Notes under the pieces: model-generated
The model's input: the letters and a program-made list of their open reading frames with translations, nothing else
Database searches by the model: none
Told to the model about the DNA's origin: nothing
Program-made: the position numbers and the translations under genes
NCBI GenBank assembly: GCA_965215005.1
Contig: CBDCCZ010000042.1
Coordinates: 192,001-256,000 of the forward strand
Reading direction: 5' to 3'
DNA length: 64,000 nt
Source: Kofleriaceae bacterium
GTDB lineage: Bacteria; Myxococcota_A; Polyangia; Haliangiales; Haliangiaceae
Part shown: positions 1 to 64,000 of the stretch, one piece after another
How positions within the stretch are numbered: the stretch's first letter is position 1
How the letters are laid out: each line of letters begins with the position of its first letter

Positions 1-1
1 G

Positions 2-778
2 GTGCTCGCCAGGCTGCTCAGGCTCTTCCTCGCCTCTACCGCCGTGGGCGCGCCACGCGAAGCGGCGGCACCGCCGGAGCGGAGCTTCGTTGCCGTGATC
101 GATGCCTACGTGGTGCGAACCGGTCCGTGGCTCATTGTTGGACTGGTGGCCGGCAGCTACGCGCAGCTGTTGCTTGCGCCCGGCGCACTGCAGCTCGCCA
201 GCTGGCTCGAGGTCCCGCTGGGGACCGCTGCCGCGATCGCGCTCGCCCGCCCGCAGGATCATCGGGCGGTGAGCGCCCAACATGCGCGACATGGCCACGC
301 AACCGCTGAGCCCGCTGTTGCCGCGGCTCCCGCGCTTCCAGCGGCTCACGACCGAGGCCCCGAGCCACTGCCGGGCGCTGCTGTTTCAGCGGCTGACGAC
401 GCGCGCCGCGGGTCCAGCTTGGCGTGCAGCGGCGGCTTGGTCTTGCTGGCCGCCGCGCTCATCGCCAAAGGCACCAGCTTGGGTGCTGCCATTGCCGGGT
501 TGGTGGTGGTCTCGATGATTCCGCACGCACTCGTCGGCAGCTCGGACCGAGCGAGCAACGCGACGCGCACTTGGGGCGCCGCGCTGGCGCTCTTCACGAC
601 CGCAACGCTGCTCGGCTGGCTCATCAACGCGCTGGCACTGCCGACCGCGCCACCGGCATGGACGCACGGGGAGCTGTATCGCAGCCTGGGTTGGCTGAGC
701 CTTTCGGCGCTCGCGGCGCTCGTGGTTCGCAGCGTCTGGCGCTTTGGCGCCCAGGCCTGGCTGAGCAGCGAGCGCTGA
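2..778 (+). CDS. Membrane permease-like protein (DUF318/ArsP-like), 5'-partial, with an in-frame low-complexity insert
   Basis: Multiple hydrophobic helices; GPWLIVGLVAG and (C)SGGLVLLAAALIAKGTSLGAAIAGL resemble permease motifs; a hydrophilic ~55 aa stretch (about nt 250-420) interrupts them. Confidence 0.45.
   Translation: MLARLLRLFLASTAVGAPREAAAPPERSFVAVIDAYVVRTGPWLIVGLVAGSYAQLLLAPGALQLASWLEVPLGTAAAIALARPQDHRAVSAQHARHGHATAEPAVAAAPALPAAHDRGPEPLPGAAVSAADDARRGSSLACSGGLVLLAAALIAKGTSLGAAIAGLVVVSMIPHALVGSSDRASNATRTWGAALALFTTATLLGWLINALALPTAPPAWTHGELYRSLGWLSLSALAALVVRSVWRFGAQAWLSSER
336..419 (-). repeat. Two tandem degenerate copies of the dispersed hairpin element, inside the permease CDS
   Basis: ttccagcggctcacgac-cgag-gccccgagccactg (336-370) and tttcagcggctgacgac-gcgc-gccgcgggtcc (384-414) match the reverse complement of the 28423-28458 hairpin (ttccagcggttcacgac-ttcc-gccgtgaaccgctag). 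Confidence 0.6.
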
Positions 779-816
779 CACGAGTTGGCGCGGTTGGCGG
801 GTGCTACGATCGCCCG

Positions 817-1386
817 ATGCGGCTCATCCACGGCATCCTTGCCAGCTTATTTCCGCCGCGACCGGAGCCGATTGCAGAGCTGCGCGCCGGCGTGCGCGCC
901 ACGGTACGCGGCGTGCTCGTCCCGCGCGACCAGATCGACAGCCCCCTCACCGAAGATCGCTGCGTCTATTATCAATACACCGTCGAGGAATGGCGGCGCT
1001 CGCAGGTCGTTGGCATCGGCTCTGATGGCTTTTGGGAGGTCATCGAACACGACGCCGCTATCGTCGAATTCTACGTGCAAGACGATACCGGCCGCGCCAT
1101 CGTCTCGCCGGAGCGCGTCAACGTGGAACGCGGTCGCCGCATCGGCGTGCAACACGTCGAGTTCGGCATCAATCGCCGCGCCCAACAGCTGCTTTTGATG
1201 GCTGGCGACACCGTCGAAATCAGCGGCGAGGTCGAGCGAGTCATCGACGTCTTCGATGAAGCGCGCGGCTTTCGCGCCTCGCCGGAGCGGCTGCTTTTGC
1301 GTGCACCTGCAAGTGACACGCTGGAGATTCGCCTCTTGGCCCGCGGCGCCGGTCTCGGCGACGCCGCCGGCAAGCTCGGGGCCTAG
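817..1386 (+). CDS. GIDE-domain-like protein (related to the non-RING domain of MUL1-type E3 ligases)
   Basis: SPLTEDRCVYY, FYVQDDTGRAIV and LLMAGDTVEISG motifs; ATG at 817 preceded by TACGAT. Confidence 0.55.
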   Translation: MRLIHGILASLFPPRPEPIAELRAGVRATVRGVLVPRDQIDSPLTEDRCVYYQYTVEEWRRSQVVGIGSDGFWEVIEHDAAIVEFYVQDDTGRAIVSPERVNVERGRRIGVQHVEFGINRRAQQLLLMAGDTVEISGEVERVIDVFDEARGFRASPERLLLRAPASDTLEIRLLARGAGLGDAAGKLGA

Positions 1387-1422
1387 CGCCGAGCAGCGAA
1401 CTTCGCGCTGTCGCCGCTGCGG

Positions 1423-1997
1423 CTACTTGATGAGCCGCGAGAGCGCCTTGAAGTGCTCGGAGTCGGCGCGGCGCAACACATCAAAGCAGGCCACCTCGGT
1501 GGCGGAGACGAAGGCGCCTGCGCGACGCATGAGCTCGAGGCCGATGGTGTGGTTCTCGCGGGTGCGCGAGCACACCGCGTCGGCCAACACGTGCACCGAG
1601 GCACCCCGCTGGCAGAGCTGGCGAACGCTTTGATACACGCAGACGTGAGTCTCCATGCCGACGACGAGCCAGGTGCGACGGCCAAGCTTGCTCCACGCGT
1701 CTTCGAAGGCAGGCGCCTCACACGCCGAGAACTCGATCTTGTCGTAGCTGTGGAGCGCCTCGCCCAGCGGCTCGAGCGCCTCGCGCACCGCCGTTATCGT
1801 GTCGCCGAGCCCCTTGGGATACTGGCGCGTGAGCACCACGGGCAGCTCGAAGCGGCGCGCCAGCTCGGCGAGGATGGCGACGTTTCGTTCCAGCCGCGCG
1901 ACAAGCTCGCCTGGCATCACCTGCGCGAGCCGCTGCTGAATGTCGATGACGAGCAGCGCCGCATCGGCGGGCTCGATCGCGAGCGTAGAGCCGGCGT

Positions 1998-2001
<4 letters not shown>
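1423..2001 (-). CDS. Isochorismatase-family cysteine hydrolase
   Basis: LLVIDIQQRL, QYPKGLG, K-x-EFS and GMETHVCV motifs; start overlaps the valS stop. Confidence 0.9.
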
Positions 2002-4787
<2,786 letters not shown>

Positions 4788-4857
4788 GGGAGCTTCCAGC
4801 TATCGCACACCCTACGCCTGCAATTCCACACGCGGCCGGGGCTCGCTGCGGCCGACA

Positions 4858-4917
4858 GCCGCGTCACGACCCACGCGGCGGCGACCAGCGATTCACGGCG
4901 ACGTCGCGAACCGCTAG
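4858..4917 (+). repeat. Intergenic copy of the dispersed hairpin element between romR and valS
   Basis: ccagcgattcacggc-gac-gtcgcgaaccgctag (4885-4917) vs ctagcggttcacggc-ggaa-gtcgtgaaccgctgg (28423-28456); weaker similarity upstream. Confidence 0.6.
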
Positions 4918-4932
4918 CAGCGCCGACGGCGA

Positions 4933-5985
4933 CTAATTCACTTTGGGGGTCAGCTGCTCGAGATGCTCGCGGATCATCTGCTCCGCCAAGCTCGGGACCA
5001 CTTCCCACACCACGCGCTCCACCGTATCGAGGCTAATCCGCAGGAGCGCGTGCATCTCGGGGCTATCGGCAGCGATGCCGAGCTGCTCGGCGGCCGCGGC
5101 CATGGCATCGGAGGCGGCCTTGGCGATCTGCGCGGTGAGCAGCGACGGCCGCTTGGTCGGAGTGCCGGAGATCATCGGCGCCCGCGCCGATGGCGGCTGC
5201 GGCAGGCCCGCCGGCGGGGTTGGCAACGCCCGATCTGCGGCCACGCCCGGCGACGCGGACGGACCGCGCCCCATGCCGCCATCGCCCGTGGCGCTCGACG
5301 GCTGAGCGGCTGGAGTGGGCGTCATCTGCGGCTTGCGCGGCTCACTCGGAGACGCCGCCATGCCGGGCTTGGCCATCGACGGCGGCATCTTGATGGTCGG
5401 CATTCCCATGATGGTTGCCGAACGTTGCGCCGCAGCCGCGGCCGCGGCGCTTTGCGCATTGGCAGTCGCGCTCGGGGTGGGCGGGGGCTTGTTTGCCGCC
5501 GCGGGCCGCGAGGCCATCGCCGGCGAGGGAATGCTCGGCAGCGGCGTGGTCGCGGCGGCGGCGCCGCTGTTGAGACCGGCCGGGCTCGCGGCGCTCGCAC
5601 TCGGGCCTTGCTGGGCAAACTTCTCCAGCAGCTCGCCGACCTTGTCGAGCATCTGCTGGGTGTCCCACGGCTTGGTGAGATAGCCGTCTGCGCCTACCTG
5701 CGCACCCTTGGTGGCATTGTAGGGCTCGGAGTTGCCGCACAGCAGCACCACCGGCACGTCCGCAAGCTCCGGATCGGCCTTGAGCTCACTGCACAGATCG
5801 TAGCCGGTCTTGCCGGGCATGAGCGCGTCCGCCAGGATCAAGCTCGGTCGCTTGGCGCGGGCCCGTTGCAGCGCTTCGTCCGCGCTGCGGGCGCCAACAT
5901 ATTCGTACTCACTCGCGCGGAAGGTAATCTCCGCGACGGTCTGCATCGTCTGGCTGTCGTCGGCGCAAAGGATGGTCTTCGACAC
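4933..5985 (-). CDS. romR: RomR-like polarity response regulator (receiver, Pro/Ala-rich linker, conserved C-terminal helix)
   Basis: Receiver ILCADDS...LADALMPGKTG; C-terminal VERVVWEVVPSLAEQMIREHL matches the RomR tail; upstream of valS as in Myxococcus; GTG start at 5985 inferred. Confidence 0.85.
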   Translation of the reverse strand: MSKTILCADDSQTMQTVAEITFRASEYEYVGARSADEALQRARAKRPSLILADALMPGKTGYDLCSELKADPELADVPVVLLCGNSEPYNATKGAQVGADGYLTKPWDTQQMLDKVGELLEKFAQQGPSASAASPAGLNSGAAAATTPLPSIPSPAMASRPAAANKPPPTPSATANAQSAAAAAAAQRSATIMGMPTIKMPPSMAKPGMAASPSEPRKPQMTPTPAAQPSSATGDGGMGRGPSASPGVAADRALPTPPAGLPQPPSARAPMISGTPTKRPSLLTAQIAKAASDAMAAAAEQLGIAADSPEMHALLRISLDTVERVVWEVVPSLAEQMIREHLEQLTPKVN

Positions 5986-6418
5986 TCGGTCCTCCGACTC
6001 GGCTGCTGCGGGGCGAGGCATGGGCCCGGATCCCGTCCCGTTGAGCCCGCGTTTGCGGGCTTCGCTCCTGTCACGTGGTATCACGCAAATCTCGGCACTG
6101 TCAATTTAACCCCCTAATAACCGGCGCCTTTTCCGCCTTCGCGGCATCGGCGCAGGGCTTCGCAGCGCTCCATCTGGGCGCATGGTGGGCGAAGTGCCCG
6201 CAGCGCAGCTGCCGCTGCAGCGCGCTCGACCGTCGTGGGCTCGCGTGCGGCCGCGTCGACGGCGCGCGCCTCGCCGAGGGCCGAGAACGAGGCGAGTTTA
6301 TCGGCTGTCCCGTGCGCCATCGGACACGGGTCACGACCATGGGATCGTGGGGCCGGCGTGAGGCTTCCGACGAGCGCCGAGCACGGAATGTCTTACGCAA
6401 GCGAAACGACGTCGCCCT

Positions 6419-6973
6419 TCAGTCGAGGAGTTCGCCACGAACGAGCCCAACAAACTCGGGGGCACTCGATTGAAGCCGCCCGAGCAGTACATGAAAAGGT
6501 ACTTGAGGGCGGCTGAGATCGGCTGCTTGCTGGCGCAATAGCTCGACGACAACAGCGGGATTCAAATCGAAGATGTTACAGAGGAATTCGTCGGGAGATT
6601 GCGCCTCTATGCCGTCAGGTAAAGACCTAAAGTCCTTGAGATTATGGGTTGTGATGACCTGTGCTCCGGCCATTACAGCAGCAGCAACCACGTGGCGATC
6701 CTTCTTGTCGTTCTGCATCGCTGGTGTGAGGTGCTGGTACCCGGTGATCTCAGCGTCTGGAAATGCCTCCTCCATGGCGCGACGGAGCCTTAGGGCCTGC
6801 TCAACTTGCATTTTGCGATGCGACACAAGGTTGCGCTCCATCTCATCGAGAATCTCGGCACTCCAGCGCAACTGGTACAGCTCCGACTCTGCTGAACGCA
6901 GGAGCGTATCCCTCAGAGTGAACGGAAACAGAACGCACGCATCCAGGACAACGACAAAGTTTGCTGCGATCAT
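6419..6973 (-). CDS. PIN-domain (VapC-like) ribonuclease toxin
   Basis: VVLDACVL, WSAEILDE, DKKDRHVVAAA and ITTHNLKDF acidic PIN motifs; GGAGG RBS; lower GC than the flanks. Confidence 0.9.
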   Translation of the reverse strand: MIAANFVVVLDACVLFPFTLRDTLLRSAESELYQLRWSAEILDEMERNLVSHRKMQVEQALRLRRAMEEAFPDAEITGYQHLTPAMQNDKKDRHVVAAAVMAGAQVITTHNLKDFRSLPDGIEAQSPDEFLCNIFDLNPAVVVELLRQQAADLSRPQVPFHVLLGRLQSSAPEFVGLVRGELLD

Positions 6974-7023
6974 CCCCCCTCCGGTGCGGCAACGGCCTAG
7001 GTTCTACAGGCCGCCACCGTCAG

Positions 7024-7524
7024 CTAATCATCCTCGTCGTCATAGCCTCCGAGCTCCTGAGTAAGTTGCGATAGCTTGCGCAGTGAAGAACGACGCTCGC
7101 TGTCGCGACGCGCTTTGAAGCCAAGAACATCGTCGATTTGAACGCGCCGATGCTTGCCTGTTCGCGTGTAGGGGATTCGCCCTTCGTCCAAAAGACGCAC
7201 CAGATATTGCCGTGAGACATTGAGGATATTCGCGGCCTGCTGCGTCGTTAGCTGCTTTCCAACGGGCACAACGGTGATGGAGTCTCCGCGGGCCATAACC
7301 TCTGCTACGCGCTCGAGCACGTAGAAGATCGACTCCGGGAGAGGAATGGTCTCACCGTTTGGACCGACGAGTTTGCACGCAGGGGCGGTTAATTGTGCGG
7401 GATGAAGCATTCCCTCCAACGCTTTGGCGAGCCGGAGAACTTCGGAACGCTGGTCAACCGGAGCCGCAATCGGTGTCATCCGACGAACTCGGTCTTCCAG
7501 CGAATTCACCTGTGGGGCAGCCAT
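7024..7524 (-). CDS. Excisionase-family (HTH_17) DNA-binding protein, putative antitoxin
   Basis: LTTQQAANILNVSRQYLVRLLDEGRIP...GKHRRV and C-terminal QELGGY; AGGAGG RBS before ATG at 7524. Confidence 0.88.
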   Translation of the reverse strand: MAAPQVNSLEDRVRRMTPIAAPVDQRSEVLRLAKALEGMLHPAQLTAPACKLVGPNGETIPLPESIFYVLERVAEVMARGDSITVVPVGKQLTTQQAANILNVSRQYLVRLLDEGRIPYTRTGKHRRVQIDDVLGFKARRDSERRSSLRKLSQLTQELGGYDDEDD

Positions 7525-7555
7525 GATTTGGACCTCCTGGACCAGGCTTAGGTGA

Positions 7556-7596
7556 AAAGCGACGTAAACGCAACCTAAAGCGACGTAAACGCAACC
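7556..7596 (-). promoter_or_regulatory. Perfect 20-bp direct repeat (21-bp period) overlapping the likely promoter of the TA operon; putative operator
   Basis: aaagcgacgtaaacgcaacc at 7556-7575 and 7577-7596; on the minus strand TTGCGT-N17-TAAGCC lies just upstream of the RBS. Confidence 0.65.
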
Positions 7597-8027
7597 CGGG
7601 GCAGGATAAAAGAATCCGTCGCCAGCTCGTGTCTTCGTGATGGCGCGCCTCCCACCGCGGGGTAGCGGCCGCCATCGAGGGAGCGAGCTTCCGGATCCAG
7701 GTGGTTTTCTGCCGCTCATCGAAGTCGCGGGTTGCGTATCGACGAAATTTCCGGCGTATCGACGGCGGAAGGAGGAGCGCGTGGCGGCGCCTGCCGTTGG
7801 TGGCTCATCGAGTCGGGCCCACGTCTGTCCATCGTTGTCCGAGACCACAGGCAGACCACCCTTTGGAACGAAAGAGTCATTGGCCACGGCCGCGCGACTC
7901 GCGAGGCCACGCTCGTCGTTCCATACGTGTGCGGCGAGTCGGCGCCGTTGCTCCCGCCGCCGCGTCTGCCGCCGCCGTTGCCACGCCCTCGACCGCCGTA
8001 GGTCCGCCGAGTACCATCTCGCCCCTG

Positions 8028-9755
8028 ATGTCGTCTCTCCTCAATCCGTTCGCCGGTGCAGCAGCTCGGTCGGTCGCGGCCGCGCTCAGCGTCGATGCCG
8101 ACGTCTTTACCGTAAGCGCGCCTCCCAAGCCCGAGCTCGGCGACTTTGCCGTCGGCTGCTTTCCCGCCGCCAAGCTCCTCGGCGAGTCGCCGGCCAAGCT
8201 CGCCGAGCGCGCGGCTGCTGCGTTCACCCCCGATGCGCACCTCACTCACGCCCGCGCGACCGGGCCGTTCGTCAACTTTCGCGCCGACCGGCCAGCGCTG
8301 TTTCGCACGCTGGCCTCGGCCACCCTTTCCAGCGTCGCCGAGGCGCCCGCGCTCATTCCCGCAATCGGCGCCGGTAAGACCATCGCTATCGACTATTCGT
8401 CGCCCAACATCTCCAAGCATCTGGCCTACCACCACATCCGCTCCACCGTTCTTGGGCAGGTATTAAAGAACCTCTACGCCGCGCTCGGCTATCGCGCGGT
8501 TGGGATCAATCACCTCGGCGACTGGGGCACGACCCACGGCATGCTATTGGCCGCGGTCGAGCGCTTCGGGCTCCCCGAACCGCTGGACATCGCCGCGCTC
8601 AATCAGCTCTATGTTCGCTACCGCAGCGCCATCGAAACCGACCCCAGCCTAGAAGACGCGGCACGAGCGTGGTTCGCTCGGCTCGAAGGTGGCGATGCCG
8701 AGGCACGGGCGCTGTGGCAGCGATTCCGAGACGTCTCGTGGGCCGAGTTTGCCGAGGTCTATTCGCTGCTCGGCGTCGACTTCGACGAGGTTCGCGGCGA
8801 GAGCGCCTATCAAGACGCCATGGCGGGGGTGATGGAGCTGCTGGCGGCAAAGAACCTGGTGGCGGAGAGCGAGGGCGCCAAGGTCGTGCATCTCGAAGAC
8901 GTCGGCATCAAGACCCCGCTGCTACTCGAAAAACAAGACGGCACCACCCTCTATGCCACCCGCGATATCGCCGCCGCGTTGTATCGCTGGCAGACGTATC
9001 AGTTCGAAAAGAGCCTGTACGTGGTCGATCGCGGCCAATCGCTGCACTTTCAGCAGTTATTTGCCACGCTCGCCAAGGCGGAGCTTGCGTGGGCGGCGCG
9101 CTGCGAGCACATCGCGTTTGGCTTGGTGCGGATGGGCGGCAAGAAGACCGGCACTCGCAGCGGCCGGGTGATCCTGCTCCGCGAGGTGCTCGACCAGGCG
9201 ATCGAAAAAGCGCGCGCGATCGTGCGCGAAAACAATCCCGACATGCCCGACGCAGAGCTCGAGGTCATCGCCCGTCAGGTCGGCCTTGGCGGGGTGATGT
9301 TCTTCAACCTGAGCTCGCAACGCGAGAAGGACGTCGACTTCGACCTCGAGACGGTGATCTCGACCAAAGGCGACACTGGGCCGTATCTGCAATACGCGCA
9401 CGCGCGCTGCGCGAGCATCTTGCGCAAAGCAGACCTCGAGCCGAGCTCGGAGGCCGATTTTTCGCTCCTCACCAGCGACGCGGAGTGGCGACTGGCGCGA
9501 CGGCTCATCGAGCTCGGCGAAGTGGTCGCGGGCGCCGCTGCGTCGAGCGAGCCGCATCACCTCAGCCGCTACCTCCTGGACGTCTGCGCGCTGTACTCGG
9601 CCTGGTATACGGCCGGCAACGGCGACGCGTCGCTGCGGGTTCTCTGCGACGATCGCGCGACCCGAGCGGCGCGGGTCGCGCTGGTCGGCGCCACCAAAGG
9701 GGTGCTGCGACGCGGGCTGGCGCTGCTCAACATCGAAGCGCCCGACCAGATGTAG
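8028..9755 (+). CDS. argS: Arginine--tRNA ligase
   Basis: DYSSPNISKHLAYHHIRS (HIGH variant), NHLGDWG, DGTTLYATRDIA, GPYLQYAHAR; ATG at 8028 chosen over the ORF-track start. Confidence 0.96.
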   Translation: MSSLLNPFAGAAARSVAAALSVDADVFTVSAPPKPELGDFAVGCFPAAKLLGESPAKLAERAAAAFTPDAHLTHARATGPFVNFRADRPALFRTLASATLSSVAEAPALIPAIGAGKTIAIDYSSPNISKHLAYHHIRSTVLGQVLKNLYAALGYRAVGINHLGDWGTTHGMLLAAVERFGLPEPLDIAALNQLYVRYRSAIETDPSLEDAARAWFARLEGGDAEARALWQRFRDVSWAEFAEVYSLLGVDFDEVRGESAYQDAMAGVMELLAAKNLVAESEGAKVVHLEDVGIKTPLLLEKQDGTTLYATRDIAAALYRWQTYQFEKSLYVVDRGQSLHFQQLFATLAKAELAWAARCEHIAFGLVRMGGKKTGTRSGRVILLREVLDQAIEKARAIVRENNPDMPDAELEVIARQVGLGGVMFFNLSSQREKDVDFDLETVISTKGDTGPYLQYAHARCASILRKADLEPSSEADFSLLTSDAEWRLARRLIELGEVVAGAAASSEPHHLSRYLLDVCALYSAWYTAGNGDASLRVLCDDRATRAARVALVGATKGVLRRGLALLNIEAPDQM

Positions 9756-9816
9756 GCCCGCGAGAAAGACGCTCGCCGCCGCGCCGCCATCTGCTCACAC
9801 GCCCCTCCATCACCGC

Positions 9817-9869
9817 CAAAAAAATTAGCATTCTGGATAACGTTTTATCCGTGGCCCTTACATTTTTTT
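9817..9869. promoter_or_regulatory. AT-rich promoter region with palindrome GGATAA-cgtt-TTATCC upstream of the kinase operon
   Basis: Inverted repeat at 9835-9850 flanked by an A-tract and a T-tract in an otherwise GC-rich sequence. Confidence 0.4.
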
Positions 9870-9897
9870 CACGGCCAGGTCGATAGCATGAGCAGGA

Positions 9898-11484
9898 ATG
9901 AAGGAGCGGGTGGAAGCCGAGACAGGTCACGTCGAACCCATCGCCCGCGTGGCGCAGTACGACGTGCTGCGCGGCATCGGCCAAGGCGGCATGGCTCACG
10001 TCTACCTCGGACGCCATCAACTGCTCGGGCGACTCGCGGCGATAAAGATTCTTCATCCTGACCAAGCCGGCGATCCGAAGATGCGCCAGCGCTTCCTCAA
10101 CGAAGCCCGGGCAGTCTCCGCGATCAGTCATCCCAACGTGGTGACGCTCTATGAGCTCGGGCAGACCCCGCGCGGCGACACCTATCTGGTGATGGAGTAT
10201 CTCGCCGGCGAGACTCTAGGGCAGCGCATCAAGGGCCGGCGCGTGCTCGAGCTTCGCGAAGCGCTCGAGGTATCCCGGCAGGTCGCCTCGGCGCTGCTCG
10301 CCGCGCACCAGGTGGGCGTCATCCACCGCGACCTCAAGCCTTCAAACGTGATGTTGGTGCCCGGTGAGGACGGCCAGGAAGAGAGCGCCAAAGTTCTCGA
10401 CTTCGGCATTGCCAAGCTCTGGGAGGACGGCGGCGAAGACGATGGCCTCACCCGAACCGGAGCGGTGGTGGGGACTCCGGCGTTCATGTCACCGGAGCAA
10501 TGTCGCGGCACCGGCGAGATCGATCACCGCTCGGACATCTACAGCCTTGGCGTGTTGATGTATCGGCTGGTCACCGGCCGCTGCCCGTTCGAGTCGCGCG
10601 GCGCCGGCGAGATCATCGGGATGCACCTCTACATGCCGCCAATGGCTCCTGCGGCACACGGCGCGCGCATTCCGGCCGCGTTCGAGCAGCTCATCCTGCG
10701 CTGTCTGGAGAAAGAGCCGCGAGATCGCTTCGCAGACATGCAAGCGCTGATCGAGGGGCTCGAAGCGATCATCGCGACGCTGGGCACGCGCGGCAGCAGC
10801 ATCGAGCTGCCGCTGATGGCGCCCCGCGAAGAAGCCGAGATTCTGCCTTCTTCGCGCGCCGAGACCGGCGATGCCTCCGGCGATTATCTCGGCCATGCGG
10901 GTGCGAAGGCGGGGGAGTGGGAGCCGGTGCTCGAGCCTTCGACACCGGCGCCCCGGTCTGCGTGGCCGCGGCGGGTGTTGCTCCTTGGCGCCATGAGCGC
11001 GCTCGGTTTGACGTTGGGCTATTTCCTCAGCAGACCACCAGCGGCGGCGGCACCAGCGGCGGCGATACCCGCCAACGTCTCGCCGGCGCCCGTCGCCCCC
11101 ATCGCCGCGCCACCGAGCGCCTCCACGCCGACAGCCGCGGCACCGGCCATCGCGCCAGAAGCGAGAAAGCCAGAAGCGACCGTGGCCGTAGCTCCAGCCG
11201 AGCGCTCGAAGCTCACGCACCAGACGAGCCAGGACAACCCGGCTTCAGAGATCGCCGATTCTGACGATACCCCCAAGGATGGCGTATCTGTCGGCACGGA
11301 GGACTCTGACGGCGGGGATCCGAGCGAGACTGCCAAACCCAGCGAGCGTGAGGCCAAGGCTGCCAGCCGACCCGAACCAGCGCGTTCGCGCCGGCGCCCG
11401 CGCGCCCGACGCAGCGCGCGACCCGAGCGGCCACGCCCCGCGGCCAAGACCGACACCTATGACTTCGAAAAACCAGTTTTCTAG
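9898..11484 (+). CDS. Membrane-anchored Hanks-type Ser/Thr protein kinase
   Basis: GQGGMAHVY, AAIK, HRDLKPSN, DFG and GTPAFMSPEQ; one TM helix; low-complexity C-tail. Confidence 0.95.
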   Translation: MKERVEAETGHVEPIARVAQYDVLRGIGQGGMAHVYLGRHQLLGRLAAIKILHPDQAGDPKMRQRFLNEARAVSAISHPNVVTLYELGQTPRGDTYLVMEYLAGETLGQRIKGRRVLELREALEVSRQVASALLAAHQVGVIHRDLKPSNVMLVPGEDGQEESAKVLDFGIAKLWEDGGEDDGLTRTGAVVGTPAFMSPEQCRGTGEIDHRSDIYSLGVLMYRLVTGRCPFESRGAGEIIGMHLYMPPMAPAAHGARIPAAFEQLILRCLEKEPRDRFADMQALIEGLEAIIATLGTRGSSIELPLMAPREEAEILPSSRAETGDASGDYLGHAGAKAGEWEPVLEPSTPAPRSAWPRRVLLLGAMSALGLTLGYFLSRPPAAAAPAAAIPANVSPAPVAPIAAPPSASTPTAAAPAIAPEARKPEATVAVAPAERSKLTHQTSQDNPASEIADSDDTPKDGVSVGTEDSDGGDPSETAKPSEREAKAASRPEPARSRRRPRARRSARPERPRPAAKTDTYDFEKPVF

Positions 11485-12271
11485 CCTCGCCGTGCTGGCG
11501 GCGATCGCGTGCCTGGCGTGGTGGCCGGCGCGCGCTGCCGGCGAAGAATCGCGTGGCGAAGCCGATCCAGCCTATCGCGAGGCCTTCGTCGCGGGCCGCG
11601 CGCACTTCGATAGCGGCGAGTGGGCGGCTGCACGGGATGCCTTTCAGCGCGCCTATGACCTGCAGCCCACTCCGCTCCTGCTCTTCAACATCGCCTCTAC
11701 CTATCGTCGCGAAGACCAGCAAGCGCAAGCGCTGGCCATGTATCGCAAGTTCCTTGCCGAAGCCGCCGAAGACGATGAGCTGCGGCCGCTCGCTGCCAAC
11801 GTAATCGCCGAGATCGAAGCCGAGCTCGAACAAGACCGCACGCCGCCTGCCCCCGCGCCGCCCGCCCCCGCGCCGCCCGCCGCGCCGCTCATCAACGACG
11901 CGGTGTCGCGCCCGGCCCCGGCACCCAACGCGGGACGCACGCTGCGCCTTGCCGGCGGCGGTTTTGCGGTGGCGGGCGGGCTGTTGCTCGGCTGGGGCGC
12001 CTTCGAAGCCGTGCGCGCTCGAGGTCACGCGGACTATGTAAACGACGTTCCGGCGGGAACGCCGTGGAGCTATGAGCTGCAAGACCGCTATGACCAGTCG
12101 CAACGAGGCAATGTCCGCGCCACCGTCGCCTGGTTTGCCGGCGGCGCAGCGCTGGCCACCGGCGTCACGCTGTACCTCGTCGGTCGGCGGGCAAAGAATC
12201 GCGAGCGGCTGGTCGTTGCGCCGTCGCTAACTCCGCGTCAGGGCCAGATTTTGGTTCGCGGCCACTTCTAG
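11459..12271 (+). CDS. Secreted TPR protein with hydrophobic C-terminal region
   Basis: Signal peptide; TPR-like GRAHFDSGEWAAARDAFQRAY...LLFNIA; ends in VRGHF; overlaps the kinase stop. Confidence 0.75.
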   Translation: MTSKNQFSSLAVLAAIACLAWWPARAAGEESRGEADPAYREAFVAGRAHFDSGEWAAARDAFQRAYDLQPTPLLLFNIASTYRREDQQAQALAMYRKFLAEAAEDDELRPLAANVIAEIEAELEQDRTPPAPAPPAPAPPAAPLINDAVSRPAPAPNAGRTLRLAGGGFAVAGGLLLGWGAFEAVRARGHADYVNDVPAGTPWSYELQDRYDQSQRGNVRATVAWFAGGAALATGVTLYLVGRRAKNRERLVVAPSLTPRQGQILVRGHF

Positions 12272-12286
12272 ATCGCAGGAGGGACG

Positions 12287-13723
12287 ATGTTGACTGTCTC
12301 TAACGTGTCCCACGCCCTCCGAGTCGCGATCACCGCCGCGACGCTATGTGTGAGCGCCTGCTCGTCCATCCAATTCGAAGATGGCGTCATTGCCTGCGGC
12401 GAAGCCGGCTGCCCCTCAGGGCTGCAGTGCGCCGCCGATGGCACCTGCCGCCGCTCCCCGCTTGGCGCTGCGGATGGCGCGCCAGAGGACGTCTTCGATG
12501 GTGGCGTGCCCGACGGGCGCACCAGCGACCCCGACCCCGACGCCTCGACACCTGAGGCCGATGGCGGCGTCATGGCCGAGGGCTGCGGCAAAACCACTCT
12601 CATCGCCGATGACTTCGACGACGGAATCCGCGACCCGATTTGGCGCGACTCGACGGGCGGCCCCCAGCTGGCCGAGGTCGACGGCGTGGCCCGCATCTCG
12701 GTCACCGGTCAAGGCTTTGCCAAATATCGCAGCGGGCTCGGCTATGACCTCACCGATTCCTACATCGCCGTCGAAGTCCCGCGCCTGCAAATCTTCGAGC
12801 AGGCTTCGGCGCTCCTCGGTATCGACTTCCGGTTCCCCAACGGCGAGGAGGGCAAGCTGCGGCTGCGCTATAAGAGCGGTCAGCTCGAAGGGCTCTTCGC
12901 GGTCGAGGGTAACCAGCTCACGATGTTCGGCGCGGTGCCTTACGAGCCCGTGGCGCATCGCTGGTGGCGCATCCGCGAGAGCGGCGGCACGGTCTACTTC
13001 GAGGCCTCCGCAAACGGCTCCCAATGGCAGCGCATCACCTCCGGCCCCGCGCCCTTTGCGCTCACGCACGTGCAAGTGCGCTTCATGGTCGGCAGCGACG
13101 ACCCGACCACCACCACCAGCAGCGCTGACTTCGATAACTTCAACGGCGGCACGCCGCAGGGCAGTCGTTGCGCCCTCTCGTCCTTGCGCGACGACTTCAG
13201 CGACTACATCGCGACGCTAGCGCAGGTCTTCACCTGGCAATCCGGCGACTGCTCGATCGACCCAAACGGCGGCCGCTTCAGCATTCGCTTCGTCCCCGGC
13301 GGCAATGCCTCGTGCGGGATGTACACCCGCAACGGCTATGACGGCCGCAACGCAGGACTTACCGTTCAGGTTCCAGAAGCAACCCCCAGCGGGTACACCT
13401 TCATCAAGCTCGACACCTTGGCCGGCGACTACGCCGAGATCGTCATCGATAGCGGCCAGGTGCGAGTGCGCACCCTGCGACAAGGCGGAAACGTCAACCA
13501 ACCGCTGTCGATGACCTACAACCCCGGAGCGCATCGCTGGTTCCGCTTTGGCGGCGATGAGGGCCGGCTCCTTCTCGAGGTCTCGAGCAACGCCACCACT
13601 TGGCAACGGATCTCGCTCGGCCCGCTGCCCTTCGACTTCTCGGCCGTTCGCCCCGCTCTTGGCGCCGGCGATGGCACCAGCACCGCGTCCACGACCAGCT
13701 TCGACGATATCGGCGGCCCGTAG
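12287..13723 (+). CDS. Lipoprotein with a Cys-rich motif and two repeated beta-sandwich (lectin-like) domains
   Basis: Lipobox VSAC; CPSGLQCAADGTC; internal repeat YEPVAHRWWRIRE...EASANGSQW / YNPGAHRWFRF...EVSSNATTW. Confidence 0.65.
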   Translation: MLTVSNVSHALRVAITAATLCVSACSSIQFEDGVIACGEAGCPSGLQCAADGTCRRSPLGAADGAPEDVFDGGVPDGRTSDPDPDASTPEADGGVMAEGCGKTTLIADDFDDGIRDPIWRDSTGGPQLAEVDGVARISVTGQGFAKYRSGLGYDLTDSYIAVEVPRLQIFEQASALLGIDFRFPNGEEGKLRLRYKSGQLEGLFAVEGNQLTMFGAVPYEPVAHRWWRIRESGGTVYFEASANGSQWQRITSGPAPFALTHVQVRFMVGSDDPTTTTSSADFDNFNGGTPQGSRCALSSLRDDFSDYIATLAQVFTWQSGDCSIDPNGGRFSIRFVPGGNASCGMYTRNGYDGRNAGLTVQVPEATPSGYTFIKLDTLAGDYAEIVIDSGQVRVRTLRQGGNVNQPLSMTYNPGAHRWFRFGGDEGRLLLEVSSNATTWQRISLGPLPFDFSAVRPALGAGDGTSTASTTSFDDIGGP

Positions 13724-13839
13724 ACTCCTCTAGCCCATTCCTAGCTCCTCTGCCCACGCTTGCGTGGACCAGCAGCCCTACGTAAGCTCCGGCGCTCGGT
13801 CGCTCATGGAAGTACTGCGGCCATCGCCGCTTCGACTCC

Positions 13840-15255
13840 ATGAACTTCGCGACCCCCTCGTTTCTGGGCTTCTTGCTGCTGGTCTACGTCCTGTACTGGC
13901 GACTCGGCCGGCGCGCGCAGAACGTTCTCTTGCTGGTCGCCAGCTTGTTCTTTTACGGCTACTGGGACTGGCGGTTCTTGCCGCTCATCCTCGGCTCCGG
14001 GCTCGTGGACTACGTCGTCGGCCTGCAGCTCGCCAAGACAGATGACAAGCGGCGTCGGCAACGATGGCTCGCGGTCTCGCTAGTCGCCAATCTCGGTACG
14101 CTGGGCGTTTTCAAGTACCTCGGGTTCCTCGTCGACAGCACCCAGAGCTTTCTGACGACGATCGGCCTCCACAGCAGCCCCTACTCGCTCGACATCATCC
14201 TGCCGCTCGGCATCTCCTTCTACACCTTTCAAACACTCAGCTACACCATCGATGTCTATCGGCGCACGCTCGAGCCCACCCGCGACCTCGTCCAGTTTCT
14301 CGCCTTCGTCACCTTCTTTCCCCAGCTCGTCGCGGGGCCCATCGAGCGCGCAAAAAACCTCCTCGAGCAGCTGGCCAAAAATCGGGCCTTTCACTGGAAT
14401 GCCGCTGCCGATGGCTGCCGACAGATGCTGTGGGGCTTCTTCAAGAAGATGGTCGTCGCCGATTCCCTGGCCGCCTACGTCGATGCCGCCTACGCCAATC
14501 CGGCGGCGACGACTGGTTGGCAGCTCACCTGGGCGACCTACTTCTTCGCCATTCAGATCTACTGCGACTTCTCGGGCTACTCAGACATCGCGATCGGCTG
14601 CGCCCGCCTCTTCGACTTCCGCTTGATGCGAAACTTCGCCTATCCCTACTTCGCCGTCGGCATCGCTGACTTCTGGCGGCGATGGCACATCTCTCTCACC
14701 ACCTGGTTTCGCGACTACGTCTACATTCCCCTGGGCGGCCGCCGCGTATCCCGCGGCACCTACGCGCGCAACATCTTCATCGTCTTTCTCTTGAGCGGTG
14801 TCTGGCACGGCGCCAACTGGACGTTCGTGATCTGGGGGCTGGTGCATTGGCTGCTGTTCATGGTCGCGCTCGGCTACGGTCGCTTGCGCCCAGCGCCTTC
14901 CACGCAGAGCAGGCTCGGCTACGGCCAGGCGCTGCTGCGCGCGCTCCTCATCTTTCACCTCGTCACCTTCGCGTGGATCTTTTTCCGCGCCAACAGTCTC
15001 ACCGATGCCGTCGTGGTGATCGACGGCATCGCTGCCGCGATCACCGGCGAAGCGATGGTGTTGCCGCCGCTGCGACTCGTCGCCGTTTGCGGGGCAATGC
15101 TCGCGGTCGAGTGGCTGCAGCGTAAGCGCGCCCATGGCCTCGACCTCGGGCGCTTGCGCGCTCCGCTTCGCTGGCTGATCTATTACGCCGTCCTCGCCAG
15201 CATCTTGCTGCTGAGCTCGCTGCAGACGGTCTCGTTCATCTACTTCCAGTTCTGA
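13840..15255 (+). CDS. MBOAT-family O-acyltransferase (AlgI/DltB/PatA-like)
   Basis: LPLGISFYTFQ, FFPQLVAGPIER, DFSGYSDIA, FWRRWHISL, LSGVWHGA. Confidence 0.95.
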   Translation: MNFATPSFLGFLLLVYVLYWRLGRRAQNVLLLVASLFFYGYWDWRFLPLILGSGLVDYVVGLQLAKTDDKRRRQRWLAVSLVANLGTLGVFKYLGFLVDSTQSFLTTIGLHSSPYSLDIILPLGISFYTFQTLSYTIDVYRRTLEPTRDLVQFLAFVTFFPQLVAGPIERAKNLLEQLAKNRAFHWNAAADGCRQMLWGFFKKMVVADSLAAYVDAAYANPAATTGWQLTWATYFFAIQIYCDFSGYSDIAIGCARLFDFRLMRNFAYPYFAVGIADFWRRWHISLTTWFRDYVYIPLGGRRVSRGTYARNIFIVFLLSGVWHGANWTFVIWGLVHWLLFMVALGYGRLRPAPSTQSRLGYGQALLRALLIFHLVTFAWIFFRANSLTDAVVVIDGIAAAITGEAMVLPPLRLVAVCGAMLAVEWLQRKRAHGLDLGRLRAPLRWLIYYAVLASILLLSSLQTVSFIYFQF

Positions 15256-15262
15256 GGCGATC

Positions 15263-16591
15263 GTGACGAAACCCGGCCCCTACCGCTTCCTCGGCCGCGC
15301 CCTGCTGTTCTTGCTACCGGTGCTGCTCCTCCTCTCGCTCGCCGAGGCGATTCTGCTTCGCGGGCGCGAGATTTGGCCGGTCGACCAGGTGCTCGCCTAC
15401 CAAGCCAACCACCCGGATGCGCTGTTCTTGCGCCGCTTCATGACCCAGGAGCTGCAGCGCTACAAATACCGCGGGATCCTCGCAAATAACCCCGACATTG
15501 TGGTGTTGGGCTCGTCTCGGGTGATGCGGCTACGGGCGCTGATGTTCGGCCCCCACGCCAACGTCTACAACGCAGGAGGCATTCTGCAAGCCGCAGGCGA
15601 CCTCGAAGAGCTCGCGAAACGGCTTCCAGAGGCGTCGCTGCCGCGGGTGGCGCTGATAGGCGTCGACGAGTGGTGGCTCAGCGGCCGGTACGTTCCGGGG
15701 GCGGCGCCGCTTGCAGAAGCGCTCGAGCGCGAGCCGACGCGAGATTGGCAGGCGCATCTGCATGCGATCCGCAACCTCGTTCGCTATGCGAGCGCGCATT
15801 CGCGCTTCGTGACCAACGCGATGCGGGGTGTGCCGCCAGACGTCATTGGCTGGGCCGCGACCACCGGCAACGCGTTTCGCGCCGATGGCAGCCTTCATGA
15901 CACCTACGAGGTGCCAACCACCGCCGAAGAGTGGGTGTTTCGCGACCGCGAAGAGCCGCGGGTCGCCGAGCGCATTGACCGTAGTCTGCTGCAATTCGTG
16001 CGCACCAATCACGTCTCGATGGAGGCGCTCGCCAGCTTGCGCCGCGGCTTCGCGATGCTGCGCCGGCGCGGGGTCGCCGTCATCGCGTATCTGCCGCCGA
16101 TGTGCCGCGACATCCGCACCAAGCTGCGCAGCGATCCGGACTGGGCGATGTTCCTCGACGAGCTCGATGTTGCCCTGCCGCGATCACTACGCCGCCGCCG
16201 GATTCAGGACGCGGAAATCCGCCGCCCCGAGGCGGGGCAAGGGCGGCCGATTTCTGCTACTCACGCGCCCCCTTCGGCGTCTCCCCAAACGATTGTTGCT
16301 TGGCTACCGGCCGACCAAGCGCCCCTCTGGTTCGACTTCCGCGCGACCGAGAGCCTGGGCCTCGACGATCGGTATCTGGTCGATTGCCTCCATGCCGTGG
16401 AGACGTTTCACGTCCACATGCTGCGTCGCATGACGGCTGATCCTCGGGTCCGCGAGCTGCTTGGCGAGCTCGAAACCACCGCAGACGCGCTGCTAGCGGC
16501 GCCGAAAACCAACTTCTGGCACGTCGATGTCGAGGGCGCTGCAGCTGCCGCCGACGCGCCCTTCGACGAGATCGGCGAGCCGCAGCGCTAA
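15263..16591 (+). CDS. SGNH-like (AlgJ/DltD-type) partner of the MBOAT, with an in-frame repeat insertion
   Basis: N-terminal TM anchor; VVLGSSR nucleophile motif; DCLH (DxxH); 7 bp after the MBOAT stop. Confidence 0.65.
   Translation: MTKPGPYRFLGRALLFLLPVLLLLSLAEAILLRGREIWPVDQVLAYQANHPDALFLRRFMTQELQRYKYRGILANNPDIVVLGSSRVMRLRALMFGPHANVYNAGGILQAAGDLEELAKRLPEASLPRVALIGVDEWWLSGRYVPGAAPLAEALEREPTRDWQAHLHAIRNLVRYASAHSRFVTNAMRGVPPDVIGWAATTGNAFRADGSLHDTYEVPTTAEEWVFRDREEPRVAERIDRSLLQFVRTNHVSMEALASLRRGFAMLRRRGVAVIAYLPPMCRDIRTKLRSDPDWAMFLDELDVALPRSLRRRRIQDAEIRRPEAGQGRPISATHAPPSASPQTIVAWLPADQAPLWFDFRATESLGLDDRYLVDCLHAVETFHVHMLRRMTADPRVRELLGELETTADALLAAPKTNFWHVDVEGAAAAADAPFDEIGEPQR
16233..16310 (-). repeat. 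Copy of the dispersed element core inside the SGNH-like CDS
   Basis: The reverse complement of 16233-16293 matches 28467-28527 at 56 of 61 positions (hand alignment). Confidence 0.9.
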
Positions 16592-16615
16592 CGCTCGGTC
16601 ACCCGCTCGGGAAGG

Positions 16616-16767
16616 GAAAACCACCCGCACCTGCGGCGGGTTACGTTGGCGCGATGTTATGAACTGAGGCGACGTGCTCTGAGTTCGCCTCGTCTCTAAG
16701 CTGAAGTCCCCCTGGCCGAATAGCGAAAACCAGTGTACCTGCGGCAGGTTACGCTGGTTTCGCTATT
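16616..16767. repeat. Two related palindromic units; the second forms a long bulged hairpin
   Basis: gaaaacca-cccgc-acctgcggcgggttacgttgg (16616-16649) and gaaaacca-gtgt-acctgcggcaggttacgctgg (16725-16757); 16719-16767 folds AATAGCGAAA...TTTCGCTATT. Confidence 0.75.
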
Positions 16768-16891
16768 ACGGTTCTGTCTACCGGGTGATGGAGCGTAGGA
16801 GTTCGGCTGCCTCTTGTTGAACGGGGGTGGGGATCGTATCGAGTGCGAACGACGGCTCGTTGGGGCCGGCGTCGGCGCGGTATGGTGGGCC

Positions 16892-18169
16892 GTGCACTCG
16901 CTCGCCCTCCGGTGCCTGGTGGCGTTCGCGCTCTTGACGAGCTGCCAGGGCGAGGATCTCATCATTGATACCTTCCCGATCCGCTTTGAGCGCAGTACCG
17001 GGCCGGTGCTGCTCGCGGCCACCGTTGGTGCTCCGCTCGGCACCGAGCCCGGCGACGCGCGGCCGGCCCCCGGCGAGCCGTTTTGGCTCAGTATCGACAC
17101 CCTGTCGCCGGTCTCGGTGGTCGATCCATTGGTGCTGTCGGGCGAGCTCGAGCCGGTGCGACGGCGCGACTTGAGCCTCACCCTGATCGCCCCTGCCGAC
17201 GCCGAGCTAGCCGCGGTGCCGCGGGCCCGGCTCGACTCCACCCAGCTCCTCGCGCTCCACCCATGCGCGGCATCCTCCGAGCTTTGCGAGCTAGGCACCG
17301 GCGACAACCGGCGGCCCATCGGCGCGATTTTGGGCGCCGACTTGCTCAGTCGAAACGCTCTGCGAGTGGATTTTGCTGCCAGCGAGCTGCGCTTCTTGCC
17401 CGATGTCTCCGGCAACGAAGCCGCTCGCGGCCGCGCCTGTGAAGCGGTGTTTTCCAATCCCTTTCGCGGCGGCGGCACCCTGCGCATTGGCGGCGCCGAG
17501 GTGCCCTACTCCGGTCGCCGCATCGCGGTCGGCAGCTGCGCCGCCTACGACCCCGACGCCACCACCACGGTGCGTCGCGGCGTCGACCTGATGCTCATCC
17601 TCTCCACTGGCACCGGCAGCACCCTCTTGAGTGAGAGCGGCTACGCGCGCTATCGGCTGCAGCGTCCCGAAGCGCCGGCGCTCGAGACGCTGCCAACGAC
17701 CACGGTGTGGCTGCCTTCCGGCCCCGTTCCCGCGCGCCTCGGCACCATCGAGGAGCTTGCCCTGGTGAGCGAGCTGTCGACCGAGCGGGGGCCGTGCCAG
17801 GAGCTCTACGCCAATCAGGTGATGCGCGGCGGCGGCTGCGACCAACCCGGCGCAACCTGCGTTTGCACCTCCAATGACGACACCTTCTGCCGCACCGGGT
17901 CCGCCGTCGAGCCCGCGATGGGCGAGCCGCTCGAGGTCGCCATCATCGCCGACGACAGCCGTGTCCTCCAGGCGCTGCGCAACGAGCTGCGCCCGGCGCT
18001 TCCCGAGGTCGATGGCATCCTCGGCACCCGCGCGCTCGCCAAGCTCGCCGTCGATATCGACTATCCGCATGCCCGCGTCATCATGCGCTGCGCCGATGCG
18101 GGCTGCCGCATTCATCCCGCGGTCCTCGGCAAGCAGAGCCTGCCCTACATCGCGCAATGCGCGCCGTAG
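16892..18169 (+). CDS. Lipoprotein with two retropepsin/aspartyl-protease-like lobes and degenerate catalytic motifs
   Basis: Lipobox LTSC; IDTLS and LSTG in place of DTG; GAILGADLL...RVDF and DGILGTRAL...DIDY motifs. Confidence 0.55.
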   Translation: MHSLALRCLVAFALLTSCQGEDLIIDTFPIRFERSTGPVLLAATVGAPLGTEPGDARPAPGEPFWLSIDTLSPVSVVDPLVLSGELEPVRRRDLSLTLIAPADAELAAVPRARLDSTQLLALHPCAASSELCELGTGDNRRPIGAILGADLLSRNALRVDFAASELRFLPDVSGNEAARGRACEAVFSNPFRGGGTLRIGGAEVPYSGRRIAVGSCAAYDPDATTTVRRGVDLMLILSTGTGSTLLSESGYARYRLQRPEAPALETLPTTTVWLPSGPVPARLGTIEELALVSELSTERGPCQELYANQVMRGGGCDQPGATCVCTSNDDTFCRTGSAVEPAMGEPLEVAIIADDSRVLQALRNELRPALPEVDGILGTRALAKLAVDIDYPHARVIMRCADAGCRIHPAVLGKQSLPYIAQCAP

Positions 18170-18393
18170 CCGCCAAGCGGCGGATGCCGTGGAGCCAGCC
18201 GGGCGTCGCTGTCGCGCAAGCCTTGGCGGTGAGCGCCGCGGTGGCAGCGGCTGTGGTAGCTTCAAGCAACCGTCGCCGCGCGCAGCTCACGATGACCGGT
18301 CTCGATTCTCGCCTCGACACCCGCCCCCGCCGCCGGCTTCCGCTCGGTCCGTGGCGGCCCAGCCGAGCCTGAGCGGCACGGCGCCCAGCGCCC

Positions 18394-19056
18394 ATGGAGT
18401 GGTTCCCGCTCAAGCTCTCGTTTCAGGTCGCCGCCATCTCCACGGTGATCTCGGTGCTGCTCGGCGTCGGTCTGGCAACGCTGCTGGCGACCCGCCGGTT
18501 CTTCGGCCGCGAGCTGCTCGATGCGCTGGTCACCGCGCCGCTGGTGCTACCACCGACGGTCCTTGGCTACTACGTGCTCGTCGCCCTCGGCCGTCGTAGC
18601 GCGGTCGGCCAGCTGTGGGAAGAGGTGTTCGGCTCGCCCATCGTCTTCACCGTCACCGGCGCGGTGGTCGCGGCCACGATCGGCGCGCTGCCGCTGGTCA
18701 TCAAGAGCGCCCGCGCCGCCCTCGAAGGCGTCGATCCAACGCTCGTGCGCGCAGCACGAACCCTCGGCGCCGGTCCCGTGCGCGCCTTCTTCACGGTGAC
18801 CTTGCCACTGGCAGCACCGGGCACCATCGCCGGTGCAATGCTGGGCTTTGCCAAGAGCCTTGGCGACTTTGGCGTCACCCTGATGGTCGCCGGCGACATT
18901 CCCGGCGAGACCCAAACCGCCTCGCTTTTCATCTACGACGCCATTCAAGCCAACAAAGAGGCCCAAGCGCAGGGCATGATCGCGGTGCTCTCCGGCATCG
19001 CTATCGTCACTCTGTATGCAGTCAACAAGCTCACCCGAAGCGACCGTGTCCTCTAA
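18394..19056 (+). CDS. modB: Molybdate ABC transporter permease
   Basis: PLVLPPTVLGYY, AARTLGA (EAA loop), FAKSLGDFG, AGDIPGETQT. Confidence 0.93.
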   Translation: MEWFPLKLSFQVAAISTVISVLLGVGLATLLATRRFFGRELLDALVTAPLVLPPTVLGYYVLVALGRRSAVGQLWEEVFGSPIVFTVTGAVVAATIGALPLVIKSARAALEGVDPTLVRAARTLGAGPVRAFFTVTLPLAAPGTIAGAMLGFAKSLGDFGVTLMVAGDIPGETQTASLFIYDAIQANKEAQAQGMIAVLSGIAIVTLYAVNKLTRSDRVL

Positions 19057-19834
19057 CGGTCCTCTGCGCGTGCGGGTCAAGCTCCACCGTCAGGGCCACC
19101 GCGATGGTGGCGGGCGCGCGGCTCCCTTCGAGCTCGACGTCGAGCTCGAGGCGCCGCCGGGCATCACCATCTTGTTCGGCCGCTCGGGCTCCGGCAAGAG
19201 CACGATCCTGCAGGCCATCGCCGGTCTGGTGCGCCCCGATGCCGGCCGCATTGCGCTCGGCGAGGAGGTCTGGTTCGACGGCAGCACGCGCACCGATCGG
19301 CCGGTGCACACCCGCCACGTCGCGTACGTGTTTCAGTCGCTGGCGCTGTTTCCTCATCTCACCGCGCTCGGCAACGTCGGCTACGGCATGCCCAAAGGCA
19401 TGTCGCGTAGCGAACGAAACGATCGGGCCGGGGCGTTGCTCGAGCGCGTCGGCGTGCGCCACTTGGCGCGGCGCAAGCCACCGACCTATTCCGGCGGTGA
19501 GGCACAGCGCGTCGCACTGGCGCGCGCGTTGGCCATGTCGCCGCGCGTGGTGCTCCTCGACGAGCCGTTTTCGGCGCTCGACCGCGAGCTGCGCATTCAG
19601 CTTGCAGGCTTGGTTCGCGAGCTCGTCGACGAGTATCACCTGCCCCTGTTGCAGGTCACCCACAACCACGGTGAGGCGCGCGCGCTGGGCGACTGGGTCA
19701 TCCGTCTCGATGACGGCAAGGTAGTCGAGCGCGGCGGCGTCGCGGAGATCCTCGGCGAGACCCGGCGCTCGCCTGCGCAGCCGCGCATGGATGACATCGG
19801 CCGCACCCCAATGCCGCAGCTGCGTCGGCGCTAA
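19046..19834 (+). CDS. modC: Molybdate ABC transporter ATP-binding subunit (no TOBE tail)
   Basis: GRSGSGKS Walker A, YSGGEAQRV, LLDEPF, VTH; coupled to modB. Confidence 0.85.
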   Translation: MSSNGPLRVRVKLHRQGHRDGGGRAAPFELDVELEAPPGITILFGRSGSGKSTILQAIAGLVRPDAGRIALGEEVWFDGSTRTDRPVHTRHVAYVFQSLALFPHLTALGNVGYGMPKGMSRSERNDRAGALLERVGVRHLARRKPPTYSGGEAQRVALARALAMSPRVVLLDEPFSALDRELRIQLAGLVRELVDEYHLPLLQVTHNHGEARALGDWVIRLDDGKVVERGGVAEILGETRRSPAQPRMDDIGRTPMPQLRRR

Positions 19835-19870
19835 GCGATGCGCAGCAGGCGTTTTCGAGGCCAGATTTCC

Positions 19871-19906
19871 AGCCTCTAGCCTCTAGCCTCTAGCCTCTAG
19901 CCTCTA
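19871..19906. repeat. Heptamer tandem repeat (AGCCTCT)x5 between convergent modC and aroA
   Basis: agcctct repeated five times; the last unit contains the aroA stop codon on the minus strand. Confidence 0.95.
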
Positions 19907-21241
19907 CGCGTCGCGGATGTCGGCGCCCAGCGAGCGCAGCAGCGCAGCAAAGCTCGGAAATGACGTCGCAACGTTGTCGGCGTCTTCGATGCGGCTCTCG
20001 CCGTCAGCAACCAGCGCTGCGACCGCCGCCGCCATAGCGATGCGATGATCACCGGCGGCATCCACCCGCGCAGCGCGCAGCGGCCCCTCTTGACCATGGA
20101 CGAGCAGCCCGGCCGGTTGCTCTTCGACGCGCACGCCAAAGGCGCGCAACATGGCCGCGGTGGTGGCGATCCGATCGGATTCCTTGACCCGCAGCTCCTG
20201 CGCATCGCGAAACCGCGTGACGCCGCGCGCCCGCGCCGCGACCACCGCCAAGATCGGCAGCTCGTCGATGGCCCGCACCGTGAGCGCCCCCGCGACCTCG
20301 GTGGCGACCAGCGCATCCCCGGCACCACGACTGACAGTGAGATCGGCGGTGGGCTCACCGGTTCCTGCATTGCGAGCCTGCTTCTCGACGCGCGCGCCCA
20401 TGGCCGCCAATGCGTCGAGGAACCCGGTTCTGGTGGGATTGACGCAGACGTCGGCCACGGTGACCCGCTCCGCGCCCACCAGCAGCGCCGCAGCAATGAC
20501 GAAGGCCGCAGACGATGGATCGCCGGGCACCGCGAGTCGCTCGACGCGCAGCTGCCGCTGCCAGTTGCGTGGATCGATTTCCAGGACGCCATCGCGCACC
20601 TGCAGCGGCGCGCCCAAGTGCAAGAGCATGCGCTCGGTGTGATCGCGGCTGGGACCGGGCTCGGAGACCCGCGTGACGCCGCGGGCGTACAAAGCGGCCA
20701 AAACGATCGCGCTCTTTACCTGCGCCGAAGCCATCGGCAACGCGTAGTCGATGCCCTGGAGCTCGCGGCCGTGCACCACGAGCGGCGGGTACAGCTCGCC
20801 AGTTTTCTGGCCTTTGGCGCCTTCGAAGCGGGCGCCCATTTGGCCCAGCGGCTCGCTCACCCGCCCCATAGGTCGACTCGAAAGCGACGCATCACCGACC
20901 AGCTCGGTGGTGAAACGTTGACCCGCCAACAGGCCCGCTAGCAGCCGCATGGTGGTACCGGAGTTGCCGCAGTCGATCGCTTCGGTCGGCACGCTCAGCC
21001 CATCGACGCCAACGCCATGGACGATCAGCTCATCGCCCTCACGCGCGAGCTCGACGCCGAGCTGCGCAATGGCTTTGCCGGTGCGGCCGTTGTCGGCGCC
21101 GGCTGAAAGGCCGGAGATTCGGACCGAGCCCGAGCACAGCGCCGCAAACAGCAGCGCGCGGTGGCCAATGGACTTATCGCCGGGCACGCAGACGTGACCG
21201 AGCAGCGGCCGGGTAGCCGGCGCAACCAGCAATGCGCTCAT
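19904..21241 (-). CDS. aroA: 3-phosphoshikimate 1-carboxyvinyltransferase (class II EPSP synthase)
   Basis: PGDKSIGHR, CGNSGTTMR, SAQVKS, RDHTE, RVKESDR, DHRIAM. Confidence 0.97.
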   Translation of the reverse strand: MSALLVAPATRPLLGHVCVPGDKSIGHRALLFAALCSGSVRISGLSAGADNGRTGKAIAQLGVELAREGDELIVHGVGVDGLSVPTEAIDCGNSGTTMRLLAGLLAGQRFTTELVGDASLSSRPMGRVSEPLGQMGARFEGAKGQKTGELYPPLVVHGRELQGIDYALPMASAQVKSAIVLAALYARGVTRVSEPGPSRDHTERMLLHLGAPLQVRDGVLEIDPRNWQRQLRVERLAVPGDPSSAAFVIAAALLVGAERVTVADVCVNPTRTGFLDALAAMGARVEKQARNAGTGEPTADLTVSRGAGDALVATEVAGALTVRAIDELPILAVVAARARGVTRFRDAQELRVKESDRIATTAAMLRAFGVRVEEQPAGLLVHGQEGPLRAARVDAAGDHRIAMAAAVAALVADGESRIEDADNVATSFPSFAALLRSLGADIRDA

Positions 21242-22125
21242 GAATCGCCCTCCTTGGGCTCGGGACCTAGCGCTTGCTGCATCCGGCGGGACAAGCGCTC
21301 GAGGCGGCTCGGACCAATCACCAACACCGCACGCGCGCCCGCACCGACTTGCGCGACCTCCATCCGACCGATGGCTTGTGCAACTAACAGCGCGCGGCTC
21401 CAGGGCTGCCGCGCTGCCTGCGCGCGCCAGGCCTGAGCGGCAGACGCCAGCGCGGCGCCGTCGCGGGTCTGGGTACCGGACATCAACGCGATGATCGCCA
21501 AATCATCGGCCACGTCGCCCCAGACCGCGAACGTCACCGGAACCGCATCCAAGTCGAACATGCTCGCCAGCCCAACGCGAGCATCAAAGTCGAGCCGCGC
21601 CGCGATGCGCAGCGCCGCGCCGGTGGCTGCCTCGGGCATGGCGGTGGCGCGAATCTCTGCCAGCTCAACGTCGTCGGCCAGCGGCTCGCGCGCGCCGGAG
21701 CGGACCTTCTGCACCTCTTCGAGCAGCGCCGGCGGCCCCAGCGCGCGAACGCCGTCGGCAAGGGGCAAGCCGCCTGACAGGGACACCTCGCCGCCCGAGA
21801 CCAGCGTTAGCGTGACGGCTTCAGGCGCGCCGACGTCGTAGGAGGCAAGCAGCACCGCGTCGGCATCGCGGAGCACGTTGAACTCCTCGCCGAACGCCCT
21901 CGCCTGCTGCCCGACCAGCGCCACGGTTGGTCCCACCACCGGATTGGCGCGCAGGCGCGCGAGGTCGAGCTCTAGCACCACGTCGGCGCCCGCCGGCGCA
22001 TAGGCCATGAGCATGTCGCCCACCGTCGCCGCACGCAGCGGCAGTAGCGGGGTCGTTGGCGGCAGTGGCCGACCTTCGCCGCCGCAGGCGACTAGCACCA
22101 TCAAGACGAGTGCGCCGCGGCTCAT
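21238..22125 (-). CDS. Hypothetical lipoprotein
   Basis: Lipobox LVAC; 4-bp overlaps with both hisC and aroA. Confidence 0.7.
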   Translation of the reverse strand: MSRGALVLMVLVACGGEGRPLPPTTPLLPLRAATVGDMLMAYAPAGADVVLELDLARLRANPVVGPTVALVGQQARAFGEEFNVLRDADAVLLASYDVGAPEAVTLTLVSGGEVSLSGGLPLADGVRALGPPALLEEVQKVRSGAREPLADDVELAEIRATAMPEAATGAALRIAARLDFDARVGLASMFDLDAVPVTFAVWGDVADDLAIIALMSGTQTRDGAALASAAQAWRAQAARQPWSRALLVAQAIGRMEVAQVGAGARAVLVIGPSRLERLSRRMQQALGPEPKEGDS

Positions 22126-23237
22126 GCGAGGAGCTCGGCGAGGGTGCGCGCCGCTCGCTCGCTCTCAGCGGGCGTTCCCACCGAGATGCGGATGTGCTGC
22201 GGCAGCCCCCAAGCGCGCATCGGCCGCACGATCACGCCGCGTCGCAACAGCGCCTCGTAGAGCGGCTCGGGATCACGAGCCACGTCGATGAGGACGAAGT
22301 TGGTCAGCGACGGGTAAGCGCGGAGCCCCAGGCTCGCGACCGCGCCGCTCAGCGCCGCGATACCGGTGCGCGCGGCATCGGCCGAGCGCTGCAGGTGGGC
22401 ATCATCATCGAGTGCTGCCAGCGCCGCCGCCTGCGCGACCAAGCTGGTGTTGAAGGGACGCCGCACCCGATTGAGGTACTCGACGACGCGCGCATCGCCA
22501 ACGCCGTAGCCGATACGCAATCCAGCCAGACCGTGAATCTTTGAAAACGTGCGCAGCGTGAGTAGCGCCGGCCGCGCTTCACTGCGATAGGTCATCGACT
22601 GCGGATACGCCGCGCCACTGGCCACCGCGTACTCGTGATAGGCCTCATCGACCACCAGCAAGGCGCGCTCGGGCAGTGCCTCGAGAAGCCGCTCGAACGC
22701 CGCGGGCTCGACGTGACGACCCGTGGGATTGTTGGGATTGGCGAGAAACACCAGCTTGGTGCGCGGGGTGATCGCGGCGATGAGCGCGTCGATGTCGCAC
22801 GCCAAATCGCCGGTGACCGGCGCCGACGCGAAGTCCACGCCAAAGGCCATCGCCGCGAGCCGGTAGCTGATGAAGGCGTAGTCGTGCGTCACGACCTGAT
22901 CGAGCCCGGGCTGACAGAACGCTTGGATCGCGAGATAGATGAGCTCATTCGAGCCAGCACCAAACACCAGCTCATCGGGGCGCACCTCGAGCCGCTGGGC
23001 GAGCGCGCGACGCAGCGTGAACACGCCGCCGTCGGGATAGCGATGGACATTGCTGGCTGCGCTCTCGATGGCAGCGATGGCGCGTGGCGAGGGCCCCATC
23101 GGGTTCTCGTTAGAGGCGAGCTTGATCGCACCGGTGATGCCGAGCTCGCGCTCGAGCTCTTCCACCGGCTTGCCCGGCTGATAGGCCTGTAGAGTGCGGA
23201 TGTTGTCGCGAGGAAGGGTTTCGAGGAACGAGCTCAT
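22122..23237 (-). CDS. hisC: Histidinol-phosphate/aromatic aminotransferase
   Basis: KLASNENP, NPNNPTG, DEAY, RTFSKIHGLAGLRIG. Confidence 0.95.
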   Translation of the reverse strand: MSSFLETLPRDNIRTLQAYQPGKPVEELERELGITGAIKLASNENPMGPSPRAIAAIESAASNVHRYPDGGVFTLRRALAQRLEVRPDELVFGAGSNELIYLAIQAFCQPGLDQVVTHDYAFISYRLAAMAFGVDFASAPVTGDLACDIDALIAAITPRTKLVFLANPNNPTGRHVEPAAFERLLEALPERALLVVDEAYHEYAVASGAAYPQSMTYRSEARPALLTLRTFSKIHGLAGLRIGYGVGDARVVEYLNRVRRPFNTSLVAQAAALAALDDDAHLQRSADAARTGIAALSGAVASLGLRAYPSLTNFVLIDVARDPEPLYEALLRRGVIVRPMRAWGLPQHIRISVGTPAESERAARTLAELLA

Positions 23238-24328
23238 GAAAGATCTGCTTTGCGGTAGGAGCCGAGCACCTTGACCTGACAGTCCGGCGGAATCGCCGCG
23301 AGCACCGCGGCAATGGGCGGGTCATCGCGATGGCCCTCGAGGTCGAGGAAGAAGACGTATTCCCACGCCTGTCGCTTGGAGGGTCGACTCTCGATTTTGC
23401 TGAGGTTGACGCCGGCCTCGGAGATCGGCCGCAGCGCCTGATAGAGGTCGCCCGGACGGTTGCCGAGCACCAGCAGAAGCGAGGTTTTGTAATCGCCGGC
23501 GGCCGCTCGTGGCTCGTCGACGGCGGCGCCTATCACTAAAAAGCGCGTCGCGTTGCTAGCGGAATCTTGCACCGCGCGGCGCAACACGGAAAGGCCGTAC
23601 ATGCGTGCGGCCATCTCGCCGGCGATCGCGCCACCGGCGCCATCATCGCTAGCGCGGCGCGCGGCAGCGGCGGTGGAAGCGCACTCGATGATGCGCGCTG
23701 CGGGCAGGTTGGCGTGCAGCCACGCGCGGCACTGGGCGATGCCTTGCGGGTGCGAGTAGATGCGCTCGAGCTGCCCTTCGCGTACATCCGCTCGCGCAAG
23801 CAGACACTGCTCCACGGCAATCACGAGCTCCGCGCGAATCACCAGAGGCGTCTCGAGAAAAGTATCGAGAGTGTGGCTGACCACCCCTTCGGTGGAGTTC
23901 TCCACCGGCACCACGCCGAACTCCGCTTGGCCACGCTCGACCTCTTCGAACACCATGGCGATCGAGCCGCAGGGCACCGTTGGCGCCGAGGTGCCGAAGT
24001 GTCGCTTGACCGCCTGATGGGTAAACGTCGCTTCGGGGCCGAGATACGCGACGCGCACGCCCTTCTCGAGGCTGAGGCACGCACTGATCACTTCTTGGAA
24101 CACCGGACGAATCCCACTGGTGGGAAACGGTCCGGCATTGGCCTCTTGCAGGCGATCGATGATGGCGCGCTCGCGACTGGGCACGTAGAAACCACCCCCG
24201 CTCGATTGCTTACACGCGCCAACCGCTTCCACCAGGTGCGCACGGCGATTGAGCAGCGCCAACAGGGCATCGTCGACGGCGTCGATTTCCGCTCGCAAAG
24301 ACGCGAGCTTATCGTCGGCCGGGGCCAT
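23234..24328 (-). CDS. pheA: Chorismate mutase / prephenate dehydratase (P-protein)
   Basis: LRAEIDAVD CM domain, VPVENSTEG, SHPQ, NATRF, IESRP ACT domain. Confidence 0.96.
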   Translation of the reverse strand: MAPADDKLASLRAEIDAVDDALLALLNRRAHLVEAVGACKQSSGGGFYVPSRERAIIDRLQEANAGPFPTSGIRPVFQEVISACLSLEKGVRVAYLGPEATFTHQAVKRHFGTSAPTVPCGSIAMVFEEVERGQAEFGVVPVENSTEGVVSHTLDTFLETPLVIRAELVIAVEQCLLARADVREGQLERIYSHPQGIAQCRAWLHANLPAARIIECASTAAAARRASDDGAGGAIAGEMAARMYGLSVLRRAVQDSASNATRFLVIGAAVDEPRAAAGDYKTSLLLVLGNRPGDLYQALRPISEAGVNLSKIESRPSKRQAWEYVFFLDLEGHRDDPPIAAVLAAIPPDCQVKVLGSYRKADLS

Positions 24329-24400
24329 TGCCGGCAGACTCTACTATAGTTAGCCTCCAGCGCGTAACGCTCTGCGTGCTGCCACCCTCTATCGAAACAG

Positions 24401-26134
24401 ATGCCGCGTATACCACTGCCCTTCCATCGCCGCGTCGGTGCCCTCGCCACCGCCTTCGTGGTCTTGCTGATCCCCGCACTGGCCTGGGCCGGAGGCGACG
24501 GCGACTTCGCCGCCAGTCGCGACAAAGGCGTGCTCGGCCTCTATCTAGCGGCCTACGGCGCCGGCGTGATGACCGCGCTCACCCCGTGCGTCTACCCAAT
24601 GATCCCCATCGTCATTGGCGTGTTCGGCGCCCGCGACGATGGCACCTCGCGCGGCCGCGCCTTCGCCCTCGCCACTTCCTATGTAATGGGCATGGCGCTC
24701 CTCTACAGCGTCCTGGGCGTGTTGTTTGCCCTCGCCGGCAAGCAAGCCGGATCATTGCTCGCCAATCCGTGGGTGGTCCTGCCGATGGTCGCGATGTTCT
24801 TGGCGCTGGCGCTCTCGATGTTCGGCGCCTTCGAAATTCGCGTCCCAATGGCGCTGCAAAACCGGCTCAGTCACGTCGGCGGCCGCGGCTACGCCGGCGC
24901 GTTTGCCATGGGTTTGGTCGGCGGCGTGGTCGCGGCACCGTGCGTGGGGCCGTTTCTCGGCGGCCTGCTCTTCTACATCACCAAGACCCGCGACGTGGTG
25001 CTCGGCGGCAGCGCGCTGTTTGTCTACGCCCTCGGCATGGGGTTGCTGTTTTGGATCGTCGCGGTGTTCACCGGGTCGCTGCCACGTAGCGGCCGCTGGA
25101 TGGAGTGGATCAAGAGCATCGGCGGCATTGGTCTCTTGGTGGTCGCGCTGTACTTCCTGCGGCCCATCGTTCCCGCTCTCGAGAATGTCGTCGTCAAGGA
25201 CCTGCGTTTTCTTCTCGGAGCGCTGGGTTTGGTCGGCGCCGGCATCGCGCTCGGCGCGGTGCACCTCTCGTTCTACGATCGCTGGAGCATCAAGCTGCGC
25301 AAAGGCCTGGGCGTGGCGTTGGCCGTTACCGGCGCCGCCGGAGTTTGGTTTTGGACGCTCACGAGCGATCGCAAGCTCGACTGGGTGCACGATGAGGAGC
25401 TGGCGTTTGCGCAGGCGCGCGCCGATGGCAAAGCGGTGATGATCGATTTCGCCGCCGATTGGTGCTCGCCGTGCAAGAAGCTCGAGATCGTCTTCGCAAA
25501 ACCTGAGGTGTTCACGCTGCTCGAGGAGCGCTTCGTGCCGCTCAAGTACGATGTCTCAAACGGCACCGATGCGGATGAGGCGGCGCAAACCAAGTGGGCG
25601 GCAGAAACGTTGCCAGCGGTCATCTTCGTCGACGCCAGTGGCCGCGAGCTAGCCCGGGTCAAGGATCTGGTGGAAGCCGAGGAGATGGTCGCCGTCATCG
25701 AGCGCGCGCTGGCTATCGCCGAGGAGCTGCCCGCCGCGCCCCCCGCCGAAGAGCAGTCCGTGGCTCCTGCCGCGAGCGACGCGCGCGCGCTGCCCTGGGT
25801 TGAGCGCGATGCGCAGAGCGCCTTCGCTGCCGCCCGCGCGGCCGGCAAAGGAGTGATGGTCGACGTGTCGGCAGAATGGTGCGCCTCCTGCGAAGAGCTC
25901 GAGGCGACGTTTGCAGCGGCGCCGGTGTTCCAGCGGCTCCAGGCGCACTACGTGCCGGTCAAGATCGACGTCACGGCCGGCACCGCTGAGGACCAAGCGC
26001 TGCAGAGCGAGTATCAGGCCTCGACGCTGCCAACTGTCATCTTCTACGACGCCGACGGCAAGGAAGAGGGCCGGATCACTAAATACCTAGCCCCGGCCGA
26101 ATTTCTGGCCACCCTCGACTCCTTCGCCCGCTGA
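24401..26134 (+). CDS. DsbD/CcdA-type disulfide reductase with two C-terminal thioredoxin domains
   Basis: LTPCVYPMIP and APCVGP membrane Cys pair; WCSPC and WCASC thioredoxin motifs. Confidence 0.9.
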   Translation: MPRIPLPFHRRVGALATAFVVLLIPALAWAGGDGDFAASRDKGVLGLYLAAYGAGVMTALTPCVYPMIPIVIGVFGARDDGTSRGRAFALATSYVMGMALLYSVLGVLFALAGKQAGSLLANPWVVLPMVAMFLALALSMFGAFEIRVPMALQNRLSHVGGRGYAGAFAMGLVGGVVAAPCVGPFLGGLLFYITKTRDVVLGGSALFVYALGMGLLFWIVAVFTGSLPRSGRWMEWIKSIGGIGLLVVALYFLRPIVPALENVVVKDLRFLLGALGLVGAGIALGAVHLSFYDRWSIKLRKGLGVALAVTGAAGVWFWTLTSDRKLDWVHDEELAFAQARADGKAVMIDFAADWCSPCKKLEIVFAKPEVFTLLEERFVPLKYDVSNGTDADEAAQTKWAAETLPAVIFVDASGRELARVKDLVEAEEMVAVIERALAIAEELPAAPPAEEQSVAPAASDARALPWVERDAQSAFAAARAAGKGVMVDVSAEWCASCEELEATFAAAPVFQRLQAHYVPVKIDVTAGTAEDQALQSEYQASTLPTVIFYDADGKEEGRITKYLAPAEFLATLDSFAR

Positions 26135-26143
26135 TCCGCCTCG

Positions 26144-27127
26144 CTAGCGCACGGGCACGCCCAGATGCAAGATGCGCGAGCCGGCGCGAGCCGCTGGGTT
26201 GTTGCTCTTGCCAACGCACACCCCCGCCTGCGGCGCCACGTATTCACGCACCAGATCGCCCCAGACATTGCGCAAGCGGCCGATGACCTCGCCTTCGGCA
26301 ATCGATGCGGCCAGCTCGGGATAGACCTCGAGCACTCCGCCGCGGTCGGTGTAGAGCCAATACGAGCTGCCACATTCGATGCAGGGACGCGGCGCGTCCG
26401 CCTGTCGGCTGCTCACCATCTCGAGGTACTCGAGCACCCCTTGGATCCCCAGCTGCGCTTCCTGCACCAGCCCGTGCTGAAAGCGCTGAGGATCGCCAAC
26501 CTCCACGGTCACCGCGTGCACCCCCATCTCCGCCATGGCCGCGCGAAAGGTTCCGTCGCCGCCGGTGTTGTGCACGATGATCTGCGGACTGATCAGTCGG
26601 GCCAGCGCGGCAGTTTCGGAGCGGGTCATGTCGGCGCGCACGTACAGCGAGTTGACGCGCCCGAAGCTGGCGGTGTGCAGATCGATCAAGTAGTGGAAGT
26701 GCGACGCGATGCGCTGCAGGAACCGATGCGCGTACAGCTGGCCGCAGTTGCCGTCGGGCTTGCCGGGCATGATGCGATTGAGATCTTGGCCATCCTCGAA
26801 CGCACGCTGATGGTTGAGGTATCCCGGGATGTTCATGATCGGCACTGCCACCAGCGTGCCGCGTAGCAGCTGCTCGGCGTTGACCGACTCGATGAGCTCG
26901 TGGATCACCGAAATGCCGTTGAGCTCGTTGCCGTGGACCACGGCGGTGATGCCGACGATAGGCCCGGGTTTGGGTGCGCGCAGCACCAACACCGGAACCA
27001 GGGTCTCGTTACCGGTGGCGTTCTCGCTCATCACCACACGTACCCGATGCGCTCCAGGACCCAATGCTTGTAAATCGAGCGCAGAGACGATGGGCGGTCG
27101 AACGAACGGTTTCGGCGAGAGAGTCAA
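26144..27127 (-). CDS. Succinylglutamate desuccinylase/aspartoacylase (M14-like) family protein
   Basis: HGNELNG, DLNR, IDLHT; C-terminal biotinyl-like hairpin. Confidence 0.9.
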   Translation of the reverse strand: MTLSPKPFVRPPIVSALDLQALGPGAHRVRVVMSENATGNETLVPVLVLRAPKPGPIVGITAVVHGNELNGISVIHELIESVNAEQLLRGTLVAVPIMNIPGYLNHQRAFEDGQDLNRIMPGKPDGNCGQLYAHRFLQRIASHFHYLIDLHTASFGRVNSLYVRADMTRSETAALARLISPQIIVHNTGGDGTFRAAMAEMGVHAVTVEVGDPQRFQHGLVQEAQLGIQGVLEYLEMVSSRQADAPRPCIECGSSYWLYTDRGGVLEVYPELAASIAEGEVIGRLRNVWGDLVREYVAPQAGVCVGKSNNPAARAGSRILHLGVPVR

Positions 27128-27207
27128 TCGATGCCTCCTGCGACAGCGCGTTCGTCAGCTTGCAACTACACGCTTGCAGGAGCAACGCATCAAGTACGAC
27201 GCCGCGT

Positions 27208-27291
27208 GTCTCCCCAAGCGATTGTTGCTTTGCTAGCGGTTTGCCGACTCACGCCGCAAACCACGAGAGGCTCGGTTGTAGTGAGCGCGAC
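27208..27291 (-). repeat. Intergenic copy of the dispersed element (5' segment, hairpin and start of core)
   Basis: Reverse complement reads gtcgcgctcactacaaccgagcc-tctcgtggtttgcggc-GTGA-gtcggcaaaccgctag-caaagcaacaatcgcttggggagac. Confidence 0.8.
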
Positions 27292-27459
27292 AGCCACCGG
27301 GGGGTCGCCATCGTGGGTCGGCGGTGACCCGGGGTCGCTTTCGACCCATGGGCTGCTCGCGCACCTTTACGCACGAAAAACAGCTTCGTTTGCTCGCTCA
27401 CTCAAGAATTCGCGACTGTTTACCGAGTTTGGCCAATGGCGCCCCGCGGCCGCGATCGC

Positions 27460-27475
27460 TGGCCTGCATTTCGCA
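27460..27475 (+). promoter_or_regulatory. Candidate sigma54 (-24/-12) promoter of fliA
   Basis: TGGCCTGCATTTCGCA has GG-N10-GC spacing; 28 nt before the ATG, followed by an AAGGAG RBS. Confidence 0.45.
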
Positions 27476-27503
27476 CAAGAGGCTGGTCAAGGAGACGACG
27501 ACC

Positions 27504-28193
27504 ATGCCCGCACTCGCCAACGCTCAGCTCGACTCTCGCGACGACCTCATCGCTTCTCATCTCGATATGGCGCGACGCCTAGCGAGAAAGATGGCGCGTC
27601 GACTGCCGCGCAGCGTTCGCTTCGACGAGCTCGAGAGCGCCGCGCTCCTCGGGCTCACCGAAGCCGCCACGCGCTACGACGCGACCCGCGGCGAGCCGTT
27701 CGTCGCCTACGCCGCCAAACGCGTGCGCGGCGCGATTCTCGACGAGCTGCGCCGCTGCGACATCCTCACCCGGCGCGGCCGCGAAGGCGCCCGTCGGCTC
27801 GAAGAAGCGACCCGCACCGTCGAGCTGCGCGCCGGCCGACCGGCGACCACCGACGAGATTGCCAAGGAGATGGGCCTGAGCACCGATGAAGTCTCTCGTG
27901 CCCGTGCGCGGTTGTCGGCGCCGGCGCTGGTTCCCATCGAAGATGCCCGCGATCTGCCGCGCACCGAGGACAGCGACGCCCCCGACGAGCTGTGCATTCG
28001 CAGCCAAGAGAAAGCCGCGTTGGCCGATGCGCTCAAAAAGCTGCCCGAGCGCGACCTGATGGTGCTGTCGATGTACTTCCAAGACAGCTTGACCCTCAAG
28101 GAGATCGGCGACGTCCTCGGCGTCTCCGAGTCTCGCGCCTGCCAAATTCGCGGCCGCGCGCTGCGCGCCCTGCGCCGCCTGGTCATCGACTGA
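27504..28193 (+). CDS. fliA: FliA/WhiG-family (sigma28) RNA polymerase sigma factor
   Basis: RLPRSVRFDELES, YAAKRVRGAILDELRRCD (region 2); LTLKEIGDVLGVSESRACQI (region 4). Confidence 0.9.
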   Translation: MPALANAQLDSRDDLIASHLDMARRLARKMARRLPRSVRFDELESAALLGLTEAATRYDATRGEPFVAYAAKRVRGAILDELRRCDILTRRGREGARRLEEATRTVELRAGRPATTDEIAKEMGLSTDEVSRARARLSAPALVPIEDARDLPRTEDSDAPDELCIRSQEKAALADALKKLPERDLMVLSMYFQDSLTLKEIGDVLGVSESRACQIRGRALRALRRLVID

Positions 28194-28299
28194 AACCCTC
28201 GCTCCTGCGCTATCGCACTGCTTGCGCATCGCGCTTACCAATCCGTCCATCAGCAACGCAAAGCGGCCTACGCCGACATGCCGCGCTATACTACCTGCC

Positions 28300-28575
28300 G
28301 TGCCTCAGCGACCCAGCACCTCCCATGCCTCTGCAGCGCGCCAGCAGCGCGTGGAGGAAATCAAGCGCCGAATCCGCGAGGGCCGCTATGAGATCGACTA
28401 CGACAGCCTCGCAGATAGGCTCCTAGCGGTTCACGGCGGAAGTCGTGAACCGCTGGAAAAACCACCATCGCTTGGGGAGACGCCGAAGGGGGCGCCTGAG
28501 CAGCAGAAGTCTGCCGCCCTTGCCCCGGCCGACGAGGGCGAAGCCAGCGGCGACGACGAGCGACCGCAGAGCTGA
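28300..28575 (+). CDS. flgM: Minimal FlgM-like anti-sigma28 with a repeat-derived C-terminal extension
   Basis: RQQRVEEIKRRIREGRYEIDYDSLADRLL fits the FlgM C-terminal sigma-binding motif; directly downstream of fliA; GTG at 28300 follows TATACT (alternative TTG at 28222). Confidence 0.75.
   Translation: MPQRPSTSHASAARQQRVEEIKRRIREGRYEIDYDSLADRLLAVHGGSREPLEKPPSLGETPKGAPEQQKSAALAPADEGEASGDDERPQS
28423..28527 (+). repeat. Best-preserved copy of the dispersed element (GNRA hairpin plus 61-bp core)
   Basis: ctagcggttcacggc-GGAA-gtcgtgaaccgctgg followed by atcgcttggggagacgccgaagggggcgcctgagcagcagaagtctgccgcccttgccccg. Confidence 0.9.
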
Positions 28576-28588
28576 TACTCTGGCAGCC

Positions 28589-30112
28589 GTGCGGCTCGGC
28601 GAGATGTTGCTAGGCGATGGCGTCATCGATGCCGCTCAACTCAGCACGGCGCTTGCTCAACAAGCCACCGAAGGGGGCCGGCTCGGCACCAACCTCCTCG
28701 ACCTCGGATTCGTGACTGTCGACCAGCTCGCTGCCGCGCTCGCGCAGCAGCAAGGAGTGCCGGCGGCACTGCTGCGGCACCTCCAGCGCGCCGACCCGGT
28801 TCTCATCGAGTTGGTGCCGCGGGCTCTCGCAGAGCATCTAGCCGCCTATCCGGTGGCGTACTCGCTGGCCGGCGGGCAGCGGCGATTGGTCGTCTGCCTG
28901 CGGGATCCTAGCGCAGCGTCCGCCACCGCGATCGCTACTGCTACGGGCCTGCAGGTGGTGCCATGCGTCGCCGCAGAGGCCGTGATCTACGCGCTGCTCG
29001 AGCGCGGCTATGGCGCCCCGCGTCCGCCCCGCTTTCGCCGAGGGCAGCGCCAACCGGCCTCGTCGAGCGGGCGCGGGCATGCTTCCCAGCCCGCCCTCGA
29101 GCCGCCCGACCTCGAGCCGCTCGACCTCGAGCCGCTCGACCTCGAGATCGACTTCGACGCCGAAGAAACGCCGCCGCCGATGCTCATGCTGGTCGAGCTC
29201 GACGACGCTGCCGTGGAGCGCGACGACTCGCAGGTCGGCCCCGCGACAAGTCAGCAGCGCACCCGCCTCATCGACTACTTCGGCTCCCATGACCAACCCA
29301 CGCCACCGGTTGCGTCCACGCCAGAGCCACCGCCGGAGCGCATGACCTCTACAGCGGCAGCTCCGCCGCCGTCAACGCCGGCGCGTGCTGCGCCACCCAA
29401 CTCTCAAGCGGCTAGCGACCCGCCACCAGCGCCGGCGCCCGCTGCACCACCCTCGGCCCCAGCACGCGAAGACCTCGACGACGGCTGGGAGCTCGATGAC
29501 GAACGGCCCACGTGGGTTCGCGCCGCCGACCGCGCCGCGGACGAGGCCGACGAGGCCCGGGTCGCGCGAGATCCACACGCTCGAGCACGACCTCCCGCCG
29601 CGGCCATCGGCTTCCGCGAGACCTTGACGGCCATCGCCAATGCCGCCGATCGCAGCGGTATCGTCGATGCAGTCGTCGCGTTCATGCGCGAGCGATTTGC
29701 CGCCGCTCTCGTGCTCACCTGCAAAGATGGATTGGCGCTCGGTCATCGCGGCTTCGGCGGCGCCTTCGATGCGGTGTCAGTGGAATCGGTGGTGATTCCC
29801 ATGTCGATGACGTCGTGCTTTCGCGTCGCGCATGACCACGGCACGCTGCATCGCGGCCCCCCGAGCGCAACGATGTCTGCCGTGCAGCAGCGGTTCCTCA
29901 AGCTGTTTCCCGACCACCGCCCTGCCGAGGTCGTCGTGGCGCCGGTGCGAGTCGGCAATCGAGTCGTCTGTATGTTCTATGGCCACCCAGAAGCCGGAAC
30001 TCTCTTGAACGATGAGGTCGTTGCCGACCTCGCAGAGCTCGCCAACGCCACCGCGGAGGGTTTCGTGCGCCTCATACGCGAAGGCAAGCAGCGCCGCTCG
30101 CCGTCTACATAA
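28589..30112 (+). CDS. MshEN (T2SSE_N) c-di-GMP-binding protein with Pro-rich linker and GAF-like C-domain; no ATPase
   Basis: Tandem RLGEMLLGDGVI...LSTALAQQ / RLGTNLLDLGFV...LAAALAQQ motifs; no Walker A; C-terminal VVVAPVRVGNRVVCMFYG. Confidence 0.8.
   Translation: MRLGEMLLGDGVIDAAQLSTALAQQATEGGRLGTNLLDLGFVTVDQLAAALAQQQGVPAALLRHLQRADPVLIELVPRALAEHLAAYPVAYSLAGGQRRLVVCLRDPSAASATAIATATGLQVVPCVAAEAVIYALLERGYGAPRPPRFRRGQRQPASSSGRGHASQPALEPPDLEPLDLEPLDLEIDFDAEETPPPMLMLVELDDAAVERDDSQVGPATSQQRTRLIDYFGSHDQPTPPVASTPEPPPERMTSTAAAPPPSTPARAAPPNSQAASDPPPAPAPAAPPSAPAREDLDDGWELDDERPTWVRAADRAADEADEARVARDPHARARPPAAAIGFRETLTAIANAADRSGIVDAVVAFMRERFAAALVLTCKDGLALGHRGFGGAFDAVSVESVVIPMSMTSCFRVAHDHGTLHRGPPSATMSAVQQRFLKLFPDHRPAEVVVAPVRVGNRVVCMFYGHPEAGTLLNDEVVADLAELANATAEGFVRLIREGKQRRSPST
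29096..29146 (+). repeat. 15-bp in-frame tandem repeat (LEPxD x3)
   Basis: ctcgagccgc(c/t)cgac repeated three times plus a partial unit. Confidence 0.85.
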
Positions 30113-30284
30113 GGCGCAGCGTCGCTAGCTGCCAGCCACGTCCATCGCACACGCGCATACGCGTCTGCTCAGAGATTTCCCCTTTTGGCTCATAGCCTTA
30201 ATGACAGTCCGTCGCTGCCACGTTACGATGTACGAACATCCAAGCCCCGCGAACGATGCGGTGATCATCTTGGTTGGAGCAACT

Positions 30285-31019
30285 ATGGGCTTGTTCGATA
30301 AGCGAGATCTCAAAAAGAAGGGCAAGGAAGGCGACGACTTCGATTCGCCAGTCGAGCGTATCGACTTGTCCTCCGCAATGCCTCCTAGCGAACCGCCAAC
30401 CGTCGCCTCTGGCGAGCTCGGCGCGGCCGCGAACGCAGACGGCCCCGCAGCGACCGCAGAGCCGAGCTATGCGCCGCCGAGCCCGCCGCCTGCCCACTCC
30501 GATGATGACTTCTTCGATGCCCCCGACTACGGCATCGACAAAGCCATCGAGCTCATGCGCACGCTGCCGCAGGACAACGTCGAGCTCGTGGTGCAGGTCG
30601 TCAAGATCACCCTCGAGTCGACCCGCGTCAAGATCGGCGACATCATCGAAGATGCGTCGCGTAAACAGACGCGCATCACCGACCGCATCAGCGTGCTCAG
30701 AAGCGAGATCGCCGAATTCGAAGCCGAGATCGCCACGCGCAAAGAAGAGATCACCGGTCTGGAAGCCGACATGAGCGAGACCAGCTCGGTCAAGGAACGC
30801 CTCGAAATGGCGGAAGGCTTGAGCAAGAGCGGTAGCTCGGGTCGCGCAGCCGGCACCTCGATGAACCCCACGAGCTCGAGCGCCTACGGCTCAAAGTCGG
30901 GTTCGGTATCGGGCACGCATGCGGTCAACCGGCCCATGGCCAGCTCCTCCAGCGCGAGCAGCACTGGCGGCTCGAGCGCCTTGGGCAGGCCCAAGACCAC
31001 CGTCGTCGTCAAGAAGTGA
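30285..31019 (+). CDS. Hypothetical protein with coiled coil
   Basis: GGAG RBS; strong GC3 bias; heptad region ISVLRSEIAEFEAEIATRKEEITGLE. Confidence 0.75.
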   Translation: MGLFDKRDLKKKGKEGDDFDSPVERIDLSSAMPPSEPPTVASGELGAAANADGPAATAEPSYAPPSPPPAHSDDDFFDAPDYGIDKAIELMRTLPQDNVELVVQVVKITLESTRVKIGDIIEDASRKQTRITDRISVLRSEIAEFEAEIATRKEEITGLEADMSETSSVKERLEMAEGLSKSGSSGRAAGTSMNPTSSSAYGSKSGSVSGTHAVNRPMASSSSASSTGGSSALGRPKTTVVVKK

Positions 31020-31035
31020 CGGTGCTGCAGGCGAT

Positions 31036-31068
31036 GCGGTTGGAAAGACGCTAGCGGTTGGAAAGACG
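31036..31068 (+). repeat. 15-bp direct repeat (18-bp period) just before the next start codon
   Basis: gcggttggaaagacg at 31036-31050 and 31054-31068. Confidence 0.85.
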
Positions 31069-31075
31069 TTGATCG

Positions 31076-32392
31076 ATGCTGCGCTACCACCTCGCCATCG
31101 TCTCGCGTGATAATCGCCTCAAGCGCGAGATCAAACGCGTCACGGCGGCTACCGGCTCGACCGCCGACTTCATCGGCGATGCCTCGGGCCTCGATCCCAA
31201 TCGGCCCGCAAATCTGGCCATCTACGACGCGCGCAGCGGCGAGCCCGACAAACAGTTTCTGAGCAAGCTGCCGCGCCACACGCCCATCGCGTACGTGCTG
31301 CAGAGCGAGCGGCTCATCGATCGCCTGGCGCTGTTTCGCGATGAGCGCGTCACCAGCCTGCTCTGTCACGACGCCGACTTCGATGACGACGAGTTCATCG
31401 CCAGCACTACCAAAGCCCTGCGCGGTGAGATCTTTGGGCTTCAGAAGTACTTCCCGTGGGGCGTCACCACCTATTCCATGGTGGTCAAGAGCTACGAGGA
31501 AAAGAGCAAGGCGATCGACATCCTGCTGCACTACGCCAAGCTCGCAGGGGTTCGCGGCCCGGTTCGCGACCGTATTCAGCTGGTTTCCGACGAGCTAATG
31601 ATGAACGCGCTGTATCACGCGCCGGTCGACGAGCAGGGAAAAGAGCGGTTTCGTGAGCGAACGCTCAAGGAGCTATCGCAGCTGCCCGAGGTTCCGCCAA
31701 TCGAGGTGCAATACGGCTGCTCGGGCCGCTACTTCGGGATCTCCGTGCGCGACGGCGGCGGCTCGCTCACGCGGCCGCGCGCGCTCGACTACCTGCTGCG
31801 CGCCAAGAGCGGCACGCACATCGAGAACAAAGCCACCGGCGCCGGGCTCGGGCTCATCAGTGTGCTCCGCTCGGTCTCAAAGCTGATCTTCAACCTCGAG
31901 CCGGGTCACTCTACCGAGGTCATCGCGCTCTTCGATCTCGAGCTCTTCGCCAAGGGACAGGTGGGCGCGCGCTCGCTGCACATGTTCCTGCAAGCCCCTG
32001 CCGCGACCGACGAGGACGACGACGACGACGACGAGCAGCCCGACGCCGAGCCCCACGTCATAGCCCCCAGCCGCAGTGGTCGTTGGCTGCTGGCAGCGCT
32101 GCTATTGTCGGTGGTGACGGCGATGGCGACCGCGCTGGTCATGAAGCAGTCAGCGCCGGCCAGCGCTGCGCAGAGTGTCGAGCCGACCGTGACGGTGCTC
32201 GCAGATCCGCCCGACGCCGAGATCACCTTCGACGGCCGGCAAATTGCCAACGAAGCCGCGGTTCCTCTCGAGGCCGGCGTGGCGCACACGGTGCTCGTTC
32301 GCCGCGACGGCTTCGAGCCGTACCGCACCCAGCTCGCCCCAGATGCGAACAACGATATTCGTCTAGTCGTGAGCCTGCGGCCCACCCGATGA
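31076..32392 (+). CDS. Receiver-like + HATPase (RsbW/anti-sigma-kinase-like) + TM + PEGA-like protein
   Basis: DELMMNA (N box), VRDGGG (G1), GAGLGL (G2); poly-Asp linker; TM helix; DPPDAEITFDG...RRDGFEPY. Confidence 0.65.
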   Translation: MLRYHLAIVSRDNRLKREIKRVTAATGSTADFIGDASGLDPNRPANLAIYDARSGEPDKQFLSKLPRHTPIAYVLQSERLIDRLALFRDERVTSLLCHDADFDDDEFIASTTKALRGEIFGLQKYFPWGVTTYSMVVKSYEEKSKAIDILLHYAKLAGVRGPVRDRIQLVSDELMMNALYHAPVDEQGKERFRERTLKELSQLPEVPPIEVQYGCSGRYFGISVRDGGGSLTRPRALDYLLRAKSGTHIENKATGAGLGLISVLRSVSKLIFNLEPGHSTEVIALFDLELFAKGQVGARSLHMFLQAPAATDEDDDDDDEQPDAEPHVIAPSRSGRWLLAALLLSVVTAMATALVMKQSAPASAAQSVEPTVTVLADPPDAEITFDGRQIANEAAVPLEAGVAHTVLVRRDGFEPYRTQLAPDANNDIRLVVSLRPTR

Positions 32393-32574
32393 CCCCTGCC
32401 CACGCGCTTTCGCGGGGCGCCATCACCGGCCCCACGGCTGCGGCGCGGCGGGTTGCGTAGGTAGTGCGGCGGTCCTCGCCCACACCGACGCAGCAGCCTA
32501 TCAGGCTCGCCGCCCGTGCACGTGACCTCTCCTCCTAGCTCGATGAATGCCGTCGCTAGTGGTAGCCTTTGTCC

Positions 32575-33585
32575 ATGTCGCCAAGCCGCGCTGAAGCATG
32601 TGCTGCGATTTGGCTTCTCGACGCCGATGAGTCCGAGCTCGTCGATGCCGCGCTAGCCGGAGTGGAGCAACACGCGCCGCGAGATGCGGCCATTCTCCGC
32701 GACCTCATGCCGCGGCTCAATACGTTGGCCGAGCTGCTGGCGAGCGCGCGCCCGCTGCGCGCGCCAACCGAGCTCGGCGGTCAGCAGCGCACCGTGGAAA
32801 CTCTCACCGAACATTTGTGTCGGCTCGATGGCCTCTCGGGCGATCTAGTTCTGCCGATGAAGGCCACGCTCGCGCGCACCTTCCTGCTGCAGAAAATCAT
32901 GTTCCTGCGCGCGTTCATCAAATCCACCACCGCGCTGAGCGAGCACGGTGGGGAGTTTGCAGAGTACAGCCACGAGCTGCGCGAAGAGCTGGCGCAGTCG
33001 GTCTACACCCAGCTCGCGGAAGAGCTGTTCTTGGCGCTGCTGCGCAAGCCTGAAATCCCCCTGACCATCAAACGCCAGGCCGCCGACCAGCTCATCACGG
33101 TTTGGGACAACGCGCAGCTCGAGATCGAAGACTTTTGCCCACTGCTCGAGTCGGCGTGGCATGCGCGCAACTCGATCAAGAGCGGCATGGGCTGCTTGCT
33201 CGGAACCACCGAATACTTCCGCCTGGTGACCGAAGATTGCGCGCCGCAGTTCTTGGACTTCTTCGCCCGTGAGGAGGTCTCGGTGGCTGAGCGGCAAGCG
33301 TTCGAAGAGTTTCTCTTCAATATGACCCACGAAGAATTGCAGACCTTGCGCCGGACGATGCGCGAGCAGTCGCTCGAGGTGGTGAGTGCCGACTGGTGCA
33401 GCAAGGTGTTGGCGCGGCCGATCGAAGATCTCGACCCCTCGGGGAAAATCGATCCAATGGCGCTCTACCGGTCATACTACCGCCGGCAGCTCGCGGCCGA
33501 CTTCCGCATCATGGCCGGTGCCGAAGGTCCTCGTCGCACCGCCGAGGCGTATCTGATGATCTCCCTGTTGGCGCACGACGACTGA
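32575..33585 (+). CDS. Hypothetical all-alpha protein
   Basis: Long ORF with coding-like GC3 bias; no recognised motif. Confidence 0.7.
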   Translation: MSPSRAEACAAIWLLDADESELVDAALAGVEQHAPRDAAILRDLMPRLNTLAELLASARPLRAPTELGGQQRTVETLTEHLCRLDGLSGDLVLPMKATLARTFLLQKIMFLRAFIKSTTALSEHGGEFAEYSHELREELAQSVYTQLAEELFLALLRKPEIPLTIKRQAADQLITVWDNAQLEIEDFCPLLESAWHARNSIKSGMGCLLGTTEYFRLVTEDCAPQFLDFFAREEVSVAERQAFEEFLFNMTHEELQTLRRTMREQSLEVVSADWCSKVLARPIEDLDPSGKIDPMALYRSYYRRQLAADFRIMAGAEGPRRTAEAYLMISLLAHDD

Positions 33586-33598
33586 GGCACGCCCGGTC

Positions 33599-34417
33599 GT
33601 GGCGATCGATCCCGAAGCTCCACCCAGCGCGGCCTCCGCGAGCGAGGCAGCGCACTTGGCGTGGGCGCCATGCGGCACGCTCTGGAGCGCCTATCCGGCC
33701 CAGCGACGGGTCGTTGGCTGGCGACAAGGGCAGCGCCTCGTGATCGGCTCCGAGACCTTTGGTGCCAGCGATGGCCGCTTGCACGAGGCCAGCTTCCTGG
33801 CCCCGGTCGGCCTCGCCGCGGCGGCCGATGGAGCGCTGTGGATTTCCGACTCGAGCACGGTACGCCGCCTTCGCGGCGATCACATCGTCACCATCGCCCG
33901 CTTGCCCGCCGCCGGCGCCGGCCTCGAGCTCGACGAGCCCCGCGGCCTCGGCTACGTCGCCGTTCCAAGCCACGGCGCGGTGTGCCGAGTGGCGCTCGCC
34001 GATGGCCGACTGAGCCGGTTCATCGACGATCTCGATGCGCCCACCGACATCGCAAGCTCTCCGGACCGCCACCGACTGTACATTGCCGACCGCGTCGCCA
34101 TCGTCGTCGTCGAGCCACGGCTGGGCCTGCGGCGCGTGCTCGTGGCCCCCGAGGCATGGCCGGCGGACACGAGCCTGGCGGCGCTGACCACTACGCCGGC
34201 GGGATTGGCAGCGGTGTGCAGCGCCAGCGGACGACTGTGGGGCATCAACTGCCGTCACGGCACCATCACCTGTCTGGCTCGTTTGCCGAGCCAGCGCGGC
34301 GCTGGCGTCGCGTTCGACCGACAGGCGCGCACCCTGCTCGTCGCCGACACCAGCGGCGGGATCTGGCAGCTGTCTCGCGACGGCGGCGACCTGCAGCGCG
34401 CGCACGTGGCGTCGTAA
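33599..34417 (+). CDS. NHL/SMP-30-like beta-propeller protein
   Basis: FLAPVGLAAAADGALWISD, LDAPTDIA...LYIAD and GVAFD...LLVAD repeats. Confidence 0.6.
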   Translation: MAIDPEAPPSAASASEAAHLAWAPCGTLWSAYPAQRRVVGWRQGQRLVIGSETFGASDGRLHEASFLAPVGLAAAADGALWISDSSTVRRLRGDHIVTIARLPAAGAGLELDEPRGLGYVAVPSHGAVCRVALADGRLSRFIDDLDAPTDIASSPDRHRLYIADRVAIVVVEPRLGLRRVLVAPEAWPADTSLAALTTTPAGLAAVCSASGRLWGINCRHGTITCLARLPSQRGAGVAFDRQARTLLVADTSGGIWQLSRDGGDLQRAHVAS

Positions 34418-34521
34418 GCTCGGGTGCCCCGCGCTCGCCCTAGGAGCCCGAGCAACGTCGCCCGCCCCGCCTGATGGAGGGATTCGCTCGCACGCGTTGC
34501 TGCAGGCGCTAAACTCGCCTG

Positions 34522-36240
34522 ATGCGCACCCGGGGCGGGCTCATCGCGGCCATCGTTGTCATGCTCGCCACCACCAGCGGCGCCGACCCGCGGCCACGCG
34601 TGCTCCACGAAGATATCGAAACGCCCGCGAGCAGCGTCCCGCGAGCGCTGGGTCCAGCGCCGCGCGCCGGTCAAAATCCCGCCGCCTTCGCCGCCACCGG
34701 CAAGCTCTTGCCCGAGCCTGCAACCGACCAGCCTCCCGGCTCCGGAGAGCCGACGCATGGCAGCGCAAGCTTTGCCGCCGATCGGCAGACGCAATCGCGC
34801 CCCGACTATCGAACCGGCCCCGATGCGCCCTTGCAGTACGTGACCGTCTTCAATCCGTCGGTGGTGCCGTTCAAACGCATGAGCGCCTTGGATGCAGTGC
34901 AGCCCGACTACACCCTCCGCGTCGGCTCGAGCGCTCTGGTGGACCTTCCCATTGGCGGCACCACCGATGCTGACCGCGACGTGTTCTGGGGCTCGCTGGT
35001 GCTCGAGCTCGAACCGGGACGCGATGTCGCCATCCCCTCCGTGGCGCCCGACATGCGCGTCTTATCGTATGAGATCGAGCCGCGCCTCGCCCTCACCTTC
35101 TCGAAAGACGATGCCGATAACTACTTCGTTCGCTCCGATGAGAGCGCAGCGAGCGGAGTCCATCGGCTGGTTTTCATGGTCGACGCCGACGCGAGCTACT
35201 TTGCGCCCTCGGTGCCGCGCGGCTATCGAGTTCGCGACGTCGCGCGGCTGAGTCGCTCGCTCGCGCGACCATTGCCGGCAGATCTTCGTGCCGAAGCTGC
35301 CAAGGCGGCACGCAGCCTGCGGATCTCGGCGGCAACGCCGCTGCCGGTAGCACTCGACCGACTGGCGCGTTACTTCCGCGGCTTCGAGGCGCGGCCGGCA
35401 CCACCTCCGAGCGGCAACATCTACCGCGACCTCTTCTACAGCCAGGCCGGCGTCTGCCGGCATCGCTCGTTTGCCTTCATGGTCACTGCCGCAGGCTTGG
35501 GCATTCCAGTCCGCTACGTGACCAACGAGGCCCACGCCTTCGTCGAGGTGTGGGCTCCCGAGGTCGGCTGGATGCGCATGGATCTTGGCGGGGCGTCGCC
35601 GCGCCTCGATGTTCGAAATGCCGCCGATAAGACCCTGCATCAGCCGCGTCGCGCCGATCCGTTTGCCCAGCCGCCCGGCTATCGCGACGACTACACGCAG
35701 CTGGCCGGCGACATCCGCGGCCTCTCGGCCGAGCAGCTCGCCGAGGCGCAAACCAGTCGGCTCGAGCCGGCGGAGCCCGACGACGCTGCCGGCCGCCAAG
35801 ACCGCGGCACAACCTCCGACGCTGCCCCCGAGCGCCGCGATCCCGAGCCGACGGACTCCAGTGCCGCCGACGCCCCCGCACCGCCACCGGCCGGGGAAGA
35901 TGAAGTGCTGCCCTCGCCAACTCCACCGACTCGCGGCAAGGCGGCCACCCGCATCGTCGTGGAGACCGCGGCGAGCCGCGGCTTTCGTGGTGAGCCGCTG
36001 CTGGTGCGCGGCCGCCTCGAAGCACGCGATGCAACCGCCGCCGAGCTGCGCGTCGACGTGTATCTCGCGCCTAGCGACAGCGGCGGCTCGGGCGCGCGCC
36101 TGCTCGGGCACGGCCTCACCCGCACCGACGGCAGCTTCGAGCTCGAGCTCGAGCTTCCGGCCGATTTGGAGCTGCGCGATTACGAGGTCTTCGCCGCAAC
36201 CCCCGGTGATGCTGAGCGCGGCGCTTCTGTCTCCCGCTGA
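34522..36240 (+). CDS. Secreted transglutaminase-like domain protein
   Basis: Signal peptide; catalytic triad GVCRH, HAFVEV, WMRMD. Confidence 0.85.
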   Translation: MRTRGGLIAAIVVMLATTSGADPRPRVLHEDIETPASSVPRALGPAPRAGQNPAAFAATGKLLPEPATDQPPGSGEPTHGSASFAADRQTQSRPDYRTGPDAPLQYVTVFNPSVVPFKRMSALDAVQPDYTLRVGSSALVDLPIGGTTDADRDVFWGSLVLELEPGRDVAIPSVAPDMRVLSYEIEPRLALTFSKDDADNYFVRSDESAASGVHRLVFMVDADASYFAPSVPRGYRVRDVARLSRSLARPLPADLRAEAAKAARSLRISAATPLPVALDRLARYFRGFEARPAPPPSGNIYRDLFYSQAGVCRHRSFAFMVTAAGLGIPVRYVTNEAHAFVEVWAPEVGWMRMDLGGASPRLDVRNAADKTLHQPRRADPFAQPPGYRDDYTQLAGDIRGLSAEQLAEAQTSRLEPAEPDDAAGRQDRGTTSDAAPERRDPEPTDSSAADAPAPPPAGEDEVLPSPTPPTRGKAATRIVVETAASRGFRGEPLLVRGRLEARDATAAELRVDVYLAPSDSGGSGARLLGHGLTRTDGSFELELELPADLELRDYEVFAATPGDAERGASVSR

Positions 36241-36256
36241 TCGACGGGGTGCGCGC

Positions 36257-36841
36257 TCAGTAGAGCTCGAGCGGCGCGCTCACGATGGTCTCGGCGCCCG
36301 TCGCCGGAAATCGCATCGCCCGCGCCGCACGTTGCGCGCACGCTTCGAAGCCGTGCTCGAACAAATACGCCGGCGCGCCCACCCGCACCTGCTGCACGGC
36401 TCCAGTGCCGTCGACCAGCATCTCGAGCATCACCGTTGCCTCGAGCACCGCGTTGCCGCGCGCGCGTTCGATACAGTCGAGAACCGCGCGCGAATCTCGC
36501 CGCACCACCGTGTTGATCTCCGCCGCCGATAGCGAGCGACTCTCGCCCGCGCCGGCGAAATCTACCTCACGCGCGCCCAGCGTCGGCTGAGTCCCGCGCC
36601 ACACCTGCCGCGTCTGCGCCGCCGACAGCTCGATCAGCTCGTCCTGCGCCACCTGGCGCTCACGCCTCGATGCCCCTTTGCGCTTGCGCCGCTGCGGCGC
36701 TTCTCTGGCCGGCGCCGCCGCGGGCATGTCGATGACCATCGCATCGCCGACGCGGTGGGTTGGCTGCAAGCGCTCCATGCCGAGGTAGACTCCACCGCCT
36801 CCGAGCGCCACCCCGATGACCAGGCCGAGCCAGAACCGCAC
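36257..36841 (-). CDS. Membrane-anchored AgmX/PglI C-terminal (TonB_C-like) domain protein
   Basis: N-terminal TM; LSAAEINTVV...CIE, VDGTGAV, CAQRAARAMRFP...VSAP. Confidence 0.65.
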   Translation of the reverse strand: MRFWLGLVIGVALGGGGVYLGMERLQPTHRVGDAMVIDMPAAAPAREAPQRRKRKGASRRERQVAQDELIELSAAQTRQVWRGTQPTLGAREVDFAGAGESRSLSAAEINTVVRRDSRAVLDCIERARGNAVLEATVMLEMLVDGTGAVQQVRVGAPAYLFEHGFEACAQRAARAMRFPATGAETIVSAPLELY

Positions 36842-36899
36842 GCGGCAGTTGTATCACGCCCAAGCCGACCCTCGCCCCAGCGGCGTCGAGGCCTTTGGC

Positions 36900-37646
36900 G
36901 TGTTCGGTCTCGCCTTCGCAGGCCTAATCCTGCTGGCGACCTTGACGAGTGATCTCGGATTGCTCAGCGTCATCGCCGCGCAAGCGGTCATGGCAGGAGT
37001 GCCGCTCGTTTACGTCGCCGTCCGCGGCTATTCCTTCACCGACGCGCTCGGGCTCGCGCTACCCACGCCGCGCGCGCTGCTCGGCGCGGCGCTCATCGGC
37101 GCGACGTTCTGGTATCTCAACGCCGCGCTAATCGCGCCTGTTGCCGAGCGGCTGTTTGACAACGATAGCGACGTTCGCGAGCTCAGCGCGCTGATCGCCG
37201 CCCCCGGTCCGTCGGTGCTCGCGCTTTTGGCGACACTCGCTGTGGCCCCCGCCATTGGCGAAGAGCTGCTCTTGCGCGGCACCGTGGCTCGCGCGCTAGC
37301 GGCCCGCCTTGGTCGAGGCTGGGCCGTAGTGATATCAGCGCTGCTGTTTGGGCTGCTTCATCTGCCGTCGCGGCTGTTGCCCGCGACCTGCTTTGGCCTC
37401 GTGCTCGGATGGGTGGCGCTGCGCAGTCGCACCACCCTCGCGGCGATGCTGGTCCACGTGCTCAACAATGGGCTGGTTCTCTGGCTCGCGCCCGAGCGTG
37501 GTGATCCCACCAGCGCTACAGTGGTGGGCTGGCTGGAAACCTGGCCATTGGCCACGCTTGCGGTTGCGGCGCTGGGGTGTGCTAGCGGCTTTACGCTGCT
37601 GGCCACCTGCCGCGAGCCCCGTCGCGACCGCAAACCGTTGGAGTAA
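36900..37646 (+). CDS. CPBP/CAAX (Abi) intramembrane metalloprotease
   Basis: EELLLRG, FGLLH and HVLNN motifs; start uncertain (36816-36900). Confidence 0.85.
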   Translation: MFGLAFAGLILLATLTSDLGLLSVIAAQAVMAGVPLVYVAVRGYSFTDALGLALPTPRALLGAALIGATFWYLNAALIAPVAERLFDNDSDVRELSALIAAPGPSVLALLATLAVAPAIGEELLLRGTVARALAARLGRGWAVVISALLFGLLHLPSRLLPATCFGLVLGWVALRSRTTLAAMLVHVLNNGLVLWLAPERGDPTSATVVGWLETWPLATLAVAALGCASGFTLLATCREPRRDRKPLE

Positions 37647-37696
37647 CGACTCCTACATTATTGTTCTTTCTTGCGAGCGCTGCTACGTTTTAGCTC

Positions 37697-38386
<690 letters not shown>

Positions 38387-38438
38387 CGCCGATTCAAACA
38401 ACGATTGCCAGGAGACAAATCGCGCGAGCGGTGGGCTG

Positions 38439-39425
38439 CTAACGGGTTGCCGTCGGAATTGGCGCGCGGTAGCCGCTCACAGCGAAACCAAGCGCGCGGT
38501 CGGCGAGCTCGGTAAACGGTCCTGGCGGGCGGCCTCCGAGCCGGTGCACCGCCCGCAGATACGCAGGCAGATAGCGGGCTGAGCGCGGCAACACGCGCAG
38601 CATTGGCCGCAGCGCTGCTGTCGAGGTCGCAACCATCGCGCGCTCGGCAGCTCCGTAGCGGAGCCCGTATTGCCGCCGAAGCCGCTGCGGCAACAGCGAA
38701 GCGGTCATCGCTTGGCCCCACTGCATCAGGACCGCTTGCGACCGCTTCGGCGGCGTGAACAGAAATCTTGCCATCTGTCGCGCCGGCTCGCCGACGCAAA
38801 TCACCTCAGAAGCGAGCATGCTCTGCACGTACGCATCGAACGCTGGCCAGTCGCTGGGCAAGCGCTCATCGGGGATTCCAAACAAGTACGCAAAGCGTTT
38901 GCTGTCTTGGTAATAGGCATCGCGCTCCAGCGCCCGCAGCGGCCGAATCAGCCGCTCGACCACTTGCACGACCGTGTGCATCAGCGTCGCAAAGACCCAC
39001 AGCAGCGCGTCGACATCGTTGGCCGCGTACGGCGTGCCGCGAGCAAATGCGCCGACGTCTTCGGTGATGACGCCGTGGACGCGGGTATGGATGGTATGCA
39101 CCCGTCGCGCCGCCGCGAAGGCCTGGTCGAGCTCGCCGAAGGTCATCGCAAAGACATTGAAGAACGTCCGCTGGAAGCGACCGGCAACGTCGCGGCGGGT
39201 GTCGGAGTGCTGGTCAACGCCGTGCGCGACGAACGGATGCGCGAGCTGCAGCAGCGCAGCGCGGCCGCCACCGAGCAGCAGCACCGCCTCGCGATGCAGC
39301 TCCCAGACCTTGCTGCCCGGACCATGCACCCCGCCGCGGGCATCCGTGGCCAACGCCTGCACCTTGGCCAGCGAACGCTCGAGCGCGTCCCGCGTGACCA
39401 GCAGGCTTCCCCCAGAACTGACCAT
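38439..39425 (-). CDS. MpaB/DUF2236 oxygenase family protein
   Basis: RAALLQLAHP...GVDQHS, RFQRT, IHTRVHG, YAAND...LLWVFATL. Confidence 0.88.
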   Translation of the reverse strand: MVSSGGSLLVTRDALERSLAKVQALATDARGGVHGPGSKVWELHREAVLLLGGGRAALLQLAHPFVAHGVDQHSDTRRDVAGRFQRTFFNVFAMTFGELDQAFAAARRVHTIHTRVHGVITEDVGAFARGTPYAANDVDALLWVFATLMHTVVQVVERLIRPLRALERDAYYQDSKRFAYLFGIPDERLPSDWPAFDAYVQSMLASEVICVGEPARQMARFLFTPPKRSQAVLMQWGQAMTASLLPQRLRRQYGLRYGAAERAMVATSTAALRPMLRVLPRSARYLPAYLRAVHRLGGRPPGPFTELADRALGFAVSGYRAPIPTATR

Positions 39426-39482
39426 CGAGTCATAGTCTGCGCTGGAGTGGTCACGCTAGCAACCCGAGCGCGCGCCCCGCGC

Positions 39483-39735
39483 TCAGCGCAGCGGGAGCAC
39501 GAAGCTACACGGCAGCTCGATCTCCATGACGCCATCGCTGGTGCCCACCACCACCGGATCCTCGTTGACCGTAACGCCGCCGAGCCGCTCGCCCGCCTCG
39601 TTGACGGCCTCGAGGGTGAGGCCCTCCCCGAGACCGTGATAGTGCGGCATCACGTCGTAGACCCGGAAGTCGTCGGGCTCGAGGGCGCAGGTGGTACTCA
39701 CGCGCGAGCGCTGGACCAGTGTCAGCGGCGCATCC
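39483..39735 (-). pseudogene. Possible remnant of a copper monooxygenase (PHM-like) C-terminal domain
   Basis: Short frame with DFRVYDVMPHYHGLG (PHxH Cu-ligand-like motif); no convincing start; abuts the O-methyltransferase stop. Confidence 0.35.
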
Positions 39736-40375
39736 CCAGCACCATGCCATCCGGCGTCGGCACGCACACCGAGTCGAAATGTGCGGCGGCCTCTTCGTGA
39801 AACCGGCGCATCGCGGCCGCGGTGTCATCCTCGTCCATGAGCTTGCCGAACAGATAGGCGTTGTCACCGATCAGAAGCCCCCCAGGACGCAGGTTATCGC
39901 GCGCCCAGCGGCCGTAGTGGTCATAGCTGGCCTTGTCGGCATCGATGAACACGGCATCGAACGGTCCGTGCTCGACCAACGTCGGAAGCATCTGCACGCC
40001 GGTTCCGACGACGACCTCGATGACCGCGGCCAGCCCCGCCTCCGCGATGTTGCTGCGCGCGCGAGTCGCGTACTCGGGGTTGGATTCGATTGTGTAAATC
40101 CGGCCGCTCGGGCCCACGGCGCGGGCCATGCGGATTGCTGAGTAGCCGGCCAAGGTGCCGACCTCCACCACCCGCTCGGCCCGCGCTAGGCGCAGCAGCA
40201 GCTCGAGGAATCGGCCCTCGGACTTGCCAACCATGATGGCGGGCATGTCTTGCTGCTCGGGGGTCGCGAACGCGGTTTCCAAGCCCGGATCATGCGCGGC
40301 GTGGACCCGGTCGACATACGCGAGTAGCTCGGGCGTGGTGTAGCGAGTTCCTTGGCGCGAGTCCTGATCAGCCAT
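39722..40375 (-). CDS. O-methyltransferase (CCoAOMT/Methyltransf_3)
   Basis: VEVGTLAGYS, FDAVFIDADK, LRPGGLLIGDN. Confidence 0.92.
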   Translation of the reverse strand: MADQDSRQGTRYTTPELLAYVDRVHAAHDPGLETAFATPEQQDMPAIMVGKSEGRFLELLLRLARAERVVEVGTLAGYSAIRMARAVGPSGRIYTIESNPEYATRARSNIAEAGLAAVIEVVVGTGVQMLPTLVEHGPFDAVFIDADKASYDHYGRWARDNLRPGGLLIGDNAYLFGKLMDEDDTAAAMRRFHEEAAAHFDSVCVPTPDGMVLGMRR

Positions 40376-40415
40376 GGCGCATGCTGGCATCGCCGGGCGA
40401 GCCGAGCAAGCAGCC

Positions 40416-41624
<1,209 letters not shown>

Positions 41625-41639
41625 TGGTAAGGAGCGACT

Positions 41640-42563
41640 ATGAGCTTGAATTCGCAAGTGCGCGAGAAGATCCAGGGTCTGATCACTTCTGATGAAGTGG
41701 TGCTCTTCATGAAGGGCAACCGCAACTTTCCTCAATGTGGTTTCTCGGCCACCGTTGTACAGATTCTCAACAACCTCGTCCCGAGCTACACCACCGTCAA
41801 CGTGCTGGCGGAGCCGGACGTTCGACAAGGAATCAAGGAATTTTCCGAGTGGCCGACGATCCCGCAGCTCTATATCCGCGGCGAGTTCGTCGGCGGCTGC
41901 GACATCATTCGCTCGATGTATGAGGCCGGAGAGCTGCACACCATGCTCGGCGCGGCGGCGCCCAAGCCGCCAGCGATCGAGCTCACGCCCGCGGCTGCCG
42001 AAGCACTAACCGGTGCCCTAGCCGAAGCCGAAGCCGGTGACGTCATTCATTTGGCGATCGACGCGAGCTTCAATCATCAGCTCAACGTCGGCCCCAAAGA
42101 CAGCTCGGCAATGCTAGTGGAGAGCCGCGGCGTTCCTCTCTGCGTCGAAGCGATGTCGGGGCAGCGCGCCGACGGCTTGGTGATCGATTTTGTCGACGGT
42201 CCGCAGGGCACCGGCTTCAAGATGAAGAATCCCAACGCGCCGCTCGGGGTCGAGGAGCTCGAGCCCACGGCAATGCAAGCCAAGTTAACGGCCGGCGAGC
42301 TCGCCGAGCTCTTCGACGTGCGCACCCCCGCGGAGCGTCAGAGCGCTCGCATCGAGCCATCGCGCCTGTTAGATGAAGCCGCGATGGAGCATCTAGGCAA
42401 CCTCGACCGCAACACGCCGATCGGCTTCTATTGCCATCACGGCGCCCGCAGTCGCGCCGCCGCCGAGCACTTCGCGGAGCAGGGCTTCCGGCGCGTCTAT
42501 AACCTCGCTGGCGGCATCGATCGCTGGTCGCAGGAAATCGATCCCTCGGTGCCGCGGTACTAG
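41640..42563 (+). CDS. grxD: Monothiol glutaredoxin fused to an IscA-like domain and a rhodanese domain
   Basis: LFMKG...[18 protein letters not shown]; middle IELTPAA...[19 protein letters not shown]-terminal YCHHGARS...NLAGGIDRW. Confidence 0.9.
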
Positions 42564-42579
42564 AGAACCCCATCCACCC

Positions 42580-42618
42580 GCCGATGAGGATGCGCGCGAT
42601 GCGCGTCCTCGCGTCGGC
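42580..42618 (+). terminator. GC-rich hairpin downstream of grxD (no U-tract)
   Basis: gccgat-gagga-tgcgc/gcgcg-tcctc-gc-gtcggc stem. Confidence 0.3.
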
Positions 42619-42728
42619 CTACATCCCCTCCGTTATCCTCCAAATCGCGCCTAGAACCTCCAGAACGGCCTCTGGCGGCGATTTTCGCTAGCTCGGCCAG
42701 CGCTTGCATCTGCTACGATGGCGAGGCT

Positions 42729-43280
42729 ATGGCGTCAGACCCGCTGTCTTCCCACGGCACCCCTTTGCCGCGCGCGTCGGTCGCCCGGCCGCACACCATC
42801 CATCATGCGGCCAGCTGGATCGCCACCAAGCTCGAGCCGCCGCAGAGGATGCAGCACGGCGATGGCTTTCTGCTGCCGGCATGGTGGGCCTCGACCGGCG
42901 GCGTTACCGGCGGCATCGCCATGGCACTGATGGCGACCTTGGTCACCGACACGTTCTGGAACGCCTCGGCAATCGTGGTCGCGGCGTGGGCGCTGTGCGT
43001 CATCTTCGCGGTGATGGTGCTGTTCTGGCCGTTCCTGCTGTCGTTCTTCTGTTACCTGCCGCTGCGCGAGCACCTACAGTCGCGACCTCGGGCCGCGGTC
43101 TACGGCGCTGCGTGGCATCTCACAGCGCACTCTCTGGTCGCCAACGCCCTGGGCGTGGAGATCCTGCATCCGATGTTGCTGATCCCGCTGGTGGTCGGCG
43201 GCATCTGGGGAAGCTGGCTGCCGGCCGCGTTCGAGCCGCGTACCGCCGTCGACCGGCACCTTGGCCGCTACGGCTGGTAG
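42729..43280 (+). CDS. Hypothetical membrane protein
   Basis: About four hydrophobic helices; TACGAT upstream of the ATG. Confidence 0.6.
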   Translation: MASDPLSSHGTPLPRASVARPHTIHHAASWIATKLEPPQRMQHGDGFLLPAWWASTGGVTGGIAMALMATLVTDTFWNASAIVVAAWALCVIFAVMVLFWPFLLSFFCYLPLREHLQSRPRAAVYGAAWHLTAHSLVANALGVEILHPMLLIPLVVGGIWGSWLPAAFEPRTAVDRHLGRYGW

Positions 43281-43317
43281 CCGCGAAGGCATACCCGCCC
43301 GCATCGCTGGTGGCGGA

Positions 43318-43806
43318 TTACGCCGCCGCGCAGCACTTCTTGAACTTCTTGCCGCTACCGCACGGGCACGGTTCGTTGCGACCGACCTTGGGCGCCTCGC
43401 GCCTTGCCGGCTTTTGCCGCACCATCTCGCCGTCGACGTAGAACCAGCGGCCCTCATGCTTGCGAAACGTCGCCCGCTCATGATGCACCAGCGGCGCGCC
43501 GCTCATCTGATACCTGGCGATGAACTCGACGACGCCGCGGTCATCATCAGCGCCGCCGGCCTCGGTCGAGACGATCTCCAGGCCGTCCCAATCGGCTTCC
43601 GCGGACCACTTGGCGGCGCCGTCCCGGTCAACCTGCTCCCGCGACGTGGGATCGTGGCTGGCGAGCAAATAGTCGACCTCGCCGAGCACGTAGGCGGCGT
43701 AGCGCGACTTCATCAACTCCGCTGCGGTGCTGGGGGTGGCCTCGCCGCGGAGGAACGGCAACGACTCGGTAACGAGACTGGACTCGCGCTCGGCTGCGGT
43801 GCTCAC
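43318..43806 (-). CDS. ychJ: YchJ/UPF0225 protein with C-terminal SEC-C motif
   Basis: [61 protein letters not shown]. Confidence 0.9.
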
Positions 43807-44039
43807 TAGATGCTGCTCCTGATAGCGAAATAAGGGCGAGCGGGCGCTCGCGGCGCGAGCGTGCCTCGTCGCGGCGCTGGCGGCAAGCGGTTGCGACGCA
43901 CTCCGAGCGCACATCAACCGGCGCATGCAGACGCCGCTCGTGAAATCGCTGCGACTGGGCCCACAAAGCGAATCGGATTTCACTCCGCCGTCCCGTTTTC
44001 CGCGCGCCAGCGGGCGCATTCGATGCCACCATTGCTGCC

Positions 44040-45194
44040 GTGCCTCGGGTGCCCTTCTGCGTGCTTGTCCTTTCGCTTGGGCTGGCGATGCCGGCGCTGG
44101 CCAGCGGCGCGCCAAGCGACCGACCTCGCGTCGTCGGCGGCACCCCGGTGGCGGCCGGCGCCTGGCTCGACGCCGCCGCCGTCTACAGCAATGACGAGCT
44201 GTTTTGCACCGGCGTGCTCATCGCTCCACAGGTGATTCTCACCGCCGGTCACTGCTTGCTTGCAGTCATCACTCACGTCGAGCTCGGCGCCAATCGCCTC
44301 GGCGTTCCCGGCACGGTCTACGGCGTCGCGCGCCAAATCGCCTATCCGCGCTGGGAAAACACCTTTGACCTCGGCTTGCTGCTACTCGACCGCCCCAGCC
44401 CGCTGCCGCCGCGGCTCATCGCCAGCGGCTGCGCGAGCGAGCAGTACCTCGTCGAGGGGGCGCCGGTGACCATCGTCGGCTGGGGCGCGGTTGACGCCGA
44501 AGGTCGGGTGAGCACCCCCGAGCTCCTCGAGGCCGACACCCGCATCACCGATGCCAGCTGCCGCGACACCGCGGCCGGCTGCATGCCCGAGGCACAACCA
44601 CGGGGCGAGCTAGGCGCCGGAGGCGAGGGCATCGACTCGTGCAACGGCGACTCGGGCGGCCCGCTCTATCTGCGCACCGAGCGCGGCGATTTCCTCGCCG
44701 GCATCACCTCGCGCGGCTACGAAACCAACACGCTGCCCTGCTCCCAGGGCGGCATCTACGTGCGTCCTGACGCGGTTCTGGAGTGGATCGAGCGCACCGC
44801 TGGAGAACCGCTGCCGCGGCCCGTTTGCAACGCCGCGCCGGAGCCGGCGGTGCAAACGCTCGAGCTCACCGTTGGCGGCAGCGCCGAGCTGGTGCTCGAC
44901 CCGCTCGACCCCGACGCTGGCGATACCCACAGCTACGTCATCGCGACCGCGCCCCTTCACGGCAGCGCGGTCATCCGCAGCGATGGCACCCTGGAGTACA
45001 CCGCCGCGGCCGACTACGTCGGAACCGACTCCCTCGTTGTCGACATCACCGACAATGGCACCCCGCCGATAACTGGCGCCGCTCGCATCGAAGTAGTCAT
45101 CCGCGACGCCGGCGGCTGCAGCGCGACAGCAGCTCCCGGCGGAACGTGGCTACTGGCCCTGATGGCGCTGGGGCTGGGTCGACGCCGCGGATGA
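44040..45194 (+). CDS. Secreted trypsin-like (S1) serine protease with Ig-like domain and MYXO-CTERM sorting signal
   Basis: [38 protein letters not shown]...[13 protein letters not shown]. Confidence 0.92.
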
Positions 45195-45229
45195 AGCAGC
45201 GGCGCTTCCGCGGTACAGTGGCAGCGTCG

Positions 45230-45787
45230 ATGAGCGAGAAAACCTACTGGCAACGCTGTAATAGCTGCGACGCTGAGCTCGACTACGGCCAGACCTATTG
45301 GGTCTGCAGCGTCTCGACATGCACCCGCAAGCGCACCGGCATGCGCTTCTGCTCGGTCTCGTGCTGGGAGGCGCATCTGCCGATGATGCGTCATCGCGAG
45401 GCATGGGCGGTGGAGGAGAAAGCGCCGAGCGAAGTCGAGTGGCGCGCGATGCGGGCCGCCGAAGAGGCCGACGAGCCGCGCCTCCCAACGTCGAGCAGTC
45501 GCGAGGTGGCGCCTGCTCGACGCGAGGTGGCGCCTGCGGTTCGCCGCCGCGTGATCGGTGACAGCGAGAACAACGATCAAGACGCGCCGCGCGATGTGCT
45601 GGTCGTGGTCTCCAAGCTCAAGAAGTACGTCCGGGCCCGCTCCGGCATGAACACCTCCGACGGTGTAACCGACCTTTTGAGCGACCACCTGCGCAGCCTC
45701 TGCAACAAGGCTATTCGCGTCGCCGCGCAAGAGGGGCGCAAGACCGTGCTCGATCGCGATTTCGCCAAAGTGCTCGAGGGCGGCTGA
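45230..45787 (+). CDS. Bacterial histone-fold protein with N-terminal Cys/His zinc finger (ZZ-histone type)
   Basis: C-terminal DVLVVVSKLKKYVR...MNTS...GRKTVLDRDF with the histone RKT and RxxxxxD clamp; N-terminal CxxC...CxxxxC...CxxxCxxxH. Confidence 0.85.
   Translation: MSEKTYWQRCNSCDAELDYGQTYWVCSVSTCTRKRTGMRFCSVSCWEAHLPMMRHREAWAVEEKAPSEVEWRAMRAAEEADEPRLPTSSSREVAPARREVAPAVRRRVIGDSENNDQDAPRDVLVVVSKLKKYVRARSGMNTSDGVTDLLSDHLRSLCNKAIRVAAQEGRKTVLDRDFAKVLEGG
45500..45537 (+). repeat. 21-bp-period in-frame duplication in the histone linker (REVAPA x2)
   Basis: cgcgaggtggcgcctgc at 45500-45516 and 45521-45537. Confidence 0.85.
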
Positions 45788-45796
45788 GCCCAGCGC

Positions 45797-46051
45797 TCAC
45801 TCGCTGGCGAGGTCCAGCTCGAGGTGGAGCAGGACCTCGTCCTGGCTCGCCATGCCGCGGTTGCCGCCGCGCAGCTTCCAGCCCTCGAGCTGGCCTAGCT
45901 CGCGCAACACGGCGGCCAATACCCGCGGCTGGACGGACTCGTAGAACGCCTTGCGCCACTCATAGCCGTCGAGCTCACCGTCATAGTCCTCGGGGAAGGC
46001 GGCGCGCGCCTCCAGGCGAACGACCCACGTCGCAGATTCGGTGTAGTCCAT
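45797..46051 (-). CDS. Small hypothetical protein
   Basis: AGGAG RBS; 84 aa; coding-like composition. Confidence 0.7.
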   Translation of the reverse strand: MDYTESATWVVRLEARAAFPEDYDGELDGYEWRKAFYESVQPRVLAAVLRELGQLEGWKLRGGNRGMASQDEVLLHLELDLASE

Positions 46052-46088
46052 ATGTTTCTCCTAAGCGGCGCGGCCGCCGGTGTTGACT

Positions 46089-47180
46089 TCAGTCCACTCG
46101 CGTCACGCCCACGGCGATGACGCGGTCGGCGTCGACGTCGACGGTGAGAAAATGGCGGCCGATGCCGTCCCAGCGCTCGGGCAAGGCGCCGCCGCCGCCA
46201 GAAATATAGGCCGGAATGCCGGCGTTCTCGAAGGCGTAGTACGAGTGGATGTGGCCGTAGAAGGTGAGGTCGACCCCGCCGCGCGCCAGCCGTGCAAGGA
46301 GCTTCTGTGCCTCGCGGACGCTGCGAAACGACCCGGCGCGCACGCCGATTGGGTCGAGCGGCGGAAAGTGGGTGAAGAACAGATGCACGCGATCGGCAGC
46401 GGCGTTGAGCCAGTCCTGCAGCCAGTCATACACCAGCGGATCGATGGAGGCGTTGGCGGAATCGACCAGCGAAAACACCACGCCGCGAAACTCGAAGTGC
46501 ACGTTGTAGCGGCCAAAGCGGCGCTGAAACCGCCGCGGATCTTCCCACAGCTCGTGATTGCCGATGGTGCTGTAATACGGCACCGGCAAGGCCGCGAGCT
46601 GGGCCGAGAACAGCTCGTATTCGGCGGATTCGGCGGCTTGCACGATATCGCCGGTGGAGACGACGAAGCGAATGGAAGGATCCGCGGCGATGGTCGCGAA
46701 GACGTCATCGACCTCATCGAGAGCCTCTTGAATATCGCCCATGACGGCAAAGCGCCACGCAGTTTGCTCCGCTGCGTCCGGTGGCGCGATCCGCAACGTA
46801 AACTCACGCGTCCCTGCCGGCTGTACGAGCCAGCGGCGCTGCGTCGAACGCGCGTCCGGCTCATCGTCTGCGGCGATGCCCACCGACGGGTCGCTGGCGG
46901 TCAGCACGGCATCTGCCAAGCAGTTGTTGCAGATGAGCGCCGCCGCGCGGGCCGTGCTCGGCGCCGTCACGAGAATCTCCAGCACCGGCGCCTGCGCCCA
47001 CAGCTCCCAGCGCTCGGGCTCTAGCACCAGCCAATGACCGAGACCATCGACGACCTCAAATCCCACGCCGCCAGCGCGGCCTACGCCTATCGCTAAATCA
47101 TCGACGGCGCGGTCTTCGCCGCCGCGCAAGCAGCCGCCAACCACGACCAGAAGTAAGGCCGCGGCAGGCGCTCTCATCAT
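46089..47180 (-). CDS. Calcineurin-like metallophosphoesterase lipoprotein
   Basis: GDIQ, TGDI, GNHE, THFP, GHIH; lipobox VGGC. Confidence 0.88.
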   Translation of the reverse strand: MMRAPAAALLLVVVGGCLRGGEDRAVDDLAIGVGRAGGVGFEVVDGLGHWLVLEPERWELWAQAPVLEILVTAPSTARAAALICNNCLADAVLTASDPSVGIAADDEPDARSTQRRWLVQPAGTREFTLRIAPPDAAEQTAWRFAVMGDIQEALDEVDDVFATIAADPSIRFVVSTGDIVQAAESAEYELFSAQLAALPVPYYSTIGNHELWEDPRRFQRRFGRYNVHFEFRGVVFSLVDSANASIDPLVYDWLQDWLNAAADRVHLFFTHFPPLDPIGVRAGSFRSVREAQKLLARLARGGVDLTFYGHIHSYYAFENAGIPAYISGGGGALPERWDGIGRHFLTVDVDADRVIAVGVTRVD

Positions 47181-47256
47181 GGCAACAAACCGCTTCATCC
47201 GCGCGCGCAGCATAGCTGACCGGCACGCGCTATCGAGCCCGTTTGCGGCCGATGGC

Positions 47257-48414
47257 TCACAGCGAGGCCCAGCGAACGCCAAGAGCAATGCGCGCGACGT
47301 AGGCCGAGCCAGCGTCGAAGCCGGCGAGGACCGCCCAGTCGCCGAGGCGGTGCTCGACCTCGCCACCGAAATAGCCGAGGAAGCCGTTGCCGTTCGACGG
47401 GGTGGCAAAGCCGCCGGGATAGTTATCGCGACGATGGCGGTAGTACATCCGCAGCAGGCCATGCGGCAGGTGCACGCCAACGCCAAAGCCCCCCAGGAGC
47501 AGCGAGTCGACATCGGGTGAGGCGTCGACGCCAGCGTAGTCGCTGATCGCCAGCCCGAGCCCAAAATCGAGCTCCGCGAACATGCCGTGGAGCAAGGCGG
47601 CAGCGGAGCCGAGCTCGAGGCGAGTGTGCAGCGCGGCCTCGACGGTGGTCACGGCAAAGCGCTCCTGGCCGAAATGCTGCCAAGAAACGGCGCCGAAGCC
47701 ATCGAGGGTGAGTGGCCCGGCGGTGGCATGGTCCGCGCTCGGTCCGCGAATGCGGCCGCCGAGCTCGAGCCGCAGCCGCTGATTATCGGCGCCAGTGGCC
47801 ACCCACAGCGATGGTCGTGCGACCAGGCGCCGCCACCACAGCTCGGCGTGGAACGTTGCAAAGCTCTGGTAATCGAACTGCGGGTCATCGACGAAGGCGT
47901 ACCCCGCGGCTATCGCGAGCGCATCGACGCCCTGCGGTGGCGCAGCGGCCAGTCGGGCGAGCCCGGCGCTAGCGGCGACGTCGACGACGTAGCCAATCAG
48001 CATCACGCCGGCGCCCGACACCAGCAGCGGAATCGCTGGCAAGCTCACCCGCCGCGATGCGCCGGTGGCGGCGAGTGGGATGCCGCCGGCGAGCAACGCG
48101 GCCAGCCCCAACGCCTCACTCGTCACCAGCCAACGGGCGCCGCGACGATCACCCGCTACATACAGCCCGGAGCCGTTGATCGGCAGCAGCGCAGCCAGCG
48201 TGCTGACCGGGCCGGTCGCGATAGGCGATGGTTCACTGGCGGCTCGTGGGTTCTCATCAGCAGCCGTCGTAGCGGCGGGCGCGGCATCGAATGGCTTGGA
48301 CGCGGCAACCGGCTCATCGCGAGCGTCGACAGGCTCGATTTCTGGCTCGGCTACCGCGGGCTGCGGGGACCCGACCAGCGCGAGCACAAGGAGCCCGGTG
48401 AGCGCGCGCCGCAT
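47257..48414 (-). CDS. Hypothetical secreted / outer-membrane protein
   Basis: Signal peptide; alternating beta-strand-like C-terminal half; 4 bp after the ppc stop. Confidence 0.6.
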
Positions 48415-48418
48415 TGTC

Positions 48419-51142
48419 TCAACCCGCGGTCTGCAAGCCGGCCGCGATGCCGTTGATGGTGATGAATAGGATGTCGAGGATCGCTTGCCGCTCGTCGTCG
48501 CTGTCGCTGCGGCGCAGCCTGCCGAGCAGCTCGATCTGCGCGTGACTGAGCACATCGACATAGGGGTTGCGGCGCTTGACGGTGGTCATCAAGTGCGAGC
48601 GATTGCCCAGCAGCGACTGGCGATCGAGCACCTCCAGAAGCCGGCGCACCGTGCGCTCGTGTTCCGACGCGATGAGCTCGAACACCGCTTTGGCATCGTC
48701 ATCCGCGAGCTCGGCGTATTGCGCGGCCACGTCGATGTCGGCACGGGTGAGCGCCAGCTGCGCGTTGTTGATGAGCGCGCGAAAGAATGGCGAGTCGCGA
48801 AACAGCTCGCGCGCCCGCTCGATGCCCTCGCGCTCCGCAATCTCCTCGAGCGCGGTGCCGAGCCCAAACCACCCCGGCAGGCCATGGCGGCTCTGATTCC
48901 ACGAAAACACCCATGGAATGGCGCGCAGATCCTGGAACGACAGCCCCTGCTTGCGCGAGGCCGGGCGCGAGCCAATCGGCAACTTGGCGACCTGCTGGAT
49001 CGGTGTTGCCGCGATCGCGTAGCGCGCCAGCCGCTCGGGATCGGCGAGTAGCGCGTCGTAGGAGGCTTGCGCTTTGCCTGCCGCGGAGTCGAACAACCGA
49101 TTGCGCGCCGCGAGCTCGCCGGCGGGCGGCGGAACTCGCTCCTCGAGAATCGCCAACAGCACCGCGCTCGTCATCTGCTCGAGATCGCGCAACGCGACCT
49201 CGGCATGACCGTACCGCCCGCGAATCGTCTCACCCTGCTCGGTGACGCGCAGCCGGCCGCGCACCGCCTGGGGCGGCTGCGCACGAATCGCACGGCTCCC
49301 GGGACCACCGCCGCGGCCGATCGCGCCGCCGCGGCCGTGAAAAATCGTGAGCGGCACGTCGTGGCGCTCAGCCACCCGCGCGAGTGCTAGCTGAGCGCGG
49401 CGCAGCGCCACGGCGGCGGCAAAGAAACCCACTTGTTTGCCCGCATCCGAGTAGCCAATCATCACCTCGAGCTCGCCACCAAGCGCGCGCCGAAGCGGCC
49501 CGAGCGTGAGCATCTGCTCGGCAATCTCGGCGCCGCGGTCGAGGTCTTCGAGCTGCTCGAGGAGCGGCACCGGGCGCAGCTCCCCCGGCGCAAGGCCGGC
49601 AACCGCCTGCAGCACCAGCACCTCGAGGAGGTCACTCACCTGCGAGGTGAAGCTGACGACATAGCGCTCGCAAGCACCGTGGCCCTGCTCGCGTCGCGCC
49701 CGGCCCACCACTTCCAGCGTCGCTAACAGCTCACGGGTTTCGGCGCAGAGCTCGGTGCGCGGCGTATCGAAGAGCGGCTCCGCGCTATCCAAAAGCTCGC
49801 AAAGCCGCGCCACGCGCTCCGCTTCGGTCATAGCCGCATAGTCGCCGTGGCCGCTTACGGCCAGAATTTCGGCCACCGCGCGCTCGTGGAAAGAAGAATG
49901 CTGCCGCACATCGAGGCTGGCCAAGTGAAAGCCAAACACCTCGGCGCGGCGACGCGCATTCCGCAGCGCGCCCGCGGCGAGCCGCTCGAGCCCGCATGCC
50001 TCGAGAGTGGTTTCGAGGAGCCGCAGGTCGGCGAGGTAGTCTTCGCAGCGGAAGTAGCCGGCATCGCCGCGCGTGAGGGCCTTCTCGAGCCGCTCGCGCA
50101 TGTACCAGAGCTTCTCGCGCCACGGCTCGAACGGCCCGTATCGCAGCGCCCGGGCCGCGACCTCGGGCAGTCGCTCGCGTTCCCGCTCGAGATCTTCTTC
50201 CAGCGGCGCTAACCCGGTGGCACGCGCCACCCGGCGAAGCGAGACCGACAGCGAGCGGCGCAGCTCCTCGACGTCGCGCAAGTACCGGCGCAGCGCCACG
50301 GTGCGGTGGCGCTCGAGCACCGCGCGGGTGATTTCGCTGGTGACGAAGGGATTGCCATCGCGGTCGCCGCCGATCCAACTGCCCCAGCGCAGCAGCGACG
50401 GCACCTCGAAGCGCTCGCCGGGATACGCCGAGGCCAAGGCATCTTCGAATTCGCGATAGAACGCAGGAGTCACCTCCAGCAGGACCTCGAACACCGCCAT
50501 GCCGCTCTCGAGCTCATCGCGTGGCGACGGCTTGTGAGCGCGCGATTCCTCGGTGACGTACAGCGCCGCAACCGCACGCCGCAGCCGCTCGAGCAGCTCG
50601 GCGCGCTCGCGACCGCTGAGCTGGGTGCGATCGAGGGTGTCGATGGCGCCGGTCACCACCGCGAGATGATCGAGGACCGTGCGCCGGCGCGCTTCGGTGG
50701 GGTGCGCGGTCAATACCGGCATGACGAACATGCGCGCCAAGAAGCCGCGCAGCTCGGCGGCGCTCACGCCGGCTTCGGCCAACTGCCCAAGCGCCGCCGC
50801 CAAGGACCCCTCGAGGGTCTTGCCGCGGCGATCGCGGTCGCGCAGCACTCGAATGCGGTGTTGCTGCTCGGCAGCGTTGACGAGATGAAACCAGAGCGTG
50901 AAGGCCCGCGCGACCAAGGCGAGCTCGGCCAGGCTCTGATCGGCAAAGCGCTGACTAAACGCGGCGCGACCACCGGGCAGGCGCTCTTCGCGCAGGGCCA
51001 CCGCCTCATCGCGGAGGGCATCGAGCTTGGCCAACACCTCAGCGGAGGAGAGCTCGGCGATGGCTCCATCGAGGATCTCGGCCAGGAACGCGATGTCGGC
51101 GTCGAGCGCGGCGAGCGAGACGGGGCTACCGGGGGCGTTCAT
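48419..51142 (-). CDS. ppc: Phosphoenolpyruvate carboxylase
   Basis: [43 protein letters not shown] end; AGGAGG RBS. Confidence 0.97.
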
Positions 51143-51260
51143 ACCCTCCTGGTGTATCACGCACCCCGGCGATGATAGCGACACCGCGGCGAGCGCGGCA
51201 CGAGCCCCGTCAGCCGTTAGGTCCGAGGCGTCGTGCGGCGCCGCGTGGTACAGAATCATC

Positions 51261-52079
51261 GTGGAGCTCGACAAGACGATCGGTTTTCTCGGCGCCGGCA
51301 ACATGGCTGAAGCTCTGATTTCCGGCCTGCTCGCCGCCGGCGTTCCCGCCGATCACATCGTCGCGTCGGCGCCGCGCCCGGAACGATTGTCGCAGCTCCA
51401 CGAGCGCTACGCGATCGGCACGACCACCTCCAATGTAGAGCTGGTAAGTCGTTCCGAGCTGCTGGTGCTGGCGGTCAAGCCGCAAATCATGGATCGGGTG
51501 CTGCTCGAGGTCGGACAGCGCGTTGCCACGAGCGCGCTAATCGTATCCGTCGCCGCCGGCGTCACGCTTGCGACCATCGAGGAGCGCTTGCCACCCGCGA
51601 CGCGCGTGATTCGCGCCATGCCCAACACCCCGGCGCTGGTCAAAGCTGGCGCTACGGCCATTGCGCGCGGCACCCACGCCACCGACGCGGATCTGGCCAT
51701 TGCGACCTTCATCTTCGACGCCGTCGGCATCACCGTCGCCCTCGAAGAATTGCACCTCGATGCGGTCACCGGCCTATCCGGAAGCGGCCCAGCGTACATT
51801 TTTCTCATCCTCGAGGCGTTCGCCGATGCCGGCGTCAAAGTCGGGTTGTCGCGGCGCAACGCCCAGCGGCTGGCCGCGCAGACGGTCATGGGCTCGGCCA
51901 AGATGCTGCTCGAGACCGACGAGCATCCCGGTCGACTCAAAGACATGGTCACCTCGCCGGGCGGCACCGCCATCGCCGGGCTGCACACCCTCGAGCAGGG
52001 CGGCCTGCGGACCACGCTCATCAACGCGGTCGAGTCAGCGACCAATCGCGCGCGCGAGCTCGGCGCCAAGAAGTCGTGA
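51261..52079 (+). CDS. proC: Pyrroline-5-carboxylate reductase
   Basis: [35 protein letters not shown]. Confidence 0.96.
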
Positions 52080-52140
52080 TTGCCGCCAACGCCGTGCGCG
52101 GCCTCGATGCACCCACGCTACGACGCCGGCTGGAGTCTGC

Positions 52141-53541
52141 ATGAAAGCGAAGAGCGGGAGGCACCGTCGAGTCGCACGAGCTGCCGCGGTCGGCGCACCT
52201 TCACTCAGCCCACTCGTCGCGCTGCTGCTCGTTGGCTGGATTTCTGGCTGCAGCGGCGCTCGCGGCACCATTGAGCTCACGGTGACAGCCGCTCCCGAGA
52301 GCGAGCTGCTCGCGCAGCTCGACCGCGTGCGCCTCACCCTCACCTCGCCCGGTCTCACCGTGGAGCGCAGCCGCGCCGCCGATGGCAGCTTTGCGCTCGC
52401 GCTCGACGTCGACGCCCAGGGACAGCTCGGCCAGGTGATCTTTGAAGGCTTCGATGACGCCGGCGAACTCATTGCTTACGGTCGCACGCCGCCGCTTCCA
52501 ATCGCGGCCATCGACGCTGCCGTTACCATCTATGTCGCGCCGCCGCTGTCGGTGCGCCAGGCCCCGGCGACGCTGCTGCCGCCGCGTGATGAGCTCGGCA
52601 CCGCCGCCCTGGCGTATGGCGCGGCGTTGGTTGGCGGGCGCTTGGCGGACGGCTCACCGTCGGCGGCGATGAGCATCTACAACGCGTATGACCACGCGAT
52701 GCAGGAGGAAGCGCCGCTGCCCGAAGCGCGCCGCTCGATGCTCGCGCTCGCCGGCGCCAACGGCGACATCTATGCGTTCGGTGGCCTCGATGCCAGCGCC
52801 GCGGCGCGCGCCGAAGGGTGGCGGTACGTGCCCAGCGCCGGCGGCTATGTCGCGCTCATGGCCGAGCCCTCGCTGGCGCGCGCCGGGGCTGCCGGAGCGC
52901 CTCTCGGCGGCGAGCGCTTCGTCATCGCTGGTGACCCGCTGCTGGTCCTCGACGGCCTCGCTAGCAGCATCACGCCGCTGCCCGAGCAGCCCGCACAGCT
53001 CGGCGCCGTTGCCTCGAGCCGCACCGGTCGCCTCATCGACACCTTGTTTGCCGATAGTAGCGGCCTGGCGCTGCTCAGCGGCGGTGAGCTCGTCGCCGTC
53101 GATGCTCCCAGCGACGCGCTGCGCACCGGCCACGCCATCGTGGTGCTACCCGGGGGCGACTTTCTGATCCTCGGCGGCAGCGACGCCACCGGCCCCGTCG
53201 CTTCCGCGGTTCGCGTAGAACCCCGCAACCGCGCCGCGACGAGCATCGCCTCGGTGTTGGCCACGCCACGCCGCGATGCCGCCATTGCCGCAACCGGCGA
53301 GCTCATCGCCATTGCCGGCGGCACCCTCGACGACGGCACCGTCGCAGGCGACGTTGAGCTCATCGACGCCGTCACGCTCGCCCCGCTGAAACGCGAGCCG
53401 CTCATCGTCGCCCGCACCGGCGCCGCGGCGGTGGCCTTGCCGAGCGGTCACATCCTCATCGCAGGCGGCACTGACGCCAGCGGCGCACCGGTCGCCGTCC
53501 TAGAGCTGGTGACGCCGAGCGCCGCTGCGCTCACCCCTTGA
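52141..53541 (+). CDS. Kelch/galactose-oxidase-repeat lipoprotein
   Basis: Lipobox ISGC; repeated R-x-GH/AA...ILIAGG kelch blades; start uncertain. Confidence 0.7.
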   Translation: MKAKSGRHRRVARAAAVGAPSLSPLVALLLVGWISGCSGARGTIELTVTAAPESELLAQLDRVRLTLTSPGLTVERSRAADGSFALALDVDAQGQLGQVIFEGFDDAGELIAYGRTPPLPIAAIDAAVTIYVAPPLSVRQAPATLLPPRDELGTAALAYGAALVGGRLADGSPSAAMSIYNAYDHAMQEEAPLPEARRSMLALAGANGDIYAFGGLDASAAARAEGWRYVPSAGGYVALMAEPSLARAGAAGAPLGGERFVIAGDPLLVLDGLASSITPLPEQPAQLGAVASSRTGRLIDTLFADSSGLALLSGGELVAVDAPSDALRTGHAIVVLPGGDFLILGGSDATGPVASAVRVEPRNRAATSIASVLATPRRDAAIAATGELIAIAGGTLDDGTVAGDVELIDAVTLAPLKREPLIVARTGAAAVALPSGHILIAGGTDASGAPVAVLELVTPSAAALTP

Positions 53542-53594
53542 CGGGCGGCAGCGGATCGAGCGGCGTGTCGATGCCCTGGGGCAATAGGTCGTCT

Positions 53595-54461
53595 TCAGGC
53601 CGCACCGGCTCTTGCCCCGGCAGTGGATCGCGGGGCGGAAAGATCGGCGGTGGCTTCATCGACCGCGCGGTCGGCGATAGCTGCCCCCCAGATCAAGAAC
53701 GTCACCAGCCACAGCGTCGGCGGCCACACCATGTACTCGGGAAAGATCCACAGGATGCCGCACAACACCCCAAGGGCGACATTGATGAACACAAAGATGT
53801 TGGCCGCTTTGGAGCGCATCACGCCGATCTTGGGCATGCGCAGCGACGAGGACATCAAGTAGCCGCCGATGATCAGCGCAAGCGGGGTGAGCTGCCAGAT
53901 GAATGACGGGGTTACGAAGTCGCCAAACAGCTTGAAGCCGCCAAACGTCTCACCGGGCATCGCGTACTTGTTGAGCGCCAAGTACCAGATCATGAGCCAG
54001 CCGCCGGCAAGCGTGGTGGGGACGCCAAAAAAGATCTTTAGCGCCCCCGGATGCTGCTCGACGTCGGGCGTGATGTTGTAGCGAGCGAGGCGAAACGTGG
54101 CGCCAAAAATCCATACCGCCGACGACAACATCAGCAAGATGCGCCCGGTGCCGCTGTCAAACGGCGGCGACTGGCCAAGCGAGGTGTAGAGCAAGAACGC
54201 CGGCGCGACACCGAAATTGAGCATGTCGGCGAAGCTGTCGAGCTGCACGCCAAGCTCACTGGTCCCGCGCACTGCCCGCGCGACCAAGCCATCGAGGCGA
54301 TCGGTGAGCACCGCCCAGATGATCAGCCACGCGGCGGTGATGTGACGACCTTCATAGCTCGCCACCAGCGACAACAAGCCAAACGTGAGGCTGCCGGTGG
54401 TGATCAAGTTCGGCGCCAGGTAGCGCATCGCGCGCACGACGGAATGTTGGCCGGTTCTCAC
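53595..54461 (-). CDS. pssA: CDP-alcohol phosphatidyltransferase (phosphatidylserine synthase-like); C-terminus possibly frameshifted
   Basis: PNLIT, DRLDGLVAR...GVQLDSFADMLNFGVAP, RLARYN, FFGVPT. Confidence 0.85.
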   Translation of the reverse strand: MRTGQHSVVRAMRYLAPNLITTGSLTFGLLSLVASYEGRHITAAWLIIWAVLTDRLDGLVARAVRGTSELGVQLDSFADMLNFGVAPAFLLYTSLGQSPPFDSGTGRILLMLSSAVWIFGATFRLARYNITPDVEQHPGALKIFFGVPTTLAGGWLMIWYLALNKYAMPGETFGGFKLFGDFVTPSFIWQLTPLALIIGGYLMSSSLRMPKIGVMRSKAANIFVFINVALGVLCGILWIFPEYMVWPPTLWLVTFLIWGAAIADRAVDEATADLSAPRSTAGARAGAA

Positions 54462-54462
54462 T

Positions 54463-54918
54463 TCAACCTTCGCTTTCTTGCTCGCGCTCGTCACTGCCCG
54501 AAGGAGTAGCGCGCTCTGCAGCACGTTGCATGAGCTTGGAATACAGCCGCTGGCCCAAGCTCTCGATCATCAGCTTCTCCACCACTCGCTCGACGTGGGC
54601 ACGCTCGTTGGCGTCGATATAAACGAAGCGAATGCCCAAGCCAGGCTCGCCCGTGCGCTCGTCGGTGCCGCACCACTGCACTTGCCCGCGCACCCGCAGC
54701 GGCTCAGCCAAGGTCGGGACATATAGCTTGAAGAGCAGCTCCGTCCCAGCGGCCATCACGGCGTCGGTGCGGATGAAGGTTCCGCCCCTGGAGATGTTGC
54801 GAGTGTAGTCGGCGAAAAAGGTGTTGAGTCGCTGATACTCGATCTTTAGCTCGACGGGCTGGCGCTGATGCGCGCGCCGATCGTCGCGCTCTGGCCCTGC
54901 CTCGGCGTCATCGCCCAT
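54463..54918 (-). CDS. PilZ-domain protein (myxobacterial TIGR02266 type)
   Basis: RRAHQR (RxxxR), NISRGG (D/NxSxxG), GLGIRF. Confidence 0.9.
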   Translation of the reverse strand: MGDDAEAGPERDDRRAHQRQPVELKIEYQRLNTFFADYTRNISRGGTFIRTDAVMAAGTELLFKLYVPTLAEPLRVRGQVQWCGTDERTGEPGLGIRFVYIDANERAHVERVVEKLMIESLGQRLYSKLMQRAAERATPSGSDEREQESEG

Positions 54919-54955
54919 GTCGTCGCCCCTCACGAACGCGCACTGTAAAGGAGTC

Positions 54956-55010
54956 GTCGCGCTCACGCCACCGAGCCGAGCGACTGGACTCGTGGTTGAC
55001 GGTCAAAGTC
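54956..55010 (+). repeat. Degenerate copy of the 5' part of the dispersed element
   Basis: gtcgcgctcac-gcca-ccgagcc...ctcgtggttgacggtcaaagtc vs the reverse complement of 27246-27291. Confidence 0.45.
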
Positions 55011-55131
55011 TCGCATGACGAATGCCCGCACCGGCGGTGGAGTCGCCGCGATGGGCTGCCATGATGAGCTCGCGGCGACGTCGTAGCGCCGGCGGCCGGC
55101 GCGCCCGCGACGCTTGTGGCAAGCTCGGTCG

Positions 55132-57519
55132 ATGTCGCTCGACCCTGTGAGCCGCACCCGCGCGCTCCTGCGCGGCTGGCTGCGCTGGCGCCGGCGGTTG
55201 GTGTGGACGGTGCTCATCGCGCTCGCCGCCGCGGCACTCGCTGCAGTTCCGTTGCTGGACTTTCTCGGCTTTGGCTTCGCGTTCGCCACCGCGCTGCTCG
55301 CCGCGGTGGCCGCCGCCGACCTCGGTGCCGCTCGAGTGCGCCGTGCCCGCGCGTCCGCCGTTCAAACGCGTCCCGGGACCACAGTTCGGGATTTATGGCT
55401 TGCGGCGAGCATCGACGGTGTCCTGCTGCTCGTAGCACCGCTGCTCATCATCTCCGTCAACGCGCTGCGCGTTCGCAACTGCGACTGGTGGTTCGGGCTG
55501 CAATCCTACGTCCTCATGCCGGTGCTATCGGCGGTCTTGCTCAGCGGCGTCGGTGTGCTCTGCGGATTGCTCGCGGGCCCGCGACGACGGCTTTCGATCG
55601 CGCTGCCCTACCTGGTGGTGCTCGGCTCGATCGCGTTGTCGCTGTGGCGGTTCTACGCCGCGCCGCCGGTGTTCTCCTACAATCCCTTGGTCGGCTACTT
55701 TCCTGGCAACCTGTACGACGAAGACCTCGCCTTCGGCGCGCCGTTCTACTTCGCGCGGCTCTATCAGTTTGCCGGCGTGAGCGCGCTGCTGGCGCTGGCG
55801 GCGGTGCGGCTCGATGTTCCGCGCCTGGCGGTGCGGCTGCGCCAGCCGCGTCCCGCAAGCGGGCGCAGGCGACCACTCGCGGCGGCGCTGCTACTGGCAG
55901 CGCTCACTGCAGCCCTGTCCATGGAGTCTGGCAGCCTCGGCTTTGCCATCGATGAGGCCGAGCTGGCCAAGGCTCTTCCTGGCCGCTACGAGACCGAGCA
56001 TTTCGTCATTCACTATCCAGCGGGCGGCGACATCGCGCGCGACATCGCCGCGATCGCCGCGGACCACGAGTTTCGTCTTCAGCAAGTGGTTGCAACGCTC
56101 GGGGTGAGGCCTGCGGGCAAGATCACCTCGTTTTATTTCGGCGACGCGGAGCAGAAATTCCGCTTGATGGGCGCGCGCAACGTCTACATGGCCAAGCCGT
56201 GGCGGCACGAGATCTATCTCAATCACAGCTCGTTCCCGCACCAGATCTTGCGCCACGAGATCGCGCATGTCGTCGCCGGCGCCTTCGGTGGACCGATATT
56301 TGCCGTGAGCGCGCGCGGCCCCTTCGGGCTGCCGCTGTTCTTCAACGTCGGTCTCATCGAGGGCATCGCCGTTGCCGCTGACTGGCCCGATCACTTCACG
56401 CGCGAGCTCACCCCGCATCAATCGGTGAAAGCGATGAAGCAGCTCGACCTGGCGCCGCCGGTCGAGCAGGTGCTCTCGACTGGTTTTCTATCCCTTGCGT
56501 CCGCGCGCAGCTATACCGTCGCGGGCTCGCTGGTGCGATATCTGCTCGACCGCCATGGTGCCGAACGTCTGCGCACGCTGTATCGCACCGGCGGCGACTT
56601 TCGCCGCGCCTACGGTCGCTCGCAAGAGGTGCTGCTAGGCGAGTGGCAGCAGTTCATCGATGAAGAGGTAACCCTGCCGCCGCGCGCTGCCGAGATCGTC
56701 CGCGAGCGATTTCGCATGCCCAGCATCTTCGAGCGACCCTGTCCGCACGCCATCGCGCGCAAGCGGCGGCGAGCCGCTGAAGCGGTCGGGACCGGCGAGG
56801 CCGAGCAAGCGGTCCGCCTACTGCAGGAGGTGTGCAGCGCGGTGCCGGGTGAGCCGAGCTATCGGCTCGAGCTGGCCGGGGTAATGGCAATTGCTGGCCT
56901 GAAGGACAAGGCCGCGGCGATCTACGAACAGCTCGCCAACGTCGAAGAGCTATCCTCCTCGGTGCGTGCACAGGCGCTGGTGGGGCTGGCCGACCTATCC
57001 GCGCGCGCTGGCAATTTCGCCAGTGCAGCCGAAATTCTGGCTCGCGCGGAGACGCTGCCGCTGCCGGACGACGAGCTCCGCAACGTGGTTGCCCGGCGAC
57101 TGGCAGCGCTGCACCAGGGCGCGAGCGCGCCGGCGCTGCGGGCGTATTTCTGGGGCGCCAACCCGGCGTATGGCTATGACGCGCTGGCGCTGATGGGCCG
57201 GGCCGCTCGCGCCGTGACCCTCGAGCCGACGCTGGGCCTGGGGCACTACCTGCTTGGCCGCAACCTCACCGGCCATGGTGCGCCGGCGGAGGCAGCGGCC
57301 GAGCTGGAGCTGGCCCTCGAGCTTGGGCTGCCGGACTCGCTATTCGTCCGCGAAGCGGCGCGCCAACTCGCCGAAGCGGCGTACTTGGCCGGCGACGCGC
57401 GGGCGGTGCAGAAAGCCGCCGCGATCCTGCTGGCGCCGGAGCAGCCGCGGGTAACGCGGCTCTACGGGCAAGACTGGCTCGATCGGTTGGCGTGGGACCG
57501 CGCCCGCGGGTCGGACTAG
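55132..57519 (+). CDS. Multi-TM protein with gluzincin-like peptidase domain and C-terminal TPRs
   Basis: About seven TM helices; TEHFVIHY; RHEIAH followed by EGIA; helical repeats. Confidence 0.7.
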   Translation: MSLDPVSRTRALLRGWLRWRRRLVWTVLIALAAAALAAVPLLDFLGFGFAFATALLAAVAAADLGAARVRRARASAVQTRPGTTVRDLWLAASIDGVLLLVAPLLIISVNALRVRNCDWWFGLQSYVLMPVLSAVLLSGVGVLCGLLAGPRRRLSIALPYLVVLGSIALSLWRFYAAPPVFSYNPLVGYFPGNLYDEDLAFGAPFYFARLYQFAGVSALLALAAVRLDVPRLAVRLRQPRPASGRRRPLAAALLLAALTAALSMESGSLGFAIDEAELAKALPGRYETEHFVIHYPAGGDIARDIAAIAADHEFRLQQVVATLGVRPAGKITSFYFGDAEQKFRLMGARNVYMAKPWRHEIYLNHSSFPHQILRHEIAHVVAGAFGGPIFAVSARGPFGLPLFFNVGLIEGIAVAADWPDHFTRELTPHQSVKAMKQLDLAPPVEQVLSTGFLSLASARSYTVAGSLVRYLLDRHGAERLRTLYRTGGDFRRAYGRSQEVLLGEWQQFIDEEVTLPPRAAEIVRERFRMPSIFERPCPHAIARKRRRAAEAVGTGEAEQAVRLLQEVCSAVPGEPSYRLELAGVMAIAGLKDKAAAIYEQLANVEELSSSVRAQALVGLADLSARAGNFASAAEILARAETLPLPDDELRNVVARRLAALHQGASAPALRAYFWGANPAYGYDALALMGRAARAVTLEPTLGLGHYLLGRNLTGHGAPAEAAAELELALELGLPDSLFVREAARQLAEAAYLAGDARAVQKAAAILLAPEQPRVTRLYGQDWLDRLAWDRARGSD

Positions 57520-57547
57520 GGATCAAAGGCGCGCAAACGCCGCGGCC

Positions 57548-58066
57548 TCACATGCCGGAAAGAAATTTCCAGCGGTCGTTCTTCCACTCGAGGACGAACT
57601 GGTTCTGATCGCGCTTGTCCGGACGCTTTTCGAGTCCGCGGGCGTCGGCGACGCTGTAGCTCGCATCGAGGAGCACGTCGATATAGGCGCGACACCCCTC
57701 GCGGCTGTCATCATCGTCATCGGGGCATTGGCGCTCGATGTCCATGTAGCGAATCGAGTAGCGGATGTTGTCGGCCTTTTGAAAGCGCCCGCGCAACACC
57801 TCGAGAAGCCCTTCATAGCCGTAGTCGTCGCTGCCGCTGGGCGTGCCACCATCTTCCCAGTAATCCTCCGACGCCATCAACATGAGCGCCGCGGTGTCCT
57901 TGCGCTCAACCGCAATGCGGTATTCCTCGAGCGCCGCGATGATGTCGCGATTGTCTTGGGTGTCGGCCACCCGGGTTCCGGGAATGGTGGTCTGCTGCTT
58001 GGCGCAGCCTAACGAGTGGCCAGCGATAAGCAGCGCACAGAAAAACATGGCAGGAAAAGTTCGCAT
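57548..58066 (-). CDS. NTF2/SnoaL-like lipoprotein
   Basis: Lipobox SLGC; YRIAVERKD...SEDY; C-terminal WKFLSGM. Confidence 0.7.
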   Translation of the reverse strand: MRTFPAMFFCALLIAGHSLGCAKQQTTIPGTRVADTQDNRDIIAALEEYRIAVERKDTAALMLMASEDYWEDGGTPSGSDDYGYEGLLEVLRGRFQKADNIRYSIRYMDIERQCPDDDDDSREGCRAYIDVLLDASYSVADARGLEKRPDKRDQNQFVLEWKNDRWKFLSGM

Positions 58067-58131
58067 CAGGTTGCTCTTTCGAAACTCGGAGCCGGCATAA
58101 CGGCCGGCGACCAGAATCTATTCCGCGCACG

Positions 58132-59109
58132 CTACCCCAGCGGCTCCTCGCTCGCCAGCGCCGGCATTCGCCCGAGCTGGCGCCAACTCTGGAGCCGCGC
58201 CAGATAGTCGCGAAAGTTCTTTGCCGGGTTGTCGATCCCCGGCAGATACACGTCGGTGATTCGGGTGACGGTGAAGCGCAGCGCCGCGGCGCGCGCCTCT
58301 ATGTACAGCGCAGCGCGGTCGGCGGGAAGAAGCGGACGCAGCGTCTGGTAGCCGGCTAGTAGCGCGGCGATGCGGTCAACGCGAAAGCCACCGGCGTAGC
58401 ACCAATCGCTGATACAAACCGCCAAATCGTAGGCAAGCGAGCCCACCGACGCTTGCTCGAAGTCGATGAGCGCAACCAGCGAGTCGCCCTCGAAGAGCAC
58501 GTTGTCGCAGAACAGATCGCCGTGAATGATGCCGCGGGTGGCGCTGGCGCGCGCAGCGGCGTGGGCCTCGAGCCACTCGATCTCCTGCGCCAAGAGAGCC
58601 ACCACCGGCGCCAGCGCCGGCTCACCGCGGCGGCGCACCGACTCGAACCGGGCGACGATGTGGGCAAAGGTATAGATGCCCTGCCCCGGGTGGCTCGCAG
58701 CCAGCGGCAGGCCCGCCAAGTGCAAGCTCGCCAAGGCGCGGCCGAGCGCGCGGCAATCGTCGGTCGTGACGGTTTGCGGCACGCGATGCTCGCCGGGCAA
58801 CCACGGAAACACGCTCACCCACTGCGCGCGATGCTCGCTGTAGCGGCGCCCGTCGCGCGCCATCAGCGGCGATGGCGTCGGGACCCCAGCGGCCGCGAGC
58901 GCCGTGACCAGTGAGGCCTCATAGGCCACCATCGCTTCCGGCTTGCCTTCATTGATGCGCACAAAGTGACGCCCTGCGGCGGTCTCGACGGCGAAGTTGG
59001 AGTTGACGGTTCCAGCGGCAATAGGCCGCCAGGTGCGCACCGGGCCGAGCTCGAACGCCGTGGCGATGGCAGCGAGATCGACCTCGTTTAGCAGCGTGAA
59101 CGTGCCCAC
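58132..59109 (-). CDS. thrB: Homoserine kinase type II (APH fold)
   Basis: IAAGTVNSNF, GIIHGDLFCDNVLF, IDF, AALRF-x2-TR. Confidence 0.88.
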   Translation of the reverse strand: MGTFTLLNEVDLAAIATAFELGPVRTWRPIAAGTVNSNFAVETAAGRHFVRINEGKPEAMVAYEASLVTALAAAGVPTPSPLMARDGRRYSEHRAQWVSVFPWLPGEHRVPQTVTTDDCRALGRALASLHLAGLPLAASHPGQGIYTFAHIVARFESVRRRGEPALAPVVALLAQEIEWLEAHAAARASATRGIIHGDLFCDNVLFEGDSLVALIDFEQASVGSLAYDLAVCISDWCYAGGFRVDRIAALLAGYQTLRPLLPADRAALYIEARAAALRFTVTRITDVYLPGIDNPAKNFRDYLARLQSWRQLGRMPALASEEPLG

Positions 59110-59114
59110 GCGCG

Positions 59115-60242
59115 TTAGGCAGCCTGATCCGCCGCCGAACGCAGCGTTCCTTCGGTTTGGTAGCGCTCGAAGAGATTGCCCCAAGAGGTCTCGGCGCGCC
59201 AAGCGTCGAACACTTGGCGGTCCTTGAGCGGCCAGCGGTAGTAGTCGTGATAGAGCTCCGACCCTGCGACGAACACCTTGACGAGCGGGGTGTGAAAGAA
59301 CAGCTTTTGAAACCGCTTGAGCGGTCCAAACCACATCAGGTCGCCGATGCGCGAGGCGCCGTTGTCCCCCACCGAGAAGCCCCAACGCTCGTCGGCGAGA
59401 TGGGTATCACCCACGACCTCGATGTCCTCGCGCTTGCCTTTGCCCAGCCCCTGCTCGTGGGCCAGGCGGATGTACTCAAGGCTCATCGGATCGAACCCCA
59501 TCATCGCCGCGGCGACCGCATCGATGGCGACCTGATCGTCAGAGGCGAGCATCACATCTTTGATCACCGGCCGCATCGTGCGCGGCCCCGGCCCATCACC
59601 GGCAGTGGTGCCATCCATGACCGCAAACAGGCCGGAGTGGATTTCCTTTTGAATCGCCAGCAAGTCGACCAGCGTGGCGTGAATCCACGAGTGGGTGTAG
59701 TGACGCTTGGTGTTGAGCAGCCCGCCAAAGGCGTTTTTCATGGCGCCGGTGGTGGTGGTGTAGATGTGACACTTGACCGTGGGCAGATGAACGATGTTGG
59801 TGCCGTGAAAGTCGTCGGGAATGAGGATTCCCTCGGGATAGATGCGGTCGAGGACGTTCATCTTCGCTTTGGGCGTATAGATCGACCAACGCATGTCCTC
59901 GGGCTTGAAGTTGTAGCGAACCGGTACGCCGTACTCGCCAAAGATCGGCAAGTAGCCATTGAGGTCTTCGCCCTTGAAGGCATCGGTGACGACGGTCTTG
60001 TTCTGCACGCACACCTGATCGCGATAGCCACGCGCCGCTAGCGCCCGCACCGTCCCCTCTAGCTGCCAAGGGGTGGTATTGGCGCCGGGAAACGGGTAGT
60101 GCCAGGAGATGTTGTCCTTGAGGATCGTCTGTGCCGACGGCTCGAGCGCCCGCTCGACCTCGGCGAGCTGAAACAGGCGATCGATATCCTCGAGGACGGA
60201 GTCGGGTGCAACCCGAAGAACGGCGACCTTGGACCGGCTCAT
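59115..60242 (-). CDS. DUF362 family (Fe-S-associated) protein
   Basis: LKDN, LPTVKCH...TGAMKNAFG, MDGT..GDGPGP, DQVAIDAVAA..MGFDP. Confidence 0.85.
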   Translation of the reverse strand: MSRSKVAVLRVAPDSVLEDIDRLFQLAEVERALEPSAQTILKDNISWHYPFPGANTTPWQLEGTVRALAARGYRDQVCVQNKTVVTDAFKGEDLNGYLPIFGEYGVPVRYNFKPEDMRWSIYTPKAKMNVLDRIYPEGILIPDDFHGTNIVHLPTVKCHIYTTTTGAMKNAFGGLLNTKRHYTHSWIHATLVDLLAIQKEIHSGLFAVMDGTTAGDGPGPRTMRPVIKDVMLASDDQVAIDAVAAAMMGFDPMSLEYIRLAHEQGLGKGKREDIEVVGDTHLADERWGFSVGDNGASRIGDLMWFGPLKRFQKLFFHTPLVKVFVAGSELYHDYYRWPLKDRQVFDAWRAETSWGNLFERYQTEGTLRSAADQAA

Positions 60243-60340
60243 CGGGGCAAGGCTAACGCGATCACCCGCGCCTCGCCAGCGACGCGGCACGCAAGCGGCG
60301 CGCTGCTTGGCGGTCGCGGGACAACACTGGCGCCGGCGCA

Positions 60341-61483
60341 CTACCGCTGCGATATGCAGCCGTTTGCTGCGCTCGAGTCGAGAATCCAGTCGGCGACGCG
60401 ACCCCAGACGCGCTCGAATCGCTGGCGGTGGAAGTCGCTGCCGGAGGGGAGCCAGTCGGTGTGCCGCTCACCGGTGTCGTACTGGCCGACGACGTCGAGA
60501 TGGTCCGACGCCACGGTGTCGAGAACCTGGCCATAAATCTGGCTGAGGGCGGGGACCACCCCGTCATTGCTGCGCCGGGTGATCTCGAACCCGAGCTCAT
60601 CGTCGGTGCCGCTCAGAACGCCCTCGCCGGGATGCGGGTACGGATAGTGGCGATGCTCGCGGCTCGCCAGCGCGTAAAGAAGCGCGAACGCGGCATACAT
60701 CGTGAGCTTGGCGGGAGCGATGAAGGAGCTGAGCGCGACGGTGGTTAGCGGCGACGGCGCAGCGGTCACCACGCTGGCGTAGCGGACGCGCTCGCGGTCG
60801 ATCACCGCGGCATTGAAGAGATTCATGCTCTCCGGTGTGAGCTGGATGATCGCCCCCTGATCGGCTGCGACCTCGCGCAAGAATTCCCACATCGGATCGT
60901 CGGGATCGCGAGACACCCGCGACAGCGCGCGCTGCGCCCACGCATCGAGGAAGGTGTCGGTGCGGCCGAGATAGTCGTCCAGGTGGGCGATGGTCTTGAG
61001 GATGCGACTGACGGCATACAAGCCATAGCGGCCGCCCGTGGTCGTGGCCAGCACCGAGAGCAGCTCGAGCATGCGGCGCCCCGGCAGCGTCGTGAAGAAC
61101 CCCGCGAGGGGAGTGCCGTAATGCGGCGTTGAGACGGTGACGCACGAGCGGGTGGTCGCGCCGACCCGCTCCTCGATGTCGCCTTCGCGTAGGCGCACGC
61201 CCGGGGTGAGCATGAGGCGCAGATCGAGACCCCCGGTGGAGTGTCCGACGAAGTGCAGCTCGTCGGCCTCGAGCCCACCGCGCTCGCTGATCTCGTCGAG
61301 CAGCCATTCGGCGCGACGACGGATCGAGGCGGTGGGCTTGGTCGAACAGTCAAACACCTCCGCCTGCAGTCCACGCTGTGCGAGTGCCTCGCGCAGCACC
61401 TTGCTCACGCCCAAGAAGTAGTTCATCCCGCCGAGCTTGGTGAACCCGAAGAAGCCAGGCACGAGATAGACTTGGCAACGCAT
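60341..61483 (-). CDS. Alpha/beta-hydrolase lipase/esterase
   Basis: LVPGFFG, GHSTGG nucleophile elbow, STPHYGT, NDGVV, DHLD. Confidence 0.9.
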   Translation of the reverse strand: MRCQVYLVPGFFGFTKLGGMNYFLGVSKVLREALAQRGLQAEVFDCSTKPTASIRRRAEWLLDEISERGGLEADELHFVGHSTGGLDLRLMLTPGVRLREGDIEERVGATTRSCVTVSTPHYGTPLAGFFTTLPGRRMLELLSVLATTTGGRYGLYAVSRILKTIAHLDDYLGRTDTFLDAWAQRALSRVSRDPDDPMWEFLREVAADQGAIIQLTPESMNLFNAAVIDRERVRYASVVTAAPSPLTTVALSSFIAPAKLTMYAAFALLYALASREHRHYPYPHPGEGVLSGTDDELGFEITRRSNDGVVPALSQIYGQVLDTVASDHLDVVGQYDTGERHTDWLPSGSDFHRQRFERVWGRVADWILDSSAANGCISQR

Positions 61484-61553
61484 TCGCCCAGCAGTACGCA
61501 ACAGCGCCGCACGGCGCAACCCAATCGTCACGCGCTCGACCGCGCAGCTGCTC

Positions 61554-63071
<1,518 letters not shown>

Positions 63072-63226
63072 CGTTACTCCCCACGCCCGTTGGCGCGCAG
63101 GCGATCGGTATCACGTCCCGCTCACGGGTGGGCCCTCGACCTCTCAGCAATCCGCGGCAAATCTCGCCCACCGGCGCGCGCATTTCCCGGCGCGTCACGA
63201 CCGAGTGGCGGTCGCCGCGCGCTGCA

Positions 63227-64000
<774 letters not shown>

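Follow-up and report, generated by a model that had tools for sequence, protein, structure and literature searches.

ZZ histones have been named and defined by their architecture, an N-terminal finger followed by a histone domain, with D0LYE7 of Haliangium ochraceum as the type example (Schwab 2024, PMC11390915). The available sections of that paper predict two zinc ions per ZZ histone for the family, print the ligands of the family profile as C10, C13, C41, and C43 together with C26, C31, H49, and H55, and describe the expression of the ZZ histone of Bdellovibrio as very low. The accessible text of Hocher 2023 (PMC10627809) mentions Bd3044 and, in general, bacterial doublets, and reports that Bd3044 does not readily substitute for Bd0055; the two papers combined would make Bd3044 the ZZ histone of Bdellovibrio. 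The DNA-contact residues of the histone HBb (Bd0055) are given in the available part of bioRxiv 10.1101/2023.02.26.530074 as T8, S9, K10, K12, K16, N22, S24, K52, T53, and R57. In the literature searched, mostly outside subscription journals, ZZ histones were found only in Schwab 2024, its preprint, and a passing mention in the HLp preprint (10.1101/2025.05.08.652872), as far as the accessible parts of these sources go. Within the same scope, with few subscription papers covered and sources partly accessible, neither a functional study of any ZZ histone nor a mention of free-standing fingers or finger-plus-double-histone forms was found.

The protein described here (P0001) is encoded in the window, which denotes the whole 64,000-nucleotide stretch of DNA that was analyzed (Table 1). 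Alignments showed that it consists of two conserved domains, and its ligands and histone domain make it almost certainly a member of the published ZZ-histone family, in line with the original prediction of a zinc-finger/histone fusion of a recognized type. It is a typical member of a family already described; with a name since 2024 and thousands of members on record, that family gains little from this single gene. At E≤0.001, 3,244 of 3,494 candidate proteins were homologues. The named matches agreed with the suggestion of a myxobacterium-like genome, the host being probably a member of the Myxococcota from the Haliangium/Kofleriaceae group.

Table 1. Features at the ZZ-histone locus (positions in the window)
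Feature	Position	Strand	Evidence
Trypsin-like protease with Ig-like domain, 35 bp before the ZZ-histone gene	44040..45194	+	Domain search
Possible 13-aa N-terminal extension, less likely start	45191..45229	+	In-frame ATG
ZZ-histone gene, 185 aa (P0001)	45230..45787	+	Translation, homologues, codon-position statistics
Two-site zinc finger, C10 C13 C26 C31 C41 C45 H49 H55, predicted ZZ-like cross-brace, net basic	45257..45394	+	Alignments, model, fold searches
Predicted acidic helix, residues 68-81, after the finger	45431..45472	+	Model, charge
Variable low-confidence linker, RRR patch 105-107	45473..45586	+	Model, alignment
HBb/Bd0055-like alpha3-type histone fold (predicted), residues 122-178, RKTxxxxD and R170-D177 clamp	45593..45763	+	Sequence match, model, fold searches

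Reading frame and surroundings of the gene

Every motif quoted in the original prediction was present in the translation of the 185-aa frame, and the gene is, as stated there, contained in a mechanical open reading frame call at 44783, of which it forms the 3' part. The GC content at codon positions 1/2/3 was 0.64/0.51/0.81 for the ZZ-histone gene and 0.80/0.72/0.59 for 44783-45229, the segment that overlaps the trypsin-like gene in another frame; codon-position GC and this overlap ruled out the 334-aa call as a true gene. The 185-aa frame was taken as coding because the differences between its finger and those of 105 related loci sat mostly at third codon positions (3400, against 1986 and 2167 at the other two). 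Translation could also begin at an in-frame ATG at 45191, which overlaps the stop codon of the preceding gene (ATGA); the product would then have 198 aa, the recorded length (P0003). The shorter form was preferred because, in the 12 loci that share this upstream gene, the nearest start lay 2-5 residues before the equivalent of W7, compared with 6 residues in the query; the start positions in relatives thus favor 45230 over 45191. No Pfam family scored above the cut-off for the 185-aa protein, the best being CBFD_NFYB_HMF at E 0.029, and neither a sigma-70-like promoter nor a terminator was found flanking the gene on its strand.

Of 80 related loci, 12, mostly from records titled Kofleriaceae, also had a trypsin-like gene immediately before the ZZ-histone gene and in its orientation, at a distance of -26 to 81 bp from its start; this suggests lineage synteny and possible co-transcription with the ZZ histone. 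The neighborhood of the gene was not conserved across the 80 related loci. A conserved functional operon was considered and rejected, as no neighbor cluster, the gene itself and shadow frames aside, occurred in more than 14 of 81 loci. Also in the window, an 84-aa acidic frame (45797-46051, reverse strand) without a Pfam match converges on the gene and ends 9 bp from its stop, and a 307-aa fusion of glutaredoxin, an Fe-S biosynthesis-like domain, and rhodanese is encoded at 41640-42563 on the forward strand.

Histone domain, zinc finger, and linker

The C-terminal domain had been described as Bd0055-like, and an HBb-like fold was borne out by phmmer, Foldseek, and VIA. Residues 122-178 matched the HBb chains 8cmp and 8fvx (phmmer, E 2e-9), and the histone domain was predicted with a mean pLDDT of 86. 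The fold check proposed for these residues was carried out using Foldseek with the predicted model, and gave the histone fold: among the five best HBb chains, four superposed with an rmsd of 0.7-0.9 Å across 56-57 columns and the remaining one with 1.4 Å; the best match to the domain in VIA had a Z of 8.3 and an rmsd of 0.9 with 58 residues aligned. In the structure matches, HBb was ahead of the FtF histones HLp and HTkC. The HBb contact residues were mapped onto the query by the offset of the phmmer alignment and correspond to V127, S128, K129, K131, R135, N141, S143, K171, T172, and R176. Of the ten contacts in the available part of the HBb paper, nine were kept (eight identical and K16 replaced by Arg), and only T8 was lost, to Val. 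The alignment had 120 rows, comprising the query and 119 of the best 120 of the 3,244 matches, with the query's own record left out; K131, S143, T172, and R176 were invariant in all of them. The RKTxxxxD motif is formed in the query by R170, K171, T172, and D177, and the R170-D177 clamp was invariant as well. The positions that hold the FtF tetramer residues R48 and N52 are occupied by V164 and E168, the second position being Asp or Glu in 101 of 120 rows. At +4, the histone domain is no more than mildly basic, and it contains the conserved acids D144 and D175, where HBb has Ala.

The eight Cys/His ligands of the finger were invariant both in the 120 aligned homologues and in 107 of 107 fingers, and the finger modeled alone reached a pLDDT of 93. 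ZZ domains came first in both fold searches, weakly: one search had the p62 ZZ domain on top (E 0.13, TM 0.51/0.61), and the other gave Rsc8 (Z 4.8, rmsd 2.7, 49 aligned), Nbr1 (4.6), and ZZZ3 and HERC2 (4.0), these scores are low, with TRASH, HIT, and B-box rows no more than 1.5 Z away and MYND also near. Of the ZZ/PHD/TRASH-like finger expected in the original prediction, a ZZ-like type thus had weak support, with TRASH close by; no PHD finger was among the 50 listed fold matches of either search, a listing that leaves room for one further down. The ligand order is C6H2 against C4HC3 in PHD fingers, and a weak PHD_NSD match was seen in 4 of 107 members (best E 0.037). For the 107 members, 25 of 30 Pfam families were listed; ZZ was absent from this listing, and the weak matches included zf-FLZ, zf-FCS, C1, HIT, and MYND. 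Searched against the sequences of solved structures, the finger profile found ZMYM5 at E 0.17 and two chance matches, and the ESM Atlas returned unnamed clusters of 69-78 aa at 0.91-0.92 and zf-FCS at 0.86. "ZZ-like cross-brace finger" is a fair name, as a description of the predicted fold rather than of descent from the eukaryotic ZZ domains.

The 107 fingers had a mean net charge of +3.8, ranging from 0 to +7. R56 was basic in all of them, R33 in 91%, and position 14 in 99%; the query's own finger, at +2, was below the family mean, and its D14 was the only acid at position 14. Eukaryotic ZZ readers cage the H3 N-terminus with aspartates, one of which is invariable, and Asn is tolerated after the first Cys in p300/CBP, according to the available sections of PMC6138639. 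The residue after the first Cys is N11 in the query and Ser in 90 of 107 fingers. An acidic cage corresponding to D824/D848 of ZZZ3 was not found, as no column from C10 to C45 was acidic in more than 35% of the 107 fingers. D848 of ZZZ3 is presumably placed two residues before C41, i.e., at R39 of the query. The finger had been predicted to be a ZZ/PHD-like reader of histone tails; being net basic and having no conserved acidic column between C10 and C45, it spoke against this role, and a basic tail is an unlikely ligand for it. The finger is likewise seen as an unlikely histone-tail reader in the accessible text of Schwab 2024 (PMC11390915).

The linker ranged from 19 to 56 aa across the homologues, with a conserved RRR patch at residues 105-107. 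The REVAPA duplication pointed out earlier proved to be an exact 17-bp repeat, at 45500-45516 and 45521-45537, and was seen, among the proteins fetched, only in the query's own two records. Because it is private to the query and sits in the variable, poorly conserved linker, it carries no family meaning and was rejected as a functional element. The full-length monomer model had no fixed domain arrangement (pTM 0.52).

Other histones and free-standing fingers

A stand-alone histone had been expected elsewhere in the genome, and a profile search of the source genome found one besides the fusion (G000:C6:18358-18627, L001:6359-6628). It is an 89-aa protein of FtF type with a 29-residue Lys/Ala-rich N-terminal tail and with the FtF R and N residues present, and it had no Pfam match at E 0.05. 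No HBb-like stand-alone histone was found in this genome, which is 92.8% complete and of which all but 8 kb was available to the search. Among the 28 FtF-type histones collected, most had a Lys-rich tail starting with Ala-Ala/Lys-Arg/Lys after Met. The genomes G100, G120, G140, G150, G085, G095, and G055, all of one family, contained a ZZ histone together with a stand-alone HBb-like histone and a tailed FtF histone.

Co-occurrence was counted in a phylum sample, by hand, and in an order sample, both composed mostly of incomplete assemblies and of kin that are not independent, so that "not found" differs from absent. Finger and histone were present in one frame in 32 of 151 genomes of the phylum sample; an FtF-type histone was also present in 24 of the 32, and no other histone type was found in the remaining 8, where a purely accessory role of the fusion is not obvious. 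The order sample contained the finger in 100 of 101 genomes, which makes it a core gene of the order. With the high-scoring finger class (E≤5e-27, a cut set after the list was seen) taken as the fused form and an FtF-type match defined as E≤1e-13, 90 of the 101 genomes had the former, 79 had the latter, and 69 of the 90 had both, the FtF-type histone being not found in the other 21; the counts include the unpublished genomes G203 and G211, each scored as having both genes.

A finger followed by two tandem histone folds was found in at least 7 proteins (P0134, P0207, P0210, P0221, P0240, P0244, and P0266) among 147 newly listed representatives, with 150 shown of 302 matches; L116 (G060:C87) is the same protein as one of the seven. 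In P0134 and P0221, the RKT motif is no longer present in the second fold. A quick tree built from 77 domains and 62 columns, with several long branches, placed the query domain in a 37-row clade (SH-aLRT 98) together with 20 of 22 ZZ domains and every one of the 14 domains from the tandem proteins; this clade stood apart from all FtF and stand-alone rows. Among the same 147 representatives, 83 "finger only" rows were rejected as free fingers, since many look like contig-end fragments or chimeras.

A second, lower-scoring finger occurred in most genomes of the order. In 24 of 24 such loci (4 from the phylum sample and 20 picked across genera from the order sample), the frame ended 0-12 residues after the finger, and no histone was found within the 3-6 kb fetched. 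These paralogues (L112-L115 and L152-L171, e.g., L166:3034-3234) are mostly 62-77 aa long and have all eight ligands; they show a distinct CNtGR.KL.FC variant and charges of +3 to +9, more basic than the fused form. The cluster around them contained a type III pantothenate kinase in 15, a 372-aa unknown protein in 17, a thioredoxin-like protein in 16, and a weakly Fam20C-like protein in 18 of the 24 loci. The pantothenate-kinase cluster is kept in the source genome (G000:C17:2343-6969), although no free finger and no thioredoxin-like gene turned up in it there. At L117 (G039:C20) and L118 (G014:C103), a fusion-type finger is followed by an early stop with no histone domain detected nearby, and these two were regarded as truncations or assembly errors.

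Proposed mechanism and comparison with known systems

By analogy with HBb, the ZZ histone would pair with itself as a homodimer, which would bind the minor-groove DNA backbone without sequence preference and bend the DNA. Instead of a histone tail, the basic finger would probably bind something acidic, either the phosphate of DNA/RNA or an acidic surface on a protein, and could in this way raise affinity or recruit one partner to DNA; what the finger binds is the weakest point of the proposal. By analogy with the Bdellovibrio expression data, the protein may be a specialized chromatin variant of low abundance that accompanies a bulk histone, in this genome the FtF histone with its tail. We assign this mechanism as a whole a probability of about 0.55.

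It is rather unlikely that the basic finger folds onto acids of its own histone dimer and switches DNA binding, possibly by zinc or thiol oxidation. The basic finger, the conserved D144, D152, and D175, a linker that is long enough at 19-56 aa, and the thioredoxin-like gene often adjoining the free-finger gene are consistent with such a switch, but the monomer model lacked a fixed domain arrangement, the linker length varies threefold, and the free finger is conserved without an attached histone, so that its surface must have another ligand. Complex prediction using finger residues 3-82, two histone domains, and zinc gave a median of 0.31 against a mark of 0.32, with controls at 0.00, a result that carries no weight in either direction. 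Histone folds commonly heterodimerize, a second histone is present in the genome, and the doublets, with one finger per two histone folds, imply that one finger per dimer can suffice; the histone domain might thus pair with a stand-alone histone, as originally predicted, with a minority of dimers carrying the finger. We regard this pairing as unlikely, since the second histone, in which both tetramer residues (R and N) are present, is of FtF type and separates from the ZZ-type domains in the tree, each of the seven doublets consists of two ZZ-type folds, and a partner was not found in some genomes, the FtF-type histone being not found in about a quarter of the fusion genomes and an HBb-like one not in the source genome. 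Self-pairing is preferred because the tandem fusions join two ZZ-type domains and the FtF histone was not found in some fusion genomes; the sequences favor it over an obligate heterodimer, with occasional mixing possible. The near invariance of the HBb DNA-contact residues in the 120 homologues, together with the lack of a conserved neighborhood pointing to a regulated target, makes it quite unlikely that the histone fold is only a dimerization scaffold, as in TAFs, for a finger acting as a specific DNA/RNA-binding regulator, although the finger is as conserved as the histone domain and exists alone, and low expression in Bdellovibrio (available sections of Schwab 2024) would fit such a role.

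The finger might also bind the Lys/Ala-rich N-terminal tail of the FtF histone and link two kinds of bacterial histone on DNA, which we consider very unlikely. The source genome does have a second histone with a 29-residue Lys-rich tail, most of the 28 FtF histones are tailed, fusion and FtF histone co-occur in 24 of 32 and 69 of 90 genomes, eukaryotic ZZ domains bind the H3 N-terminus, and ZZ domains whose structures were solved together with N-terminal peptides are among the top fold matches. Against this, reading by ZZ domains depends on an acidic cage that includes an invariable Asp (accessible part of PMC6138639), and no such cage was found here; the finger is basic, like the tail, and the available text of Schwab 2024 takes the same view. 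Among the fusion genomes, 8 of 32 and 21 of 90 yielded no FtF histone in the searches, and the free fingers sit in a cluster without a histone gene. The boldest version, in which the finger is a true bacterial chromatin reader that recognizes a DNA-bound partner by the free FtF N-terminus, with the free finger competing as a regulator, is highly improbable too. If the finger did read histone tails, there would be a tail-and-reader histone system in bacteria, to our knowledge the first such link. Two natural forms are of use for work on the function of the family: the finger free of histone is a small soluble protein well suited to ligand identification, and the finger-plus-tandem-histone proteins provide a ready single-chain dimer for biochemistry and point to self-pairing.

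Compared with known systems, the query finger is a two-site Cys/His finger as in the eukaryotic ZZ domains of p62, HERC2, ZZZ3, BIG, Rsc8, and Nbr1, with 10-29% identity and an rmsd of 2.3-4 Å to eukaryotic ZZ, TRASH/MYM, MYND, and HIT fingers. The histone domain is 46-47% identical to HBb/Bd0055 (PDB 8CMP, 8FVX, 9EZZ, 9F0E) over 57-58 residues, and the RD clamp is common to both. However, HBb is a single domain of ~64 aa, whereas the query has 185 aa, with an extra 120 residues including the N-terminal finger, and HBb, abundant and apparently essential, contrasts with the scarce ZZ histone of Bdellovibrio. The FtF histones (HLp 9QT0, HTkC 9F2C) share the alpha3-type fold with the query domain at an rmsd of 1.0-1.2 Å, but the query lacks the R and N that build the FtF torus tetramer, both of which are present in the other histone of the source genome. 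With the published ZZ histones, the query has in common the architecture, the C4 + C2H2 ligand set, and the bacterial-dimer-like histone domain. Seven of the eight ligand numbers (C10, C13, C26, C31, C41, H49, and H55) equal those of the profile in the available sections of Schwab 2024, which prints C43 as the eighth where the invariant Cys of the query is C45. H. ochraceum has, as far as the accessible sources go, the same published pair as the source genome, a ZZ histone and an FtF histone (D0LYZ1). The query differs from the ZZ histones in no matter of kind; the 17-bp linker repeat and D14 are private to it.
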